In this document: one piece after another, positions 1 through 2,204 of the stretch
How positions within the stretch are numbered: position 1 is the stretch's first letter
Layout of the letters: the number at the start of each line of letters is the position of its first letter
DNA from: Escherichia coli
Lineage (GTDB): Bacteria > Pseudomonadota > Gammaproteobacteria > Enterobacterales > Enterobacteriaceae
DNA length: 2,204 nt
Strand: one strand, 5' to 3'
Assembly (NCBI RefSeq): GCF_003334335.1
Contig: NZ_QOWQ01000093.1
Notes under the pieces: model-generated
Told to the model about the DNA's origin: nothing
Seen by the model: the letters and a program-made list of their open reading frames with translations, nothing else
Database searches by the model: none
Made by a program: the position numbers and the translations under genes

Positions 1-77
1 GCAACCAGCATTAGTGAAAATGAAATACCGACAATCACACACAGGACCTTTGCCGGCGTTATGAGTTTGTCTGACAT
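1..77 (-). CDS. Partial CDS, N-terminus only (ATG at 77-75, continues past window start). Begins MSDKLITPAKVLCVIVGISFSLMLVA: short polar N-terminus then a hydrophobic segment, so a membrane-anchored or secreted protein; candidate Rz-like i-spanin
   Basis: Hand translation of the minus strand. ATG at 77-75 is preceded by AAGGGG (88-83) at a 5-nt spacing, a plausible Shine-Dalgarno. The frame is open to the window edge. Codon first positions are G-rich (gac, gca, gtc, gtg, gtc, ggt, gtt). The spanin assignment is inference from position downstream of an endolysin and N-terminal topology only; only 25 codons are visible. Confidence 0.4.
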   Translation of the reverse strand, partial: MSDKLITPAKVLCVIVGISFSLMLV

Positions 78-79
78 CT

Positions 80-160
80 TTACCCCTTGATAGCAGTAAT
101 TAACTGGGCAACCACCCATAAAAACGGAATCAGCCAGACCAGCAAAAATTTCCAGTCCAT
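80..160 (-). CDS. Micro-ORF, 26 aa, MDWKFLLVWLIPFLWVVAQLITAIKG: a single predicted transmembrane helix; possible small membrane peptide, could be spurious
   Basis: ATG at 160-158 lies 11 nt after the stop of the Rha-like gene (TGA 174-172); stop TAA at 82-80. Strongly hydrophobic and Trp-rich. Weak Shine-Dalgarno (GAAGATGATAAAA upstream), so translation would need coupling. Its 3' end carries the Shine-Dalgarno of the next ORF. A T at codon position 2 throughout could generate this by chance. Confidence 0.2.
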   Translation of the reverse strand: MDWKFLLVWLIPFLWVVAQLITAIKG

Positions 161-171
161 TTTTATCATCT

Positions 172-867
172 TCATGCTGCGGTAGCTCTCCATGCAGCAA
201 GCAGACCAGCAATCCACTCAACACCTTTTGGGGTGAATTTAACCTGCGTAAAAGCATGACCATTGCCCGCCTCGCCCGTTTTCACGCTAAACCGCCCCGC
301 ATCCAGGTGATGCGAGTAAGGCGTCATTTTTCCAGCGAGGCGATACATTATTCCGTTCTCCAACAAAAACAGCCGGAAATCGGTTTCTTTGATACCGAGT
401 AACTTAGCAACTTCCCGGAATCCCATCAGACCAGATGCTTCAACATAGTTATCAACAAATTCAGCCTTCGGCGCTGCTATTGCCAGTTGATTTTCCAGCA
501 CTGCTTTCTGTTCAGCCAGTTTTGCCGCAAATCGCAACGCCTCAGGTAAAGTCCGGGGGATCTGAATACCATGCATCGCTTTGAGTCTTGCCAGCACAGA
601 ACGACGAACGGCCTTTGACTCCCTCATGCCAACGAGCATCATCTGGTCAAAATCCAGATCATAGTATGCCGTTCTTGTCTGGTTATTGTTTAACCGGAAT
701 TTTTTTCCGGTTCCATCAAGCTCTAGCTCATCCTCAATTTTTGCAAGAAACTTACGCGGTTCATGAGGGACTTCTCCGGCTTCTGCCCGGGCTGGATTAA
801 TAATGTTATTCAGAAAATCCAGACTACTCATGGATATTTCATGATCGACAGAAATCATCTCTTTCAT
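172..867 (-). CDS. Phage regulatory protein / antirepressor, Rha-like N-terminal domain plus KilA-C (ANT) C-terminal domain, 231 aa
   Basis: Complete ORF in the supplied track. Shine-Dalgarno AAGGA sits 7 nt upstream of ATG 867-865 (minus strand reads AAAAGGAATCAACC-ATG). The C-terminal half (LPEALRFAAKLAEQ...APKAEFVDNYVEASGLMGFREVAKLLGIKETDFRLFLLENGIMYR...GRFSVKTGEAGNGHAFTQVKFTPKGVEWIAGLL) matches my recollection of the KilA-C/ANT antirepressor domain. The N-terminal half (KFLAKIEDELE...YYDLDFDQMMLVGMRESKAVRRSVLARLKAM) resembles the Rha-family N-terminal domain. Both assignments are from memory, not a search. Confidence 0.85.
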   Translation of the reverse strand: MKEMISVDHEISMSSLDFLNNIINPARAEAGEVPHEPRKFLAKIEDELELDGTGKKFRLNNNQTRTAYYDLDFDQMMLVGMRESKAVRRSVLARLKAMHGIQIPRTLPEALRFAAKLAEQKAVLENQLAIAAPKAEFVDNYVEASGLMGFREVAKLLGIKETDFRLFLLENGIMYRLAGKMTPYSHHLDAGRFSVKTGEAGNGHAFTQVKFTPKGVEWIAGLLAAWRATAA

Positions 868-1013
868 GGTTGATTCCTTTTAGTGATGAACCCTGCGCAC
901 AGGAATAACCAGCCCAAAGAGGGTTAACCAGACCACTGCCGGTTATCCACCAGGGCTCATCCTGAAAGGTTCTTTGGTTTATTTACGCTTGTGCGAAGCG
1001 CAGAAATGACAAA

Positions 1014-1030
1014 GGCACCATTACGGTGCC
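1014..1030 (-). terminator. Small hairpin GGCACC-N5-GGTGCC; on the minus strand it is followed by TTTGTCATTTCT. Weak candidate terminator or RNA stability element downstream of the endolysin
   Basis: Seen directly: 6-bp perfect inverted repeat with a 5-nt loop, 110 nt downstream of the endolysin stop, with a T-rich but interrupted tail on the minus strand. The stem is short, so termination efficiency is doubtful. Confidence 0.25.
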
Positions 1031-1140
1031 TCTGCGTGAAATAATGTTCCTGACTTTATTCACTTACATTTTGCCAGCTCGCAGGATTTCGTGTTATCCG
1101 CCCGCGTTGGCCAACGTCATTTTTCAGCAAAATATTCTGC

Positions 1141-1674
1141 TTATCTGTCGATTCCCCAGCACGCCAGCGCGCTCTCCTGGTCTCGCCGGGATACCTGACC
1201 GTAACAGTTATTTGAGCGAATACGGCAGTCCCTGCCACCGTCCTTAATCCACCAGCGAATCGCTTCGCAGGCACCTTTTCGATCACCAGCATTAATTCGT
1301 CTGTAAAACGTCGACGGGAAACACTTACCGGGACCAATGTTGTACGGACAGAATGACGCGATCCCCGCTTTCTGGGGTTCGGTCAGCGGCACTCTGATGT
1401 TTTTCTCCACCCACGCCAGCGCTTTATCACGCTCAATGGCGTTAACCTGGTCGCATTTTTCCTTCGACAACTTCATGCCGGGGACGACAGGCTTACCATC
1501 CACCCGGGTGGCACCACGGCAGATGGTCCAGATACCTGCACCATCACGGTATGCCGTGGTGTGGTTACCTTCCTTTTCATCCAGAAACTGGTCGAGAATT
1601 TCAGGCGCAGAAGCCCCTGCGGCAATCAGCGCCAGAACGGCAGCCGACAGGCCGTATTTGATTTTTGCGTTCAT
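1141..1674 (-). CDS. SAR endolysin (phage-21 R-type lysozyme, T4-lysozyme-like muramidase), 177 aa
   Basis: Complete ORF. The N-terminus YGLSAAVLALIAAGASA is the Gly/Ala-rich weakly hydrophobic signal-anchor-release segment typical of SAR endolysins. The catalytic motif E-x8-D-x5-T is present at Glu35, Asp44 and Thr50 (EGNHTTAYRDGAGIWT), the same spacing as T4 lysozyme E11/D20/T26 and as I recall for phage 21 R. The whole protein closely resembles, from memory, the lysozymes of E. coli cryptic lambdoid prophages (RrrQ/RrrD type); this is not verified. Confidence 0.95.
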   Translation of the reverse strand: MNAKIKYGLSAAVLALIAAGASAPEILDQFLDEKEGNHTTAYRDGAGIWTICRGATRVDGKPVVPGMKLSKEKCDQVNAIERDKALAWVEKNIRVPLTEPQKAGIASFCPYNIGPGKCFPSTFYRRINAGDRKGACEAIRWWIKDGGRDCRIRSNNCYGQVSRRDQESALACWGIDR

Positions 1675-1731
1675 GGATATTTATCAGGATTTATCGGTTC
1701 CGAATCCCTGGATATGTTAAGCCTTCACCCC

Positions 1732-1750
1732 GCCAGTGGTGGGCACTGGC
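1732..1750. promoter_or_regulatory. Perfect 7-bp inverted repeat GCCAGTG-gtggg-CACTGGC in the intergenic region between the endolysin start and the + strand ORF; candidate operator or RNA hairpin
   Basis: Seen directly. Centred about 45 nt upstream of ATG 1786. No T-run on either side, so it is not a terminator. No convincing sigma-70 -35/-10 pair could be placed nearby by eye. Confidence 0.3.
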
Positions 1751-1785
1751 CAGGGTATGTCAATCTGATAAACACAGAGGTGACT

Positions 1786-2046
1786 ATGGATTATCCAAAT
1801 CTACCAAAACAAACTTTTGCTGATTTAATCGCACTCAGGCAAGCAGTCGTAGCTCTAATCAACGTGTTGCCGGATGAGGAAAAGGAATTAGTTAAAGCAA
1901 TTCTTAACAGAACTGCCGCCGATTTTTCATCATTCCCACTGACAGATGACCTTGCGGACCTTCCTGAATTAATTGCAGCGTCCGCCATTAAGCTTACTGA
2001 AGAGATTTACTCTCCTCAAAAGCCTTCACAAAATTCCTGCGAGTAA
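1786..2046 (+). CDS. Hypothetical small acidic protein, 86 aa (MDYPNLPKQTFADLIALRQAVVALINVLPDEEKELVKAILNRTAADFSSFPLTDDLADLPELIAASAIKLTEEIYSPQKPSQNSCE); moron-like gene on the strand opposite the lysis genes
   Basis: An internal ATG of the 161-aa + strand ORF in the track. Shine-Dalgarno GAGG at 1777-1780 lies 5 nt before ATG 1786 (AGAGGTGACT-ATG). Codon first positions are G-rich, consistent with real coding. The ORF is AT-rich: I counted about 109 G+C in 261 nt (about 42%), against roughly 50-63% in the endolysin stretches I counted. A strong intrinsic terminator follows 20 nt after the stop. The 5' extension of the track ORF (1561-1785) is antisense to the endolysin and lacks a ribosome-binding site, so the 1786 start is preferred. 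No family could be assigned from memory. Confidence 0.55.
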   Translation: MDYPNLPKQTFADLIALRQAVVALINVLPDEEKELVKAILNRTAADFSSFPLTDDLADLPELIAASAIKLTEEIYSPQKPSQNSCE

Positions 2047-2204
2047 CTTCAATGCAATAATCGTAAAACGCCGCGAACTGCTCATCGCGGCGTTTTTCTT
2101 CAGGCCGCTGAAGATGCTCTTTCAACCGTGAAGCGCAGCTTAGATGCGCCGCGCGATCAAGAATAGTTTCTTTCATTTCATCTGCTGCAAGCACCTCATT
2201 TTTT
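1994..2204 (-). CDS. Partial CDS, C-terminal part only (frame is open to the window end; true start lies beyond 2204). Hydrophilic, highly charged tail ...AADEMKETILDRAAHLSCASRLKEHLQRPEEKRRDEQFAAFYDYCIEVTRRNFVKAFEESKSLQ; function unknown
   Basis: The track start at 2194 is a GTG; codons 2195-2203 continue without a stop (K-N-E), so the gene probably starts outside the window. Codon first positions are strongly G-biased and codon usage is E. coli-like, which supports real coding. Its last 17 codons overlap the 3' end of the + strand ORF (1994-2046) and it reads through the terminator hairpin, which lowers confidence. It is not obviously a holin: no hydrophobic segment is visible. Confidence 0.45.
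   Translation of the reverse strand, partial: KNEVLAADEMKETILDRAAHLSCASRLKEHLQRPEEKRRDEQFAAFYDYCIEVTRRNFVKAFEESKSLQ
2065..2097 (+). terminator. Rho-independent terminator: 12-bp stem (AAAACGCCGCGA / TCGCGGCGTTTT, 8 GC-rich core pairs) with 8-nt loop ACTGCTCA, followed by TTTTTCTT
   Basis: Seen directly, 20 nt downstream of the stop of the + strand ORF. An A-run precedes the stem, so the minus-strand transcript also gets a short U-run (possibly bidirectional). It lies inside the reading frame of the minus-strand partial ORF 1994..2204. Confidence 0.6.

Follow-up and report, generated by a model that had tools for sequence, protein, structure and literature searches.

The window, that is, the whole stretch of 2,204 nucleotides analysed here, derives from Escherichia coli (contig NZ_QOWQ01000093.1 of assembly GCF_003334335.1), and its minus strand constitutes part of a lambdoid late lysis region. 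The features concerned are the following.

1141..1674, minus strand: endolysin R, a GH24 lysozyme with a hydrophobic N-terminus, which puts the micro-ORF described below inside the late lysis cassette.
1009..1035, minus strand: terminator-like hairpin 3' of R, at the head of the ant module (the 66-nt stretch with the hairpin gives -24.2 kcal/mol, z -3.8).
172..867, minus strand: antirepressor gene ant, 231 aa, with a KilAC/ANT domain (Pfam PF03374, E 7.6e-28).
172..175, minus strand: ATGA, in which the stop of ant and the start of the small ORF overlap, read from the sequence as a termination-reinitiation geometry.
80..175, minus strand: most likely coding sequence of the small ORF, 31 aa, MKMIKMDWKFLLVWLIPFLWVVAQLITAIKG, followed by TAA; its ATG (175-173) shares bases with the ant stop and is also present in a diverged copy, L091.
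80..160, minus strand: the micro-ORF as first delimited, with ATG 160-158, 26 sense codons and TAA 82-80.
1..156, minus strand: homology block common to prophages without ant, beginning at codon W21, with position 156 as the recombination junction.
83..88, minus strand: Shine-Dalgarno sequence AAGGGG of the next gene, b, formed by the final K and G codons of the small ORF.
1..77, minus strand: 5' part of ORF b, a hydrophobic protein of 43 aa, MSDKLITPAKVLCVIVG... (WP_001280935.1; phrog_4906), which runs off the window.

No Pfam family was matched by the N-terminal part of ant (867..172). The hairpin at 1009-1035 reads GAGGCACC..GGTGCCTT and is followed by a T-rich run; it is located in the 273-nt gap 868-1140 and was missed by a simple terminator scan.

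The peptide of the 26-codon ORF, read on the minus strand from 160 to 80, is MDWKFLLVWLIPFLWVVAQLITAIKG and contains three Trp residues. The upstream TGA (174-172) is separated by 11 nt (171-161) from the ATG at 160-158, and the ATG of the next ORF (77-75) is found 2 nt past the TAA. All of these particulars, which the sequence-only reading had given, agree with the sequence and the ORF list, and the tightly packed, coupling-type arrangement that it described is seen in the two spacings. The frame, in addition, is open farther 5', with in-frame ATG codons at 169-167 and 175-173 and a GTG at 217, so the limit of 26 codons reflects the choice of a start codon and is no true boundary. The length by itself is unremarkable, since 16 ATG-initiated ORFs of at least 26 aa were observed in the window against 14.2 in shuffles. 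For hydrophobic ORFs of helix grade, one was observed while 0.03 would be expected per shuffled window (present in 3% of shuffles), and the best 19-residue Kyte-Doolittle window of the peptide reaches 2.31. This value, together with the family structure model described below, bears out the earlier claim of one transmembrane helix: the micro-ORF encodes a predicted single transmembrane helix, and it is conservation that is decisive against chance.

The start codon at 160-158 that had been proposed for the micro-ORF did not stand up. It has no Shine-Dalgarno sequence (duplex -1.0 kcal/mol), and it is replaced by ACG in the O157:H7/O145 copies and by ACA in the diverged copy L091; L009 and L091 both lack it. 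ATG 175-173, by comparison, is preceded at a distance of 11 nt by a GGAG (-6.4 kcal/mol). In L091 the N-terminus is MNTKQTY-WKF.., which has the same seven-codon length as MKMIKMD in the window even though six or seven of the seven residues differ. Owing to the upstream GGAG, the overlap with the ant stop and the conservation in L091, the reading 175..80 is preferred, and the true start is likely to be ATG 175-173 rather than ATG 160-158, giving the 31-aa product. The record of phage PhiR5_1 annotates the same 31-aa coding sequence as a hypothetical protein with its ATG overlapping the ant stop, and a protein cluster (P0001) named 31-aa 'membrane protein [E. coli]' represents the same coding sequence. 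In the E. coli records inspected, PGAP annotates the small downstream ORFs b, c and d and leaves out the micro-ORF; the expectation that such peptides are often unannotated is borne out, as it is usually without annotation in records.

A 400-nt query from the window showed 100% identity with both E. coli 2018-166 and phage PhiR5_1. In EDL933 the ORF occupies CP008957.1 complement(2150187..2150282). The gene order in an identical locus, L002, is holin, lysozyme, ant, a (the micro-ORF), b (43 aa), c (38-51 aa), d (28 aa) and Rz with Rz1 embedded, and the cassette already has a class II holin upstream of the micro-ORF. The ORFs a, b, c and d in this locus are all hydrophobic and are spaced 1-2 nt apart except for an 11-nt gap between c and d; the endolysin-spanin interval here collects an array of single-helix micro-ORFs. 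The Shine-Dalgarno sequence of b (83..88) forms a duplex of -7.8 kcal/mol with the anti-Shine-Dalgarno sequence. Beyond window position 1, the stretch 3324-3672 of L002 carries b (phrog_4906), c (phrog_1115/3246/4493) and d (phrog_4493) before Rz. The ORFs c and d look paralogous, and c corresponds to an N-terminally truncated copy of a 60-aa protein that is intact in phage PhiR5_2 (L008 2435-2617; order c, b, Rz).

Homologues of b sit between ant and Rz in 933W and P27, where b is the only one of the small ORFs present. The Sakai Sp15 region examined has another ant type and only a b homologue, ECs_5741. More generally, the 933W-type phages carry a different ant of 189 aa, and the start region of the b homologue behind it overlaps its stop (P27, L007 2488-2640; Sakai Sp15, L266 24748-24894, ECs_5741); this is the geometry of ant and a in the window, so the insertion of ant modules next to small membrane ORFs seems recurrent. 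The idea that b is a duplicated N-terminal helix of Rz was unsupported (BLASTP E 0.28). The micro-ORF was also considered as a known K-12 small protein (Qin/DLP12 YnfR, YnfS and similar), which was rejected; in Qin, rrrQ abuts rzpQ and no such ORF exists.

Protein-level comparisons assigned the 31-aa product to phrog_6632 (E 1.6e-4, residues 7-30 on profile positions 20-43), a profile that full-length relatives match over its whole length with E values from 1.4e-13 to 1.2e-29. An hmmsearch with the family alignment against 1.84 billion representative proteins yielded 27 relatives, all of them approximately 45 aa after upstream read-through had been trimmed, all bearing the N-terminal motif and WKF(L/I)L(V/I)W, and ending in either ..QLITAIKG or ..GYFIGQ(I/V)RWW. 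The full-length protein consists of a cytoplasmic, N-terminal amphipathic helix with the motif M-x-DFSKLIRELRLM-x-x-QLPN, which a kink separates from a single transmembrane helix that opens with WKF(L/I)L(V/I)W. AlphaFold2 run on the family alignment placed helices at residues 4-17 and 20-43 with a break at P19-N20 (mean pLDDT 78.9). Members occur in H-19B, in Stx1a, Stx2a and Stx2c phages, in Rac-SA53 and in the Salmonella phages SPN3UB, FSL SP-016 and SEN34. The gene is mostly unannotated in 53 phage records including H-19B, and the source names of family members are only 'phage protein' or 'hypothetical'; searches of Pfam, NCBIfam and PADLOC gave no meaningful match for the family. By homology, the micro-ORF is a member of a catalogued, uncharacterised phage protein family, which amounts to a modest annotation gap and no new kind of system.

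In prophages without ant, the same frame runs upstream to a TTG or GTG start and gives a 44-aa protein, (M)IDFSKLIRELRLMISQLPNWKFLLVWSIPFLWVVSQLIVAIKG, whose start is preceded by GGGAGG (-10.2 kcal/mol). A terminator-like hairpin (-24.2 kcal/mol, z -5.1) is situated right after the endolysin gene and upstream of this 44-aa gene. Across nine diverse loci the arrangement recurs as a module composed of the terminator-like hairpin, a conserved spacer with GGGAG and a GTG or TTG start, and the stem shows compensatory changes. The hairpin (A-tract, GC stem, U-tract) and a spacer of about 25 nt precede every full-length gene (L003 2878-2910, L147, L151, L159, L177, L209, L210, L213, L268 and L267). 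Its conservation spans phages of Escherichia, Salmonella, Citrobacter and Pseudomonas. Of its 23 predicted pairs, 5 have undergone compensatory changes, including 3 pairs of the main stem, and Rfam returned no match for this conserved upstream hairpin, which may serve as a terminator, an RNA-stability element or a recombination signal.

The first 20 codons of the full-length gene (L003 2943-3002) are also unusual at the nucleotide level, in that the N-terminal 60 nt have pS 0-0.25 compared with 0.6-1.2 in the helix part. M14 is invariant in the full-length family and is preceded by GGGAG (-8.7 kcal/mol). The low pS in codons 1-20 and the invariant M14 could be due to a second, internal start or to constraint acting on the RNA.

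The usual slot of the PHROG 6632 gene in Escherichia, Salmonella and Citrobacter prophages lies between the endolysin gene and either the i-spanin gene or b, and in most lysis-cassette copies 1-2 nt separate its stop from the start codon that follows. Cassettes with the order holin, endolysin, small gene, (b), Rz/Rz1 include three endolysin types (GH24 SAR lysozymes, GH19-like enzymes and one other type) and several spanin types. The module of hairpin and small gene is also present among baseplate or tail genes, in Salmonella phage SEN34 (L268 1995-2132) and in Pseudomonas phage YMC11/02/R656 (L267 2498-2644). Its presence at different genome positions suggests that it moves like a moron or mobile accessory module.

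Comparison of the window with these full-length genes revealed where the two forms diverge. Copies matching window positions 1-400, in full-length or truncated form, were detected in 781 of 5,426 complete E. coli genomes. Among these, 225 genomes carry a copy adjoining ant at 95-100% identity, and in 551 the match, at about 90% identity, is to prophages without ant and is confined to window positions 156 and below; the megablast alignment to the latter starts at query position 245, which is window position 156 (89.7% identity). More diverged copies were taken from IMG/VR, a Citrobacter genome and Salmonella. When GTDB species representatives were scanned with a protein-derived pattern, the sole hit was in Citrobacter, and a metagenome scan added only near-identical ant-adjoining copies.

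The window copy retains the helix start WKF(L/I)L(V/I)W, with W, K, F and W identical in the alignments, and it keeps the slot before b (TAA, 2 nt, ATG of b), with Rz following in L002. Absent from it are the conserved N-terminal segment M-x-DFSKLIRE(L/I)R(L/V)M..(Q/K)L, in place of which stands MKMIKMD, and the hairpin/GGGAG/GTG-TTG module, whose position is occupied by ant. The ant module carries its own hairpin after R. In brief, the window copy and PHROG 6632 share a homologous transmembrane helix (WKFLLVW.IPFLWVV..) and C-terminal tail, the slot upstream of b/Rz and the late operon; they differ in that the window copy has 31 aa rather than 44-45 and is without the amphipathic helix, hairpin, native Shine-Dalgarno sequence and GTG/TTG start. 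Aligned in this way, the sequences indicate that the hairpin, ribosome-binding site and codons 1-20 gave way to the ant module, and that the window copy is a 5'-truncated gene with its junction exactly before W21. The micro-ORF is no free-standing gene; it is the 3' part of a gene of about 44 aa that has lost its conserved N-terminal half, and as a truncated derivative it is not the best representative of its family.

Codon-structured variation supports translation of this frame in the family. Over codons W21-G44, the sense frame has a pN/pS of 0.07 and no stops, while the other five frames range from 0.23 to 3.4 and each contain stops. Codons 34-44, the part unconstrained by the search pattern used for retrieval, show pS 0.56-1.25 and pN 0-0.13, and their variable columns fall on codon positions 1, 2 and 3 in numbers of 4, 4 and 11. 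The identity of the stop codon varies among TAA, TAG and TGA at the same position in most copies. Disrupted copies also exist, comprising a nonsense allele in five loci, a frameshift in two and a 1-nt deletion in L091. An antisense plus-strand ORF at 87..185 (32 aa), which shares the third codon positions, was considered and discarded; it has stops in L147 and L151, and its pN/pS is 0.23 versus 0.07. On this pattern of substitution the frame is a protein-coding one at the level of the family, and the conservation of ORF and frame that the sequence-only reading had proposed to check is seen in homologous loci.

For the truncated form itself the evidence is mixed. Among loci retrieved via the 3' end of ant alone, the ORF is intact in 24 of 25 from IMG/VR and in 13 of 13 from metagenomes. 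Near-identical ant-adjoining copies differ by six non-synonymous changes (M>T, Q>R, G>R, K>N, V>G, F>V) and one synonymous change, which looks like relaxed constraint; comparable noise is seen among close copies without ant, which is what decaying prophages should show. Between the window and L091, the unconstrained C-terminal part has six synonymous and no non-synonymous differences. Taking the window-L091 comparison as proof of selection specific to the truncated form was rejected, being confounded by recombination. The transmembrane codons of L091 are closer to L151 than to the window, and the synonymous divergence between window and L091 is about 0.9 over these codons versus 0.43 in ant and 0.47 in b, roughly twice that of the flanks. 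Moreover, L260 and P0003 are chimeras that combine an ant-junction N-terminus with a helix of the type found without ant. The transmembrane segment is a recombination joint, so its protein-like conservation may be inherited from full-length genes. Lacking the most conserved domain of the family, the truncated copy may work only partly or not at all.

With slightly better than even confidence, the micro-ORF is taken to be the surviving 3' part, namely the transmembrane helix and short tail, of a PHROG 6632 membrane protein gene of about 44-45 aa, whose 5' part was displaced by the ant module and whose start now lies at the ATGA. On this account, the remaining segment stays in frame and would start at the ATG (175-173) overlapping the ant stop. 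On the Q-antiterminated late transcript, ribosomes finishing ant would re-initiate at the ATGA, and the predicted product would be a 31-aa, N-in, single-pass inner-membrane peptide. The ribosomes would then terminate inside the Shine-Dalgarno sequence of b and could be passed on to b. The full-length gene, for its part, would be expressed together with the lysis genes under Q antitermination and would act in the inner membrane. As a weakly held best guess, the peptide may serve an accessory late-stage membrane function through helix-helix contacts with other single-pass lysis proteins (holin, b, i-spanin). Position is what ties the family to lysis, and this link is weakened by the occurrence of the module among baseplate or tail genes in SEN34 and YMC11/02/R656.

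The alternative that survives best, a real possibility though a less probable one, regards the segment as a dead remnant, that is, a recombination scar of the ant insertion, in which case the peptide would do nothing and any translation would be incidental. Its persistence would be due to the recent date of the event, to use as a homology patch for exchange of lysis modules, and to the ribosome-binding site of b carried by the last codons. This would fit the loss of the conserved N-terminal domain, hairpin and native ribosome-binding site, the excess of non-synonymous polymorphism in ant-adjoining copies, the frameshift in L091, the crossovers within the segment displayed by the chimeras and the position of the Shine-Dalgarno sequence of b; the neighbouring ORF c is likewise an N-terminally truncated copy of a longer small gene. 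The frame is nevertheless intact in 37 of 38 independently retrieved ant-adjoining copies, L091 has kept both the ATG overlapping the ant stop and the length of the seven-codon N-terminus despite the near-complete change of its residues, and the solely synonymous differences in the C-terminal part likewise speak against a dead sequence.

An extension of the preferred reading, in which the micro-ORF is the surviving 3' part of a PHROG 6632 gene, is unlikely but would be of wider consequence. It holds that lysis cassettes of Gram-negative phages could have in PHROG 6632 a further, hitherto overlooked component, a small inner-membrane protein coupled to the i-spanin gene and tuning the action of holin or spanin, and that helix-only derivatives together with b, c and d would have been selected as modulators titrating partner helices. 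If so, Stx-type prophages would have, between R and Rz, a hotspot for the evolution of lysis-timing peptides. Shiga toxin is released through expression of the late lysis region of Stx-type prophages, and it is in this region that the micro-ORF is found. Should the family affect lysis timing or spanin function, a new part of a well-studied pathway would be gained; otherwise, it would be one more small phage accessory gene.

Rather improbable is the possibility that the stretch acts in cis as a coupling ORF, such that translation through it keeps the initiation regions of b and Rz open and sets their levels relative to ant, with the peptide sequence being secondary. The 1-2-nt spacing from stop to next start that recurs across most lysis-cassette copies, the ATGA overlap at the 5' end and the Shine-Dalgarno sequence of b within the ORF are all in keeping with such a role, but the family-wide pN/pS of 0.07 shows selection on the peptide sequence as such in full-length genes, and in SEN34 the following gene, which has a Shine-Dalgarno sequence of its own, begins only after 13 nt.

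A membrane-active toxin had also been suggested, and a Hok/Ldr/Ibs-like toxin of a type I toxin-antitoxin pair or a stand-alone small lysis toxin is now regarded as very unlikely. The product is admittedly a small, very hydrophobic single-helix peptide in a prophage. Against this, the ORF lacks its own promoter and sits inside an operon, joined to its neighbours by an overlap or a 2-nt gap, neither an antisense RNA family nor a promoter could be detected, conservation is missing from the antisense frames, the searches of Pfam, NCBIfam and PADLOC produced no toxin, holin or defence family, and the soluble N-terminal helix of the family is atypical of such toxins. Finally, a chance ORF arising from composition (T-rich second codon positions) in a non-coding spacer, which had been offered as an equal alternative, is scarcely credible, because, common as ORFs of such length are in the window, this one is homologous to a protein family, varies in a codon-structured manner in the sense frame only across Escherichia, Salmonella and Citrobacter, and has a hydrophobicity rarely reached in shuffled windows.

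A positional analogue is LysA of phage P2, a membrane protein encoded between the endolysin gene K and the spanin genes lysB/lysC that is reported to affect lysis timing. LysA is much larger and has several transmembrane segments; the two are alike in being membrane proteins in the slot between endolysin and i-spanin, and the analogy is positional, as no sequence relation of the micro-ORF to P2 LysA was found and no holin or antiholin family was matched. Small single-pass membrane proteins are also familiar from bacteria, including the regulators AcrZ, MgtS and MgrB and the type I toxins Hok, Ldr, Ibs and TisB. These resemble the micro-ORF product in size (26-45 aa), in having one hydrophobic helix and in being commonly missed by annotation, whereas the micro-ORF shows no sequence similarity to them, is not free-standing, has no antisense RNA that could be found and is encoded in a phage late operon. 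The full-length PHROG 6632 gene is further reminiscent of lambdoid morons, for example bor and lom, in being a compact module with a terminator-like hairpin at varying genome positions. Unlike in morons, the hairpin stands upstream rather than downstream, and no promoter is evident by eye between the hairpin and the start; expression of the full-length gene in the lysogen is therefore not expected.

Searches directed at the locus itself and at the literature were negative within their scope. No promoter-like site was found near 80-217 on either strand, and an Rfam search at the micro-ORF locus gave no match. No holin family was matched by the micro-ORF in Pfam, PHROGs or NCBIfam, and its C-terminal tail consists only of K-G. 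The peptide strings and EDL933 coordinates were not found in the supplements of the EHEC ribosome-profiling papers PMC5597208 (Sakai), PMC5331693 and PMC4765031 (EDL933). Literature searches by protein accession and PHROG identifier returned nothing, and those on small genes between endolysin and spanin nothing relevant; the small RNAs reported in the Pas sRNA preprint lie upstream of the holin and not at the micro-ORF.

One further ORF in the window, at 1786-2046 on the plus strand (MDYPNLPKQTFADL...), lies upstream of the endolysin gene and opposite to the lysis genes. In PhiR5_1, the matching position and strand (L001 1355-1615) are annotated as a 'DUF1823 containing protein'.

What the first reader, a model, noticed from the sequence alone, without database searches (positions are those of the whole stretch)
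172..867. Rha/KilA-C antirepressor-type gene embedded in the lysis region
A two-domain regulator of this class sits among the lysis genes, with a strong Shine-Dalgarno of its own. In phage P22 the rha gene is likewise located next to the lysis genes, so the position has precedent, but the function of such proteins in the late operon is poorly understood. The domain assignments are from memory of family hallmarks.
Basis: partly seen in the sequence, partly recalled or inferred. Interest (0 to 1): 0.3.

Follow-up and report, generated by a model that had tools for sequence, protein, structure and literature searches.

The report
Phage Ant-type gene behind structured leader
The finding is a real but already catalogued phage gene for a two-domain "antirepressor-type" protein sitting between the lysis genes, and the less ordinary part is the conserved folded RNA leader in front of it, which many phages (including P22 in front of rha) use ahead of quite different genes.

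Summary
The ORF exists exactly at 172-867, on the minus strand. It encodes 231 aa and lies between endolysin R and the Rz spanin of a lambdoid phage (99.5% identical to Escherichia phage PhiR5_1; annotated "ant" in Stx1 phage phi-O153).

**Domains.** The C-terminal half is a clear KilAC/ANT domain (Pfam E 7.6e-28). The N-terminal domain does not match the Pfam or NCBIfam Rha models. Profile comparisons make it a probable distant Rha relative.

**Closest characterised relative.** The protein aligns with almost all of phage P1 Ant2 (36% identity, E 3e-34). Its function is untested. I infer a late-expressed, protein-binding antirepressor-like regulator.

**Leader.** About 170 nt upstream of the gene form a conserved leader: a terminator-like hairpin, a small GCGC hairpin, and a long hairpin that pairs the Shine-Dalgarno sequence. 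In 131 other phage sites the same leader precedes unrelated genes: Rha (including P22 rha), KilA-N, Bro-N-like, the 933W "ant", and HNH endonucleases. Covariation supports the fold, and Rfam has no match.

**Verdict.** The gene is ordinary and already known. The leader and its cargo slot may be new.

The parts
172..867 (-). ant-type CDS, 231 aa (stop codon 172-174)
   Evidence: ORF list. 1406 homologues. Annotated 'ant' in phi-O153 and 'hypothetical protein' in PhiR5_1.
568..834 (-). N-terminal domain, residues 12-100: fold beta-alpha-alpha-beta-beta-alpha-alpha, a probable divergent Rha-like domain. Residues 33-72 are a mosaic, variable segment.
196..495 (-). KilAC / ANT domain, residues 125-224
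874..881 (-). Shine-Dalgarno AAAAGGAA, 7 nt before the ATG at 865-867
   Evidence: Sequence. Conserved in the leader alignment. Paired in the predicted fold.
876..969 (-). Long irregular hairpin of the leader. Its 5' arm CCUUUCAGGAUGA pairs with UCAUCACUAAAAGG, which includes the SD. It contains a conserved internal loop CUGUGNGNC.
   Evidence: MFE fold z -5.2 for the 286-nt stretch folded (860-1145, the spacer plus a few flanking bases). The same architecture appears in 52 independently folded leaders. 84.6% of cells are paired, against 23-50% when slid. 19 pairs carry double changes, against 8.7+-1.7 in shuffles, 0/500 reaching the observed value.
984..1002 (-). Small GCGC...GCGC hairpin of the leader (degenerate in this window: GCGC/AAGCG)
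   Evidence: Helix 1: 99.6% paired, 3 of 4 pairs with double changes.
1000..1035 (-). Terminator-like hairpin GCAGAGGCACC-GUAAU-GGUGCCUUUGU followed by a U-rich tail
   Evidence: Fold. At the same place other genera have canonical GC stems with a run of 6-8 T and different stem sequences. The simple terminator scan did not call it in this window.
1141..1674 (-). Endolysin R (upstream neighbour)
   Evidence: PHROG 7 endolysin, E 5.6e-64. Annotated lysozyme R.
80..175 (-). 31-aa hydrophobic ORF. Its ATG overlaps the ant stop codon (ATGA at 172-175).
   Evidence: Sequence. Annotated CDS in PhiR5_1. PHROG 6632, E 1.9e-4.
1..77 (-). Start of a 43-aa single-TM ORF (runs off the window). Rz itself lies further downstream, outside the window.
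   Evidence: PhiR5_1 annotation. 70% identical to a 48-aa ORF that follows the unrelated 933W-type ant in Stx2_EH1910.

Best explanation
**What it is (shown).** The ORF is a functional phage gene for a 231-aa, two-module protein.
- An N-terminal alpha/beta domain of about 100 aa, most likely a far-diverged member of the Rha domain superfamily.
- A helical linker.
- A C-terminal KilAC/ANT domain with a MerR-like winged-helix fold.
- The protein is homologous over both modules to the antirepressor Ant2 of phage P1.

**Where it sits (shown).** It occupies a cargo slot of the late operon between endolysin R and Rz. The slot is marked by a conserved leader of about 150-170 nt: a terminator-like hairpin, a GCGC hairpin, and a long hairpin that pairs the Shine-Dalgarno sequence. 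The same leader precedes non-homologous genes elsewhere: Rha including P22 rha, KilA-N, Bro-N-like, the P22_AR_N-type 'ant' of 933W, and HNH endonucleases.

**How it most likely works (inferred).**
- The gene is transcribed only as part of the Q-antiterminated late transcript, which can read through the upstream hairpin.
- Its translation is held down by the SD-occluding hairpin until that structure is opened or cleaved. The trigger is unknown.
- The protein then acts by protein-protein binding, like P1 Ant. It sequesters a repressor-type protein, either the phage's own or that of a co-resident prophage, which locks in or spreads lytic development.
For: **Gene reality and conservation.**

**Domains.** KilAC E 7.6e-28. 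PHROG 63 'anti-repressor Ant' E 1.3e-57 over residues 2-226.

**Homology to P1 Ant.** 36% identity over 220 aligned positions (query residues 22-223), E 3e-34, to P1 Ant1 residues 124-341, which is nearly all of Ant2. The P1 record states that Ant1/Ant2 antagonise C1 by forming a complex.

**Rha-likeness of the N-domain.**

**Late-operon position.** PhiR5_1 and phi-O153. Homologues lie after the lysis genes and before terminase in Yersinia, Enterobacter and Cronobacter prophages.

**Leader.**
- The homology between this window's phage type (phi-O153 and the window itself) and the 933W type breaks exactly at the ATG.
- The leader is conserved across genera.
- 131 pattern hits show 7 cargo classes.
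- Every one of 52 distinct leaders folds on its own into the same hairpin with the SD paired, mean P 0.81.
- A covariance model gives 105 hits.
- Covariation exceeds both controls.
Against: - No functional test exists for this gene. The phi24B ant knock-out (PMC3064807) concerns a different gene, upstream of qut. The 'd_ant' of PMC4426718 is the 933W-type gene, which is not homologous to this one.
- P1 C1 is not related to lambdoid CI repressors, so target specificity cannot be transferred from P1.
- An antirepressor made only after late transcription has begun cannot trigger induction of its own phage.
- The activities actually measured for KilAC domains are host-directed: SOS inhibition for AriS, and filamentation for CreP, with P1 KilA and phi11 Gp07 named as related proteins.
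- Both domains look like winged-helix DNA binders.
- The slot also carries HNH endonucleases, which fits selfish cassettes.
- The terminator-like hairpin is weak in this window.
- The leader structure was derived from these same sequences, and part of the alignment was fitted to it. One search is therefore supportive, not proof.
Confidence: 0.5

Rival explanations
1. Host-directed effector. The KilAC domain acts on a host process (damping RecA/SOS, or blocking cell division) late in infection, as reported for AriS and CreP, rather than on a phage repressor.
For: - The KilAC domain alone inhibits the SOS response in Listeria AriS and two homologues, while the variable N-domain (AntA/B, Bro-N or pRha) regulates the phage (PMC9043618).
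- A KilAC-only protein, CreP, causes filamentation; its authors name P1 KilA and phi11 Gp07 as related KilAC-carrying proteins (preprint 10.1101/2024.01.05.574328).
- This protein has the AriS architecture of a variable N-domain plus KilAC.
Against: - Identity to those KilAC domains is low. In one search the Firmicute phage matches are about 33-42% over roughly 90-115 aa.
- The best full-length relative is P1 Ant, not KilA or AriS.
- Nothing here tests host effects.
- Inhibiting SOS minutes before lysis has no obvious benefit.
Confidence: 0.2
2. Sequence-specific DNA-binding regulator of the Rha/Roi type. One or both winged-helix-like domains bind phage or host DNA and alter transcription or packaging late in infection.
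For: - The KilAC half is 39-42% identical to proteins annotated 'DNA-binding protein Roi'.
- Relatives are named Rha-family transcriptional regulators.
- The variable segment at residues 33-72 covers helix 2 and the beta hairpin, as a specificity determinant would.
Against: - No operator-like repeats were looked for or found near the gene.
- The annotations as DNA-binding proteins are not experimental for this family.
Confidence: 0.15
3. Selfish or neutral cassette. The leader plus its gene is a mobile, moron-like unit that spreads by recombination at the conserved leader. The gene contributes nothing to lysis or regulation of this phage.
For: - The same leader precedes at least 7 unrelated cargo classes, including free-standing HNH endonucleases.
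- It occurs after Rz, R, Q or a tail-region gene.
- Homology breaks exactly at the start codon.
- Some contigs carry two copies.
- Some relatives of this phage share the sequence only up to window position 1055.
Against: - The protein is strongly conserved, with 56 invariant columns down to 59% identity.
- The leader keeps its base pairs through compensatory changes, which recombination alone does not require.
- Homologues hold the same late-operon position in several genera.
Confidence: 0.1

Closest known systems
Phage P1 antirepressor Ant1/Ant2 (immI region)
   Same: Homologous over both modules: 36% identity, E 3e-34, aligning residues 22-223 with Ant1 124-341, which is nearly all of Ant2. 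C-terminal KilAC domain. Translation of the P1 gene is also controlled at the RNA level in its leader.
   Different: - Lacks the first 123 residues of Ant1.
- Lies in a late lysis operon, not in an immunity region.
- No icd coupling and no C4 antisense RNA: Rfam finds none, and the leader model finds nothing in the P1 locus.
- The lambdoid repressors of this phage type are unrelated to P1 C1 (established knowledge).
Rha of phages P22 and phi80 (Pfam Phage_pRha PF09669 + ORF11CD3)
   Same: - Same slot directly after the lysis genes.
- Same conserved leader RNA: P22 39496-39646 scores 130.9 bits.
- The N-domain is probably a remote homologue.
- rha is described as a late-operon gene that is harmful without IHF and is regulated by IHF (PMC4936722).
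   Different: - No significant Pfam or NCBIfam Rha match. BLASTP E 0.14.
- The C-terminal domain is KilAC here, against ORF11CD3 in P22 Rha.
'ant' (d_ant) between R and Rz of 933W / phi24B / Stx2 phages
   Same: Same position, the same 270-nt spacer including the SD (80% identical; alignment), and the same annotation as antirepressor.
   Different: Not homologous: 189 aa, P22_AR_N + ORF11CD3, BLASTP E 0.63. The published 24B_1 small-RNA hypothesis concerns that gene, not this one.
AriS-like dual-function regulators (Listeria phi10403S) and other KilAC proteins (P1 KilA, phi11 Gp07, HK022 Roi, CreP)
   Same: C-terminal KilAC domain behind an exchangeable N-terminal domain. The KilAC half is 39-42% identical to Roi proteins.
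   Different: The N-domain is none of the Pfam AntA/B, Bro-N, KilA-N or pRha domains by threshold. SOS inhibition, killing and filamentation were not tested here.
RBS-sequestering hairpins that limit translation of phage genes (T4 lysozyme e, I-TevI and other T4 late or homing-endonuclease genes; recalled from memory)
   Same: A stable hairpin pairs the SD of a gene that is read through from upstream transcription. HNH endonuclease genes are among the cargos.
   Different: In T4, relief comes from a late promoter inside the hairpin. No promoter was detected here and the trigger is unknown. The hairpin here is much longer (about 95 nt) and has a conserved internal loop.

Membership tests
Pfam ANT / KilAC (PF03374) | Significant match to the family HMM over most of its length | tested here: met
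   E 7.6e-28, model positions 1-106 of 108, residues 125-224. All 120 listed homologues carry PF03374.
Rha family (Pfam Phage_pRha PF09669 / NCBIfam TIGR02681) | Significant match to the family HMM | tested here: not met
   No Pfam hit even at E<=10. No NCBIfam family at E<=0.01. The closest Rha-like homologue, P0139, also has no Pfam hit.
Rha family (superfamily level) | Profile-profile similarity covering the domain, in register with Rha motifs | tested here: inconclusive
   - hhalign gives probability 68-78% and P 2-5e-5 over 82-86 columns against a diverse Rha set. Against the P22-only set it gives 14-34%.
- A P22-Rha HMM hits homologue P0139 at E 1.4e-5, with the SEKINNL..YYxxD..MLV motif in register.
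- 7 of 65 homologues give weak pRha hits.
- The same PHROG 63 segment is shared with true Rha proteins.
P1 Ant1/Ant2 antirepressor | Sequence homology over the Ant2 body | tested here: met
   36% identity, E 3e-34.
P1 Ant1/Ant2 antirepressor | Non-covalent binding and inactivation of the phage repressor | not testable with these tools
   Only the P1 record's statement is available. No binding data exist for this protein.
P1 Ant1/Ant2 antirepressor | immI-type control (icd coupling, C4 antisense RNA) | tested here: not met
   No Rfam family in the window at E<=1. The gene follows endolysin R, not icd.
P22 Ant (P22_AR_N / P22_AR_C) | Sequence similarity to P22 Ant | tested here: not met
   Best BLASTP E 1.7. 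No P22_AR Pfam hit.
AriS-like dual-function regulators | C-terminal KilAC behind an exchangeable N-terminal regulator domain | tested here: met
AriS-like dual-function regulators | KilAC-dependent inhibition of the SOS response | not testable with these tools
   Requires expression in cells (describes the assay).
Any curated RNA family (Rfam 15), for the leader | Covariance-model match | tested here: not met
   0 matches at E<=1 over the whole window, both strands.
Structured cis-regulatory leader (SD-sequestering hairpin) | Conserved base pairs kept through compensatory changes, with the SD inside a helix | tested here: met
   - 84.6% of cells paired, against 23-50% when slid.
- 19 pairs with double changes, against 8.7+-1.7 in shuffles (0/500) and 5-8 when slid.
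- SD paired in all 52 independent folds.
- Caveat: the structure was derived from these same sequences.
Intrinsic terminator (upstream hairpin) | GC-rich stem followed directly by a U run | tested here: inconclusive
   Canonical in the Cronobacter, Yersinia and Enterobacter copies and in several viral contigs. In this window the U run is interrupted (UUUGUCAUUU), and the scan did not call it.

The most novel reading that the evidence does not exclude
The roughly 150-nt element at window 865-1013(-), with the terminator-like hairpin just upstream of it, is an undescribed, widespread cis-regulatory RNA of lambdoid and P22-like phages. It acts as a 'cassette leader' that gates translation of whatever cargo gene sits behind it, by occluding the SD. 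Known cargos are Rha, KilA-N, Bro-N-like, P22_AR_N, KilAC-type Ant and HNH endonucleases. It may be the long-sought site at which rha-type genes are kept silent, for example the IHF-dependent control reported for rha. It would also be the recombination joint through which these domain-shuffled regulators are exchanged.
Probability: 0.45. Interest if true: 0.6.

Novelty: new member of a known kind. Interest (0 to 1): 0.35.

Why it matters
**The gene alone.** It adds little. It belongs to the large KilAC 'antirepressor' family, is already deposited and named 'ant', and has an untested function.

**What the follow-up adds.**
- The 'ant' genes between R and Rz of Shiga-toxin phages are at least two unrelated genes. 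Results and hypotheses for one, such as the proposed 24B_1 small-RNA control of d_ant, cannot be carried over to the other.
- These genes, P22 rha and several other Bro/KilA/Rha-class genes share one conserved, structured leader that hides the ribosome-binding site. This gives a concrete, mutable element for asking how and when late-operon 'antirepressor' genes are expressed, and why Rha-type genes become harmful in IHF mutants.
- Stx prophages co-reside and cross-induce in pathogenic E. coli. A late-made antirepressor could therefore bear on toxin release.

Tried and rejected
- **Rfam.** A scan of the window at E<=1 found nothing.
- **Promoters and terminators.** The sigma-70 and terminator consensus scan found no site on the minus strand near the gene, and totals were no higher than in shuffles.
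- **Solved structures by sequence.** No significant match for the N-domain profile or the full-length profile.
- **PADLOC defence models.** No hit for Ant, DUF1823 or DUF1327.
- **Known Stx-phage small RNAs.**
  - AsxR/AgvB lie 3' of pR'.
  - Pas sRNAs lie between the sialate esterase and the holin.
  - Neither accounts for the R-ant spacer.
- **IHF sites.** The strict consensus WATCAANNNNTTR occurs in 0 of 58 leaders. This gives no support for IHF binding to the leader DNA.
- **Henthorn & Friedman 1995.** A look-up by my guessed PubMed id returned nothing.
- **An early error of mine.** My note equating this gene with phi24B 'd_ant' was wrong and was corrected.
- **A failed negative control.** hhalign of Rha against the KilA-N-like cargo set gave 99.8%. 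This is probably because the 125-aa pieces share the first residues and the start of the common C-terminal domain. I rely only on the control of the N-domain against the KilA-N-like set (1%).
- **RNAalifold.** On the MAFFT and CM alignments it recovered only 20 pairs and missed the outer SD helix. The 35-pair structure tested was projected from single-sequence folds.

Full report
**1. Observation**

The window is a stretch of a lambdoid phage late region read against the direction of transcription.
- It is 99.5% identical over all 2204 bases to Escherichia phage PhiR5_1.
- It is 97% identical over bases 1-1647 to Stx1 phage phi-O153 and several Stx1a phages.
- The ORF named in the finding occupies exactly 172-867 on the minus strand and encodes 231 aa.
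- On that strand the gene order is: [holin S, outside the window], DUF1327 (1994 to beyond 2204), DUF1823 (1786-2046, on the opposite strand), endolysin R (1141-1674), a 273-bp spacer, the ORF, then three very small ORFs and Rz further on.
- phi-O153 annotates the same gene as 'ant, putative antirepressor' between R and Rz.

The ORF is a real gene.
- 1406 database proteins match at E<=1e-3. Most are 229-237 aa, start at the same Met, and come from Escherichia, Salmonella, Plesiomonas, Cronobacter, Pantoea, Providencia, Yersinia and others.
- 56 columns are invariant in an alignment reaching down to 59% identity.

**2. Domains**

*C-terminal half.* Pfam gives one clear domain, ANT/KilAC, at residues 125-224 (E 7.6e-28). 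PHROG 63 'anti-repressor Ant' matches residues 2-226 (E 1.3e-57).

*Standard Rha tests fail.*
- Pfam Phage_pRha gives no match even at E<=10.
- No NCBIfam model matches.
- BLASTP to P22 Rha gives E 0.14, and to P22 Ant E 1.7.

*The N-terminal 100 residues are nevertheless a domain in their own right.*
- A search with residues 1-123 alone finds 345 cluster representatives, nearly always with the match at the N-terminus of proteins of 220-300 aa.
- Only 23 of 65 of these proteins also carry KilAC.
- AlphaFold2 on a 55-sequence alignment gives a confident model (pLDDT 83.5, pTM 0.73) with topology beta-alpha-alpha-beta-beta-alpha-alpha.

*Remote-homology tests favour a diverged Rha-like domain.*
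- 7 of 65 homologues give weak pRha hits.
- An HMM of P22-Rha relatives hits homologue P0139 at E 1.4e-5, with the motif SEKINNL..YYxxD..MLV in register.
- hhalign against a diverse Rha alignment gives probability 68-78% and P 2-5e-5 over 82-86 columns, against 1% for a KilA-N control.
- Bona fide Rha proteins match the same segment of PHROG 63 (positions about 123-240) as this N-domain does.
- I therefore call it 'probably Rha-superfamily, but not a member by the curated models'.

*A mosaic segment.* Residues 33-72 (helix 2 and the beta hairpin) exist in at least three unrelated-looking versions between conserved flanks. One further version is the one that looks most like P22 Rha.

**3. Closest characterised relative**

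- tblastn and BLASTP show 36% identity over 220 aligned positions (query residues 22-223, E 3e-34) to P1 Ant1 residues 124-341. That region is almost the whole of the in-frame product Ant2.
- The P1 record describes Ant1/Ant2 as antagonising the C1 repressor by complex formation.
- The KilAC half alone is 39-42% identical to Roi proteins of HK022-like and Stx phages.

**4. What the literature does and does not say**

- The phi24B antirepressor studied by knock-out lies upstream of qut and resembles P22 Ant (PMC3064807). It is a different gene.
- The 'd_ant' gene downstream of R, proposed as the target of the 24B_1 small RNA, is the 933W-type gene (PMC4426718).
- I fetched that 933W gene. It has 189 aa, carries P22_AR_N + ORF11CD3, and is not homologous to the window's protein.
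- So the R-Rz slot of Stx phages holds at least two unrelated 'ant' genes.
- For KilAC domains the measured activities are SOS inhibition (AriS, PMC9043618) and cell filamentation (CreP). The abstract of the phi11 Gp07 paper reports growth inhibition by its KilA domain (listed, not read further).
- rha of P22 and phi80 is described as a late-operon gene that is harmful to phage growth without IHF, which regulates it (PMC4936722).

**5. The leader (outside the finding's coordinates, but attached to it)**

*It folds and is conserved.*
- The 286-nt stretch 860-1145(-), which is the 273-nt spacer plus a few flanking bases, folds far better than shuffles (z -5.2, 0 of 200).
- It is conserved in more than 260 phage records.
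- Aligned with 933W, the spacer, including the SD AAAAGGAA, stays conserved up to the start codon. After the start codon the two unrelated genes diverge.
- About 170 nt of the spacer are also conserved upstream of KilAC-type homologues in Cronobacter, Yersinia and Enterobacter prophages, where the gene follows the lysis genes and precedes terminase.
- A Providencia homologue in an early operon next to cI/cro lacks the leader.

*It precedes many different genes.*
Counting the loci already held, that makes 131 sites.
- Behind the leader, at a fixed distance from the SD, the sites carry:
  - 41 proteins with Rha, KilA-N-like, Bro-N-like or 'MSSLE'-type N-domains, linked by similar C-terminal halves;
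  - 19 KilA-N proteins of 251 aa;
  - 13 proteins of the P22_AR_N type;
  - 11 proteins of the KilAC type;
  - 9 HNH endonucleases;
  - 4 further Rha proteins;
  - 13 ORFs of 38 aa.
- P22 itself is among them. Its leader is at 39496-39646, directly before rha.
- The annotated GTG start of P22 rha at 39575 lies inside the leader. The ATG at 39644 behind the SD is the likelier start.
- The gene upstream of the leader is Rz in 49 cases, a tail-region gene (PHROG 791) in 25, endolysin in 16 and Q in 7.

*Evidence for the structure.*
- Each of 52 distinct leaders, folded alone, gives the same long irregular hairpin.
- The SD is paired in every one: 2-3 of its 3 core bases, mean pairing probability 0.81. 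The mean z-score is -2.5.
- A covariance model built from 26 sequences finds 105 copies in the held loci. Six loci carry two copies.
- On that alignment, a 35-pair structure projected from the single-sequence folds has 84.6% of cells paired, against 23-50% when partners are slid.
- The same structure has 19 pairs with changes on both sides, against 8.7+-1.7 in shuffles (0/500) and 5-8 when slid.
- Its covariation score is 0.167, against 0.110 in shuffles and at most 0.074 when slid.
- Caveats: the structure comes from these same sequences, part of the alignment was fitted to a sub-structure, and the sequence set was collected with a pattern from the 3' arm.

*Coordinates in the window (minus strand).*

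| Element | Position |
|---|---|
| Terminator-like hairpin | 1000-1035 |
| GCGC hairpin | 984-1002 |
| Long hairpin | 876-969 |
| SD | 874-881 |
| ATG | 865-867 |

- The upstream hairpin is a canonical intrinsic terminator in other genera, with different stems and a T6-8 run. It is weaker in this window.
- Rfam 15 has no match.
- None of the papers I read describes the leader.

**6. Mechanism**

*Shown.* Gene, domains, position, homology to P1 Ant, and the conserved SD-pairing leader shared with unrelated cargos.

*Inferred.* The gene is expressed from the Q-antiterminated late transcript. Translation is limited by the hairpin until an unknown event opens it. The protein acts like P1 Ant, by binding a repressor-type protein, most plausibly to make lytic commitment irreversible or to derepress co-resident prophages. 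I give this 0.5.

*Rivals.*

| Rival | Confidence |
|---|---|
| Host-directed KilAC effector | 0.2 |
| Rha/Roi-type DNA-binding regulator | 0.15 |
| Selfish cassette with no role for the phage | 0.1 |

**7. Verdict**

- The gene is already catalogued and ordinary.
- The shared structured leader and its exchangeable cargo slot is the part worth a specialist's attention.

Noticed in passing
window 868-1035 (- strand); also L006 (P22) 39496-39646, L007 (933W) 2497-2642, and 105 copies listed: A conserved structured leader (terminator-like hairpin, GCGC hairpin, long SD-pairing hairpin) precedes this gene. It also precedes at least 7 unrelated cargo gene classes in other phages. Rfam has no match.
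   Followed up: yes
L006 (P22, NC_002371) 39575-39646: The annotated GTG start of P22 rha (39575) lies inside the conserved leader hairpin. The ATG at 39644, behind the conserved SD, is the likelier start. That would shorten Rha from 201 to 178 aa.
   Followed up: partly
L007 (933W) 1930-2499; L008 930-1499: The 'ant' between R and Rz of 933W and Stx2 phages (the d_ant of the 24B_1 papers) is a different, non-homologous gene (P22_AR_N + ORF11CD3). It sits in the same slot behind the same spacer.
   Followed up: yes
window 652-771 (- strand; residues 33-72 of the protein): Inside the otherwise conserved N-domain, helix 2 and the beta hairpin exist in at least three or four unrelated-looking versions among close homologues. 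This indicates intragenic mosaicism and a possible specificity determinant.
   Followed up: partly
window 1-175 (- strand); L001 5827-6175: Three tightly packed ORFs of 31, 43 and 38 aa, each a single hydrophobic helix, lie between ant and Rz. The first overlaps the ant stop codon as ATGA (172-175). A 70%-identical 48-aa ORF follows the unrelated 933W-type ant in Stx2_EH1910.
   Followed up: partly
window 1055 (boundary); 1055-1140: Several phages (PhiR12 group, Stx2c phages, TL-2011c) share the sequence only down to position 1055, which is the first 86 nt after the R stop codon. A module boundary therefore lies just upstream of the terminator-like hairpin.
   Followed up: no
window 1786-2046 (+) and 1994-2204 (-): An 86-aa DUF1823 gene (PHROG 2572) lies on the opposite strand inside the late operon, between DUF1327 and R. 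It overlaps the 3' end of DUF1327 by 53 bp, in convergent orientation.
   Followed up: no
L047, L066, L071, L026, L033, L049 (two hits each); L049 4615-4755: Some viral contigs carry two copies of the leader, suggesting tandem slots. The second copy in L049 is a divergent GC-rich version (37.8 bits) in which the outer helix is kept through many changes: GGUGAGC/GCUCACC instead of GAUGAGC/GUUCAUC.
   Followed up: no
L011 3501-4205 (Providencia contig): A 72%-identical homologue sits in an early operon, between cro/cII-like genes and the replication genes and next to a CI-type repressor, without the leader. The gene is therefore not tied to the late slot.
   Followed up: partly

Follow-up and report, generated by a model that had tools for sequence, protein, structure and literature searches.

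Within the 2204-nt stretch of Escherichia coli DNA that was analysed (hereafter, the window), the endolysin gene R is followed by a 273-nt gap and a regulator-type gene, and the question raised by this locus is where the spanin genes Rz and Rz1 are and what occupies their place. The original prediction proposed that a rha-like gene had been inserted into the lysis cassette and had displaced the spanin, or that the spanin had been lost. Taken jointly, the results make it likely that the window comes from a lambdoid prophage resembling Stx phages and covers a piece of its late (lysis) operon, read from the minus strand, and that an intact spanin has been displaced by a cassette with a pseudoknotted leader, which would mask the Shine-Dalgarno (SD) sequence of ant on the late transcript. 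All genes relevant here lie on the minus strand, and the coordinates are collected in Table 1.

Table 1. Coordinates of genes and RNA elements in the window and of the spanin genes in phage PhiR5_1 (L001)
Feature	Position	Strand	Evidence or remark
Rz, 155 aa	L001 4727-4260 = window -273 to -740 (outside window)		phrog_13, Rz-like spanin, 2.1e-76
Rz1, 61 aa, embedded in Rz in the +1 frame	L001 4507-4322 = window -493 to -678		phrog_3198, 1.3e-30
43-aa hydrophobic ORF, first 25 codons inside window	1..77	-	full ORF L001 5077-4946; phrog_4906, unknown function, 4.5e-21
31-aa hydrophobic ORF overlapping the ant stop codon	80..175	-	annotated CDS in PhiR5_1; weak phrog_6632, 1.6e-4
Ant-type protein, 231 aa, C-terminal KilAC domain	172..867	-	Pfam PF03374, E 7.6e-28, residues 125-224
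Long irregular hairpin, ~90 nt, holding a 5-codon mini-ORF (960-943)	876..969	-	RNAfold, covariance model
P0 hairpin, loop CGCAC (991-995) predicted to pair with receptor 896-900	984..1002	-	covariation
Terminator-like hairpin, GCAGAGGCACC GUAAU GGUGCCUUUGU, U-rich tail	1002..1035	-	5' end of ant cassette; folded
R-proximal spacer, 86 nt, holding an 8-codon mini-ORF	1055..1140	-	also in phages without ant
R endolysin, 177 aa, N-terminal hydrophobic SAR-like segment	1141..1674	-	phrog_7, endolysin, E 5.6e-64

Position of the spanin genes

The window was matched across all 2204 nt by Escherichia phage PhiR5_1 (PV340545.1) at 99.5% identity, and positions 1-1647 were 97% identical to several Stx1a-converting phages and phage Lys8385Vzw. 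Parts of the window were contained in 4340 of the 5426 complete E. coli genomes. In PhiR5_1, the genes are arranged as holin S, a DUF1327/YdfR-family gene, R, the gap, the 231-aa gene, four tiny ORFs, Rz, and terminase Nu1, with an opposite-strand DUF1823 gene between the DUF1327 gene and R. The R product is annotated as 'lysozyme R' in PhiR5_1 and as 'lysozyme' in E. coli genomes. A PADLOC search returned no defence-system match for Ant, the DUF1823 product, or the small ORFs.

The statement that no spanin gene follows the endolysin holds inside the window but not in the relatives, in which Rz/Rz1 lies approximately 70-350 nt past coordinate 1. The start of Rz is found approximately 270 nt past this coordinate in PhiR5_1 and approximately 66 nt past it in Lys8385Vzw. 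The intact Rz/Rz1 pair of PhiR5_1 contradicts a loss of the spanin; the phrog_13 match spans Rz residues 1-155 of the 154-position profile and is thus full length, and Rz1 starts with MRELKMKLCALTLPLVVSAC... and has the lipobox VSAC, then Cys. In an E. coli chromosome matching the window in two aligned pieces, a 'lysis protein' is annotated after the KilAC gene. Likewise, ant is followed by Rz and rz1 in Stx2 phage 86 and by Rz in Min27. A full-length Rz with an embedded Rz1 was located downstream in every close relative examined, and Rz is present in 277 of 279 surveyed Stx phages (PMC8136144).

The ORF beginning at 77, which had been regarded as the only spanin candidate, starts with a membrane-anchor-like segment (MSDKLITPAKVLCVIVGISFSLMLV...), as described originally. 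The check proposed for it was whether it encodes a 130-160-aa coiled-coil protein with an embedded Rz1; it stops after 43 codons in PhiR5_1. The PhiR5_1 copy contains only a hydrophobic segment and has neither the length nor the domain of a coiled-coil i-spanin. No lipobox lipoprotein was found in the +1 frame within L001 4946-5077, and the PHROG search gave no Rz phrog match for this ORF. The same peptide is encoded in PhiR12_1, which has no ant. What was found for this ORF is therefore the outcome that the original prediction had itself set against the spanin reading, namely, a downstream ORF unrelated to a spanin. Two further tiny hydrophobic ORFs lie between the 43-aa ORF and Rz in PhiR5_1.

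With Rz located downstream in the relatives, the spanin was displaced, not lost, and the ORF at 77 does not encode it. Judged from relatives that are 97-99.5% identical, the spanin of this prophage is pushed approximately 1.4 kb downstream and is intact. As Rz/Rz1 stands behind the cassette and the cluster of tiny ORFs, it falls just outside the window, and its apparent absence is a window-edge effect. A lost spanin, or a diverged Rz encoded by the ORF at 77, is highly improbable, for although no Rz/Rz1-like ORF stands behind R inside the window, the ORF begins like a membrane anchor, and a CDS across this position in GenBank AY838795 is labelled 'putative Rz', the frame of that CDS differs from that of the ORF, the ORF ends at 43 codons and belongs to phrog_4906, and the spanin genes are present in all relatives checked and in nearly all surveyed Stx phages.

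The cassette between R and Rz

The proposal that an insertion into the lysis cassette had displaced the spanin was borne out by three arrangements among relatives with near-identical R, with breakpoints at 1055 and approximately 78. In phage 2H10, R overlaps Rz directly, and homology to the window stops at 1131. In an Stx2c phage (L010) and PhiR12_1 (L003), neither of which has ant, homology extends from R to window position 1055 and resumes at Rz, and the interval between R and Rz is filled by small hydrophobic ORF(s). The 43-aa ORF and a 38-aa ORF are both present in PhiR12_1, with their order swapped. The third arrangement is that of the window, R-(terminator-leader-ant)-small ORFs-Rz. Based on the breakpoints relative to the ant-less phages, the cassette proper would cover about window positions 78-1054. 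It would consist of the terminator-like hairpin, a structured leader of approximately 127 nt, the KilAC/Ant gene, and the 31-aa ORF.

The inserted gene had been described as rha-like and as Rha/KilA-C. The insertion and the KilAC domain (PF03374) stood, but the Rha identity was not supported: no Pfam Rha match was obtained at E<=10, and the best PHROG for the 231-aa protein was not the Rha-like phrog_518 but phrog_63, anti-repressor Ant (1.3e-57). In RefSeq, the product is named 'phage antirepressor KilAC domain-containing protein'. The 31-aa ORF at 175-80 was absent from the original account; it is probably the 3' end of the cassette. It weakly resembles the C-terminal membrane segment of a 72-aa ORF that stands behind R in the Stx2c phage lacking ant (E 3e-4), and this likeness is only suggestive.

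The order R-gap-ant-Rz/Rz1 is already annotated in phage 86, Min27, VT2-Sakai, Lys8385Vzw, and an E. coli chromosome. Lysis cassettes in which ant separates R from Rz have been known and annotated in Stx phages for more than two decades and are ordinary. The Stx lysis cassettes (S-R-ant-Rz/Rz1-bor; phage 86, NC_008464; Min27, NC_010237; VT2-Sakai, AP000363) share with the window the gene order, the gap of approximately 270 nt between R and ant (80-96% identical), and an Rz1 embedded in Rz. By contrast, phage 86 and Min27 carry a 189-aa Ant (phrog_524), whereas the window has the 231-aa KilAC allele; the window type also differs from these cassettes by four tiny hydrophobic ORFs before Rz and by DUF1327/DUF1823 between S and R.

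Morons, as far as they are described in PMC4104026 after Juhala et al. 2000, are extra genes that some colinear lambdoid phages carry between conserved late genes and others lack, and the cassette shares this property, with three arrangements and sharp breakpoints between conserved flanking genes. However, a classical moron brings its own promoter and has a terminator on its downstream side; in the present cassette the terminator stands upstream, no promoter was detected, and the leader is structured and shared among cargo genes. The terminator scan found no minus-strand terminator after ant. A simple scan from the terminator to the start codon, which a weak or non-sigma-70 site may escape, found no sense-strand sigma-70-like promoter in the window and two other members.

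The 273-nt gap (868-1140) was correctly described as containing no minus-strand ORF longer than 26 codons, and direct reading confirmed both hand-translated ATG mini-ORFs, of 8 codons (1120-1094) and 5 codons (960-943). The original account did not include a GTG ORF of 26 aa at 983-1063. Its first three codons, MNK, are also those of the 72-aa ORF located after R in the ant-less Stx2c phage, and it looks like a junction remnant.

The view of the gap as empty non-coding DNA was not upheld, as it contains a conserved structured RNA module. At least 265 phage records cover >=80% of the gap, and this conservation is not a chance feature. The sense strand folds far better than shuffled sequences (z = -4.3 and -4.45). 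Mosaic boundaries divide the gap into two parts, the spacer at 1055-1140, which travels with R, and the segment 868-1054, which travels with the cargo gene. With the cassette boundary at 1054/1055, the gap is, on these sequence comparisons, an 86-nt R-associated spacer joined to the 5' control region of the cassette. The possibility that the leader is coding was also considered: from an internal AUG in CAGGAUGA, ORFs of 5-27 codons can be read. Since the core length varies from 78 to 85 nt, the frame of this AUG is not kept, and the leader was rejected as a coding sequence.

Structure and distribution of the leader

The portable module covers 876-1035 and contains the terminator-like hairpin, P0, and the hairpin of approximately 90 nt, with an A/C-rich linker between P0 and the long hairpin. 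The hairpin at 1009-1035, with the stem GGCACC/GGUGCC and the tail UUUGUCAUUUCU, was found by a looser scan and fails the strict terminator scan. In other phages, an intrinsic-terminator-like hairpin with a T run was present at the same position in 95 of 106 distinct upstream flanks, where it ends 36-56 nt before CCTTTCAGG, and the upstream terminator of one copy (L014) was confirmed by the strict scan. Because the hairpin sequence is related across contexts (GCCTCG...CGGGGCTTTTTT), the terminator is part of the module.

When only the cargo-associated part of the gap (868-1054) was used as a blastn query, Stx phages with a different ant allele were matched. Matches were also obtained in the P22-like Salmonella phages ST104, SE1, and 101962B_sal5, in which the copy follows Rz and precedes a kilA-like gene, and in Klebsiella phages, in which it follows tail genes and precedes a gene for a 'DNA binding protein'. 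When IMG/VR was scanned with an exact pattern (CCTTTCAGGATGA, 55-85 nt, GGTTCATC), at least 120 contigs were retrieved, and the matches listed comprised 39 different cores and 88 different extended sequences. Members filtered with the covariance model (one genome per species) came from Entomohabitans, Siccibacter, Phytobacter, Serratia, Yersinia, Citrobacter, Pantoea, Edwardsiella, and Arsenophonus. Eleven pattern matches in unrelated phyla outside Enterobacterales had no covariance-model support and were dismissed as chance.

The module was thus found at different genome positions on at least 120 prophage contigs across Enterobacterales, in front of at least nine unrelated cargo families. Among 119 complete downstream ORFs, the cargo comprised KilA-N-type regulators (phrog_129 and phrog_1136), Ant (phrog_524), Rha-like regulators (phrog_518 and phrog_2657), the KilAC Ant of the window (phrog_63), two HNH endonuclease families (phrog_3593 and phrog_99), and a glycosyltransferase (phrog_1579). 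Some contigs have two or three leader copies, each with its own loop/receptor pair. In Lys8385Vzw, the first copy is upstream of ant and before Rz, and the second is upstream of a Rha gene and after Rz.

In the predicted fold, CCUUU (965-969) pairs with the SD of ant, AAAGG (876-880), at the base of the long hairpin, and seven nt separate the hairpin base from the ant AUG (867-865). The internal loop GUGCG (896-900) on the 3' side of the long hairpin is the pseudoknot receptor, which lies immediately ahead of the stem strand that runs to the SD. A 176-nt region of the window folds in this way (z = -4.45). With RNAfold, all 45 of 45 distinct cores shared the outer architecture with the SD paired, at -31 to -42 kcal/mol. 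Only the invariant outer stem emerged when the raw MAFFT alignment was folded to a consensus, as the apical part was misaligned, and this fold was replaced by per-sequence folds and anchor-based parsing. The apical half of the long hairpin is variable in length and sequence; the outer stem sequences stay the same from host to host, and invariant unpaired nucleotides include AGAA before CCUUU and a bulged C.

Pairing was maintained in the P0 stem through sequence changes (GCGC/GCGC, GUGUC/GACAC, GUGCC/GGCAC, GCACC/GGUGC, and GCGU/ACGC). The P0 loop and its receptor changed together as well, with the pairs UCACAC/GUGUGA, UCUCAC/GUGAGA, UCGCAC/GUGCGA, CGCAC/GUGCG (window), and CGCCC/GGGCG, and at least seven covarying loop/receptor versions indicate a pseudoknot. 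Among 68 distinct sequences, 66 formed a loop-receptor helix of 5-6 bp; one of the remaining two still pairs through G-U, and the other is a mis-parsed hairpin. When the 19 distinct loop/receptor types were permuted, the observed helix of 5.16 bp stood against a permuted mean of 3.82 +/- 0.27 bp, and none of 2000 permutations reached the observed value. In alignment A4, 95.5% of cells were paired with the pseudoknot structure, vs 27-47% with slid partners, and the pair column 28-125 contained AU 34, GC 30, UA 17, and GU 4 times. The invariance of the long stem in A4 (16 of 17 pairs) is uninformative, because the sequences were mostly gathered by an exact pattern lying on that stem.

The covariance model R1 was built from A4. 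On window positions 855-1015, minus strand, it scored 105.4 bits (E 2.8e-24). Sense copies scored 97-171 bits and antisense copies 17-26 bits, and no antisense match was listed for the window. R1 also found four divergent copies outside the exact pattern. In these copies, the sequence of the long stem differs and still pairs (CAGAAAGUUGAGCCUG/CAGGCUCAAUUUUCUG, GGGUGAGCU/GGCUCACCC), the SD pairing is analogous to CCUUU/AAAGG, and a terminator precedes each. The loop and receptor are again complementary, with the new types CCGCA/UGCGG and UCGCAU/AUGCGA. The covariation of the long stem rests on these four copies, which were found with a model that already assumes the structure. In the modelled folds, the SD lies in a conserved helix and compensatory changes are present, as would be expected of an SD-masking leader. 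The leader is very probably a genuine structured cis-acting RNA.

The same region could be read at the DNA level, as a moron promoter/operator for ant in which the inverted repeats are protein-binding sites. Morons classically have their own promoter, the cargo consists mostly of DNA-binding regulators that might autoregulate, and the outer stem is invariant across hosts, as for a binding site. We regard this reading as quite improbable, because the helices pair despite sequence change, with three Watson-Crick types at one pseudoknot position, and the covariance scores are strongly strand-asymmetric. In addition, the loop/receptor type does not follow the cargo family, a terminator lies directly upstream, and the simple scan found no sense-strand sigma-70-like site in the three members covered.

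A further reading is that of a self-cleaving ribozyme or a riboswitch instead of a passive SD-masking hairpin. Pistol ribozymes have a comparable arrangement, with the loop of a hairpin docked onto an internal loop. The invariant unpaired nucleotides, the outer sequences kept across Enterobacterales families, and the presence of one leader before unrelated cargo are also in line with this reading. It is nevertheless distinctly unlikely, as no ribozyme or riboswitch model of Rfam 15 matches, the apical half is variable, and the cargo suggests no metabolite.

Proposed control of cargo translation

The preferred reading is a cis-acting leader that masks the SD of its cargo gene. The cassette was co-oriented with the surrounding late genes in each annotated case examined. 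In the proposed mechanism, ant would be transcribed only within the Q-antiterminated late transcript, with the Q-modified polymerase ignoring the upstream terminator. The P0 loop would dock onto the internal loop of the long hairpin by Watson-Crick pairing and thereby brace it, and the braced hairpin would keep ant translation off or low. Full expression would then require the hairpin to be opened or cut. It is somewhat more likely than not that the leader gates translation through SD masking. As to the trigger, a first and tentative guess, by analogy with the lambda N leader, would be processing by RNase III; a bound factor, a small RNA, or a ligand would be the alternatives.

In the lambda N leader, the nutL boxB hairpin comes first, and behind it an RNase III-sensitive hairpin masks the SD of N. 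The two leaders would share a small hairpin and then a long irregular hairpin hiding the SD of a regulatory gene on an antiterminated transcript. They differ in that no sequence similarity exists and in that the loop pairs with the long hairpin here, whereas in lambda it binds N.

The ant genes of P1 and P22 are under tight post-transcriptional control by C4 RNA and sar RNA, respectively. These systems would share with the present leader RNA control of an antirepressor and short complementary segments that covary as specificity determinants. C4 and sar act as antisense RNAs and have Rfam models, which do not match here, whereas the pairing described above is intramolecular. Unlike C4 and sar, the leader also precedes non-ant cargo (HNH endonucleases and glycosyltransferase).

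In the IsrK-orf45-anrP locus of Gifsy-1, the mRNA formed by terminator read-through is translationally silent for the antirepressor, and a short RNA activates it (PMC4825925). A lambdoid prophage is common to both, and so would be terminator read-through and a structured mRNA silencing an antirepressor-like gene. IsrK itself differs by its alternative structures A and B, a trans-acting short isoform, coupling to orf45, and a position beside a Q-like gene and not in the lysis cassette, and the IsrK Rfam model does not match the window leader.

The Gifsy-1 case, in which a terminated short RNA activates the read-through antirepressor mRNA, would also fit a gap that encodes a trans-acting sRNA, either derived from the R 3'-UTR and ending at the hairpin 1009-1035 or formed as an IsrK-like short transcript with the downstream leader as its target. 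The conserved 86-nt spacer followed by a hairpin with a U-rich tail is consistent with this, and Hfq-bound sRNAs are abundant near the lysis genes of Stx prophages (PMC4104026). Against it, the Min27-type hairpin carries an uncompensated mismatch, no promoter was found, and no Rfam model matches, AsxR/AgvB, IsrK, C4, and sar included. The known Pas and anti-sRNA genes are upstream of the holin and not in the gap; AsxR/AgvB and PasA-D are located between the stx or esterase gene and the holin and were therefore rejected as candidates for this locus. The accessible part of the Hfq-CRAC study supplements contains no entry for ECs1212-1214. A trans-acting sRNA is accordingly given a small probability, and the cis-acting, SD-masking leader is retained.

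Rfam 15 (C4, sar, IsrK, AsxR/AgvB, pistol, and all other of its 4227 models) gave no match at E<=1 across the whole window. On 840-1160 at E<=10, only noise of 11-17 bits was obtained, and the Salmonella ST104 copy gave nothing. A text search of the literature with conserved sequence strings and related keywords, from whose coverage most subscription journals are absent, returned no description. The leader, with its unusual pseudoknot and its spread independent of cargo, is a well-supported and apparently undescribed example of an SD-masking leader RNA. A further step, that it forms an undescribed Enterobacterales-wide class of pseudoknotted leaders acting as a responsive switch (through RNase III, a factor, or a ligand) that times the translation of late-operon cargo, is rather unlikely on present evidence. 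If this step were true, the switch would time the translation of antirepressor/KilA/Rha-type and homing-endonuclease cargo in phage late operons, and in Stx phages it could feed back on repressor inactivation, on the cross-induction of co-resident prophages, or on lysis timing.

The leader sits in medically important and heavily studied phages, namely, Stx phages, P22-like Salmonella phages, and Klebsiella prophages. A common leader before unrelated cargo points to a generic, portable means of expressing accessory genes in late operons. It also offers a testable handle on why antirepressor-type genes occupy lysis cassettes and how they are restrained. The antirepressor of phi24B, which has been studied experimentally, is a different gene and is located before qut.

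Genes around the endolysin and before Rz

The endolysin gene R and the holin gene S are separated by intervening genes, so the holin, too, is not adjacent to the endolysin. The 86-aa DUF1823 ORF was placed between S and R, antisense to the late operon, and it overlapped the 3' end of the minus-strand DUF1327/YdfR-family gene. The coordinates of these and other small features are summarized in the table.

Small features in the window and in phage PhiR5_1 (L001)
Feature	Coordinates	Strand	Remarks
86-aa ORF	1786-2046	+	phrog_2572; annotated DUF1823
DUF1327/YdfR-family gene	1994-2204	-	extends past window edge
Four tiny hydrophobic ORFs (31, 43, 38, 28 aa)	window 80-175 and 1-77; L001 4729-5175		ant-Rz interval
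26-codon GTG ORF	983-1063	-	begins MNK; inside gap between R and ant

Among the tiny hydrophobic ORFs, those of 43 and 38 aa were also found in PhiR12_1, a relative without ant, in swapped order. The last one before Rz ended in ..IRWW and overlapped the Rz start, and a 72-aa ORF of an Stx2c phage showed the same type of end and the same overlap.

In relatives lacking ant, R is followed by a small ORF whose three opening codons match the MNK start of the GTG ORF; the remainder of the GTG ORF ran across the terminator-like hairpin and the P0 hairpin. Rather than a gene, the GTG ORF is therefore probably a remnant of the junction.

Leader copies, motifs and folding

Several phage contigs carried more than one copy of the predicted leader RNA, namely, three in L017 and two each in L090, L115, L135, L022, and L088, and different genes stood behind the individual copies. 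On inspecting two of these contigs (L017 and L135), the pairs of P0 loop and receptor were found to be unlike between copies of the same contig, as if cross-pairing between leader copies were avoided.

P0 and the long hairpin are joined by an A/C-rich linker (window 971-983). The Min27-type linker (L008), CACAACACAGAA, included CACAACA, the consensus quoted for GcvB targets (PMC4104026). In the main leader type, the 5' strand held two occurrences of AGGAUG, a CsrA-like motif. A terminator-like call was located inside the leader, consisting of an apical hairpin, CCGG..UCGG, followed by CCUUUCUGUG (L011 2531-2550 and L014 2531-2549). The 5' CCGG of the apical hairpin had two possible downstream partners, and this dual pairing may represent an alternative leader fold.

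Annotation and assembly anomalies

The 'putative Rz' CDS of phage phi-O153 (GenBank AY838795; L002 1-207) spanned the small-ORF region. As it lacked an ATG start and resembled the Rz N-terminus only at its last residues (..NRMLSAFTVILLVVCSA), the annotated start is probably wrong. Moreover, a leader of the Stx-phage type (107.5 bits) was detected on a contig of 392 bp that is assigned to Xanthomonas pisi (L157, NZ_JPLE01000286.1), and the presence of this contig in that assembly is probably due to contamination.

Follow-up and report, generated by a model that had tools for sequence, protein, structure and literature searches.

What do two short inverted repeats do in the non-coding gap that follows the endolysin gene of a lambdoid phage of Escherichia coli? 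The window (the whole stretch of 2,204 bp that was analyzed) covers the lysis region of an E. coli phage of the lambdoid/Stx type. It is 99.5% identical to Escherichia phage PhiR5_1, and its bases 1–1647 share 97% identity with several Stx1a-converting phages and phi-O153, whose records name the genes R, ant, and Rz. The late genes of the window all lie on the minus strand, in the order R endolysin, 273-bp gap, and Ant antirepressor. The initial annotation had proposed that two small hairpins in the gap, here called hairpins A and B, could form a weak terminator or attenuator separating the endolysin from a rha-like gene, or could be part of a small RNA. The gap is indeed 273 bp long and contains no ORF conserved between alleles. 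The downstream gene, at first called rha-like, has been corrected to an antirepressor with a KilAC/ANT domain, in which a Rha domain was not detected (Table 1). No feature is annotated at the hairpin site in any record examined, and ARAGORN found no tRNA or tmRNA.

Table 1. Features of the lysis region, with positions counted from the first base of the window
Feature	Positions	Strand	Description or basis
Small membrane ORF preceding Rz		minus	only its start lies inside the window
Antirepressor-family gene, 231 aa, KilAC/ANT C-terminal domain (downstream gene of the gap)	172–867	minus	Pfam PF03374, E = 7.6e-28; PHROG 63 'anti-repressor Ant'
R–ant gap, 273 bp	868–1140		between R and ant
Hairpin C, large stem-loop of the ant leader	876–969	minus	minimum-energy folds and RNAalifold consensus
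Hairpin A	984–1002; core 986–1000 (CGCTT 986–990, gtgcg 991–995, AAGCG 996–1000)	minus	7 bp with wobble; no T-tract after it
T-rich tail TTTGTCATTTCTG after hairpin B	1001–1013 (reverse complement)	minus	
Hairpin B, terminator-like stem-loop	1009–1035; core 1014–1030 (GGCACC 1014–1019, attac 1020–1024, GGTGCC 1025–1030)	minus	fold, conservation, allele counts
Variable linker (left mosaic joint) between R 3' block and hairpin B	1036–1054	minus	
Conserved 86-nt block directly 3' of R	1055–1140	minus	kept in ant-bearing and ant-less prophages alike
R endolysin, SAR-type lysozyme (upstream gene of the gap)	1141–1674	minus	ORF; PHROG endolysin, E = 5.6e-64; 'lysozyme R' in PhiR5_1
DUF1823 gene, convergent	1786–2046	plus	
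DUF1327 late gene		minus	runs off the right end of the window

Two other structured places in the window are recorded here in their own right. A long inverted repeat within the R coding sequence, CCACGGCA...TGCCGTGG (1500–1572; −35 kcal/mol, z = −2.9), provides the most stable 61-nt windows of the whole sequence. Further, a strong bidirectional terminator-type hairpin with 12 bp and A and T tracts (2065–2096) lies ~20 nt past the end of the DUF1823 gene on the plus strand and inside the coding sequence of the convergent, overlapping DUF1327 gene; the 58-nt stretch that contains it, together with a small flanking stem, folds with about −23 kcal/mol (z = −4).

Both inverted repeats of the gap, CGCTT-gtgcg-AAGCG and GGCACC-attac-GGTGCC, were found at exactly the coordinates first given for them, and the T-rich minus-strand tail described after the second is the TTTGTCATTTCTG of Table 1. 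The 61-nt stretch 980–1040 of the minus strand folds into hairpins A and B together (−26 kcal/mol, z = −4.7) and ranks 16–17 among the 858 sliding 61-nt windows of this sequence. Calculation of folding energies, which had been proposed as a check on both repeats, bore out hairpin B and not hairpin A. On the minus strand, hairpin B has a 6-bp core that includes five G-C pairs and closes a 5-nt loop, and it reaches 11 bp when its A-U and G.U extensions are counted; its energy of −18.8 kcal/mol (z = −5.8) was equalled by none of 200 shuffled sequences. Hairpin A alone folds with −6.2 kcal/mol (z = −1.3), and 23 of 200 shuffles were as good, which is the level of chance; by our own estimate, a 5-bp stem is expected ~1–2 times by chance per 273 nt. 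Two haplotypes of hairpin A exist, each of which can form a hairpin from the same 5' arm, UGCGC, but in a shifted register. We conclude that hairpin A is a small accessory stem of the ant leader with no demonstrable role of its own.

In its stem-loop and its placement, hairpin B is terminator-like. It lies ~110 nt past the R stop codon, downstream of the gene and on the transcribed (minus) strand, and its core, loop, extended stem, and energy agree with the GC-rich stem of ~5–14 bp and short loop expected of such an element. A GC-rich stem-loop followed by a T-rich tail is present only on this late-gene strand, the plus-strand tail not being T-rich. With a formula patterned on that of TransTermHP, the tail of hairpin B scored −4.18, within the top 1.1% of window positions, compared with −4.85 for the canonical terminator of relatives that lack ant. 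The U-tract is interrupted (UUUGUCAUUU), and the first bases of the tail are able to pair into the extended stem. A simple terminator scan (rule: 5 T in 8) did not call the window copy because the G.U-extended stem absorbs the first Ts, whereas the same hairpin and tail, with a different 5' flank and upstream of ParDE in strain A34, were called terminator-like by the same scan.

The relatives that lack ant supplied the most direct comparison. In all four such prophages compared (PhiR12_1, AR_0055, MCJCHV-1, and FORC_069), which carry different downstream cargo, the 86-nt R 3' block is directly followed by AAAAACCCCGTTTGTTGGCnGCAAGCGGGGTTTTGTGTTTCTG, a bidirectional intrinsic terminator that the scan called (14 pairs). 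The alignment places hairpin B on this stem-loop column by column, and the two tails differ little (TTTGTCATTTCTG in ant-bearing versus TTTTGTGTTTCTG in ant-less prophages), with TTTGTnnTTTCTG as the common motif; in the aligned ant-bearing alleles the tail is invariant. From its stability, its conservation, and this positional equivalence to a canonical terminator, we infer that termination occurs at hairpin B. The reading of hairpin B with its tail UUUGUCAUUUCUG as a weak Rho-independent terminator or 3'-end-forming hairpin after R is assigned a probability of about 0.5, our confidence being only moderate because the commonest allele has a weakened stem. The initial suggestion of a weak terminator is thus the best supported reading, by the match of position and tail to the canonical terminator and by the copy called in A34, although the window copy itself escapes the scan. 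Hairpin B most likely acts as a weak transcription stop between the endolysin and antirepressor genes of a Shiga-toxin-type prophage, an ordinary feature of such phages that had gone unannotated.

The natural variation of hairpin B was followed in 131 copies taken from IMG/VR together with fetched loci. The allele of the window, GGCACC/GGTGCC, which forms a perfect stem, was present in about 55 copies. The commonest allele, GGCACC/GATGCC (60 of 131 copies), is that of the 933W/Min27 type and has a C.A mismatch; it folds no better than shuffled sequences (z = −0.4). A further 11 copies carry GGCACC/GGTGTC with a G.U wobble, and one copy each has GGCACT with a U.G wobble and GGCACA with an A.G mismatch. 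Changes on a single side mostly keep the pairing (G-C to G.U in the 11 copies and C-G to U.G in 1). Of the nine pairs of hairpin B, four are invariant, three vary on one side yet stay paired, two are broken in some alleles, and none shows a compensatory change. Because no pair has changed on both sides, covariation neither supports nor refutes hairpin B, and the covariation analysis envisaged at the outset brought no support, the 131 copies representing 2–3 haplotypes with little power. The initial grading of the evidence as weak is one with which we agree, in view of the mismatched commonest allele and the lack of compensatory covariation.

Hairpin B and its tail nevertheless form an island of conservation, with an identity of 0.93 compared with 0.80 and 0.76 in the flanks, whereas the identity of the gap is not above that of the R coding sequence. 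As only ~2–3 independent haplotypes exist, this conservation may simply reflect recent common ancestry. Further, we note that two unrelated ant genes, the 231-aa KilAC type of the window and the 189-aa Ant of 933W, Min27, and VT1/VT2-Sakai, have the entire leader in common, starting with hairpin B and ending at the Shine-Dalgarno (SD) sequence, and that homology stops at the start codon. A search for diverged homologues in a GTDB scan with one genome per prokaryotic species matched only a 392-bp contig, and a scan of IMG/VR found no hairpin B in a non-canonical context. The contig, assigned to Xanthomonas pisi DSM 18956 (NZ_JPLE01000286.1), consists of the R 3'-end and ant 5'-end of an E. coli Stx-type phage and is almost certainly a contamination of the Xanthomonas assembly. 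On the sequences searched, the element appears to be confined to lambdoid prophages of E. coli and Shigella, in 2–3 haplotypes, which leaves covariation analysis with little or no power.

The gap is a mosaic. Used as a query, its 273 bp matched in 1440 of 5426 complete E. coli genomes, and in many of these 1440 only query bases 188–273, which are the 86-nt R 3' block, matched (91–97%), whatever followed. The hairpin region alone (66-nt query, 975–1040) was found in 703 of the 5426 genomes, with a median of 4 places in those that carry it. Between the two, the linker region 1034–1063 has an identity of 0.80, the lowest in the first half of the gap, with at least 4 linker versions among the 131 copies. 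The R 3'UTR folds better than its shuffles (z = −4.3). Within the 86-nt block we also observed an 8-codon ATG...TAA mini-ORF (1094–1120, minus strand) with no obvious SD sequence, the start and stop of which are kept in most alleles while its interior varies. In phage 2H10 the block is absent and R overlaps Rz directly, without a gap, which identifies the R–Rz interval as a cargo slot. Elsewhere this slot holds ant, small ORFs, or ParDE with a Panacea-domain gene, with hairpin or terminator elements at the joints, and the interval looks like a cargo hot spot. In E. coli A34 (NZ_CP028741.1, 1592–4223), the slot contains a Panacea-domain gene, a ParD/ParE toxin-antitoxin pair, and a gene for an Ant N-terminal domain, with copies of the R 3' block and of hairpin B between them. 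One of these copies is a 52-bp unit (981–1032 of the window, hairpins B and A together) that stands alone upstream of the ParDE module; the second and shorter copy comprises only hairpin B and TTTGTCAT, ~360 nt after the Panacea-domain gene, its stem being kept via a G.U change.

Closer to ant, a third and larger structure, hairpin C, is predicted to pair CCUUUCAGGAUGA with UCAUCACUAAAAGG and so occlude the ant SD sequence AAGGA (875–879). It is part of the minimum-energy fold of both haplotypes (z = −3.4 and −1.5), and its RNAalifold consensus includes one compensatory C-G to U-A pair as well as one change from U.G to U-A. For the four SD bases that are paired, the predicted probability of being unpaired is 0.01 or less in the window allele and up to 0.31 in the 933W-type allele. 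In these models, hairpin C looks like a more convincing regulatory structure of the gap than the two small hairpins. In one IMG/VR sequence (IMGVR_UViG_2547132252_000005, near 6597 of the minus-sense extract), hairpin C is interrupted by unrelated sequence resembling the end of an IS element. Mutually exclusive with hairpin C is a long-range helix of 28 nt on the minus strand (971–998 with 893–920), which includes the sequence of hairpin A and carries two compensatory differences of the G-C/A-U type between the leaders of the window type and of the 933W type. Its energy falls short of the minimum-energy fold by 11 kcal/mol in the window type and by 4 kcal/mol in the 933W type, and a natural recombinant (L030) breaks it (39.2 versus 56.6 kcal/mol). 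Given its poorer energy and its loss in that recombinant, we set this helix aside as an unexplained observation.

The proposal of an attenuator was not supported. The small ORFs that span the hairpins lack conservation from allele to allele (12–26 aa versus 39 aa, in differing frames and with non-triplet indels), so that no conserved leader peptide was found, and no antiterminator competing with hairpin B was detected; the sole alternative helix found, the one just described, involves hairpin A. Nor was the proposal of a small RNA borne out by the searches of the gap, which found neither a promoter nor a match to Rfam, HnrS, Pas, or the Hfq-bound EcOnc RNAs. Rfam, searched at E values up to 10, gave only spurious hits to eukaryotic snoRNAs and miRNAs, none of them in 980–1035, and so no similarity to the prophage sRNAs AgvB, AsxR, Esr41, and STnc100 either. 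HnrS (EcOnc10-12) is a 66-nt multicopy prophage sRNA (bioRxiv 10.1101/2025.11.27.690950) that looked promising because of its copy number; it was rejected, as the window does not contain its core, recovered from oligonucleotide sequences, at up to 3 mismatches. PasA-D are prophage sRNAs of EPEC (PMC8550237; bioRxiv 10.64898/2026.05.13.724894); relative to the lysis cassette, PasA is encoded on the holin side, and a comparison of the gap by eye with the four Northern probe sequences showed none of them. In the Hfq-CRAC/EcOnc table of Tree et al. (2014, PMC4104026), no Hfq-bound peak falls in the homologous gap of Sakai Sp5 (1273543–1273812). A promoter scan of the gap found no promoter-like site, either for ant or for an antisense RNA. 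One extended −10-like sequence noticed by eye on the plus strand (TGaAATAAT, 1037–1045) was dropped because other alleles do not conserve it. Neither a LexA box (CTGT-N8-ACAG) nor a sigma-54 element (TGGCAC-N5-TTGCW) was matched when 1 or 2 mismatches were tolerated.

Against the terminator we weighed, as a doubtful though by no means far-fetched explanation, that the two repeats have no function and occur incidentally in a mosaic intergenic leader that came to be shared recently, their conservation then coming from common descent and from a position at the recombination joint between R and the cargo slot. This would fit a hairpin A at chance level, a gap no more conserved than R, a history of only 2–3 haplotypes in which recombinants (v8, v17, and v33) break between and around the hairpins, and a major allele that is mismatched in the stem without a double compensatory change anywhere in hairpin B. 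It is at odds, however, with the z score of −5.8, with the exact coincidence of hairpin B, in position and tail, with the canonical terminator of relatives, and with its reuse in two other contexts in A34. An unlikely alternative is that the hairpins would be part of a structured leader controlling the processing, stability, or translation of the ant mRNA, for example as an entry or protection site for RNase III or RNase E that acts with hairpin C, or as a two-state switch via the 971–998/893–920 helix. The leader common to two unrelated ant genes, the occlusion of the SD sequence by hairpin C in both haplotypes, and the two compensatory differences in the long-range helix all speak for such control, but the helix is energetically inferior and broken in a recombinant, nothing physically links hairpins B or A to hairpin C, no trigger is known, and the two haplotypes amount to a single evolutionary comparison.

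Even less probable is a 3'UTR-derived sRNA (~1009–1140, minus strand, containing the 86-nt block), either cut out of the R mRNA or transcribed from a promoter of its own, with hairpin B as its terminator. That the block occurs in ~1440 genomes regardless of what follows, and is always succeeded by a terminator-type hairpin, would be expected of such an RNA, as would the favorable folding of the R 3'UTR; the late regions of such prophages are also known to be rich in sRNAs (HnrS, Pas, and AgvB/AsxR). The negative searches described above count against it, and the U-tail is poor for Hfq binding and the block no more conserved than R. We give scarcely any weight to the remaining explanation, in which the 17-bp palindrome GGCACC-N5-GGTGCC would be a DNA operator for a dimeric phage regulator of ant. 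The palindrome is perfect (6+6), conserved, and portable with its flank, yet no promoter, LexA box, or sigma-54 element is nearby, the commonest allele breaks its symmetry, and an explanation at the level of RNA suits the T-tail and the equivalence to a terminator better. Two more ambitious schemes, which we regard as quite unlikely, would combine several of these elements: either a multi-part RNA safety lock on the antirepressor (hairpin B as a terminator that can be read through, hairpin A with the covarying long-range helix, and the SD-occluding hairpin C, working as a switch or processed by RNase III), or an sRNA not described before, derived from the 3'UTR and multicopy in pathogenic E. 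coli, that would be formed by the 86-nt block and hairpin B. Were the safety lock true, the leader would decide whether Ant is made and hence the cross-induction of co-resident prophages.

If hairpin B is a weak terminator, the purpose we infer for it is the silencing of ant. In a lysogen, or before Q acts, RNA polymerase drifting into the late operon would stop or pause at hairpin B, and such a stop would insulate the antirepressor gene from stray transcription; hairpin C would serve as a second lock by hiding the ant ribosome-binding site, and the two together would keep the antirepressor silent in the lysogen. Read-through of terminators in the late operon under the action of Q is established lambda biology, and during lytic growth Q-modified polymerase from pR' would ignore the terminator, such that R, ant, and Rz would form one late message. 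Termination at hairpin B would help to explain how Stx-type prophages silence the antirepressor in the lysogen yet express it from the Q-antiterminated late transcript, leaky expression of the antirepressor being something that could trigger induction and toxin release. The terminator-like joints that accompany cargo inserted between R and Rz add incrementally to the annotation of a very common element and amount to no new principle.

Among known systems, the late-region sRNAs of EHEC and EPEC (HnrS, PasA-D, AgvB/AsxR, and StxS) resemble the element in being multicopy in prophages of pathogenic E. coli, in lying in the late region, and in ending in a hairpin and Us; the element differs from them in having no sequence or covariance-model match (for Pas, by eye), no Hfq peak in Sakai Sp5, no promoter, and a weak U-tail. 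In the immI region of phage P22, ant is controlled by Arc and Mnt operators and by the sar antisense RNA. There, as may be the case here, an antirepressor gene is kept silent by dedicated upstream control elements; unlike in P22, neither arc nor mnt genes could be found here, nor operators, a promoter, or an antisense promoter, and ant lies in the late operon between R and Rz. Hairpin C is comparable with the SD-sequestering leader hairpins of the RNA-thermometer kind in that an anti-SD sequence (CCUUU...) pairs with the AAAGG of the ant SD in both haplotypes, but with −32 to −43 kcal/mol its long helix is stable rather than marginal. The 'moron' units of lambdoid phages, as summarized from Juhala et al. 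(2000) in PMC4104026, are additional genes that sit between late genes and bring a promoter and a terminator of their own. The R–Rz interval is likewise an insertion slot with hairpin or terminator elements at its joints; in contrast to morons, the hairpin here precedes the cargo gene, and no promoter for ant is detectable in the window. The closest known example comes from E. coli prophages of the PhiR12_1 type, which lack ant and have a canonical terminator after R. Hairpin B differs from that terminator in an unrelated stem sequence, in a U-tract that is interrupted and lies partly in the stem, and in a mismatched major allele, whereas the two agree in strand, in position, in the preceding R 3' block, and in forming a GC-rich stem-loop with a near-identical tail.

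What the first reader, a model, noticed from the sequence alone, without database searches (positions are those of the whole stretch)
1141..1790. SAR endolysin detached from any holin and lacking a Shine-Dalgarno
In phage-21-type cassettes the pinholin gene directly abuts or overlaps the SAR endolysin. Here all three minus-strand frames hit a stop within 1681-1727 upstream of the endolysin start, and the nearest upstream minus-strand coding ends at 1994, about 320 nt away. The 20 nt before the ATG (ATAAATCCTGATAAATATCC) contain no GGAG/AGGA/GAGG motif. The catalytic triad and SAR segment look intact, so the enzyme is probably functional but its expression and release partner are unclear. The intervening space is occupied by the opposite-strand moron.
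Basis: partly seen in the sequence, partly recalled or inferred. Interest (0 to 1): 0.4.

Follow-up and report, generated by a model that had tools for sequence, protein, structure and literature searches.

The report
Prophage endolysin with distant holin partner
This is an ordinary cell-bursting enzyme gene of an E. coli lambda-like prophage. Its pore-forming partner gene lies about 960 bases upstream, just outside the window, and its lack of a ribosome-binding motif is shared by all 71 similarly separated copies examined.

Summary
The sequence-level observation is correct. ORF 1141-1674 (minus strand) encodes an intact phage-21-type SAR endolysin. All three upstream frames close within 1681-1727. 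The nearest upstream coding ends at 1994. The leader has no Shine-Dalgarno pairing.

The interpretation "detached from any holin" is not supported. Phage PhiR5_1 is 99.5% identical over the whole window. E. coli STEC2018-607 is 100% identical over 1675-2204. In both, the same late operon reads: P21-family holin S, YdfR-like DUF1327 gene, opposite-strand 86-aa ORF, R, ant, small ORFs, Rz/Rz1. The holin stop lies 958 nt upstream of the R start.

Separation is the usual state for this R family:
- Of 80 viral contigs with an R at least 95% identical, 76 show the holin upstream.
- Five abut R and have a Shine-Dalgarno.
- 71 lie 378-1445 nt away, and all 71 lack one.
- The SD-less junction occurs in 2113 of 5426 complete E. 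coli genomes. The abutting junction occurs in 636.

The leader is the least structured start region among the 19 starts scored (18 genes) of the late region. Positions -23 to -1 are invariant in 10 of 12 loci. The window-specific feature is a roughly 566-nt insertion at the ydfR 3' end, present in about 5% of genomes. Verdict: a known arrangement of low interest.

The parts
1141..1674 (-). R, a 177-aa SAR endolysin (GH24 phage lysozyme)
   Evidence: ORF. Pfam PF00959 E = 5.4e-25. PHROG 7 endolysin. Aligns with R21 structure 3HDE at E = 3e-17 and with RrrD structure 4ZPU. pN/pS about 0.1 against diverged alleles.
1603..1656 (-). Codons 7-24, YGLSAAVLALIAAGASAP: the SAR (signal-anchor-release) segment, preceded by MNAKIK
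   Evidence: Uncharged, 61% Gly/Ala/Ser, best Kyte-Doolittle window in the protein, no Cys. Aligned to the R21 SAR region.
1525..1572 (-). Codons 35-50 carrying the catalytic triad E35, D44, T50
   Evidence: The spacing matches R21 as aligned (EG...Y.D..G.WT.C.G).
1675..1697 (-). SD-less, AU-rich proximal leader (-23 to -1: CGATAAATCCTGATAAATATCC) of R
   Evidence: No anti-SD pairing. The -30 to +30 region folds at only -1.9 kcal/mol, z = +1.79, and 199 of 200 shuffles fold at least as well. Invariant in 10 of 12 loci although flanking and synonymous sites diverge. The same or a similar leader is in 75 of 80 IMG/VR loci.
1698..1727 (-). Distal leader: a remnant of the 3' end of an uninterrupted ydfR, including its former stop TAA at 1717-1719
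   Evidence: Alignment with the insert-free arrangement of E. coli O103 ML775, where ydfR stops 50 nt before R.
1726..1757 (.). Hairpin (CCAGTG-cccac-CACTGG core) at the R-proximal boundary of the insertion
   Evidence: Predicted. Also present next to a different cargo in O157:H7 146N4 and Stx1_14040. Function unknown. No U-run follows it on either strand.
1728..2204 (.). In-window part of a roughly 566-nt insertion (window-equivalent 1728-2293) relative to the plain S-ydfR-R arrangement
   Evidence: blastn breakpoints. The region 1675-2204 is present at 80% coverage or more in 281 records (282 genomes) of 5426 complete E. coli genomes.
1786..2046 (+). 86-aa opposite-strand ORF of unknown function (orf86), with SD GAGGTG at 1777-1782
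   Evidence: SD -7.1 kcal/mol. PHROG 2572, function unknown. Homologs essentially only in E. coli (one partial Salmonella hit), the best 12 hits at 81-99% identity. The GenBank label DUF1823 is not supported (E = 0.042 over 30 residues). pN/pS 0.6-0.75 on 12-15 differences, which is inconclusive. No sigma-70-like promoter found upstream.
2065..2101 (+). 12-bp terminator-like hairpin (AAAACGCCGCGA / TCGCGGCGTTTT) 19 nt after the orf86 stop, embedded in the DUF1327 coding sequence
   Evidence: Fold of the 71-nt region -20.5 kcal/mol, z = -2.31. The region 2054-2102 is 96% conserved next to a different cargo in L004.
1994..2204 (-). C-terminal extension of a 211-aa YdfR-like (DUF1327) protein. 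The gene continues to window-equivalent 2629, and holin S follows at 2633-2848.
   Evidence: PF07041 covers residues 1-112 only. An in-frame 84-nt indel gives the 183-aa form found in phage 2H10 and others. Extension motifs recur in L004 and L008 proteins.
1009..1035 (-). Strong hairpin followed by UCAUUUCU, about 105 nt downstream of the R stop
   Evidence: fold of the 66-nt region -24.2 kcal/mol, z = -3.78, 0 of 200 shuffles as stable.
172..867 (-). ant, an antirepressor-like gene lying between R and Rz/Rz1
   Evidence: PHROG 63 anti-repressor Ant, E = 1.3e-57. RefSeq product name KilAC-domain antirepressor.

Best explanation
R is a working SAR endolysin of a normal lambdoid late operon whose lysis genes are interspersed with accessory genes.

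Shown:
- Gene order on the minus strand is Q ... nanS-like esterase ... holin S (P21 family, 71 aa, MYQMEK start) - YdfR-like DUF1327 gene (211 aa) - [86-aa ORF on the opposite strand] - R - ant - three small ORFs, at least two with hydrophobic stretches - Rz/Rz1 - terminase.
- The window differs from the common S-ydfR-(50 nt)-R layout by a roughly 566-nt insertion at the ydfR 3' end.

Inferred from established phage-21 and lambda biology:
- Q-antiterminated transcription from the late promoter reads through the whole block, including the embedded hairpins.
- R is exported by Sec and held inactive in the inner membrane by its Gly/Ala-rich N-terminal segment.
- R is released and activated when the pinholin depolarises the membrane. 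The two proteins act in trans, so the genes need not be adjacent.

Inferred for translation:
- R is translated on its own from a conserved, AU-rich, unstructured start region without Shine-Dalgarno pairing. This is the kind of initiation described for SD-less mRNAs with locally open structure.
- It is not coupled to an upstream ORF.
For: Identity and context:
- 99.5% full-length identity to phage PhiR5_1, and 100% over 1675-2204 to STEC2018-607. Both have S and DUF1327 upstream on the same strand.
- Holin matches PF04971 at E = 8e-33. Rz and Rz1 are present.

Enzyme:
- PF00959, alignment with R21 structure 3HDE, triad E35/D44/T50, SAR-like segment, no Cys in the SAR segment.
- pN/pS about 0.1.

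Generality:
- 76 of 80 IMG/VR loci have the holin upstream, and 71 of these are 378-1445 nt away.
- The SD-less junction is in 2113 of 5426 E. coli genomes, against 636 for the abutting junction.
- K-12 Qin carries essQ-ydfR-rrrQ.

Translation:
- R is the only gene with no SD pairing, and it has the least structured start region among the 19 starts scored.
- Positions -23 to -1 are invariant while R third-codon positions differ by 0.33-0.60 in the diverged alleles.
- Open structure permits SD-less initiation (PMC3121790).
- Stx phages are reported to carry a SAR endolysin and a pinholin in 99% of cases (PMC8136144). Their holins belong to the P21 S family (PMC10462455).
Against: - The holin is inferred from near-identical genomes. 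The actual source sequence beyond 2204 was not available.
- No expression data exist for this locus. The efficiency of the SD-less start is unknown.
- Conservation of -23 to -1 could reflect a recombination linker and not selection on translation.
- SAR behaviour (Sec export, release on depolarisation) is inferred from sequence only.
- The hairpins at 1726-1757 and 2065-2101 lie on the late transcript, and their effect on it is untested.
Confidence: 0.85

Rival explanations
1. R translation depends on termination-reinitiation or ribosome sliding from an upstream ORF. The missing SD would then be a legacy of translational coupling with ydfR.
For: In K-12 Qin the ydfR stop overlaps the rrrQ start (ATGA), and that leader also lacks an SD. 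In the insert-free layout ydfR stops only 50 nt upstream, in the same frame as R.
Against: In the window the DUF1327 ORF ends 319 nt upstream. The only leader ORFs are a 16-codon GTG...TGA ending at 1725-1727 and a 9-codon GTG...TAA ending at 1717-1719, both without an SD and 42-50 nt from the ATG (and direct reading). All 71 separated cassettes keep the SD-less leader whether the gap is 378 or 1445 nt.
Confidence: 0.05
2. R expression is controlled in trans at the conserved leader. Candidates are the co-inherited YdfR-like protein, which might bind RNA or shield it from RNase E, and antisense transcription from the opposite-strand cargo gene. Such control would set lysis timing.
For: 60 of the 71 separated, SD-less cassettes show the DUF1327 N-terminal domain between S and R, as do all 11 annotated SD-less genome or phage loci examined (L001-L004, L006-L009, L011-L013), complete or partial. 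K-12 YdfR co-purifies with the RNase E N-terminal domain and with RNA (PMC13232886). There is a conservation island at -23 to about +50. The opposite-strand ORF is convergent with the late transcript and overlaps the DUF1327 3' end by 53 nt.
Against: The linkage is explained by shared mosaic ancestry. Eleven separated SD-less cassettes show no DUF1327 hit. ydfR overexpression had little effect on the transcriptome (PMC13232886). No promoter was found for orf86. There is no direct evidence for any such control.
Confidence: 0.07
3. The cassette is a decaying remnant. R is orphaned, poorly expressed and no longer used for lysis.
For: RefSeq marks the interrupted DUF1327 gene as a partial pseudogene. 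rrrQ is frameshifted in one relative, strain PE164. Many such cassettes sit in cryptic prophages such as Qin.
Against: The identical arrangement is in a complete 51-kb phage genome whose record names E. coli C as host. R, S and Rz/Rz1 are all intact. R shows pN/pS about 0.1. The long DUF1327 form keeps its frame through an 84-nt indel.
Confidence: 0.03

Closest known systems
Phage 21 lysis cassette (S21 pinholin, R21 SAR endolysin, Rz/Rz1)
   Same: The holin matches the Pfam family built on P21 S. R aligns with R21 structure 3HDE over the SAR segment and the E-D-T triad, and has no SAR cysteine. The expected mechanism is the same.
   Different: R is only distantly similar to R21 in sequence (E = 3e-17). 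S and R are 958 nt apart with two genes in between. R and Rz are also separated, by ant and small ORFs. R has no SD.
E. coli K-12 Qin prophage essQ-ydfR-rrrQ (and DLP12 essD-rrrD)
   Same: Same order holin - YdfR - lysozyme. Same R family, with N-terminus MNTKIRYGLS. The leader next to the ATG is homologous (ataaatatc).
   Different: In K-12, ydfR encodes 103 aa and its stop overlaps the rrrQ start. In the window, ydfR carries a roughly 98-aa extension, an opposite-strand ORF is inserted, and R starts 319 nt after the nearest coding.
Stx-phage cassettes of the phi-O153 type (S abutting R, then ant, then Rz); I recall 933W having the same layout, from memory and not checked here
   Same: R codons from about 10 onward, ant and Rz are 97% identical to the window. 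Same pinholin family.
   Different: S ends 4 nt before R. The R N-terminus is MSRKLRYGLS. An SD (GGGGAGAG, -8.5 kcal/mol) lies in the S 3' end. This form is the minority: 5 of 76 sampled cassettes and 636 genomes against 2113.
SAR endolysins encoded away from their holins in other phages (P1 Lyz with LydA/LydB; Mu gp22)
   Same: They show that a SAR endolysin need not be adjacent to its holin (PMC9025707 and PMC9239132; the unlinked position of P1 lyz is from my own knowledge).
   Different: Those are different phage types with different regulation (disulfide caging in P1 Lyz, a releasin in Mu). Here both genes remain in one late operon.
Lambdoid morons (extra genes inserted between conserved late genes, such as lambda bor and lom)
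   Same: orf86 is an insertion that is present or absent among otherwise collinear phages. It is on the opposite strand, with its own SD and a terminator hairpin.
   Different: No promoter was identified. Selection on the ORF is not demonstrable. The insertion also extends the neighbouring DUF1327 reading frame.

Membership tests
SAR endolysin, R21 type | T4-lysozyme-like (GH24) muralytic domain | tested here: met
   PF00959 E = 5.4e-25, residues 33-167. PDB hits 7M5I, 3HDE and 4ZPU.
SAR endolysin, R21 type | Catalytic Glu-8 residues-Asp-5 residues-Thr triad | tested here: met
   E35, D44 and T50, aligned to the EG...D...WT motif of R21.
SAR endolysin, R21 type | N-terminal uncharged, weakly hydrophobic segment rich in Gly/Ala/Ser, after basic residues, and not cleaved | tested here: met
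   Residues 7-24 are 61% Gly/Ala/Ser with no charge, and K4 and K6 precede them. Pro follows the ASA motif, which by general knowledge disfavours signal peptidase. This is sequence-level evidence only.
SAR endolysin, R21 type | No regulatory cysteine in the SAR segment (distinguishes it from the P1 Lyz type) | tested here: met
   The first Cys is C52.
SAR endolysin, R21 type | Sec-dependent export, membrane tethering, and release and activation on depolarisation | not testable with these tools
   Needs fractionation and energy-poison lysis assays.
Phage-21-type pinholin / SAR endolysin cassette | P21-family holin in the same late transcription unit | tested here: met
   PF04971 E = 8e-33, on the same strand in PhiR5_1 and STEC2018-607. 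It lies outside the window and is inferred through 99.5-100% identical genomes.
Phage-21-type pinholin / SAR endolysin cassette | Dual-start holin (antiholin and holin) | tested here: inconclusive
   The sequence begins MYQMEK, with Met1 and Met4. Use of both starts was not tested.
Phage-21-type pinholin / SAR endolysin cassette | Holin gene abutting or overlapping the endolysin gene | tested here: not met
   958 nt apart. Adjacency is also not met in 71 of 76 related cassettes, so it is not a defining feature for this R family.
Phage-21-type pinholin / SAR endolysin cassette | Rz/Rz1 spanin pair downstream | tested here: met
   PHROG 13 and PHROG 3198 in L001 at 4260-4727 and 4322-4507, beyond the window.
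YdfR / DUF1327 | PF07041 domain | tested here: met
   E = 1.8e-39, residues 1-112 of the 211-aa protein. Only its C-terminal extension lies in the window.
Moron | Insertion present in some and absent in other collinear phages | tested here: met
   Breakpoints. Other cargos occupy the same site.
Moron | Own terminator | tested here: met
   12-bp hairpin plus U-tract at 2065-2101.
Moron | Own promoter | tested here: not met
   No sigma-70-like site on the + strand between 1675 and 1785. Other promoter types were not covered.
Pfam DUF1823 (the GenBank label of orf86) | Significant match to PF08853 | tested here: not met
   E = 0.042 over 30 residues.

The most novel reading that the evidence does not exclude
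The SD-less, unstructured and nearly invariant R start region (-23 to about +50) is a regulated translation element. Its output would be set in trans by the co-inherited YdfR-like protein, whose K-12 homolog binds the RNase E catalytic domain and possibly RNA. The site next to it would be a dedicated slot for exchangeable opposite-strand cargo genes. YdfR would then be a previously unrecognised lysis-timing factor in a large share of E. coli prophages.
Probability: 0.07. Interest if true: 0.5.

Novelty: already known. Interest (0 to 1): 0.15.

Why it matters
It matters little beyond correct annotation.

- The endolysin is not orphaned, and the cassette is a standard pinholin/SAR-endolysin system with accessory genes between the lysis genes.
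- In this R family, separation from the holin and an SD-less start always go together (71 of 71 separated cassettes). This form is the majority in E. coli, so "holin abuts endolysin" should not be used as a rule for judging these cassettes.
- The ydfR-R junction is a recurrent insertion site for unrelated small opposite-strand ORFs of unknown function.
- The "DUF1823" label in the GenBank record is unfounded.

Tried and rejected
- Alternative start codon with a proper RBS: rejected. An in-frame stop lies 6 nt upstream and the next Met is residue 67.
- Weak or extended anti-SD pairing: the only pairing is GGAA at -27 to -24, too far from the ATG, and it does not differ from shuffles.
- Known RNA element in the leader or elsewhere: Rfam gave no match at E up to 1.
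- Sigma-70 promoter for orf86: none found.
- Defence-system or other function for orf86, the L004 cargo ORF and the DUF1327 protein: no PADLOC or NCBIfam hit, and PHROGs of unknown function only.
- Selection test on orf86: too few differences to decide.
- Literature on the PhiR phages: none held. DUF1327 is mentioned once, in passing.
- Compensatory changes in the 1726-1757 hairpin: only outer-stem variation and G-U wobbles were seen, which is uninformative.
- Structure prediction was not run, because sequence-level matches to solved R21 and RrrD structures already place the fold.

Full report
**Observation.** The window was read and its ORFs listed. The minus-strand ORF 1141-1674 starts with ATG at 1672-1674 and encodes 177 aa. 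Going upstream on the minus strand, the three frames close at TAA 1681-1683, TAA 1691-1693 and TGA 1725-1727. The next long minus-strand ORF ends at TAA 1994-1996, 319 nt away. The 20 nt before the ATG are ATAAATCCTGATAAATATCC, and their best duplex with the 16S 3' tail is +0.3 kcal/mol. With a longer leader and a longer anti-SD, the only pairing is GGAA at -27 to -24. That is too far from the ATG and no better than shuffles. No other start is possible: an in-frame stop lies 6 nt upstream, and the next Met is residue 67.

**What the gene is.** The protein matches Pfam Phage_lysozyme PF00959 (E = 5.4e-25) and the PHROG endolysin family 7. It aligns with the solved structures of the phage 21 endolysin R21 (3HDE, E = 3e-17) and of RrrD (4ZPU), from the N-terminal hydrophobic segment to the C-terminus. 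E35, D44 and T50 are in place. Residues 7-24 (YGLSAAVLALIAAGASAP) are uncharged and 61% Gly/Ala/Ser. They follow MNAKIK and contain no cysteine. At sequence level this is an R21-type SAR endolysin. Against diverged alleles its pN/pS is about 0.1, with pS up to 0.6, so it is under strong purifying selection.

**Context beyond the window.** The whole window is 99.5% identical to Escherichia phage PhiR5_1, a complete 51-kb genome whose record names E. coli C as host. The stretch 1675-2204 is 100% identical to PhiR5_1 and to E. coli STEC2018-607. In PhiR5_1 the minus strand reads as follows:
- antiterminator Q, then an ORF labelled only as a CP-933V prophage protein there (its counterpart in related loci is a SASA-family / NanS-type esterase), two small genes, and holin S (71 aa);
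- a 211-aa DUF1327 protein, then the 86-aa ORF on the opposite strand;
- R, ant, three small ORFs (at least two with hydrophobic stretches), Rz/Rz1, and terminase.

The holin matches Pfam PF04971 "Bacteriophage P21 holin S" over its full length (E = 8e-33) and begins MYQMEK. Its stop is 958 nt upstream of the R ATG, at window-equivalent 2633-2848. ORF 1994-2204 is the C-terminus of the DUF1327 protein, not of a holin. The endolysin is therefore physically separated from its holin but not without one. RefSeq shows the same order in STEC2018-607.

**What fills the gap.** The comparison used E. coli O103 ML775, where ydfR (114 aa) stops 50 nt before R. It shows that the window carries a roughly 566-nt insertion (window-equivalent 1728-2293) at the very end of ydfR. 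The last 50 nt of the R leader still contain the old ydfR 3' end and its stop (TAA 1717-1719). The insertion has three consequences:
- It extends the DUF1327 reading frame by about 98 codons. PF07041 covers only residues 1-112.
- It brings the + strand ORF 1786-2046, which has a good SD (GAGGTG, -7.1 kcal/mol).
- It brings a 12-bp terminator-like hairpin at 2065-2101, 19 nt after that ORF's stop and inside the DUF1327 coding sequence.

The extension looks like real coding sequence. An 84-nt in-frame indel produces the 183-aa form seen in phage 2H10 and others, and its motifs recur in proteins of other loci. The status of orf86 is weaker:
- Its homologs are essentially confined to E. coli, apart from one partial Salmonella hit; the best 12 hits are 81-99% identical.
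- PHROG 2572 has no known function.
- The record's "DUF1823" label is not supported (E = 0.042).
- pN/pS is 0.6-0.75 on only 12-15 differences.
- No sigma-70-like promoter precedes it.

It fits the moron pattern except for the missing promoter.

**How general the arrangement is.**
- The insertion-bearing stretch 1675-2204 is found at 80% coverage or more in 281 records (282 genomes) of 5426 complete E. coli genomes.
- The SD-less junction (40 nt of R plus 53 nt of leader) is in 2113 genomes. The junction in which S abuts R is in 636.
- Among 80 IMG/VR contigs encoding an R at least 95% identical, 76 show the P21-type holin upstream on the same strand.
- In 5 of these the holin ends 4 nt before R. 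There R starts MSRKLRYGLS and an SD (-8.5 kcal/mol) lies in the holin's 3' end.
- In the other 71 the holin is 378-1445 nt away. All 71 lack an SD, and 60 show the DUF1327 N-terminal domain in between.
- K-12 Qin has essQ-ydfR-rrrQ, with the ydfR stop overlapping the rrrQ start.

The premise that the pinholin normally abuts the endolysin does not hold for this family.

**The start region.**
- Among the 19 starts scored (18 genes) in the PhiR5_1 late region, R is the only one with no SD pairing. The others range from -2.4 to -10.3 kcal/mol. R also has the least structured -30 to +30 region, at -1.9 kcal/mol.
- Dinucleotide shuffles of that region average -6.2 kcal/mol. The z-score is +1.79, and 199 of 200 shuffles fold at least as well.
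- Across 12 related loci, positions -23 to -1 are identical in 10. In the same loci -60 to -24 differs by 0.03-0.65 (0.19-0.65 in all but the two closest loci), and third-codon positions of R beyond codon 20 differ by up to 0.60, 0.33-0.60 in the diverged alleles.

The SD-less leader is therefore a conserved feature and not an accident of this locus. Two readings fit: selection on an open, AU-rich initiation region, as described for SD-less mRNAs (PMC3121790), or a conserved linker that serves as a recombination joint. I cannot separate them here.

**Mechanism.** The gene order, the families and the leader properties are shown. The rest is inferred from established lambda and phage 21 biology. 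Q-modified polymerase transcribes the whole block, ignoring the hairpins at 2065-2101 and 1009-1035. R is exported by Sec and tethered inactive by its SAR segment. The pinholin collapses the membrane potential, and R is released and degrades the wall. Rz/Rz1 then disrupt the outer membrane. The proteins act in trans, so gene adjacency is not required. Published surveys agree: 99% of Stx phages carry a predicted SAR endolysin and a pinholin (PMC8136144), and their holins belong to the P21 S family (PMC10462455).

**Rivals.**
- Coupling to an upstream ORF works in K-12 but has no substrate here. Only two mini-ORFs without an SD end 42-50 nt upstream.
- A decaying remnant is unlikely, given intact S, R and Rz/Rz1, purifying selection on R, and a complete phage genome with the same cassette.
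- A regulatory role of the YdfR-like protein at the R leader is not excluded. K-12 YdfR binds the RNase E N-terminal domain and co-purifies with RNA (PMC13232886), and DUF1327 accompanies most SD-less R genes. However, the linkage is explained by common descent, and 11 separated cassettes lack it.

**Comparison and verdict.** This is a phage-21-type pinholin/SAR-endolysin system of the essQ-ydfR-rrrQ layout, with an additional insertion known from about 5% of E. coli genomes and already deposited and annotated. Nothing here lies outside known kinds. Interest is low.

Noticed in passing
window 1728-2101; L004 2577-3353; L011 1975-2214; L012 1946-2218: The junction between the ydfR 3' end and the R leader holds at least four unrelated opposite-strand ORFs in different prophages: 86 aa here, 79 aa, 90 aa, and up to 233 aa in O157:H7 146N4 and Stx1_14040. 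The 233-aa ORF is unannotated there and has no PHROG or PADLOC hit. The window cargo and the L004 cargo sit between the same two conserved flanks, window 1601-1750 and 2054-2102.
   Followed up: partly
window 1726-1757: A hairpin (core CCAGTG/CACTGG) lies exactly at the R-proximal insertion boundary and is shared by two different cargo types. No U-run follows it on either strand, and its function is unknown.
   Followed up: partly
window 1994-2204 and L001 6994-7629; L014 1877-2863: DUF1327 proteins combine a conserved N-terminal domain of about 112 aa with very different C-terminal extensions. Total lengths seen are 103, 114, 116, 183, 211, 263 and 328 aa. RefSeq treats several of the long forms as truncated pseudogenes.
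   Followed up: partly
window 1786-2046: The GenBank product name "DUF1823 containing protein" for this ORF in PhiR5_1 and the PhiR12 phages rests on a non-significant Pfam match (E = 0.042 over 30 residues).
   Followed up: yes
window 1009-1035 (minus strand): A very stable hairpin followed by UCAUUUCU lies in the 273-nt spacer between R and ant. The fold of the 66-nt region is -24.2 kcal/mol (z = -3.78). It is terminator-like on the late strand.
   Followed up: partly
window 1-217 (minus strand); L001 4827-5175: Between ant and Rz lie three small ORFs of 31, 43 and 38 aa (PHROGs 6632, 4906 and 1115, function unknown). The 31- and 43-aa products contain hydrophobic stretches. The lysis cassette is therefore also interrupted between R and Rz.
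   Followed up: no
window 1648-1674 versus L005 1759-1785: R alleles have two N-termini, MNAKIKYGLS and MSRKLRYGLS, that switch together with the upstream context. Several Stx1 phages match the window only up to 1647, so a mosaic joint lies inside the first 9 codons of R.
   Followed up: partly
L097 (IMGVR_UViG_2526164634_000015): This is the one related locus with 2500 nt of upstream sequence in which no P21-type holin was detected. Its R leader is also different.
   Followed up: no

What the first reader, a model, noticed from the sequence alone, without database searches (positions are those of the whole stretch)
1700..2100. Moron-like cassette on the opposite strand, wedged immediately upstream of the endolysin
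A compact unit of Shine-Dalgarno, 86-aa ORF and strong intrinsic terminator sits on the + strand between two minus-strand late genes. It has clearly lower GC (about 42%) than its neighbours. That is the classic signature of a phage moron, an independently transcribed accessory gene acquired horizontally; lambda bor is a precedent for an opposite-strand moron in the lysis region. The product is a small, strongly acidic, probably helical protein I cannot assign to a family. Morons in this class often encode lysogenic-conversion, superinfection-exclusion or anti-defence functions, so this is the best candidate here for something undescribed.
Basis: partly seen in the sequence, partly recalled or inferred. 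Interest (0 to 1): 0.65.

Follow-up and report, generated by a model that had tools for sequence, protein, structure and literature searches.

The report
Opposite-strand accessory gene in lysis cassette
A real 86-residue gene of unknown function points against the lysis genes of a lambda-like E. coli phage, and it is one of at least six unrelated small genes that can occupy the same swap-prone slot just upstream of the endolysin.

Summary
Window 1786-2046 (+) is an 86-codon ORF with a GAGG ribosome-binding site. A G+C-rich hairpin and U-tract follow at 2065-2100. GC is 41.8%, the predicted pI 4.3, and the model has three helices.

It is a real gene. Relatives at 41-49% identity exist in Salmonella prophages and metagenome contigs. 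Only the + frame is open in all of them, and synonymous changes dominate there.

The moron reading is supported on every point I could compute. The unit is absent from K-12 Qin and other relatives, and present in 294 of 5,426 complete E. coli genomes. In Salmonella prophages it sits in a different slot, between Rz and the small terminase gene.

Three things are new. The slot opens with a conserved promoter-like element, shared by at least six unrelated opposite-strand small ORFs. The terminator hairpin lies inside a convergent late-strand ORF. That ORF accompanied the gene wherever sequence extended past its stop, about 25 loci.

Transcription and function are untested. The protein matches only PHROG 2572 (unknown function), and the GenBank "DUF1823" label is not supported. 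Verdict: a new member of a known kind, of moderate interest.

The parts
1675..1750 (+). Conserved 5' element at the head of the slot. Its invariant core is ATATTTATCAGGATTTATC (1677-1695).
   Evidence: It is shared by loci with different cargo and by cargo-less loci. The core is invariant between E. coli and Salmonella copies, while the ORF is only 41-49% identical. The core occurs in at least 120 IMG/VR contigs.
1690..1718 (+). Candidate sigma-70 promoter: -35-like TTTATC (1690-1695), a 17-nt spacer, -10-like TATGTT (1713-1718).
   Evidence: The hexamers are conserved while the spacer varies in the Salmonella and L014 copies. TATGTT is present in 63 of 69 cargo-bearing loci and 4 of 43 cargo-less loci. 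It matches only 7 of 12 consensus positions and the scanner did not call it. It is inferred, not shown.
1777..1782 (+). Shine-Dalgarno sequence GAGGTG, 5 nt before the ATG.
   Evidence: Read directly from the sequence. It is invariant in 8 E. coli alleles. Distant homologues have TAAGGA at the same place.
1786..2046 (+). Gene A: an 86-aa acidic protein predicted to form three helices (PHROG 2572).
   Evidence: Full-length PHROG match, E = 3.6e-50. Homologues at 41-49% identity exist. It is the only frame open in all five diverged copies. pN/pS is 0.45-0.57, Fisher p = 6e-4 to 2e-5, best of the six frames. Indels are in-frame only. AlphaFold2 models.
2065..2100 (+). Intrinsic-terminator-like hairpin (2065-2076 paired with 2085-2096) plus U-tract, 19 nt after the stop codon of A.
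   Evidence: -20.5 kcal/mol. Eight core pairs are kept in all six diverged copies. Both double compensatory changes are in L017. The U-tract is better conserved on the + strand than on the minus strand.
1994..2204 (-). 3' part of the convergent late-strand ORF (211 aa in PhiR5_1). A YdfR/DUF1327 N-domain lies outside the window, followed by the 'B' helical module. The hairpin encodes KRRDEQFAAFY.
   Evidence: Annotated in PV340545. The B module occurs fused, or alone as 67-116 aa. Four of the 5 substitutions in 2047-2102 fall on minus-strand third codon positions.
2102..2163 (+). Relic of the 3' half of a different slot cargo (C4, PHROG 18136), in the same frame as A but with no start codon.
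   Evidence: It is homologous to the intact + strand ORF of L002 and L139.
2189..2204 (+). 5' arm of a second + strand terminator hairpin, cut off by the end of the window. The full hairpin is at L001 8189-8216, followed by U7.
   Evidence: Fold of L001 8150-8240: -22.6 kcal/mol, z = -2.7. The same hairpin follows the intact C4 ORF in L139.
1141..1674 (-). Endolysin R, the neighbour. Its start codon abuts the 5' element.
   Evidence: PHROG 7 endolysin, E = 5.6e-64. Annotated as lysozyme.

Best explanation
This is a genuine accessory-gene cassette (a moron) sitting in a recombination-prone slot of lambdoid lysis cassettes.

Shown:
- The + strand ORF codes for a protein and is under purifying selection.
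- The unit is present, absent or replaced between conserved neighbours.
- The same gene, with the same upstream element and the same hairpin, also lies between Rz and the small terminase gene in Salmonella prophages.
- The slot next to R holds at least six unrelated opposite-strand small ORFs behind one shared 5' element. Each has its own ribosome-binding site and its own hairpin plus T-run.

Inferred mechanism:
- Host RNA polymerase starts near 1725 from a weak promoter (TTTATC, 17 nt, TATGTT) and transcribes away from R, against the late operon.
- The GAGG site recruits ribosomes to the ATG at 1786.
- The hairpin and U-tract at 2065-2100 end the transcript. This keeps antisense transcription out of the YdfR-family and holin genes.
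- During lytic growth, Q-modified polymerase on the other strand reads through the hairpin, which lies inside a translated ORF.
- The product is probably a soluble acidic three-helix protein that works by binding a partner rather than by catalysis. An accessory role is the most likely class: superinfection exclusion, defence or anti-defence. I put that last step at about 0.3, and nothing here tests it.
For: Coding:
- Homologues at 41-49% identity have the same length class, start context and stop-then-hairpin layout.
- Only frame +0 is free of stops in all copies.
- pS is 0.57-0.63 against pN 0.26-0.36, Fisher p = 6e-4 to 2e-5, stronger than in the other five frames.
- Intact 86-aa forms sit on about 1,000 contigs each. 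Truncated forms sit on 1-4 contigs.

Mobility:
- Homology breaks at 1750/1751 and 2101/2102 against L002.
- The unit is absent from K-12 Qin and ML775.
- It is in 294 of 5,426 genomes.
- It occupies a different slot, next to a different endolysin and different holins, in Salmonella.

Slot:
- Among 120 IMG/VR loci with the core element, 48 have no cargo. Forty-one carry C0 (90 aa), 11 carry C1 (104 aa), 11 carry A, 6 carry C4, 2 carry C5 (210 aa) and 1 carries C7.
- A, C0 and C1 are mutually unrelated by profile-profile comparison. The cargo types that match PHROGs fall in five different families; C5 matches none.

Promoter and terminator:
- The conserved hexamers track cargo presence.
- The hairpin is conserved and shows compensatory changes that are non-synonymous in the minus frame.
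- Other cargos have their own terminator-like hairpins.
Against: - There is no transcript or protein evidence of any kind, and I found no paper on the family.
- The candidate promoter matches only 7 of 12 consensus positions and was not called by the scanner.
- The association between TATGTT and cargo rests on few independent sequences: 35 distinct 92-mers.
- The hairpin lies inside a minus-strand ORF, so part of its conservation could be protein-coding constraint.
- Covariation comes from one sequence out of six, and 41 of 500 shuffles reach the observed score.
- In most alleles the stem carries a mismatch.
- Selection is only moderate: dN/dS is 0.3-0.6 among close alleles.
- The structure model is of middling confidence, pLDDT 69.5.
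- One 19-residue window has Kyte-Doolittle hydropathy 1.64, at the classical threshold. Membrane association is therefore not excluded.
- Pfam, NCBIfam, PADLOC, the PDB, BFVD and AFDB gave no functional lead.
Confidence: 0.72

Rival explanations
1. A and the convergent minus-strand module B form a functional two-gene unit. A, made from its own promoter, would restrain or partner the late-expressed B. This could happen through protein-protein binding or through the 53-59 nt overlap of the two RNAs at their 3' ends. The pair would act on late gene expression or lysis rather than on the host.
For: B and the hairpin accompanied A in every locus (about 25) where sequence extended past the stop of A; two contig-truncated loci (L022 and one IMG/VR locus) could not be scored. 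The settings were fused to YdfR, stand-alone next to the holin, stand-alone after Rz in Salmonella, and 116 aa in L017. The pair moved together to a new slot. A is acidic (pI 4.3-4.7), while B ranges from pI 5.5 to 8.9. The B ORF is intact in all copies, and second codon positions change least.
Against: The overlap locks the two genes together physically, so co-occurrence is not independent evidence. B occurs without A in Stx phages, next to other cargo. The other five cargo types mostly lack B. B is not a small hydrophobic toxin. No interaction was tested.
Confidence: 0.13
2. A is a lytic-cycle factor that tunes lysis, for example by modulating the holin, the endolysin or the spanin. On this reading it is not expressed from the prophage.
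For: Every copy seen lies within or at the edge of a lysis cassette, either upstream of R or just after Rz. The N-terminal helix is borderline hydrophobic.
Against: A is oriented against the late operon in every copy, so the late promoter cannot express it. It sits next to unrelated lysis proteins: a lysozyme-type R (PHROG 7) in E. coli, and a GH19 endolysin with other holin families in Salmonella. It is absent from most phages that have the same R. It is kept intact in defective Qin-like prophages.
Confidence: 0.08
3. What matters is the transcription unit, not the protein. A conserved outward-facing promoter next to the R start would give antisense RNA or transcriptional interference. That would damp leaky late or lysis expression in lysogens. 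The ORFs would be interchangeable passengers.
For: The 5' element is more conserved than any cargo and is shared by unrelated cargos. The terminators confine the transcript.
Against: The cargo ORFs stay intact and A is under purifying selection. About 40% of loci with the core element have no cargo and mostly lack the -10-like hexamer. The predicted transcript runs away from R and overlaps only the tail of the upstream ORF.
Confidence: 0.05
4. There is no gene. On this reading the + ORF is a shadow of minus-strand coding sequence, meaning the extended DUF1327 ORF or the 65-codon antisense ORF at 1988-1791.
For: The 65-codon antisense ORF shares third codon positions with the + ORF, which is the frame that most often yields shadow ORFs. 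Among close alleles, third-position excess is modest, 11 of 21 sites. The minus-strand 211-aa ORF overlaps the last 53 nt.
Against: In diverged copies the antisense frames carry 2-11 stops, while + frame 0 carries none. The synonymous-versus-nonsynonymous asymmetry is strongest in + frame 0. The protein is conserved down to 41% identity, with in-frame 4- and 7-codon indels. The ribosome-binding site and start are conserved.
Confidence: 0.02

Closest known systems
Lambda bor (from my own knowledge of the literature, Barondess and Beckwith; not re-read here)
   Same: It is a small gene on the strand opposite the late operon, at the edge of the lysis cassette, and is expressed independently of late transcription. 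In Salmonella prophages and in L014 the homologue of A sits between Rz and the terminase genes. To my knowledge that is the position bor occupies in lambda.
   Different: To my knowledge Bor is a lipoprotein with a signal peptide and a lipobox. A has no such features on inspection, is acidic and is probably cytoplasmic. There is no sequence or fold similarity. Expression of A in lysogens is unknown.
Morons as defined for HK97/HK022 and other lambdoid phages (from my own knowledge: Juhala, Hendrix and colleagues, 2000)
   Same: A promoter-ORF-terminator unit lies between genes that are adjacent in related phages. Its base composition differs from its surroundings, and it shows presence/absence polymorphism.
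   Different: The promoter is only a weak candidate. The terminator is embedded in a convergent coding sequence. The slot has one shared 5' element that serves several unrelated cargos.
Cargo hotspots of P2-like phages and P4-like satellites (from my own knowledge: Rousset and colleagues, 2022)
   Same: A fixed position flanked by conserved genes carries interchangeable, unrelated cargo across related elements.
   Different: The cargos here are single ORFs of 70-210 aa, and none of those tested (A and C5) matches PADLOC. The alternatives share an upstream element. No defence phenotype is known.
PHROG 2572 (unknown function), equivalent to RefSeq 'hypothetical protein' WP_001306174.1 and relatives
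   Same: Full-length match, residues 1-86 against profile positions 1-86 of 86, E = 3.6e-50. The Salmonella homologue also matches, E = 6e-24.
   Different: Nothing. It is a member, but the family has no described function.
Anti-CRISPR AcrIIC4
   Same: Similar size (88-96 aa).
   Different: The profile match has E = 0.7 and the fold searches give nothing significant. There is no evidence of a relationship.

Membership tests
Moron (independently transcribed accessory cassette in a lambdoid phage) | Present in some close relatives and absent in others, between genes that are otherwise adjacent | tested here: met
   ydfR abuts rrrQ in K-12 Qin. YdfR lies 50 nt from R in ML775. A replacement sits between identical flanks in L002. 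The cassette is in 294 of 5,426 genomes and 11 of 120 slots.
Moron (independently transcribed accessory cassette in a lambdoid phage) | Own promoter | tested here: inconclusive
   The scanner found no consensus promoter. The conserved TTTATC-17-TATGTT motif is linked to cargo presence, 63 of 69 against 4 of 43. It matches only 7 of 12 positions, and no start site has been mapped.
Moron (independently transcribed accessory cassette in a lambdoid phage) | Own factor-independent terminator | tested here: met
   A 12-bp hairpin plus U-tract lies 19 nt after the stop codon. It is conserved, with compensatory changes in one lineage. This is a prediction only, and the hairpin lies inside a convergent ORF.
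Moron (independently transcribed accessory cassette in a lambdoid phage) | Base composition unlike the surrounding genes | tested here: met
   41.8% GC, against 55.1% for R, 54.2% for the holin and 51.5% for the 14-kb locus. It is only slightly below the adjacent DUF1327 ORF at 45.3%.
Moron (independently transcribed accessory cassette in a lambdoid phage) | Transcribed from the repressed prophage | not testable with these tools
   No expression data are held here, and no paper mentions the family.
PHROG 2572 | Significant full-length match to the family profile | tested here: met
   E = 3.6e-50, residues 1-86 against positions 1-86 of 86.
Pfam DUF1823 (the label in GenBank PV340545) | Significant match to PF08853 | tested here: not met
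   i-Evalue 0.042 over 30 residues. Only 1 of 12 family members reaches even E <= 0.1.
Bor/Lom-type surface conversion proteins | Signal peptide, lipobox or outer-membrane beta-barrel | tested here: not met
   No such N-terminus on inspection. The model is all-helical. There is no Pfam hit. No dedicated signal-peptide predictor was available.
Known anti-phage defence proteins (PADLOC) | Match to a PADLOC model | tested here: not met
   No family at E <= 1 for A or for the 210-aa alternative cargo.
Convergent toxin-antitoxin pair with overlapping 3' ends (type I-like) | A small hydrophobic toxin opposite a non-coding antisense RNA | tested here: not met
   Both partners are hydrophilic, conserved protein-coding ORFs.

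The most novel reading that the evidence does not exclude
The conserved element next to the endolysin start codon could be a resident expression dock: a shared promoter or operator, facing outward. Lambdoid phages would swap unrelated small genes in behind it. This is not the usual picture of each moron bringing its own promoter. On this reading, A and the convergent B module would form a two-gene unit whose terminator is written into B's coding sequence, and the dock's cargos would be a reservoir of small defence or anti-defence proteins.
Probability: 0.2. Interest if true: 0.65.

Novelty: new member of a known kind. Interest (0 to 1): 0.4.

Why it matters
Small prophage genes that are transcribed on their own often carry superinfection exclusion, host-conversion or anti-defence functions. 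Very few of those in lysis cassettes have been studied.

This work turns a single ORF into a defined, testable system:
- a conserved 19-nt marker that locates the slot in any lambdoid genome;
- at least six cargo families of unknown function, five matching PHROGs (2572, 2411, 1853, 18136, 10490) and one with no match in any library searched;
- natural cargo-less controls;
- carriers that are easy to work with in the laboratory, namely CFT073, HS and the PhiR phage panel.

It also flags annotation problems: an unsupported DUF1823 label, intact fusion ORFs called pseudogenes, and near-identical loci annotated on opposite strands.

If the gene turns out to be only a passenger, the result is an ordinary example of lambdoid mosaicism.

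Tried and rejected
- **Shadow ORF.** I took this seriously because the antisense 65-codon ORF shares third codon positions with the + ORF. I rejected it after six-frame stop counts and a pN/pS comparison on diverged homologues.
- **One fast-evolving family in the slot.** I asked whether the alternative cargos were diverged relatives, because some share an LP-x-E motif. hhalign gave E = 0.069, 0.76 and 0.32, so I treat them as unrelated.
- **TPR-like relationship.** A matched fungal TPR/CHAT repeat proteins at E = 2e-8 and 5e-5. This is a repeat-amplified resemblance of one helix-turn-helix hairpin. Pfam sees no TPR in A.
- **Function from structure.** Foldseek against BFVD, the PDB and AFDB50 returned only self-hits or E > 0.8. 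A PDB sequence profile gave AcrIIC4 at E = 0.7.
- **Known RNA element.** Rfam had nothing relevant in the window or in two homologous loci; the only match at E <= 1 was a sub-threshold rnk leader hit in L017 (27 bits against a gathering score of 55, E = 0.17). The fold of the 5' leader is not significant, z = -1.4.
- **Response-regulator box.** I noticed a GATAAA-N4-GATAAA repeat in the core element and considered a PhoP- or CpxR-like box. The spacing or sequence does not fit well, and I have no test for it.
- **Literature.** Searches by accession, peptide, PHROG number and phage name found nothing on this gene. A Gifsy defence paper turned out to concern a different region.
Full report
**Context**

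The window is the lysis region of a lambdoid E. coli phage, read on the strand opposite the late operon. It is 99.5% identical over its whole length to Escherichia phage PhiR5_1, PV340545. The gene order on the minus strand is as follows.
- Holin S.
- A 211-aa "DUF1327" ORF of the YdfR family, which enters the window at 2204 and ends at 1994.
- The + strand 86-aa ORF.
- Endolysin R (1674-1141).
- A KilAC antirepressor-like gene (867-172).
- Small ORFs and then Rz.

**Checking the observation**

- GAGG lies at 1777-1780, the ATG at 1786 and the stop at 2044-2046.
- A 12-bp hairpin (2065-2076 paired with 2085-2096) runs into UUUUUCUU. It folds at -20.5 kcal/mol with z = -2.3.
- The ORF has 41.8% GC, against 55.1% for R, 45.3% for the DUF1327 ORF and 47.3% for ant.
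- The protein has pI 4.34 and net charge -7.5.
- AlphaFold2 gives three helices, with mean pLDDT 65 from the single sequence and 69.5 from a 12-sequence alignment.

There are caveats.
- The last 53 nt of the ORF and the whole hairpin lie inside the minus-strand ORF.
- The consensus scanner called neither this terminator nor any upstream promoter.
- Most alleles carry a G-to-A change at 2075 that weakens the stem to -14.6 kcal/mol.

**Is it a gene?**

ORF length alone does not decide this, because R has 93- and 127-codon shadow ORFs on its antisense strand. A 65-codon antisense ORF (1988-1791) also shares third codon positions with the + ORF.

Among eight E. coli alleles at 92.5-100% identity, the + ORF is always intact. 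Indels fall only in the upstream non-coding stretch. Eleven of the 21 variable sites within 1786-1993 are third positions. That is suggestive but weak.

The decisive data came from an exhaustive HMMER search and a profile search. They found relatives at 41-49% identity (P0019, P0020, P0024, P0026, P0027).
- Across window, CFT073, L007, L014 and L017, only + frame 0 is free of stops. Every other frame has 2-11 stops.
- Nei-Gojobori counts give dN/dS of 0.30-0.38 for distant pairs.
- In a six-frame comparison, frame +0 has the strongest synonymous excess. pS is 0.57-0.63 against pN 0.26-0.36, with Fisher p from 6e-4 to 2e-5.
- Length differences between homologues are in-frame blocks of 4 and 7 codons.
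- Intact 86-aa forms are on about 1,000 contigs each, while truncated forms are on 1-4 contigs.

The upstream GTG extension to 161 aa, which some annotations use, is not conserved. One-nucleotide indels fall in it.

**Is it a mobile cassette?**

Yes. Several comparisons agree.
- Against strain S1-CAM-02-A (L002) the flanks match, at 1675-1750 and 2102-2204. Window 1751-2101 is replaced there by an unrelated 160-nt segment.
- In ML775 the 114-aa YdfR gene ends 50 nt from R. In K-12 Qin, ydfR overlaps the rrrQ start.
- Relative to ML775, PhiR5_1 carries about 552 extra nt at that point.
- The Qin-like prophages of CFT073 and HS carry the cassette.
- It is present at 80% coverage or more in 294 of 5,426 complete E. 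coli genomes, and in 8 of 50,697 phage records.
- In Salmonella prophages and in metagenome contig L014 the homologue lies in a different slot, between Rz (DUF2514) and the small terminase gene (DUF1441). There it is next to a GH19 endolysin and unrelated holins, and still on the strand opposite the late genes.

**The slot and its 5' element**

The 76 nt between the R start codon and the cassette (1675-1750) are shared by loci with different fillers. A core, ATG(G/T)ATATTTATCAGG(A/C)TTTATC, is invariant even in the Salmonella and L014 copies, which have no R beside them.

I classified them by what follows the core:

| Filler on the + strand | Loci | PHROG |
|---|---|---|
| None | 48 | - |
| C0, 90 aa | 41 | 2411 |
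| C1, 104 aa | 11 | 1853 |
| A (this gene; one locus also holds a C4 relic) | 11 | 2572 |
| C4, 70-87 aa | 6 | 18136 |
| C5, 210 aa | 2 | none |
| C7, 105-116 aa | 1 | 10490 |

- A, C0 and C1 are unrelated by profile-profile comparison, with E = 0.069, 0.76 and 0.32.
- The cargos tested have no Pfam (A, C1, C5), NCBIfam (all) or PADLOC (A, C5) match.
- Each cargo inspected has a start codon, in most cases preceded by a Shine-Dalgarno-like sequence, and its own hairpin plus T-run after the stop.

Within the element, a -35-like TTTATC (1690-1695) and a -10-like TATGTT (1713-1718) are 17 nt apart. They stay put while the spacer changes in the Salmonella lineage. TATGTT is present in 63 of 69 cargo-bearing loci but only 4 of 43 cargo-less loci. 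These loci reduce to 35 distinct sequences, so this is a lead and not a statistic.

**The hairpin and the convergent ORF**

The hairpin encodes KRRDEQFAAFY in the minus-strand ORF. This "B" module (a coiled-coil-like stretch, then KRRDE..AA(F/L)Y, then a short tail) takes several forms:
- fused to the YdfR N-domain: 211 aa here, 183 aa in CFT073 and phage 2H10;
- alone, 67 aa, next to the holin in strain 155;
- alone, 73 aa, overlapping the Rz stop codon in Salmonella and L014;
- 116 aa in L017.

In 2047-2102, four of five substitutions fall on minus-strand third codon positions. So the minus frame is constrained there too.

The structure itself is also conserved. Eight core pairs hold in all six diverged copies. 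L017 has two double compensatory changes (G-C to A-U and G-C to C-G), which change amino acids in the minus frame (R to H, A to V). The U-tract is kept on the + strand but not on the minus strand in the Salmonella copies.

I read the hairpin as the terminator of gene A, which the late ORF has to accommodate. B occurs without A in Stx phages. A was not seen without B wherever sequence extended past its stop, but the 53-59 nt overlap makes that linkage physical.

**Residual structure at the right edge of the window**

Window 2102-2163, in the same frame as A, is the 3' half of the C4 cargo, which is intact in L002 and L139. Its terminator, AGCACCUCA-N8-UGGGGUGCU-U7, is cut by the window end. PhiR5_1 therefore carries A next to a relic of an earlier occupant, with two + strand terminators in tandem. 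The 211-aa minus ORF reads antisense through both.

**Function**

No function could be assigned.
- The only significant family match is PHROG 2572, of unknown function.
- The GenBank label "DUF1823" rests on a Pfam hit at E = 0.042 in 1 of 12 family members.
- Fold searches returned only self-hits.
- The best PDB sequence hit is AcrIIC4 at E = 0.7.
- The matches to fungal TPR/CHAT proteins reflect one repeated helical hairpin.
- The N-terminal helix is borderline hydrophobic, with Kyte-Doolittle 1.64. It carries conserved D, R and Q residues.

My best reading is a soluble partner-binding protein with an accessory role. That last step is inference from the class of element and not from any test here.

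**Verdict**

The moron interpretation is supported on every computable criterion. Promoter activity, prophage expression and function remain open.

The gene family is already catalogued but uncharacterised. What is new is the anatomy of the slot:
- a shared 5' element;
- at least six alternative cargos;
- a terminator embedded in a convergent ORF;
- relocation of the A-B pair between slots.

I rate it a new member of a known kind, with interest 0.4.

Noticed in passing
window 868-1140 (minus strand): The 273-nt unannotated gap between the R stop and the ant start is 95-99% conserved in 162 phage records, mostly Stx phages. It folds strongly on the minus strand. There is a terminator-like hairpin at about 1011-1036 (z = -3.4) and a long stem-loop in 868-985 (-43 kcal/mol, z = -3.8). 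There is no Rfam match.
   Followed up: partly
window 2102-2204, continuing to L001 8216: This is a relic of the 3' half of another slot cargo (C4, PHROG 18136), in the same frame as the 86-aa ORF. Its own terminator hairpin plus U7 is cut by the window end.
   Followed up: yes
L004 1648-2600 versus L006 1651-2600: Two loci that are 99.6% identical are annotated on opposite strands. One has a 263-aa minus ORF (an extended DUF1327). The other has a 210-aa plus ORF with DUF1327 pseudogene fragments. At least one annotation contains a shadow ORF.
   Followed up: partly
L003 2765-3316, L007 1767-2318, L012 1765-2316 (minus strand): PGAP labels the YdfR-family gene in CFT073, HS and related genomes as an incomplete pseudogene. 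The 183-codon fusion of the YdfR N-domain and the B module is nevertheless open from end to end.
   Followed up: yes
L001 7994-8629 and equivalents (minus strand): The minus-strand ORF after the YdfR N-domain stays open across whatever occupies the slot: 211, 183, 263 or 213 aa. It does so even when it reads antisense through + strand terminators and cargo. The reason is unknown.
   Followed up: no
window 1677-1695; L018 about 4875-4895: The invariant core holds a direct repeat, GATAAA-N4-GATAAA, on the minus strand. The core abuts the R start codon in E. coli phages, but it travels with gene A to a site without R in Salmonella prophages. It could be a promoter part, an operator or a recombination joint.
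   Followed up: partly
neighbouring gene: YdfR family (L013 4055-4366 in K-12): A 2026 paper reports that K-12 YdfR binds the catalytic N-terminal half of RNase E through its first 72 residues, and that it co-purifies RNA (PMC13232886). This may bear on the role of the DUF1327 gene in lysis cassettes.
   Followed up: no
window 172-867 (minus strand): A KilAC/Ant-like antirepressor gene lies between R and Rz. It is present in some relatives and absent in others, for example CFT073 and K-12 Qin, where rrrQ is followed directly by rzpQ. It is another variable insert in the same lysis cassette.
   Followed up: no

What the first reader, a model, noticed from the sequence alone, without database searches (positions are those of the whole stretch)
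1728..1785. Perfect 7-bp inverted repeat in the leader between the divergent endolysin and moron starts
GCCAGTG-N5-CACTGGC is a perfect palindrome in the roughly 110-nt region separating the divergently oriented endolysin and moron starts. It is a plausible binding site for a dimeric regulator controlling the moron, or an RNA hairpin in the endolysin 5' leader. I could not place a convincing sigma-70 promoter by eye, so the regulatory logic is open.
Basis: seen in the sequence. Interest (0 to 1): 0.3.

Follow-up and report, generated by a model that had tools for sequence, protein, structure and literature searches.

The report
Conserved hairpin in prophage moron leader
The small palindrome is real and is one stem of a conserved promoter-plus-RNA-leader cassette that many E. 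coli, Salmonella and related prophages use to express a swappable small gene running backwards inside their late genes. It is a regulatory RNA element absent from Rfam, not a repressor binding site.

Summary
The repeat GCCAGTG-N5-CACTGGC is at 1732-1738/1744-1750, in the 111-nt gap between the endolysin start (1674, - strand) and an 86-aa opposite-strand ORF (1786). Alone it is only mildly unusual (P about 0.04). Comparison decides the matter. The same stem lies upstream of at least 21 unrelated small "reverse" ORFs in prophages of Escherichia, Salmonella, Enterobacter, Citrobacter, Pseudocitrobacter and Pantoea. It occurs in four different late-operon positions, including HK97 gp23, annotated "reverse moron product". 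Across 71 distinct sequences the stem is 98% paired, with compensatory changes. G·U pairs number 55 on the + strand against 1 on the - strand. So the folded molecule is RNA of the moron's sense. It is not a double-stranded operator and not the endolysin leader. A TAnnnT -10 hexamer lies 12-14 nt upstream of the stem in all haplotypes, including 43 retrieved without using it. In the window this gives TTTATC-N17-TATGTT and a predicted start near 1725. The hairpin is therefore 5'-proximal and, with flanking pairs, buries the 5' end. I read it as a stabilising or structural stem of a portable moron promoter-leader. This function is inferred, not shown. The window is a diverged member that lacks the family's second hairpin. 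No Rfam family matches.

The parts
1690..1695 (+). Putative -35 hexamer TTTATC of the moron promoter
   Evidence: Best + strand sigma-70 PWM candidate in the gap (7.6 bits, top 0.1% of window positions). The -35 is weak across the family. Predicted, not mapped.
1713..1718 (+). Putative -10 hexamer TATGTT
   Evidence: The same position is TAnnnT in all 86 distinct haplotypes. It is also TAnnnT in 43 haplotypes retrieved with a pattern that did not include it. Locus L469 has an unrelated upstream sequence with TTGCAT-N17-TAATTT at the same distance from the stem.
1684..1711 (.). Invariant inverted repeat TCAGG (1684-1688) / CCTGG (1707-1711) overlapping the predicted promoter spacer
   Evidence: 99.7% paired but never varies in alignment A2, so covariation is uninformative. 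Its role is unexplained.
1725..1730 (+). Predicted transcription start (about 1725-1727) and 5' box TCACCC (family consensus TCAGCC)
   Evidence: It lies 7-9 nt downstream of the -10 hexamer. The box is invariant TCAGCC in most of the family. In the window ACCC (1727-1730) pairs with GGGU (1753-1756) in the minimum-energy fold. Inferred; no 5'-end data.
1732..1750 (+). The reported inverted repeat, which is helix P2 of the leader RNA. Arms 1732-1738 and 1744-1750, loop 1739-1743.
   Evidence: for the window. for family covariation and strand. Covariance model R1 matches window 1713-1772 on the + strand only (25.5 bits, E about 9e-6).
1759..1784 (+). Second predicted hairpin, whose 3' arm holds the Shine-Dalgarno GAGGTG (1777-1782)
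   Evidence: Minimum-energy and centroid fold of 1725-1800: -27.7 kcal/mol, z = -2.7, 1 of 200 shuffles as stable. It is specific to this cargo type. It replaces the family's P3 hairpin (loop GGGAUGGCUGAUUA), which the window lacks.
1786..2046 (+). Cargo ORF, 86 aa (phrog_2572, function unknown)
   Evidence: It is annotated 'DUF1823 containing protein' in phage PhiR5_1, but the Pfam match is weak (E 0.04). There is no PADLOC match.
2065..2096 (.). 12-bp G+C-rich hairpin flanked by A-run and T-run: bidirectional intrinsic-terminator-like site ending the cargo transcript
   Evidence: I1: AAAACGCCGCGA / TCGCGGCGTTTT. It starts 19 nt after the cargo stop codon and lies inside the - strand ydfR-long ORF.
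1994..2204 (-). 3' part of the ydfR-long (DUF1327) late gene, convergent with and overlapping the cargo ORF
   Evidence: The first 113 aa match YdfR (phrog_406). The C-terminal extension reads antisense through the cassette.
1141..1674 (-). Endolysin R (lysozyme), divergent from the cargo ORF
   Evidence: phrog_7 endolysin, E 6e-64.

Best explanation
The inverted repeat is helix P2 of a portable promoter-plus-leader cassette. This cassette drives a small 'reverse moron' embedded antisense in the late operon of lambdoid prophages.

In the window, a weak sigma-70 promoter (TTTATC 1690-1695, 17 nt, TATGTT 1713-1718) is predicted to start transcription at about 1725-1727 on the + strand. The first 30 nt of that RNA fold into the 7-bp G+C-rich stem-loop 1732-1750. 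Pairs ACCC (1727-1730) / GGGU (1753-1756) extend it, so the 5' end of the moron mRNA is buried in a helix.

I propose that this 5'-proximal stem-loop protects the transcript from 5'-end-dependent decay and sets a steady low expression of the cargo gene in the lysogen. During lytic growth, Q-antiterminated late transcription runs antisense through the cassette and would damp it.

What is shown: the repeat exists, it is conserved, the stem covaries, and the + strand is the folded strand. What is inferred: the promoter and start site, the stabilising role, and the lysogen/lytic logic.
For: Family and context
- The same stem, with 30-60 nt of flanking homology, precedes at least 21 BLASTP-unrelated small ORFs (median 82 aa) in 314 loci.
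- It occurs in four genomic positions: between ydfR and R (the window); between tail genes I and J (HK97 gp23 'reverse moron product', HK022 gp23, mEp506); between M and L (ES18 gp25, Oslo); and after Rz (mEp213).
- It is also found in Enterobacter, Citrobacter, Pseudocitrobacter and Pantoea genomes.

Structure
- On 71 distinct sequences P2 is 98.2% paired.
- One pair shows UA, CG and UG states. Another shows UG, CG and UA states.
- No shuffle out of 500 reaches the observed covariation. Slid controls pair at only 35-43%.
- Pantoea has GCCTGCG/CGCAGGC, two fully compensated pairs.

Strand
- G·U cells number 55 on the + strand against 1 on the - strand in P2.
- Pairing is 98.2% on the + strand and 88.7% on the - strand.
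- RNAalifold energy is -15.0 for the + strand and -10.7 for the reverse complement.

Promoter
- This is the best PWM site in the gap.
- TAnnnT lies 12-14 nt upstream of the stem in every haplotype, including 43 retrieved independently of it.
- L469 has swapped the upstream DNA for TTGCAT-N17-TAATTT at the same spot.
- In tail-gene contexts a terminator hairpin for the neighbouring gene sits about 70-75 nt upstream of the stem, so the promoter must lie within the conserved element.

5' end burial
- Predicted leaders of the window, HK97 and the unrelated-sequence L005 type all pair the first 1-3 nt into or next to the hairpin.

Membership
- Model R1, built without the window, hits window 1713-1772 on the + strand at 25.5 bits, E about 9e-6, with no - strand hit.

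Constraint within the window's own subfamily
- Arm diversity is 0.07, against 0.23-0.26 at neutral sites.

Analogy
- In phage phi80 a reverse defence gene inside the Q operon is expressed in the lysogen and reduced when Q is induced (PMC11364771).
Against: - There are no transcript 5'-end, half-life or expression data for any member.
- The promoter is weak by consensus (4-7.6 bits) and was missed by the standard scan.
- Within the lysis-cassette subfamily that includes the window, stem variants are all one-sided. Four are tolerated only on the - strand, three only on the + strand, and three break both.
- The commonest orf6-type allele (24 loci) has a C·A mismatch inside the stem.
- The window lacks the family's P3 hairpin and has TCACCC instead of the TCAGCC box, so it is an atypical member.
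- Some copies of this cargo gene have lost the start codon or part of the Shine-Dalgarno. The cassette may therefore be decaying in some prophages.
- Part of the TAnnnT invariance is by construction of three of the search patterns. Only searches are unbiased for it.
- If transcription starts upstream of 1684, the hairpin is internal rather than 5'-proximal, and the stabiliser role weakens.
Confidence: 0.55

Rival explanations
1. P2 is an RNA hairpin in the moron leader, but its job is to be bound by a protein rather than to protect the 5' end. Candidates are the host translational repressor CsrA or a phage-encoded factor made late.
For: - In most of the family the P2 loop is GUGGGA.
- The P3 loop is GGGAUGGCUGAUUA.
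- The Shine-Dalgarno is UAAGGAA.
- That gives three GGA motifs 20-30 nt apart.
- From my own knowledge, the CsrA SELEX core is ARGGAUG presented in hairpin loops.
- Loop bases are more conserved than a pure stability element needs.
Against: - The window's loop is GUGGG (no GGA).
- It has no P3.
- Its Shine-Dalgarno is GAGGUG. So the CsrA version does not apply to this copy.
- No binding data exist.
- A YdfR/DUF1327 protein is detectable next to only 87 of 224 leader-bearing loci, so no phage protein is universally linked.
Confidence: 0.17
2. The repeat has no function in this window. It is a hitch-hiking remnant at a recombination junction of a hypervariable slot, kept because it lies in the homology that mediates cassette exchange.
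For: - Seven or more different cassettes diverge right after the right arm.
- Relative to prophages with ydfR abutting R, the window carries a 566-bp segment bounded by 6-bp direct repeats YGGTGG. One of these lies in the hairpin loop.
- In the window's subfamily all stem changes are one-sided.
- The cargo gene is degenerating in some copies.
Against: - The arms are about 4-fold less diverse than the 11 nt next to them and than synonymous sites.
- Compensatory changes and strand-specific G·U pairs occur across genera.
- An unrelated-sequence hairpin sits at the same place in the L005/L010 cassette type.
Confidence: 0.12
3. The hairpin acts on the - strand, in the late mRNA between ydfR-long and the endolysin gene. 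It might serve as a processing barrier or a 5' protector of the R message.
For: - In the window the - strand hairpin is the more stable one: -17.0 against -13.6 kcal/mol, z -2.3.
- It lies 57 nt upstream of the R start.
- Four one-sided variants in the lysis-cassette subfamily are G·U on the - strand.
Against: - Across the family 55 P2 cells would be C·A mismatches on the - strand, against 1 on the + strand.
- The element sits before J, L and other genes, not only R.
- Prophages with the same R gene and no cassette lack the hairpin.
- The covariance model finds no - strand hit.
Confidence: 0.08
4. The palindrome is a double-stranded DNA operator for a dimeric regulator of the moron.
For: - It is a perfect 19-bp dyad in the window, centred about +16 relative to the predicted start. 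That is a position where roadblock repressors act.
- Compensatory changes also preserve dyad symmetry.
Against: - The majority family allele GTCAGTG/CACTGGC is not symmetric, because T faces G.
- Arm spacing varies from 5 to 7 bp.
- There is a single copy per locus and essentially none elsewhere in the prophages: 71 at this locus against 1 elsewhere in 1.9 Mb.
- No regulator gene is consistently linked.
Confidence: 0.06

Closest known systems
Morons of HK97/HK022 (Juhala et al. 2000, from my own knowledge; GenBank NC_002167 annotates gp22 'moron product' and gp23 'reverse moron product')
   Same: Both have an extra gene with its own predicted promoter and a downstream intrinsic terminator, inserted between essential late genes. 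The HK97 gp23 upstream region carries the same P2 stem and flank as the window (88% identity over 49 nt) and scores 61.8 bits with model R1.
   Different: The cargo proteins are unrelated. The records annotate terminators but nothing at the leader. I found no paper in the held library that describes a shared leader. Juhala 2000 itself could not be read.
5'-terminal stabilising stem-loops of bacterial mRNAs (ompA 5' UTR hairpin; Emory, Bouvet and Belasco 1992; my own knowledge)
   Same: Both are G+C-rich hairpins within a few nucleotides of the predicted 5' end, with the 5'-most bases paired. This is the proposed way the element works.
   Different: The start site and any effect on decay are untested here. 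The family also conserves loop bases and a second hairpin, which a pure stabiliser would not need.
Noncontiguous operon of the Tai/Ati defence and counter-defence genes in phage phi80 (PMC11364771)
   Same: A gene on the opposite strand interrupts the Q-dependent late operon. In phi80 it is expressed in the lysogen and reduced when Q is induced. The geometry matches the window's.
   Different: The phi80 region gave no match to the leader. The cargo ORFs here have no PADLOC match. No defence role is shown.
CsrA-controlled leaders (GGA motifs in hairpin loops and over the Shine-Dalgarno; my own knowledge)
   Same: Most family members have GGA in the P2 loop, in the P3 loop and in the Shine-Dalgarno.
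   Different: The window copy has none of the three. The resemblance is by motif only.
Lambdoid repressor operators
   Same: Both are short dyad-symmetric DNA near a promoter. The 9-mer GCCAGTGGT also occurs in lambda OL1 (my own knowledge).
   Different: The family shows asymmetric T·G states and variable spacing, there is a single copy, and a 2-nt offset from the OL1 half-site spacing applies. I treat the 9-mer as coincidence.
Prophage anti-sRNAs / Pas sRNAs (AgvB, AsxR, PasA-D)
   Same: These are also small structured RNAs encoded in the late region of lambdoid prophages of pathogenic E. coli.
   Different: They lie upstream of the holin gene, between the esterase gene and S, or 3' of stx. 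They do not lie between ydfR and R. There is no Rfam match here.

Membership tests
Reverse-moron promoter-leader family defined here (alignments A2/A3, model R1) | 8-bp (7 + 1) G+C-rich stem P2 with a 5-7 nt loop, on the strand of the cargo ORF | tested here: met
   Window 1732-1750 has a perfect 7 bp. It aligns to P2 in the cmsearch hit at 1713-1772 +.
Reverse-moron promoter-leader family defined here (alignments A2/A3, model R1) | TAnnnT hexamer 12-14 nt upstream of the stem | tested here: met
   TATGTT at 1713-1718, 13 nt before G1732.
Reverse-moron promoter-leader family defined here (alignments A2/A3, model R1) | 5' box TCAGCC immediately before the stem | tested here: inconclusive
   The window has TCACCC (1725-1730), one change from consensus. 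Cassette types with TCACCC have GGG after the stem instead of a downstream GGCTGA.
Reverse-moron promoter-leader family defined here (alignments A2/A3, model R1) | P3 hairpin GAGG...CCUC with loop GGGAUGGCUGAUUA before the Shine-Dalgarno | tested here: not met
   Absent from the window. A different hairpin (1759-1784) takes its place. The window is therefore a partial or diverged member.
Reverse-moron promoter-leader family defined here (alignments A2/A3, model R1) | Significant covariance-model score on the cargo strand only | tested here: met
   25.5 bits, E about 9e-6 (rough calibration), + strand. There is no - strand hit up to E 10. Full members score 51-62 bits.
Reverse-moron promoter-leader family defined here (alignments A2/A3, model R1) | Followed within about 35-60 nt by a small ORF with a Shine-Dalgarno, antisense to flanking late genes | tested here: met
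   GAGGTG at 1777-1782 and ATG at 1786, 86 aa. The flanking genes R and ydfR-long are on the - strand.
Moron (promoter + gene + terminator, absent from related phages) | Gene absent from otherwise homologous phages | tested here: met
   Prophages L003 and L006 have S-ydfR-R with no insert. The window has 566 bp extra.
Moron (promoter + gene + terminator, absent from related phages) | Factor-independent terminator downstream | tested here: met
   12-bp hairpin 2065-2096 followed by TTTTTCTTC.
Moron (promoter + gene + terminator, absent from related phages) | Own promoter, expression from the prophage | not testable with these tools
   Only a predicted promoter is available. There are no transcript data.
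Intrinsic terminator | G+C-rich hairpin followed by a U-run | tested here: not met
   There is no T-run after the stem on either strand in the window: CAGGGTATG on +, GGGGTGAAGG on -. Orf6-type alleles do have GTTTTTCC on +.
Palindromic operator of a dimeric DNA-binding regulator | Dyad symmetry kept in relatives, fixed half-site spacing | tested here: not met
   The majority allele is asymmetric (T opposite G). Spacing is 5, 6 or 7 bp.
Any Rfam 15 family | Match to a curated covariance model | tested here: not met
   There was no hit overlapping 1675-1785 at E up to 10 in the window. There were no hits at E up to 1 in seven family loci.
5'-terminal stabilising stem-loop | Hairpin within about 0-4 unpaired nt of the mRNA 5' end | tested here: inconclusive
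   With the predicted start at 1725-1727 the fold leaves 0-2 nt unpaired. The start site is not mapped.
5'-terminal stabilising stem-loop | Removal shortens mRNA half-life | not testable with these tools
   Needs experiment.
CsrA-regulated leader | GGA in a hairpin loop plus GGA overlapping the Shine-Dalgarno | tested here: not met
   The window loop is GUGGG and the Shine-Dalgarno is GAGGUG. The feature is met in most other family members.
Noncontiguous operon | Opposite-strand gene interrupting a co-transcribed operon | tested here: met
   In PhiR5_1 the order is S, DUF1327, [reverse ORF], R..., Rz, terminase, all but the reverse ORF on one strand. Mutual regulation was not tested.

The most novel reading that the evidence does not exclude
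The hairpin belongs to an undescribed cis-regulatory RNA family. The family is a self-contained promoter plus a three-part leader: a 5' box, P2, and P3 with an invariant loop that is complementary to the 5' box, possibly forming a pseudoknot.

Enterobacterial temperate phages would use it as a universal, exchangeable expression and control platform for hypervariable lysogen-expressed cargo genes, possibly defence or exclusion genes. These genes are inserted antisense in late operons.

The conserved leader on one side and a conserved about 50-nt block on the other would act as homology arms for cassette swapping. The leader would also impose common post-transcriptional control (CsrA, or antisense late transcription) on all cargos.
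Probability: 0.3. Interest if true: 0.7.

Novelty: new member of a known kind. Interest (0 to 1): 0.5.

Why it matters
Accessory genes carried by prophages (morons) shape host fitness, virulence and phage resistance, yet how they are expressed is rarely known.

- This element offers a sequence handle, covariance model R1, for finding a whole class of small, unannotated, fast-swapping prophage genes. At least 21 unrelated families appeared in the sample, and nothing is annotated at the leader in any record examined.
- It predicts where their transcripts start.
- It suggests that one shared leader controls many different cargos.
- It occurs in about 200 of 5,426 complete E. coli genomes for the window's allele and about 200 for the main type, including Shiga-toxin phages.
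- For this window specifically, it turns an "open regulatory logic" into a testable promoter, start site and stem.

Tried and rejected
1. Intrinsic terminator. There is no U-run on either strand in the window.

2. Known RNA family. Rfam gave no relevant hit.

3. Known prophage sRNAs (AgvB, AsxR, Pas). They map upstream of the holin or 3' of stx, not here.

4. "Relic of the ydfR 3' end". I first read the left arm as leftover YdfR codons (..PPLA*), since a - strand frame reads ..QCPPLAG*. No long ORF ends there. Once the leader was found in tail-gene contexts the direction reversed: the tail of the short ydfR in L003-type prophages is derived from the leader by a deletion between CCACC repeats.

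5. - strand promoter using the perfect TTGACA at 1763-1758. Its -10 (ACCACT) is poor, and the TTGACA belongs to this cargo's own upstream sequence.

6. sigma-E-like and LexA-like matches seen by eye. The spacings are wrong, so I did not pursue them.

7. YdfR/DUF1327 as a universally linked partner that might bind the leader. It was detected by phmmer next to only 87 of 224 leader-bearing loci. HK97 gp22 resembles YdfR only weakly (E 0.012).

8. Homology among cargo ORFs. BLASTP finds none between families.

9. Defence annotation. There are no convincing PADLOC hits.

10. Reference strains for public start-site data. K-12 Qin and Sakai Sp5 lack the leader.

11. Literature. Searches for a prior description of the leader found nothing in the held library.

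12. Lambda OL1 9-mer identity. I judged it coincidental.

Full report
**What is in the window**

The 2204-nt window is the lysis region of a lambdoid prophage. It is 99.5% identical to Escherichia phage PhiR5_1. In that record the late genes run S (holin), a DUF1327 protein, R (lysozyme), several small ORFs, Rz and terminase on one strand. A single ORF lies on the other strand between the DUF1327 gene and R.

In window coordinates:
- R is 1141..1674 on the - strand (phrog_7 endolysin, E 6e-64).
- An Ant-like ORF is 172..867 on the - strand.
- The 3' part of the DUF1327 gene ends at 1994 on the - strand.
- The opposite-strand ORF is 1786..2046, 86 aa (phrog_2572, unknown function; Pfam DUF1823 only at E 0.04).
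- A 12-bp hairpin with flanking A and T runs at 2065-2096 follows it.

**The observation**

GCCAGTG-N5-CACTGGC is at 1732-1738/1744-1750, perfectly complementary, in the 111-nt gap between the two divergent starts. In shuffles of that gap a perfect 7-bp repeat with a 3-8 nt loop turns up 4% of the time, and a G+C-rich one 1%. It is real but not compelling alone. The standard promoter and terminator scan finds nothing in the gap, and Rfam finds nothing.

**First comparisons**

Homology searches in E. coli genomes and phages show that similarity to the region upstream of R stops at a few discrete points. One of them is exactly the end of the right arm (1750), as in Stx2 phage 86.

Collecting 127 and then 131 loci from IMG/VR through the conserved R-proximal sequence showed that the hairpin is followed by at least seven unrelated + strand ORFs (BLASTP finds no similarity). 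Prophages in which ydfR abuts R have no hairpin. Relative to those, the window carries 566 extra bp bounded by YGGTGG repeats.

Within this subfamily:
- The arms are far less variable (diversity 0.07) than the adjacent 11 nt (0.23) and than R third codon positions (0.26; P about 4e-5).
- Every stem variant is one-sided and the strand evidence is mixed.
- The motif occurs 71 times at this locus and once elsewhere in 1.9 Mb of these prophages.
- The 86-aa ORF is always found with the hairpin.

**The lead that resolved it**

A sensitive search of phage genomes with 1675-1760 hit HK97 at 15028-15076. That site lies just upstream of gp23, annotated "reverse moron product". gp23 is convergent with gp22 ("moron product") and lies between tail genes I and J.

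Using the HK97 and consensus versions as queries found the same element in several other phages:
- HK022 (gp23), mEp506, mEp213, mEp043 and HK633.
- Salmonella phages ES18 (gp25, "possible moron"), Oslo, 29485, SPN3UB, FSL SP-016 and SW-37.

Two further IMG/VR scans and one scan of species-representative genomes added about 180 loci. They also added Enterobacter, Citrobacter, Pseudocitrobacter and Pantoea hosts. The element always precedes a small ORF that runs against the neighbouring late genes. A rough clustering gives 21 unrelated cargo families in 314 loci, median 82 aa. Nothing is annotated over the element in any record, and Rfam has no match.

**Structure and strand**

On alignment A2 (72 sequences, 71 distinct) RNAalifold predicts the reported repeat as an 8-bp helix, which I call P2. 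Counting on 71 distinct rows gives the following:
- 98.2% of P2 cells are paired.
- One pair shows UA (60), CG (6) and UG (3).
- Another pair shows UG (43), CG (13) and UA (11).
- No shuffle out of 500 reaches the observed covariation score or the number of double changes.
- Sliding the partners by 1-3 columns drops pairing to 35-43%.
- A downstream hairpin P3 (GAGG...CCUC around an almost invariant loop GGGAUGGCUGAUUA) has five pairs with changes on both sides.

The Pantoea copy has GCCTGCG/CGCAGGC, two fully compensated pairs relative to the window.

The strand test is decisive:
- G·U cells are 55 on the + strand against 1 on the - strand in P2, and 40 against 10 in P3.
- P2 pairing is 98.2% on + and 88.7% on -.
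- The reverse-complement alignment folds worse.

T·G states keep RNA pairing on the cargo strand, but they break both DNA dyad symmetry and - strand pairing. This argues for an RNA helix in the cargo transcript. It argues against an operator and against an endolysin-leader hairpin.

**Promoter and start site (inferred)**

A position-weight scan of the window gives TTTATC (1690-1695), 17 nt, TATGTT (1713-1718) as the best + strand site in the gap (7.6 bits, top 0.1% of positions).

Across the family the homologous hexamer is TAAGGT, TAATGT, TAAAGT, TAACGT, TATGTT, TATGGT, TACTAT, TAACTT or TAATTT. That is TAnnnT, always 12-14 nt before the stem. Three of my search patterns forced part of this. 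However, 43 haplotypes retrieved through P2-P3 alone and the BLAST-found phages keep it too.

In locus L469 the upstream DNA is unrelated, yet it supplies TTGCAT-N17-TAATTT at the same distance. In tail-gene contexts a terminator hairpin for the neighbouring gene lies about 70-75 nt upstream of the stem, which confines any promoter to the element. The -35 is generally weak.

The start would fall on the conserved TCAGCC box (window TCACCC, 1725-1730). Folding the predicted leaders gives:
- Window: ACCC (1727-1730) pairs with GGGU (1753-1756) around P2, leaving 2 nt free. Energy is -27.7 kcal/mol, z -2.7.
- HK97: UCAGCC pairs with GGCUGA of the P3 loop.
- L005/L010 cassette type: the stem sequence is unrelated (GCCUG/CAGGC), but the 5' end is again buried.

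I therefore take P2 to be a 5'-proximal stem-loop. By analogy with ompA-type 5' hairpins (my own knowledge), it would protect the message.

**Membership of the window**

A covariance model built from 87 family sequences, not including the window, gave the following:

| Locus | Score |
|---|---|
| HK97 | 61.8 bits |
| Three lysis-cassette types | 51-56 bits |
| Window 1713-1772, + strand | 25.5 bits, E about 9e-6 |
| L004 type | 25 bits |
| L017 type | 17.8 bits |
| Cassette-free L003/L006, hairpin-analogue L005/L010 | no hit |

The window keeps the -10, a variant 5' box and P2, but lacks P3. A cargo-specific hairpin (1759-1784) holds the Shine-Dalgarno instead. It is a diverged, partial member.

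**How it probably works**

In the lysogen the weak promoter would give a steady transcript whose 5' end is locked by P2. The cargo ORF is translated and the transcript ends at the 2065-2096 hairpin.

After induction, Q-modified polymerase reads S, ydfR-long, the antisense of the cassette, and R. Head-on transcription and antisense RNA would reduce cargo expression. This was reported for the phi80 taiEcA gene in a "noncontiguous operon" (PMC11364771). That is an analogy only, because phi80 lacks this leader.

The stabiliser role is the step I hold least firmly. The conserved loops and three GGA motifs in most members suggest a protein partner such as CsrA, but the window copy has none of those motifs.

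**Limits**

- There are no expression data.
- Covariation controls can be exceeded by related sequences without structure (a caveat stated by the tool).
- My ORF calling for the cargo census is crude.
- E-values from the short calibration are rough.
- Juhala et al. 2000 and the ES18 genome paper were not available, so a prior remark on this shared upstream sequence cannot be excluded. Searches of the held library found none.

**Verdict**

It is an RNA stem on the moron strand within a conserved, portable promoter-leader that is absent from Rfam. It is not an operator and not part of the endolysin leader. Interest is moderate (0.5). I rate it a new member of a known kind.

Noticed in passing
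window 1684-1688 and 1707-1711: Inverted repeat TCAGG ... CCTGG, invariant across 71 family sequences and overlapping the predicted promoter spacer. It never varies, so it could be a protein site on DNA, or an RNA helix if transcription starts further upstream. L469 and the Pantoea copy lack it.
   Followed up: partly
family loci, e.g. L289:5528-5594, L271:1524-1575 (no counterpart in the window): The two most conserved blocks of the leader are UCAGCC at the predicted 5' end and GGCUGA in the P3 loop. They are perfectly complementary, which suggests a pseudoknot or an alternative fold. Both are invariant, so covariation cannot test it. The window has TCACCC plus GGGT right after the stem instead.
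   Followed up: partly
window 1994-2204 (- strand) and L001:5994-6629: The 211-aa 'DUF1327' protein is a YdfR domain (first 113 aa) fused in frame to sequence that reads antisense through the cassette, including its terminator hairpin. The part after ..KTPP resembles the N-terminus (MTLEQRVEALEK..) of a separate small forward ORF that flanks the variable cassette in other phages.
   Followed up: partly
window 2065-2096: A 12-bp perfect hairpin with an A-run before and a T-run after. It looks terminator-like in both directions, lies inside the late-strand ORF, and was not picked up by the simple terminator scan.
   Followed up: no
window 1675-1711 (- strand reading): The endolysin has no recognisable Shine-Dalgarno within 15 nt of its ATG. 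Its leader is highly conserved and folds into a hairpin (CAGGGAUU...AAAUCCUG). The protein's N-terminus (MNAKIKYGLSAAVLALIAAGASAPE) looks like a signal-anchor-release (SAR) type endolysin, from my own knowledge.
   Followed up: no
window 1010-1034: Hairpin GGCACC-N5-GGTGCC in the 273-nt non-coding gap between R and the Ant-like gene, followed on the - strand by TTTGTCATTT. It is a possible terminator or processing site within the late operon.
   Followed up: no
L245-L251, L254 and L135-type loci; L175, L244, L248: In many copies of this cargo gene the start codon is ACG instead of ATG, and in others one G of the Shine-Dalgarno is deleted. This suggests decay of the gene in some prophages while the hairpin is kept.
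   Followed up: no
L002:3870-3900 (Stx2 phage 86) and 24 similar loci: The orf6-type allele has a C·A mismatch inside the stem, a 6-nt loop and GTTTTTCC right after it. This looks like an intrinsic terminator on the cargo strand just after the predicted start, which would be a possible attenuator.
   Followed up: no
L005:1586-1610, L010 and about 45 loci: A different cassette type keeps the same -10 hexamer and has a hairpin of unrelated sequence (GCCTG-N6-CAGGC) at the same distance. The covariance model does not detect it.
   Followed up: partly
L288:301-381 and 4425-4506; SPN3UB (two places): Some phages carry two copies of the leader in one genome, each before a different small ORF.
   Followed up: no
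L003:1536-1600 and about 21 loci: In prophages where ydfR abuts R, the last codons and stop of ydfR (..PPLA*) are encoded by the antisense of the leader's 5' box and left stem arm. This fits a deletion between CCACC repeats that removed the cassette but left the predicted promoter pointing into ydfR.
   Followed up: partly

Follow-up and report, generated by a model that had tools for sequence, protein, structure and literature searches.

The stretch of DNA analysed here, called the window in what follows, is 2,204 nucleotides long. It comes from the lysis region of a lambdoid Escherichia coli prophage, where it covers the interval between genes S and R of a late operon that depends on Q. The plaque-forming Escherichia phage PhiR5_1 matches it over all 2204 bases at 99.5% identity, and the operon, including the hairpin described below, is carried by a viable phage. 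The late strand of PhiR5_1 has the following order: Q and, further along, holin S, a 211-aa 'DUF1327 containing protein', an ORF of 86 aa, lysozyme R, an antirepressor-like gene, Rz and terminase. The 86-aa ORF is antisense in that phage; the remaining genes named in this order share the late strand. According to the same annotation, Q lies upstream, and the lysis and structural genes lie downstream on one strand, which is the arrangement of a Q-dependent late operon. In the window, the late strand is the minus strand, and the features that matter for the discussion are these:

1141-1674, minus strand: lysozyme gene R, called lysozyme in RefSeq and in phage records; going downstream from the hairpin on this strand, it is the first late gene to follow.
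1677-1695, no strand assigned: conserved block ATATTTATCAGGATTTATC, holding two copies of ATTTATC, 10 nt apart.
1690-1718, plus strand: candidate sigma-70 promoter TTTATC-17 nt-TATGTT, predicted from 7 of 12 consensus matches.
1777-1782, plus strand: Shine-Dalgarno sequence GAGGTG, separated by 3 nt from the start codon of the plus-strand ORF.
1786-2046, plus strand: ORF of 86 aa, an orphan assigned to phrog_2572, with ATG at 1786 and TAA at 2044-2046, antisense to the late operon.
1994-2046, no strand assigned: overlap of the two ORFs, 53 nt, from the minus-strand stop at 1994 to the plus-strand stop at 2046.
1994-2204, minus strand: C-terminus of a late gene, 69 codons and the stop TAA at 1996-1994; the reading frame continues beyond the right edge of the window.
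2065-2096, no strand assigned: hairpin with an 8-nt loop and a 12-bp stem of perfect pairs (arms 2065-2076 and 2085-2096), terminator-like on both strands.
2093-2100, plus strand: T run TTTTTCTT, following the G+C-rich portion of the stem, of the kind that plus-strand termination calls for.

A preliminary description of this DNA had already placed the two stops at 2046 and 1994, with an overlap of 53 nt, and these coordinates hold. It had also located the hairpin inside the minus-strand frame, where it was said to encode KRRDEQFAAFY: the positions of the two arms and the translation agree, the minus frame through this region reading EKRRDEQFAAFYDYC, or (E)KRRDEQFAAFY. The G-rich first codon positions that it attributed to both frames are likewise present, with values of 33% in the plus ORF and 36% in the minus ORF, similar to those of the neighbouring lysozyme and antirepressor genes (37%).

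The minus-strand ORF is the end of a longer gene, whose full 211-aa ORF is found in PhiR5_1 (L003:5994-6629), starting 3 nt past the holin stop. It is built of a DUF1327 N-domain, a coiled coil and a KRRDE tail module; the Pfam match to DUF1327 (PF07041, E 1.8e-39) extends over residues 1 to 112, and the share of the window, residues 143-211, falls outside it. A search of NCBIfam with the 211-aa protein returned no match. The domain is also that of YdfR, from the Qin prophage of E. coli K-12, and ydfR presumably lies, like the present gene, between holin and lysozyme. The tail found in the window (the last 69 codons) is a separate module, lying beyond the Pfam domain.

This tail module also exists in other settings. 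In many E. coli prophages it is a stand-alone gene of 67 aa directly after the holin, in the order S, 67-aa gene, (plus-strand gene), R. In Salmonella-type prophages it is a stand-alone gene of 73 aa, flanked by an Rz-like DUF2514 gene on one side and by the terminase genes on the other, and a Q-like antiterminator is found upstream: the locus reads PF03589 antiterminator, holins, endolysin, DUF2514, convergent module, then terminase. Finally, it is included in long forms of 296 or 329 aa, which about 30 of 80 IMG/VR relatives possess in the order S, long gene, 36 nt, R, with no plus-strand gene. The long form contains the motif ...KEHLQRPEEKRRDEQFAAF(Y/D)DYC and continues differently afterwards. 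The tail of the window, KRRDEQFAAFYDYCIEVTRRNFVKAFEESKSLQ, is homologous to the late-strand tails KRRDENEAALYGEVKKVIDEVLVRNFQKLKSTQQG and RQRHHENGVAFVAKAVQQTIDGMTMKFLQELKLSQQE.

Two other histories of the late gene were considered. If the 211-aa gene were a 329-aa form truncated after ...YDYC (near 2053), followed by 19 chance codons running into an inserted antisense cassette, the end of the tail would be accidental; tblastn finds only weak similarity between 2053 and 2018. This model was dropped because the diverged homologues of the plus gene show the same overlap and a homologous tail, stand-alone genes of 67-73 aa included. A tandem fusion of two homologous C-terminal variants was superseded: the 329-aa form natively has the same junction. 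In many E. coli genomes, Shiga-toxin prophages among them, RefSeq treats the late gene as a pseudogene, a truncated member of the YdfR family; the PGAP annotation calls it 'missing C-terminus' in several genomes, and elsewhere takes the same tail for the C-terminus of a YdfR family protein. The comparisons suggest an intact modular gene whose 3' end overlaps a small convergent gene, rather than a pseudogene, and the minus ORF looks like a real late gene, in which a 'KRRDE...RNF' C-terminal module is fused to a DUF1327/YdfR N-domain.

The plus-strand ORF, labelled hypothetical protein by PGAP (WP_001625288), matches phrog_2572 over its full length (E 3.6e-50). Searches of PADLOC, NCBIfam and Pfam assigned its protein to no family; the PhiR5_1 record gives it the label 'DUF1823', which we reject, the Pfam E-value being only 0.04. 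Diverged homologues came from an exhaustive profile-free search: they have 89-93 aa, with identities of 41-58%, and belong to prophages of E. coli and Salmonella (P0065, with 93 aa and 58% identity over the matched part; P0066, with 89 aa and 42%; P0070; P0072, from Salmonella enterica; and P0073). Matches to two repeat proteins of 975 and 1305 aa (P0067 and P0068) were judged to reflect helical-repeat similarity and not homology, and a scan of species-representative genomes yielded no confirmed locus. The plus genes form three lineages, labelled W, B and C, that are 41-51% identical in amino acids and have a common start, a common stop and lengths of 86-93 aa. At the position that matches the Shine-Dalgarno sequence of the window, lineages B and C both have TAAGGA.

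All three lineages, diverged as they are, keep a convergent late-strand ORF with a homologous tail, an overlap of 53 nt in W and 59 nt in B and C, and an 8-bp hairpin core. The overlap and the hairpin are kept in two genomic contexts, one from S or DUF1327 to R, the other from the Rz-like DUF2514 gene to the small subunit of terminase. Judged from these comparisons, the unit is a convergent gene pair, whose late-strand member carries, in the window's case, a DUF1327 domain fused to it. Inserts that differ between genomes, with borders near 1750 and 2097-2102, make the stretch from the DUF1327 gene to R a hot spot for cassettes.

Whether both ORFs are real, or one of them the shadow of the other, was left undecided in the preliminary description. 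Its two coding-like ORFs stand, and the shadow alternative is not supported, as the diverged lineages keep both ORFs and their overlap; on the alignments, both look real. One may still suppose that the plus ORF is no gene, that composition alone holds an antisense frame open, and that the 320-nt spacer between S/DUF1327 and R is untranslated late mRNA. This supposition is helped by the weak constraint within lineages (pN/pS of 0.57 in W and 0.78 in B), by the lack of a Pfam, NCBIfam or PADLOC family, and by the wobble-sharing minus frame, which is open in all lineages too and has a slightly lower pN/pS. Between lineages, however, identity in the plus frame is 0.58-0.70, 0.75-0.77 and 0.51-0.60 at codon positions 1, 2 and 3, so that position 2 exceeds position 1, which exceeds position 3, while the antisense reading gives the atypical order of position 1 above position 2. 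The BLOSUM62 score per site is 2.33 in the plus frame, against 1.67 in the wobble-sharing antisense frame and at most 1.0 in the remaining ones; five indels of the plus gene are in frame and one is a frameshift, whereas upstream non-coding indels are not multiples of three. A Shine-Dalgarno sequence is present in all lineages, and length, start and stop persist at 41-51% amino acid identity, when the ends of the antisense ORF do not. Homologues in which one frame is routinely interrupted, which the preliminary description would have taken as the mark of a non-coding frame, are not what the 47 IMG/VR loci contain: the minus tail is intact in all 47, and the plus ORF in 38, the rest having ACG for ATG (8 loci) or an IS insertion (1 locus). 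These losses of the start codon, and the insertion, do speak for the supposition that the plus ORF is no gene. All in all we hold it very unlikely that the plus ORF is not a gene: it looks like a real accessory gene with a conserved candidate promoter. Substitution patterns between homologues, from which a decision between the frames had been hoped, gave part of the answer: they fit coding in the plus frame for the plus gene, and in the minus frame across the hairpin, where pN/pS is 0.11 (2045-2098) and the third codon position holds 5 of the 6 variable sites; by minus codon position, the identity of W and B is 13/19, 15/19 and 8/19. In the overlap itself, which has few sites and symmetric frames, clear constraint is seen in neither frame. 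In lineage W, pN/pS there is 0.70 for the plus frame and 1.16 for the minus frame, with 6 variable sites; in lineage B, it is 1.0 and 0.77. Between lineages, identity in the overlap at plus positions 1, 2 and 3 is 7/16, 11/16 and 8/16, a peak at position 2 that is not significant. These numbers leave room for a second doubt, namely that the last 17-19 codons of the minus ORF are unselected read-through, that the functional protein ends near the plus stop, that the overlap persists merely for want of counter-selection, and that the PGAP pseudogene calls are partly right. The minus-frame value of 1.16 is what such a tail would show, and the best-kept position of the overlap, with 11/16, is the third one of the minus frame; P0042 and P0043 have frameshifted tails, and PGAP notes a missing C-terminus in several genomes. 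Moreover, the chance that a frame of about 19 codons stays open is around 0.4, so the length of the overlap alone is not improbable. But its recurrence in diverged homologues exceeds, as far as the alignments go, what chance would give: the position of the stop shifts by no more than 6 nt among three lineages, a K-S-x-Q ending recurs, the tail is intact in all of the 47 loci, and PGAP itself elsewhere reads it as the end of a YdfR family protein. We think a read-through tail unlikely, while taking it seriously.

Among the inverted repeats of the window, the hairpin is the longest, with a folding energy of -19.6 kcal/mol on the plus strand and -20.8 kcal/mol on the minus strand; its z-score is about -5 (-5.1 on the plus strand), and none of 200 shuffles folds as well. 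The stem has 8 G-C pairs out of 12, and the loop, of 8 nt in the window, has 10-12 nt in lineages B and C. It starts 18 nt past the TAA of the plus ORF, and the 8-bp core (2067-2074 with 2087-2094) starts 21, 21 and 24 nt past the stop in W, B and C. A simple terminator scan of the window does not list it, because the scan extends the stem through A-T pairs and uses up the T run; Rfam covariance models have no match at E <= 1 on either strand. The T run is good in the window (TTTTTCTT) and in the commonest allele (TTTTTTTT), moderate in lineage B (TTTCTGTTC) and poor in lineage C (TTGTCGCTC), while the minus strand continues after the hairpin with UUUUACGAUUAUU. The word terminator, used in the preliminary description, is a reasonable but provisional label for the allele of the window: lineage C has its poor T run, and the same bases that form the hairpin serve as normal codons.

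The two arms of the stem are CGC-CGC and GCG-GCG codons, for Arg-Arg and Ala-Ala, which are common in E. coli, and part of the hairpin could thus follow from the peptide alone. One can go further and take the whole hairpin for a by-product of K-R-R...A-A-F written with CGC and GCG, which are mutual reverse complements, with no function at the RNA or DNA level and with a position after the plus stop that is inherited and not selected. Lineages W and B do share the KRRDE..AA residues and the codons used for them, stem variants within lineages are all synonymous or single changes, and the T run of lineage C is weak. The core, on the other hand, is paired in 79 of 80 cells, over 10 alleles and three lineages, when loop and flanks vary. 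In lineage C the residues differ, R being replaced by H with A by V, and D by H with F by G; despite this, 9 pairs remain in the same register, and in two pairs both partners have been replaced (one G-C by A-U, the other G-C by C-G). This covariation is not significant, since 88 of 500 shuffles reach the same count, and it comes from one diverged lineage. Most of the 296/329-aa long forms, which are without the plus gene, have a hairpin with a transversion mismatch, or have lost an arm through a 15-nt in-frame deletion. As their ORF is unharmed, this decay can be counted in favour of a by-product; it is also suggestive of a link between the hairpin and the plus gene. Stem variants are all transitions in loci that have the plus gene; in the long forms the usual variant, a transversion, disrupts pairing on either strand (p ~0.09, suggestive only). 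We judge it rather unlikely that the hairpin is a mere by-product of the codons. The stem variants compatible with G-U pairing, three against three, are uninformative on which strand is selected.

Upstream of the plus gene, a stricter promoter scan lists no strong sigma-70 site. The weak candidate promoter TTTATC-17-TATGTT adjoins a block, ATATTTATCAGGnTTTATC, that is kept in all three lineages. The hexamers of the candidate promoter and their spacing are also kept in all three, in surrounding upstream DNA that has diverged. In the block ATATTTATCAGGATTTATC, 18 of 19 positions are conserved across W, B and C, the exception being A or C, and the block is kept even in lineage B, which has no adjacent lysozyme gene.

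With both ORFs taken as genes, a familiar type of element comes to mind. Phage morons are autonomous promoter-gene-terminator units between phage genes, and lambda bor is a moron antisense to the late operon, just after Rz; such elements are reportedly the subject of work by Juhala and Hendrix in 2000. The plus gene is likewise small, accessory and antisense within a late operon, and it likewise has its own candidate promoter and a hairpin with a T run past its stop. Phages that otherwise resemble each other may have it or lack it, its site being a hot spot for cassettes: the long-form loci go from S through the 329-aa gene and a gap of 36 nt to R without it, and other cassettes occupy the same slot. 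A further likeness is that the module is found in two different genomic positions. It differs from a moron in several ways. Its terminator-like hairpin is not intergenic but inside the coding sequence of the neighbouring late gene, its two ORFs overlap by 53-59 nt, and the tail of the neighbour travels with the plus gene.

A comparison with bidirectional intrinsic terminators is equally instructive. These lie between convergent genes and consist of an A run, a G+C-rich stem and a T run. The present hairpin has the same symmetry, with AAAA, a G+C-rich stem and TTTT, folds about equally well on both strands, and lies between two convergent transcription units. Unlike them, it is inside an ORF, about 70-100 nt before the stop of that ORF, it must be read through on the late strand if R is to be expressed, and the quality of its T run varies between lineages.

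We lean, with moderate confidence, towards the following explanation: the plus gene would be a moron-like gene on the antisense strand, with a candidate promoter that is conserved and a terminator-like hairpin lying inside the coding sequence of its neighbour; the whole module is embedded in the Q-dependent late operon of lambdoid enterobacterial prophages. Activity of the promoter, termination at the hairpin and any regulatory interplay are inferred, along these lines. In the lysogen, host RNA polymerase would transcribe the plus gene and stop at the hairpin, so that the holin gene and the region of the late promoter would be spared antisense transcription. Once the prophage is induced, polymerase modified by Q would arrive from pR' and ignore the hairpin, met in the opposite orientation; ribosomes would translate through it, and transcription would go on to R, Rz and the structural genes. 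This mechanism fits established lambdoid biology, in which Q-modified polymerase ignores tR' and the terminators downstream. As in other lambdoid late operons under Q-mediated antitermination, Q is upstream, and a single strand carries S, the module, R, Rz and the genes for terminase; Q itself is nothing unusual in the present operon. The preliminary description had proposed that late transcription reads through the hairpin by Q-type antitermination if the minus-strand gene is real. The mechanism is retained as the probable one, and the proviso is not needed: the hairpin separates Q, upstream, from R, Rz and the genes for terminase, which follow downstream on the minus strand, and late transcription has to pass it whatever the status of the minus ORF.

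One can conjecture a closer association, in which the convergent pair is a functional unit. The hairpin would then have a dual use, as coding sequence on the late strand and as terminator or 3' stabiliser on the antisense strand, maintained by compensatory changes, and it would couple an accessory gene expressed in the lysogen to the late operon. Late transcription driven by Q might silence the plus mRNA through antisense pairing over its full length, or the plus transcript might modulate the late mRNA from holin to endolysin and hence the timing of lysis. We regard this conjecture as quite unlikely, and keep to the moron-like gene with an embedded hairpin.

When genes overlap tail to tail by more than 50 nt, the usual verdict is a miscall; the present overlap persists through about 50% protein divergence and in two genomic contexts. 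The module also makes it practicable to study a terminator-like structure lying within a late gene that is presumably translated: E. coli C supports growth of PhiR5_1, and termination by ordinary polymerase and read-through by Q-modified polymerase can be tested on the same DNA. The stakes are modest, for the proteins have no assigned function and the mechanism stays within established lambdoid biology.

Three minor observations may be added. A 65-aa minus-strand ORF at 1791-1988 is antisense to the plus gene, and the third positions are common to both; as a candidate gene it was rejected on codon-position identity, BLOSUM scores and unconserved ends. Against the favoured explanation stands a cassette variant in a Stx2a prophage (strain 2014C-4587, locus L002): there the plus ORF has a terminator of its own, and yet the hairpin is kept. 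Finally, residues 1-72 of K-12 YdfR (103 aa) bind to RNase E's catalytic domain, and the protein co-purifies with RNA (PMC13232886), the sole lead on function, which concerns the N-domain of YdfR, outside the window.

The slot between the late-strand DUF1327 gene and the lysozyme gene R, filled in the window by the 86-aa + strand gene, is occupied at two other loci by these cassettes, each with a + strand ORF that shares sequence with the DUF1327 ORF of the late strand at the latter's 3' end:

L001:7736-7975, + strand ORF of 79 aa, overlap of 68 nt
L002:7940-8437, + strand ORF of 165 aa, overlap of 252 nt

Long tail-to-tail overlaps are thus recurrent at this hot spot; in L002, the tail of the minus-strand ORF looks like a shadow.

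The RefSeq (PGAP) annotation of the late gene is inconsistent (L004:4614-4955, L001:8097-8438, L155:2036-2371, L154:1820-2026): the gene is often called a 'YdfR family' pseudogene 'missing C-terminus', its tail left without annotation, and in one copy split by an insertion sequence the tail is labeled as a C-terminal fragment. Intact forms of 169-211 aa are widespread, so the pseudogene label may be mistaken. The commonest long form, of 296 aa (L080, L085 and similar loci), carries a 15-nt in-frame deletion that takes out the residues KRRDE together with one arm of the hairpin encoded within the late-gene frame.

The + gene varies at its start. In 8 of the 47 IMG/VR loci (L028-L030, L032-L034, L037 and L051), the start codon reads ACG, with the change at the equivalent of window position 1787. 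Indels upstream lengthen the open frame in this lineage as far as a start close to that of the lysozyme gene, giving a product of 127 aa (P0055). At another locus the + gene is split:

L049:1238-2500, insertion of 1263 bp with IS3-family-like ends (TGAGGTAGCCTGAGTTTAACGGACAC...)

Three features of the window lie upstream of the + gene:

1673-1720, + strand, mini-ORF of 15 codons, MDIYQDLSVPNPWIC
1677-1695, conserved block ATATTTATCAGGATTTATC, with two ATTTATC copies at a spacing of 10 nt
1733-1749, small hairpin CCAGTG-GTGGG-CACTGG, within the putative 5' leader of the + gene

The conserved block keeps 18 of its 19 positions when the three lineages of the module are compared, among them the Salmonella type, where no lysozyme gene lies next to it; the block may serve the + gene as a promoter or operator. 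The mini-ORF begins with an ATG that shares bases with the complement of the start codon of the lysozyme gene. In lineage B a mini-ORF of equal length, MYIYQALSALKLWLL, ends at the aligned TAA; in lineage C the stop is not kept. A sequence similar to the small hairpin is present in lineage B.

Two features belong to the rest of the late operon:

1010-1034, inverted repeat GGCACC-ATTAC-GGTGCC, between the lysozyme and antirepressor genes
172-867, KilAC-domain antirepressor-like gene, between R and Rz

On the minus strand the repeat is followed by TTTGTCATTTCTG, which makes it a second terminator-like site in this operon. The position of the KilAC-domain gene is unusual, yet recurrent in Stx-type prophages, and several very small annotated ORFs come after it.
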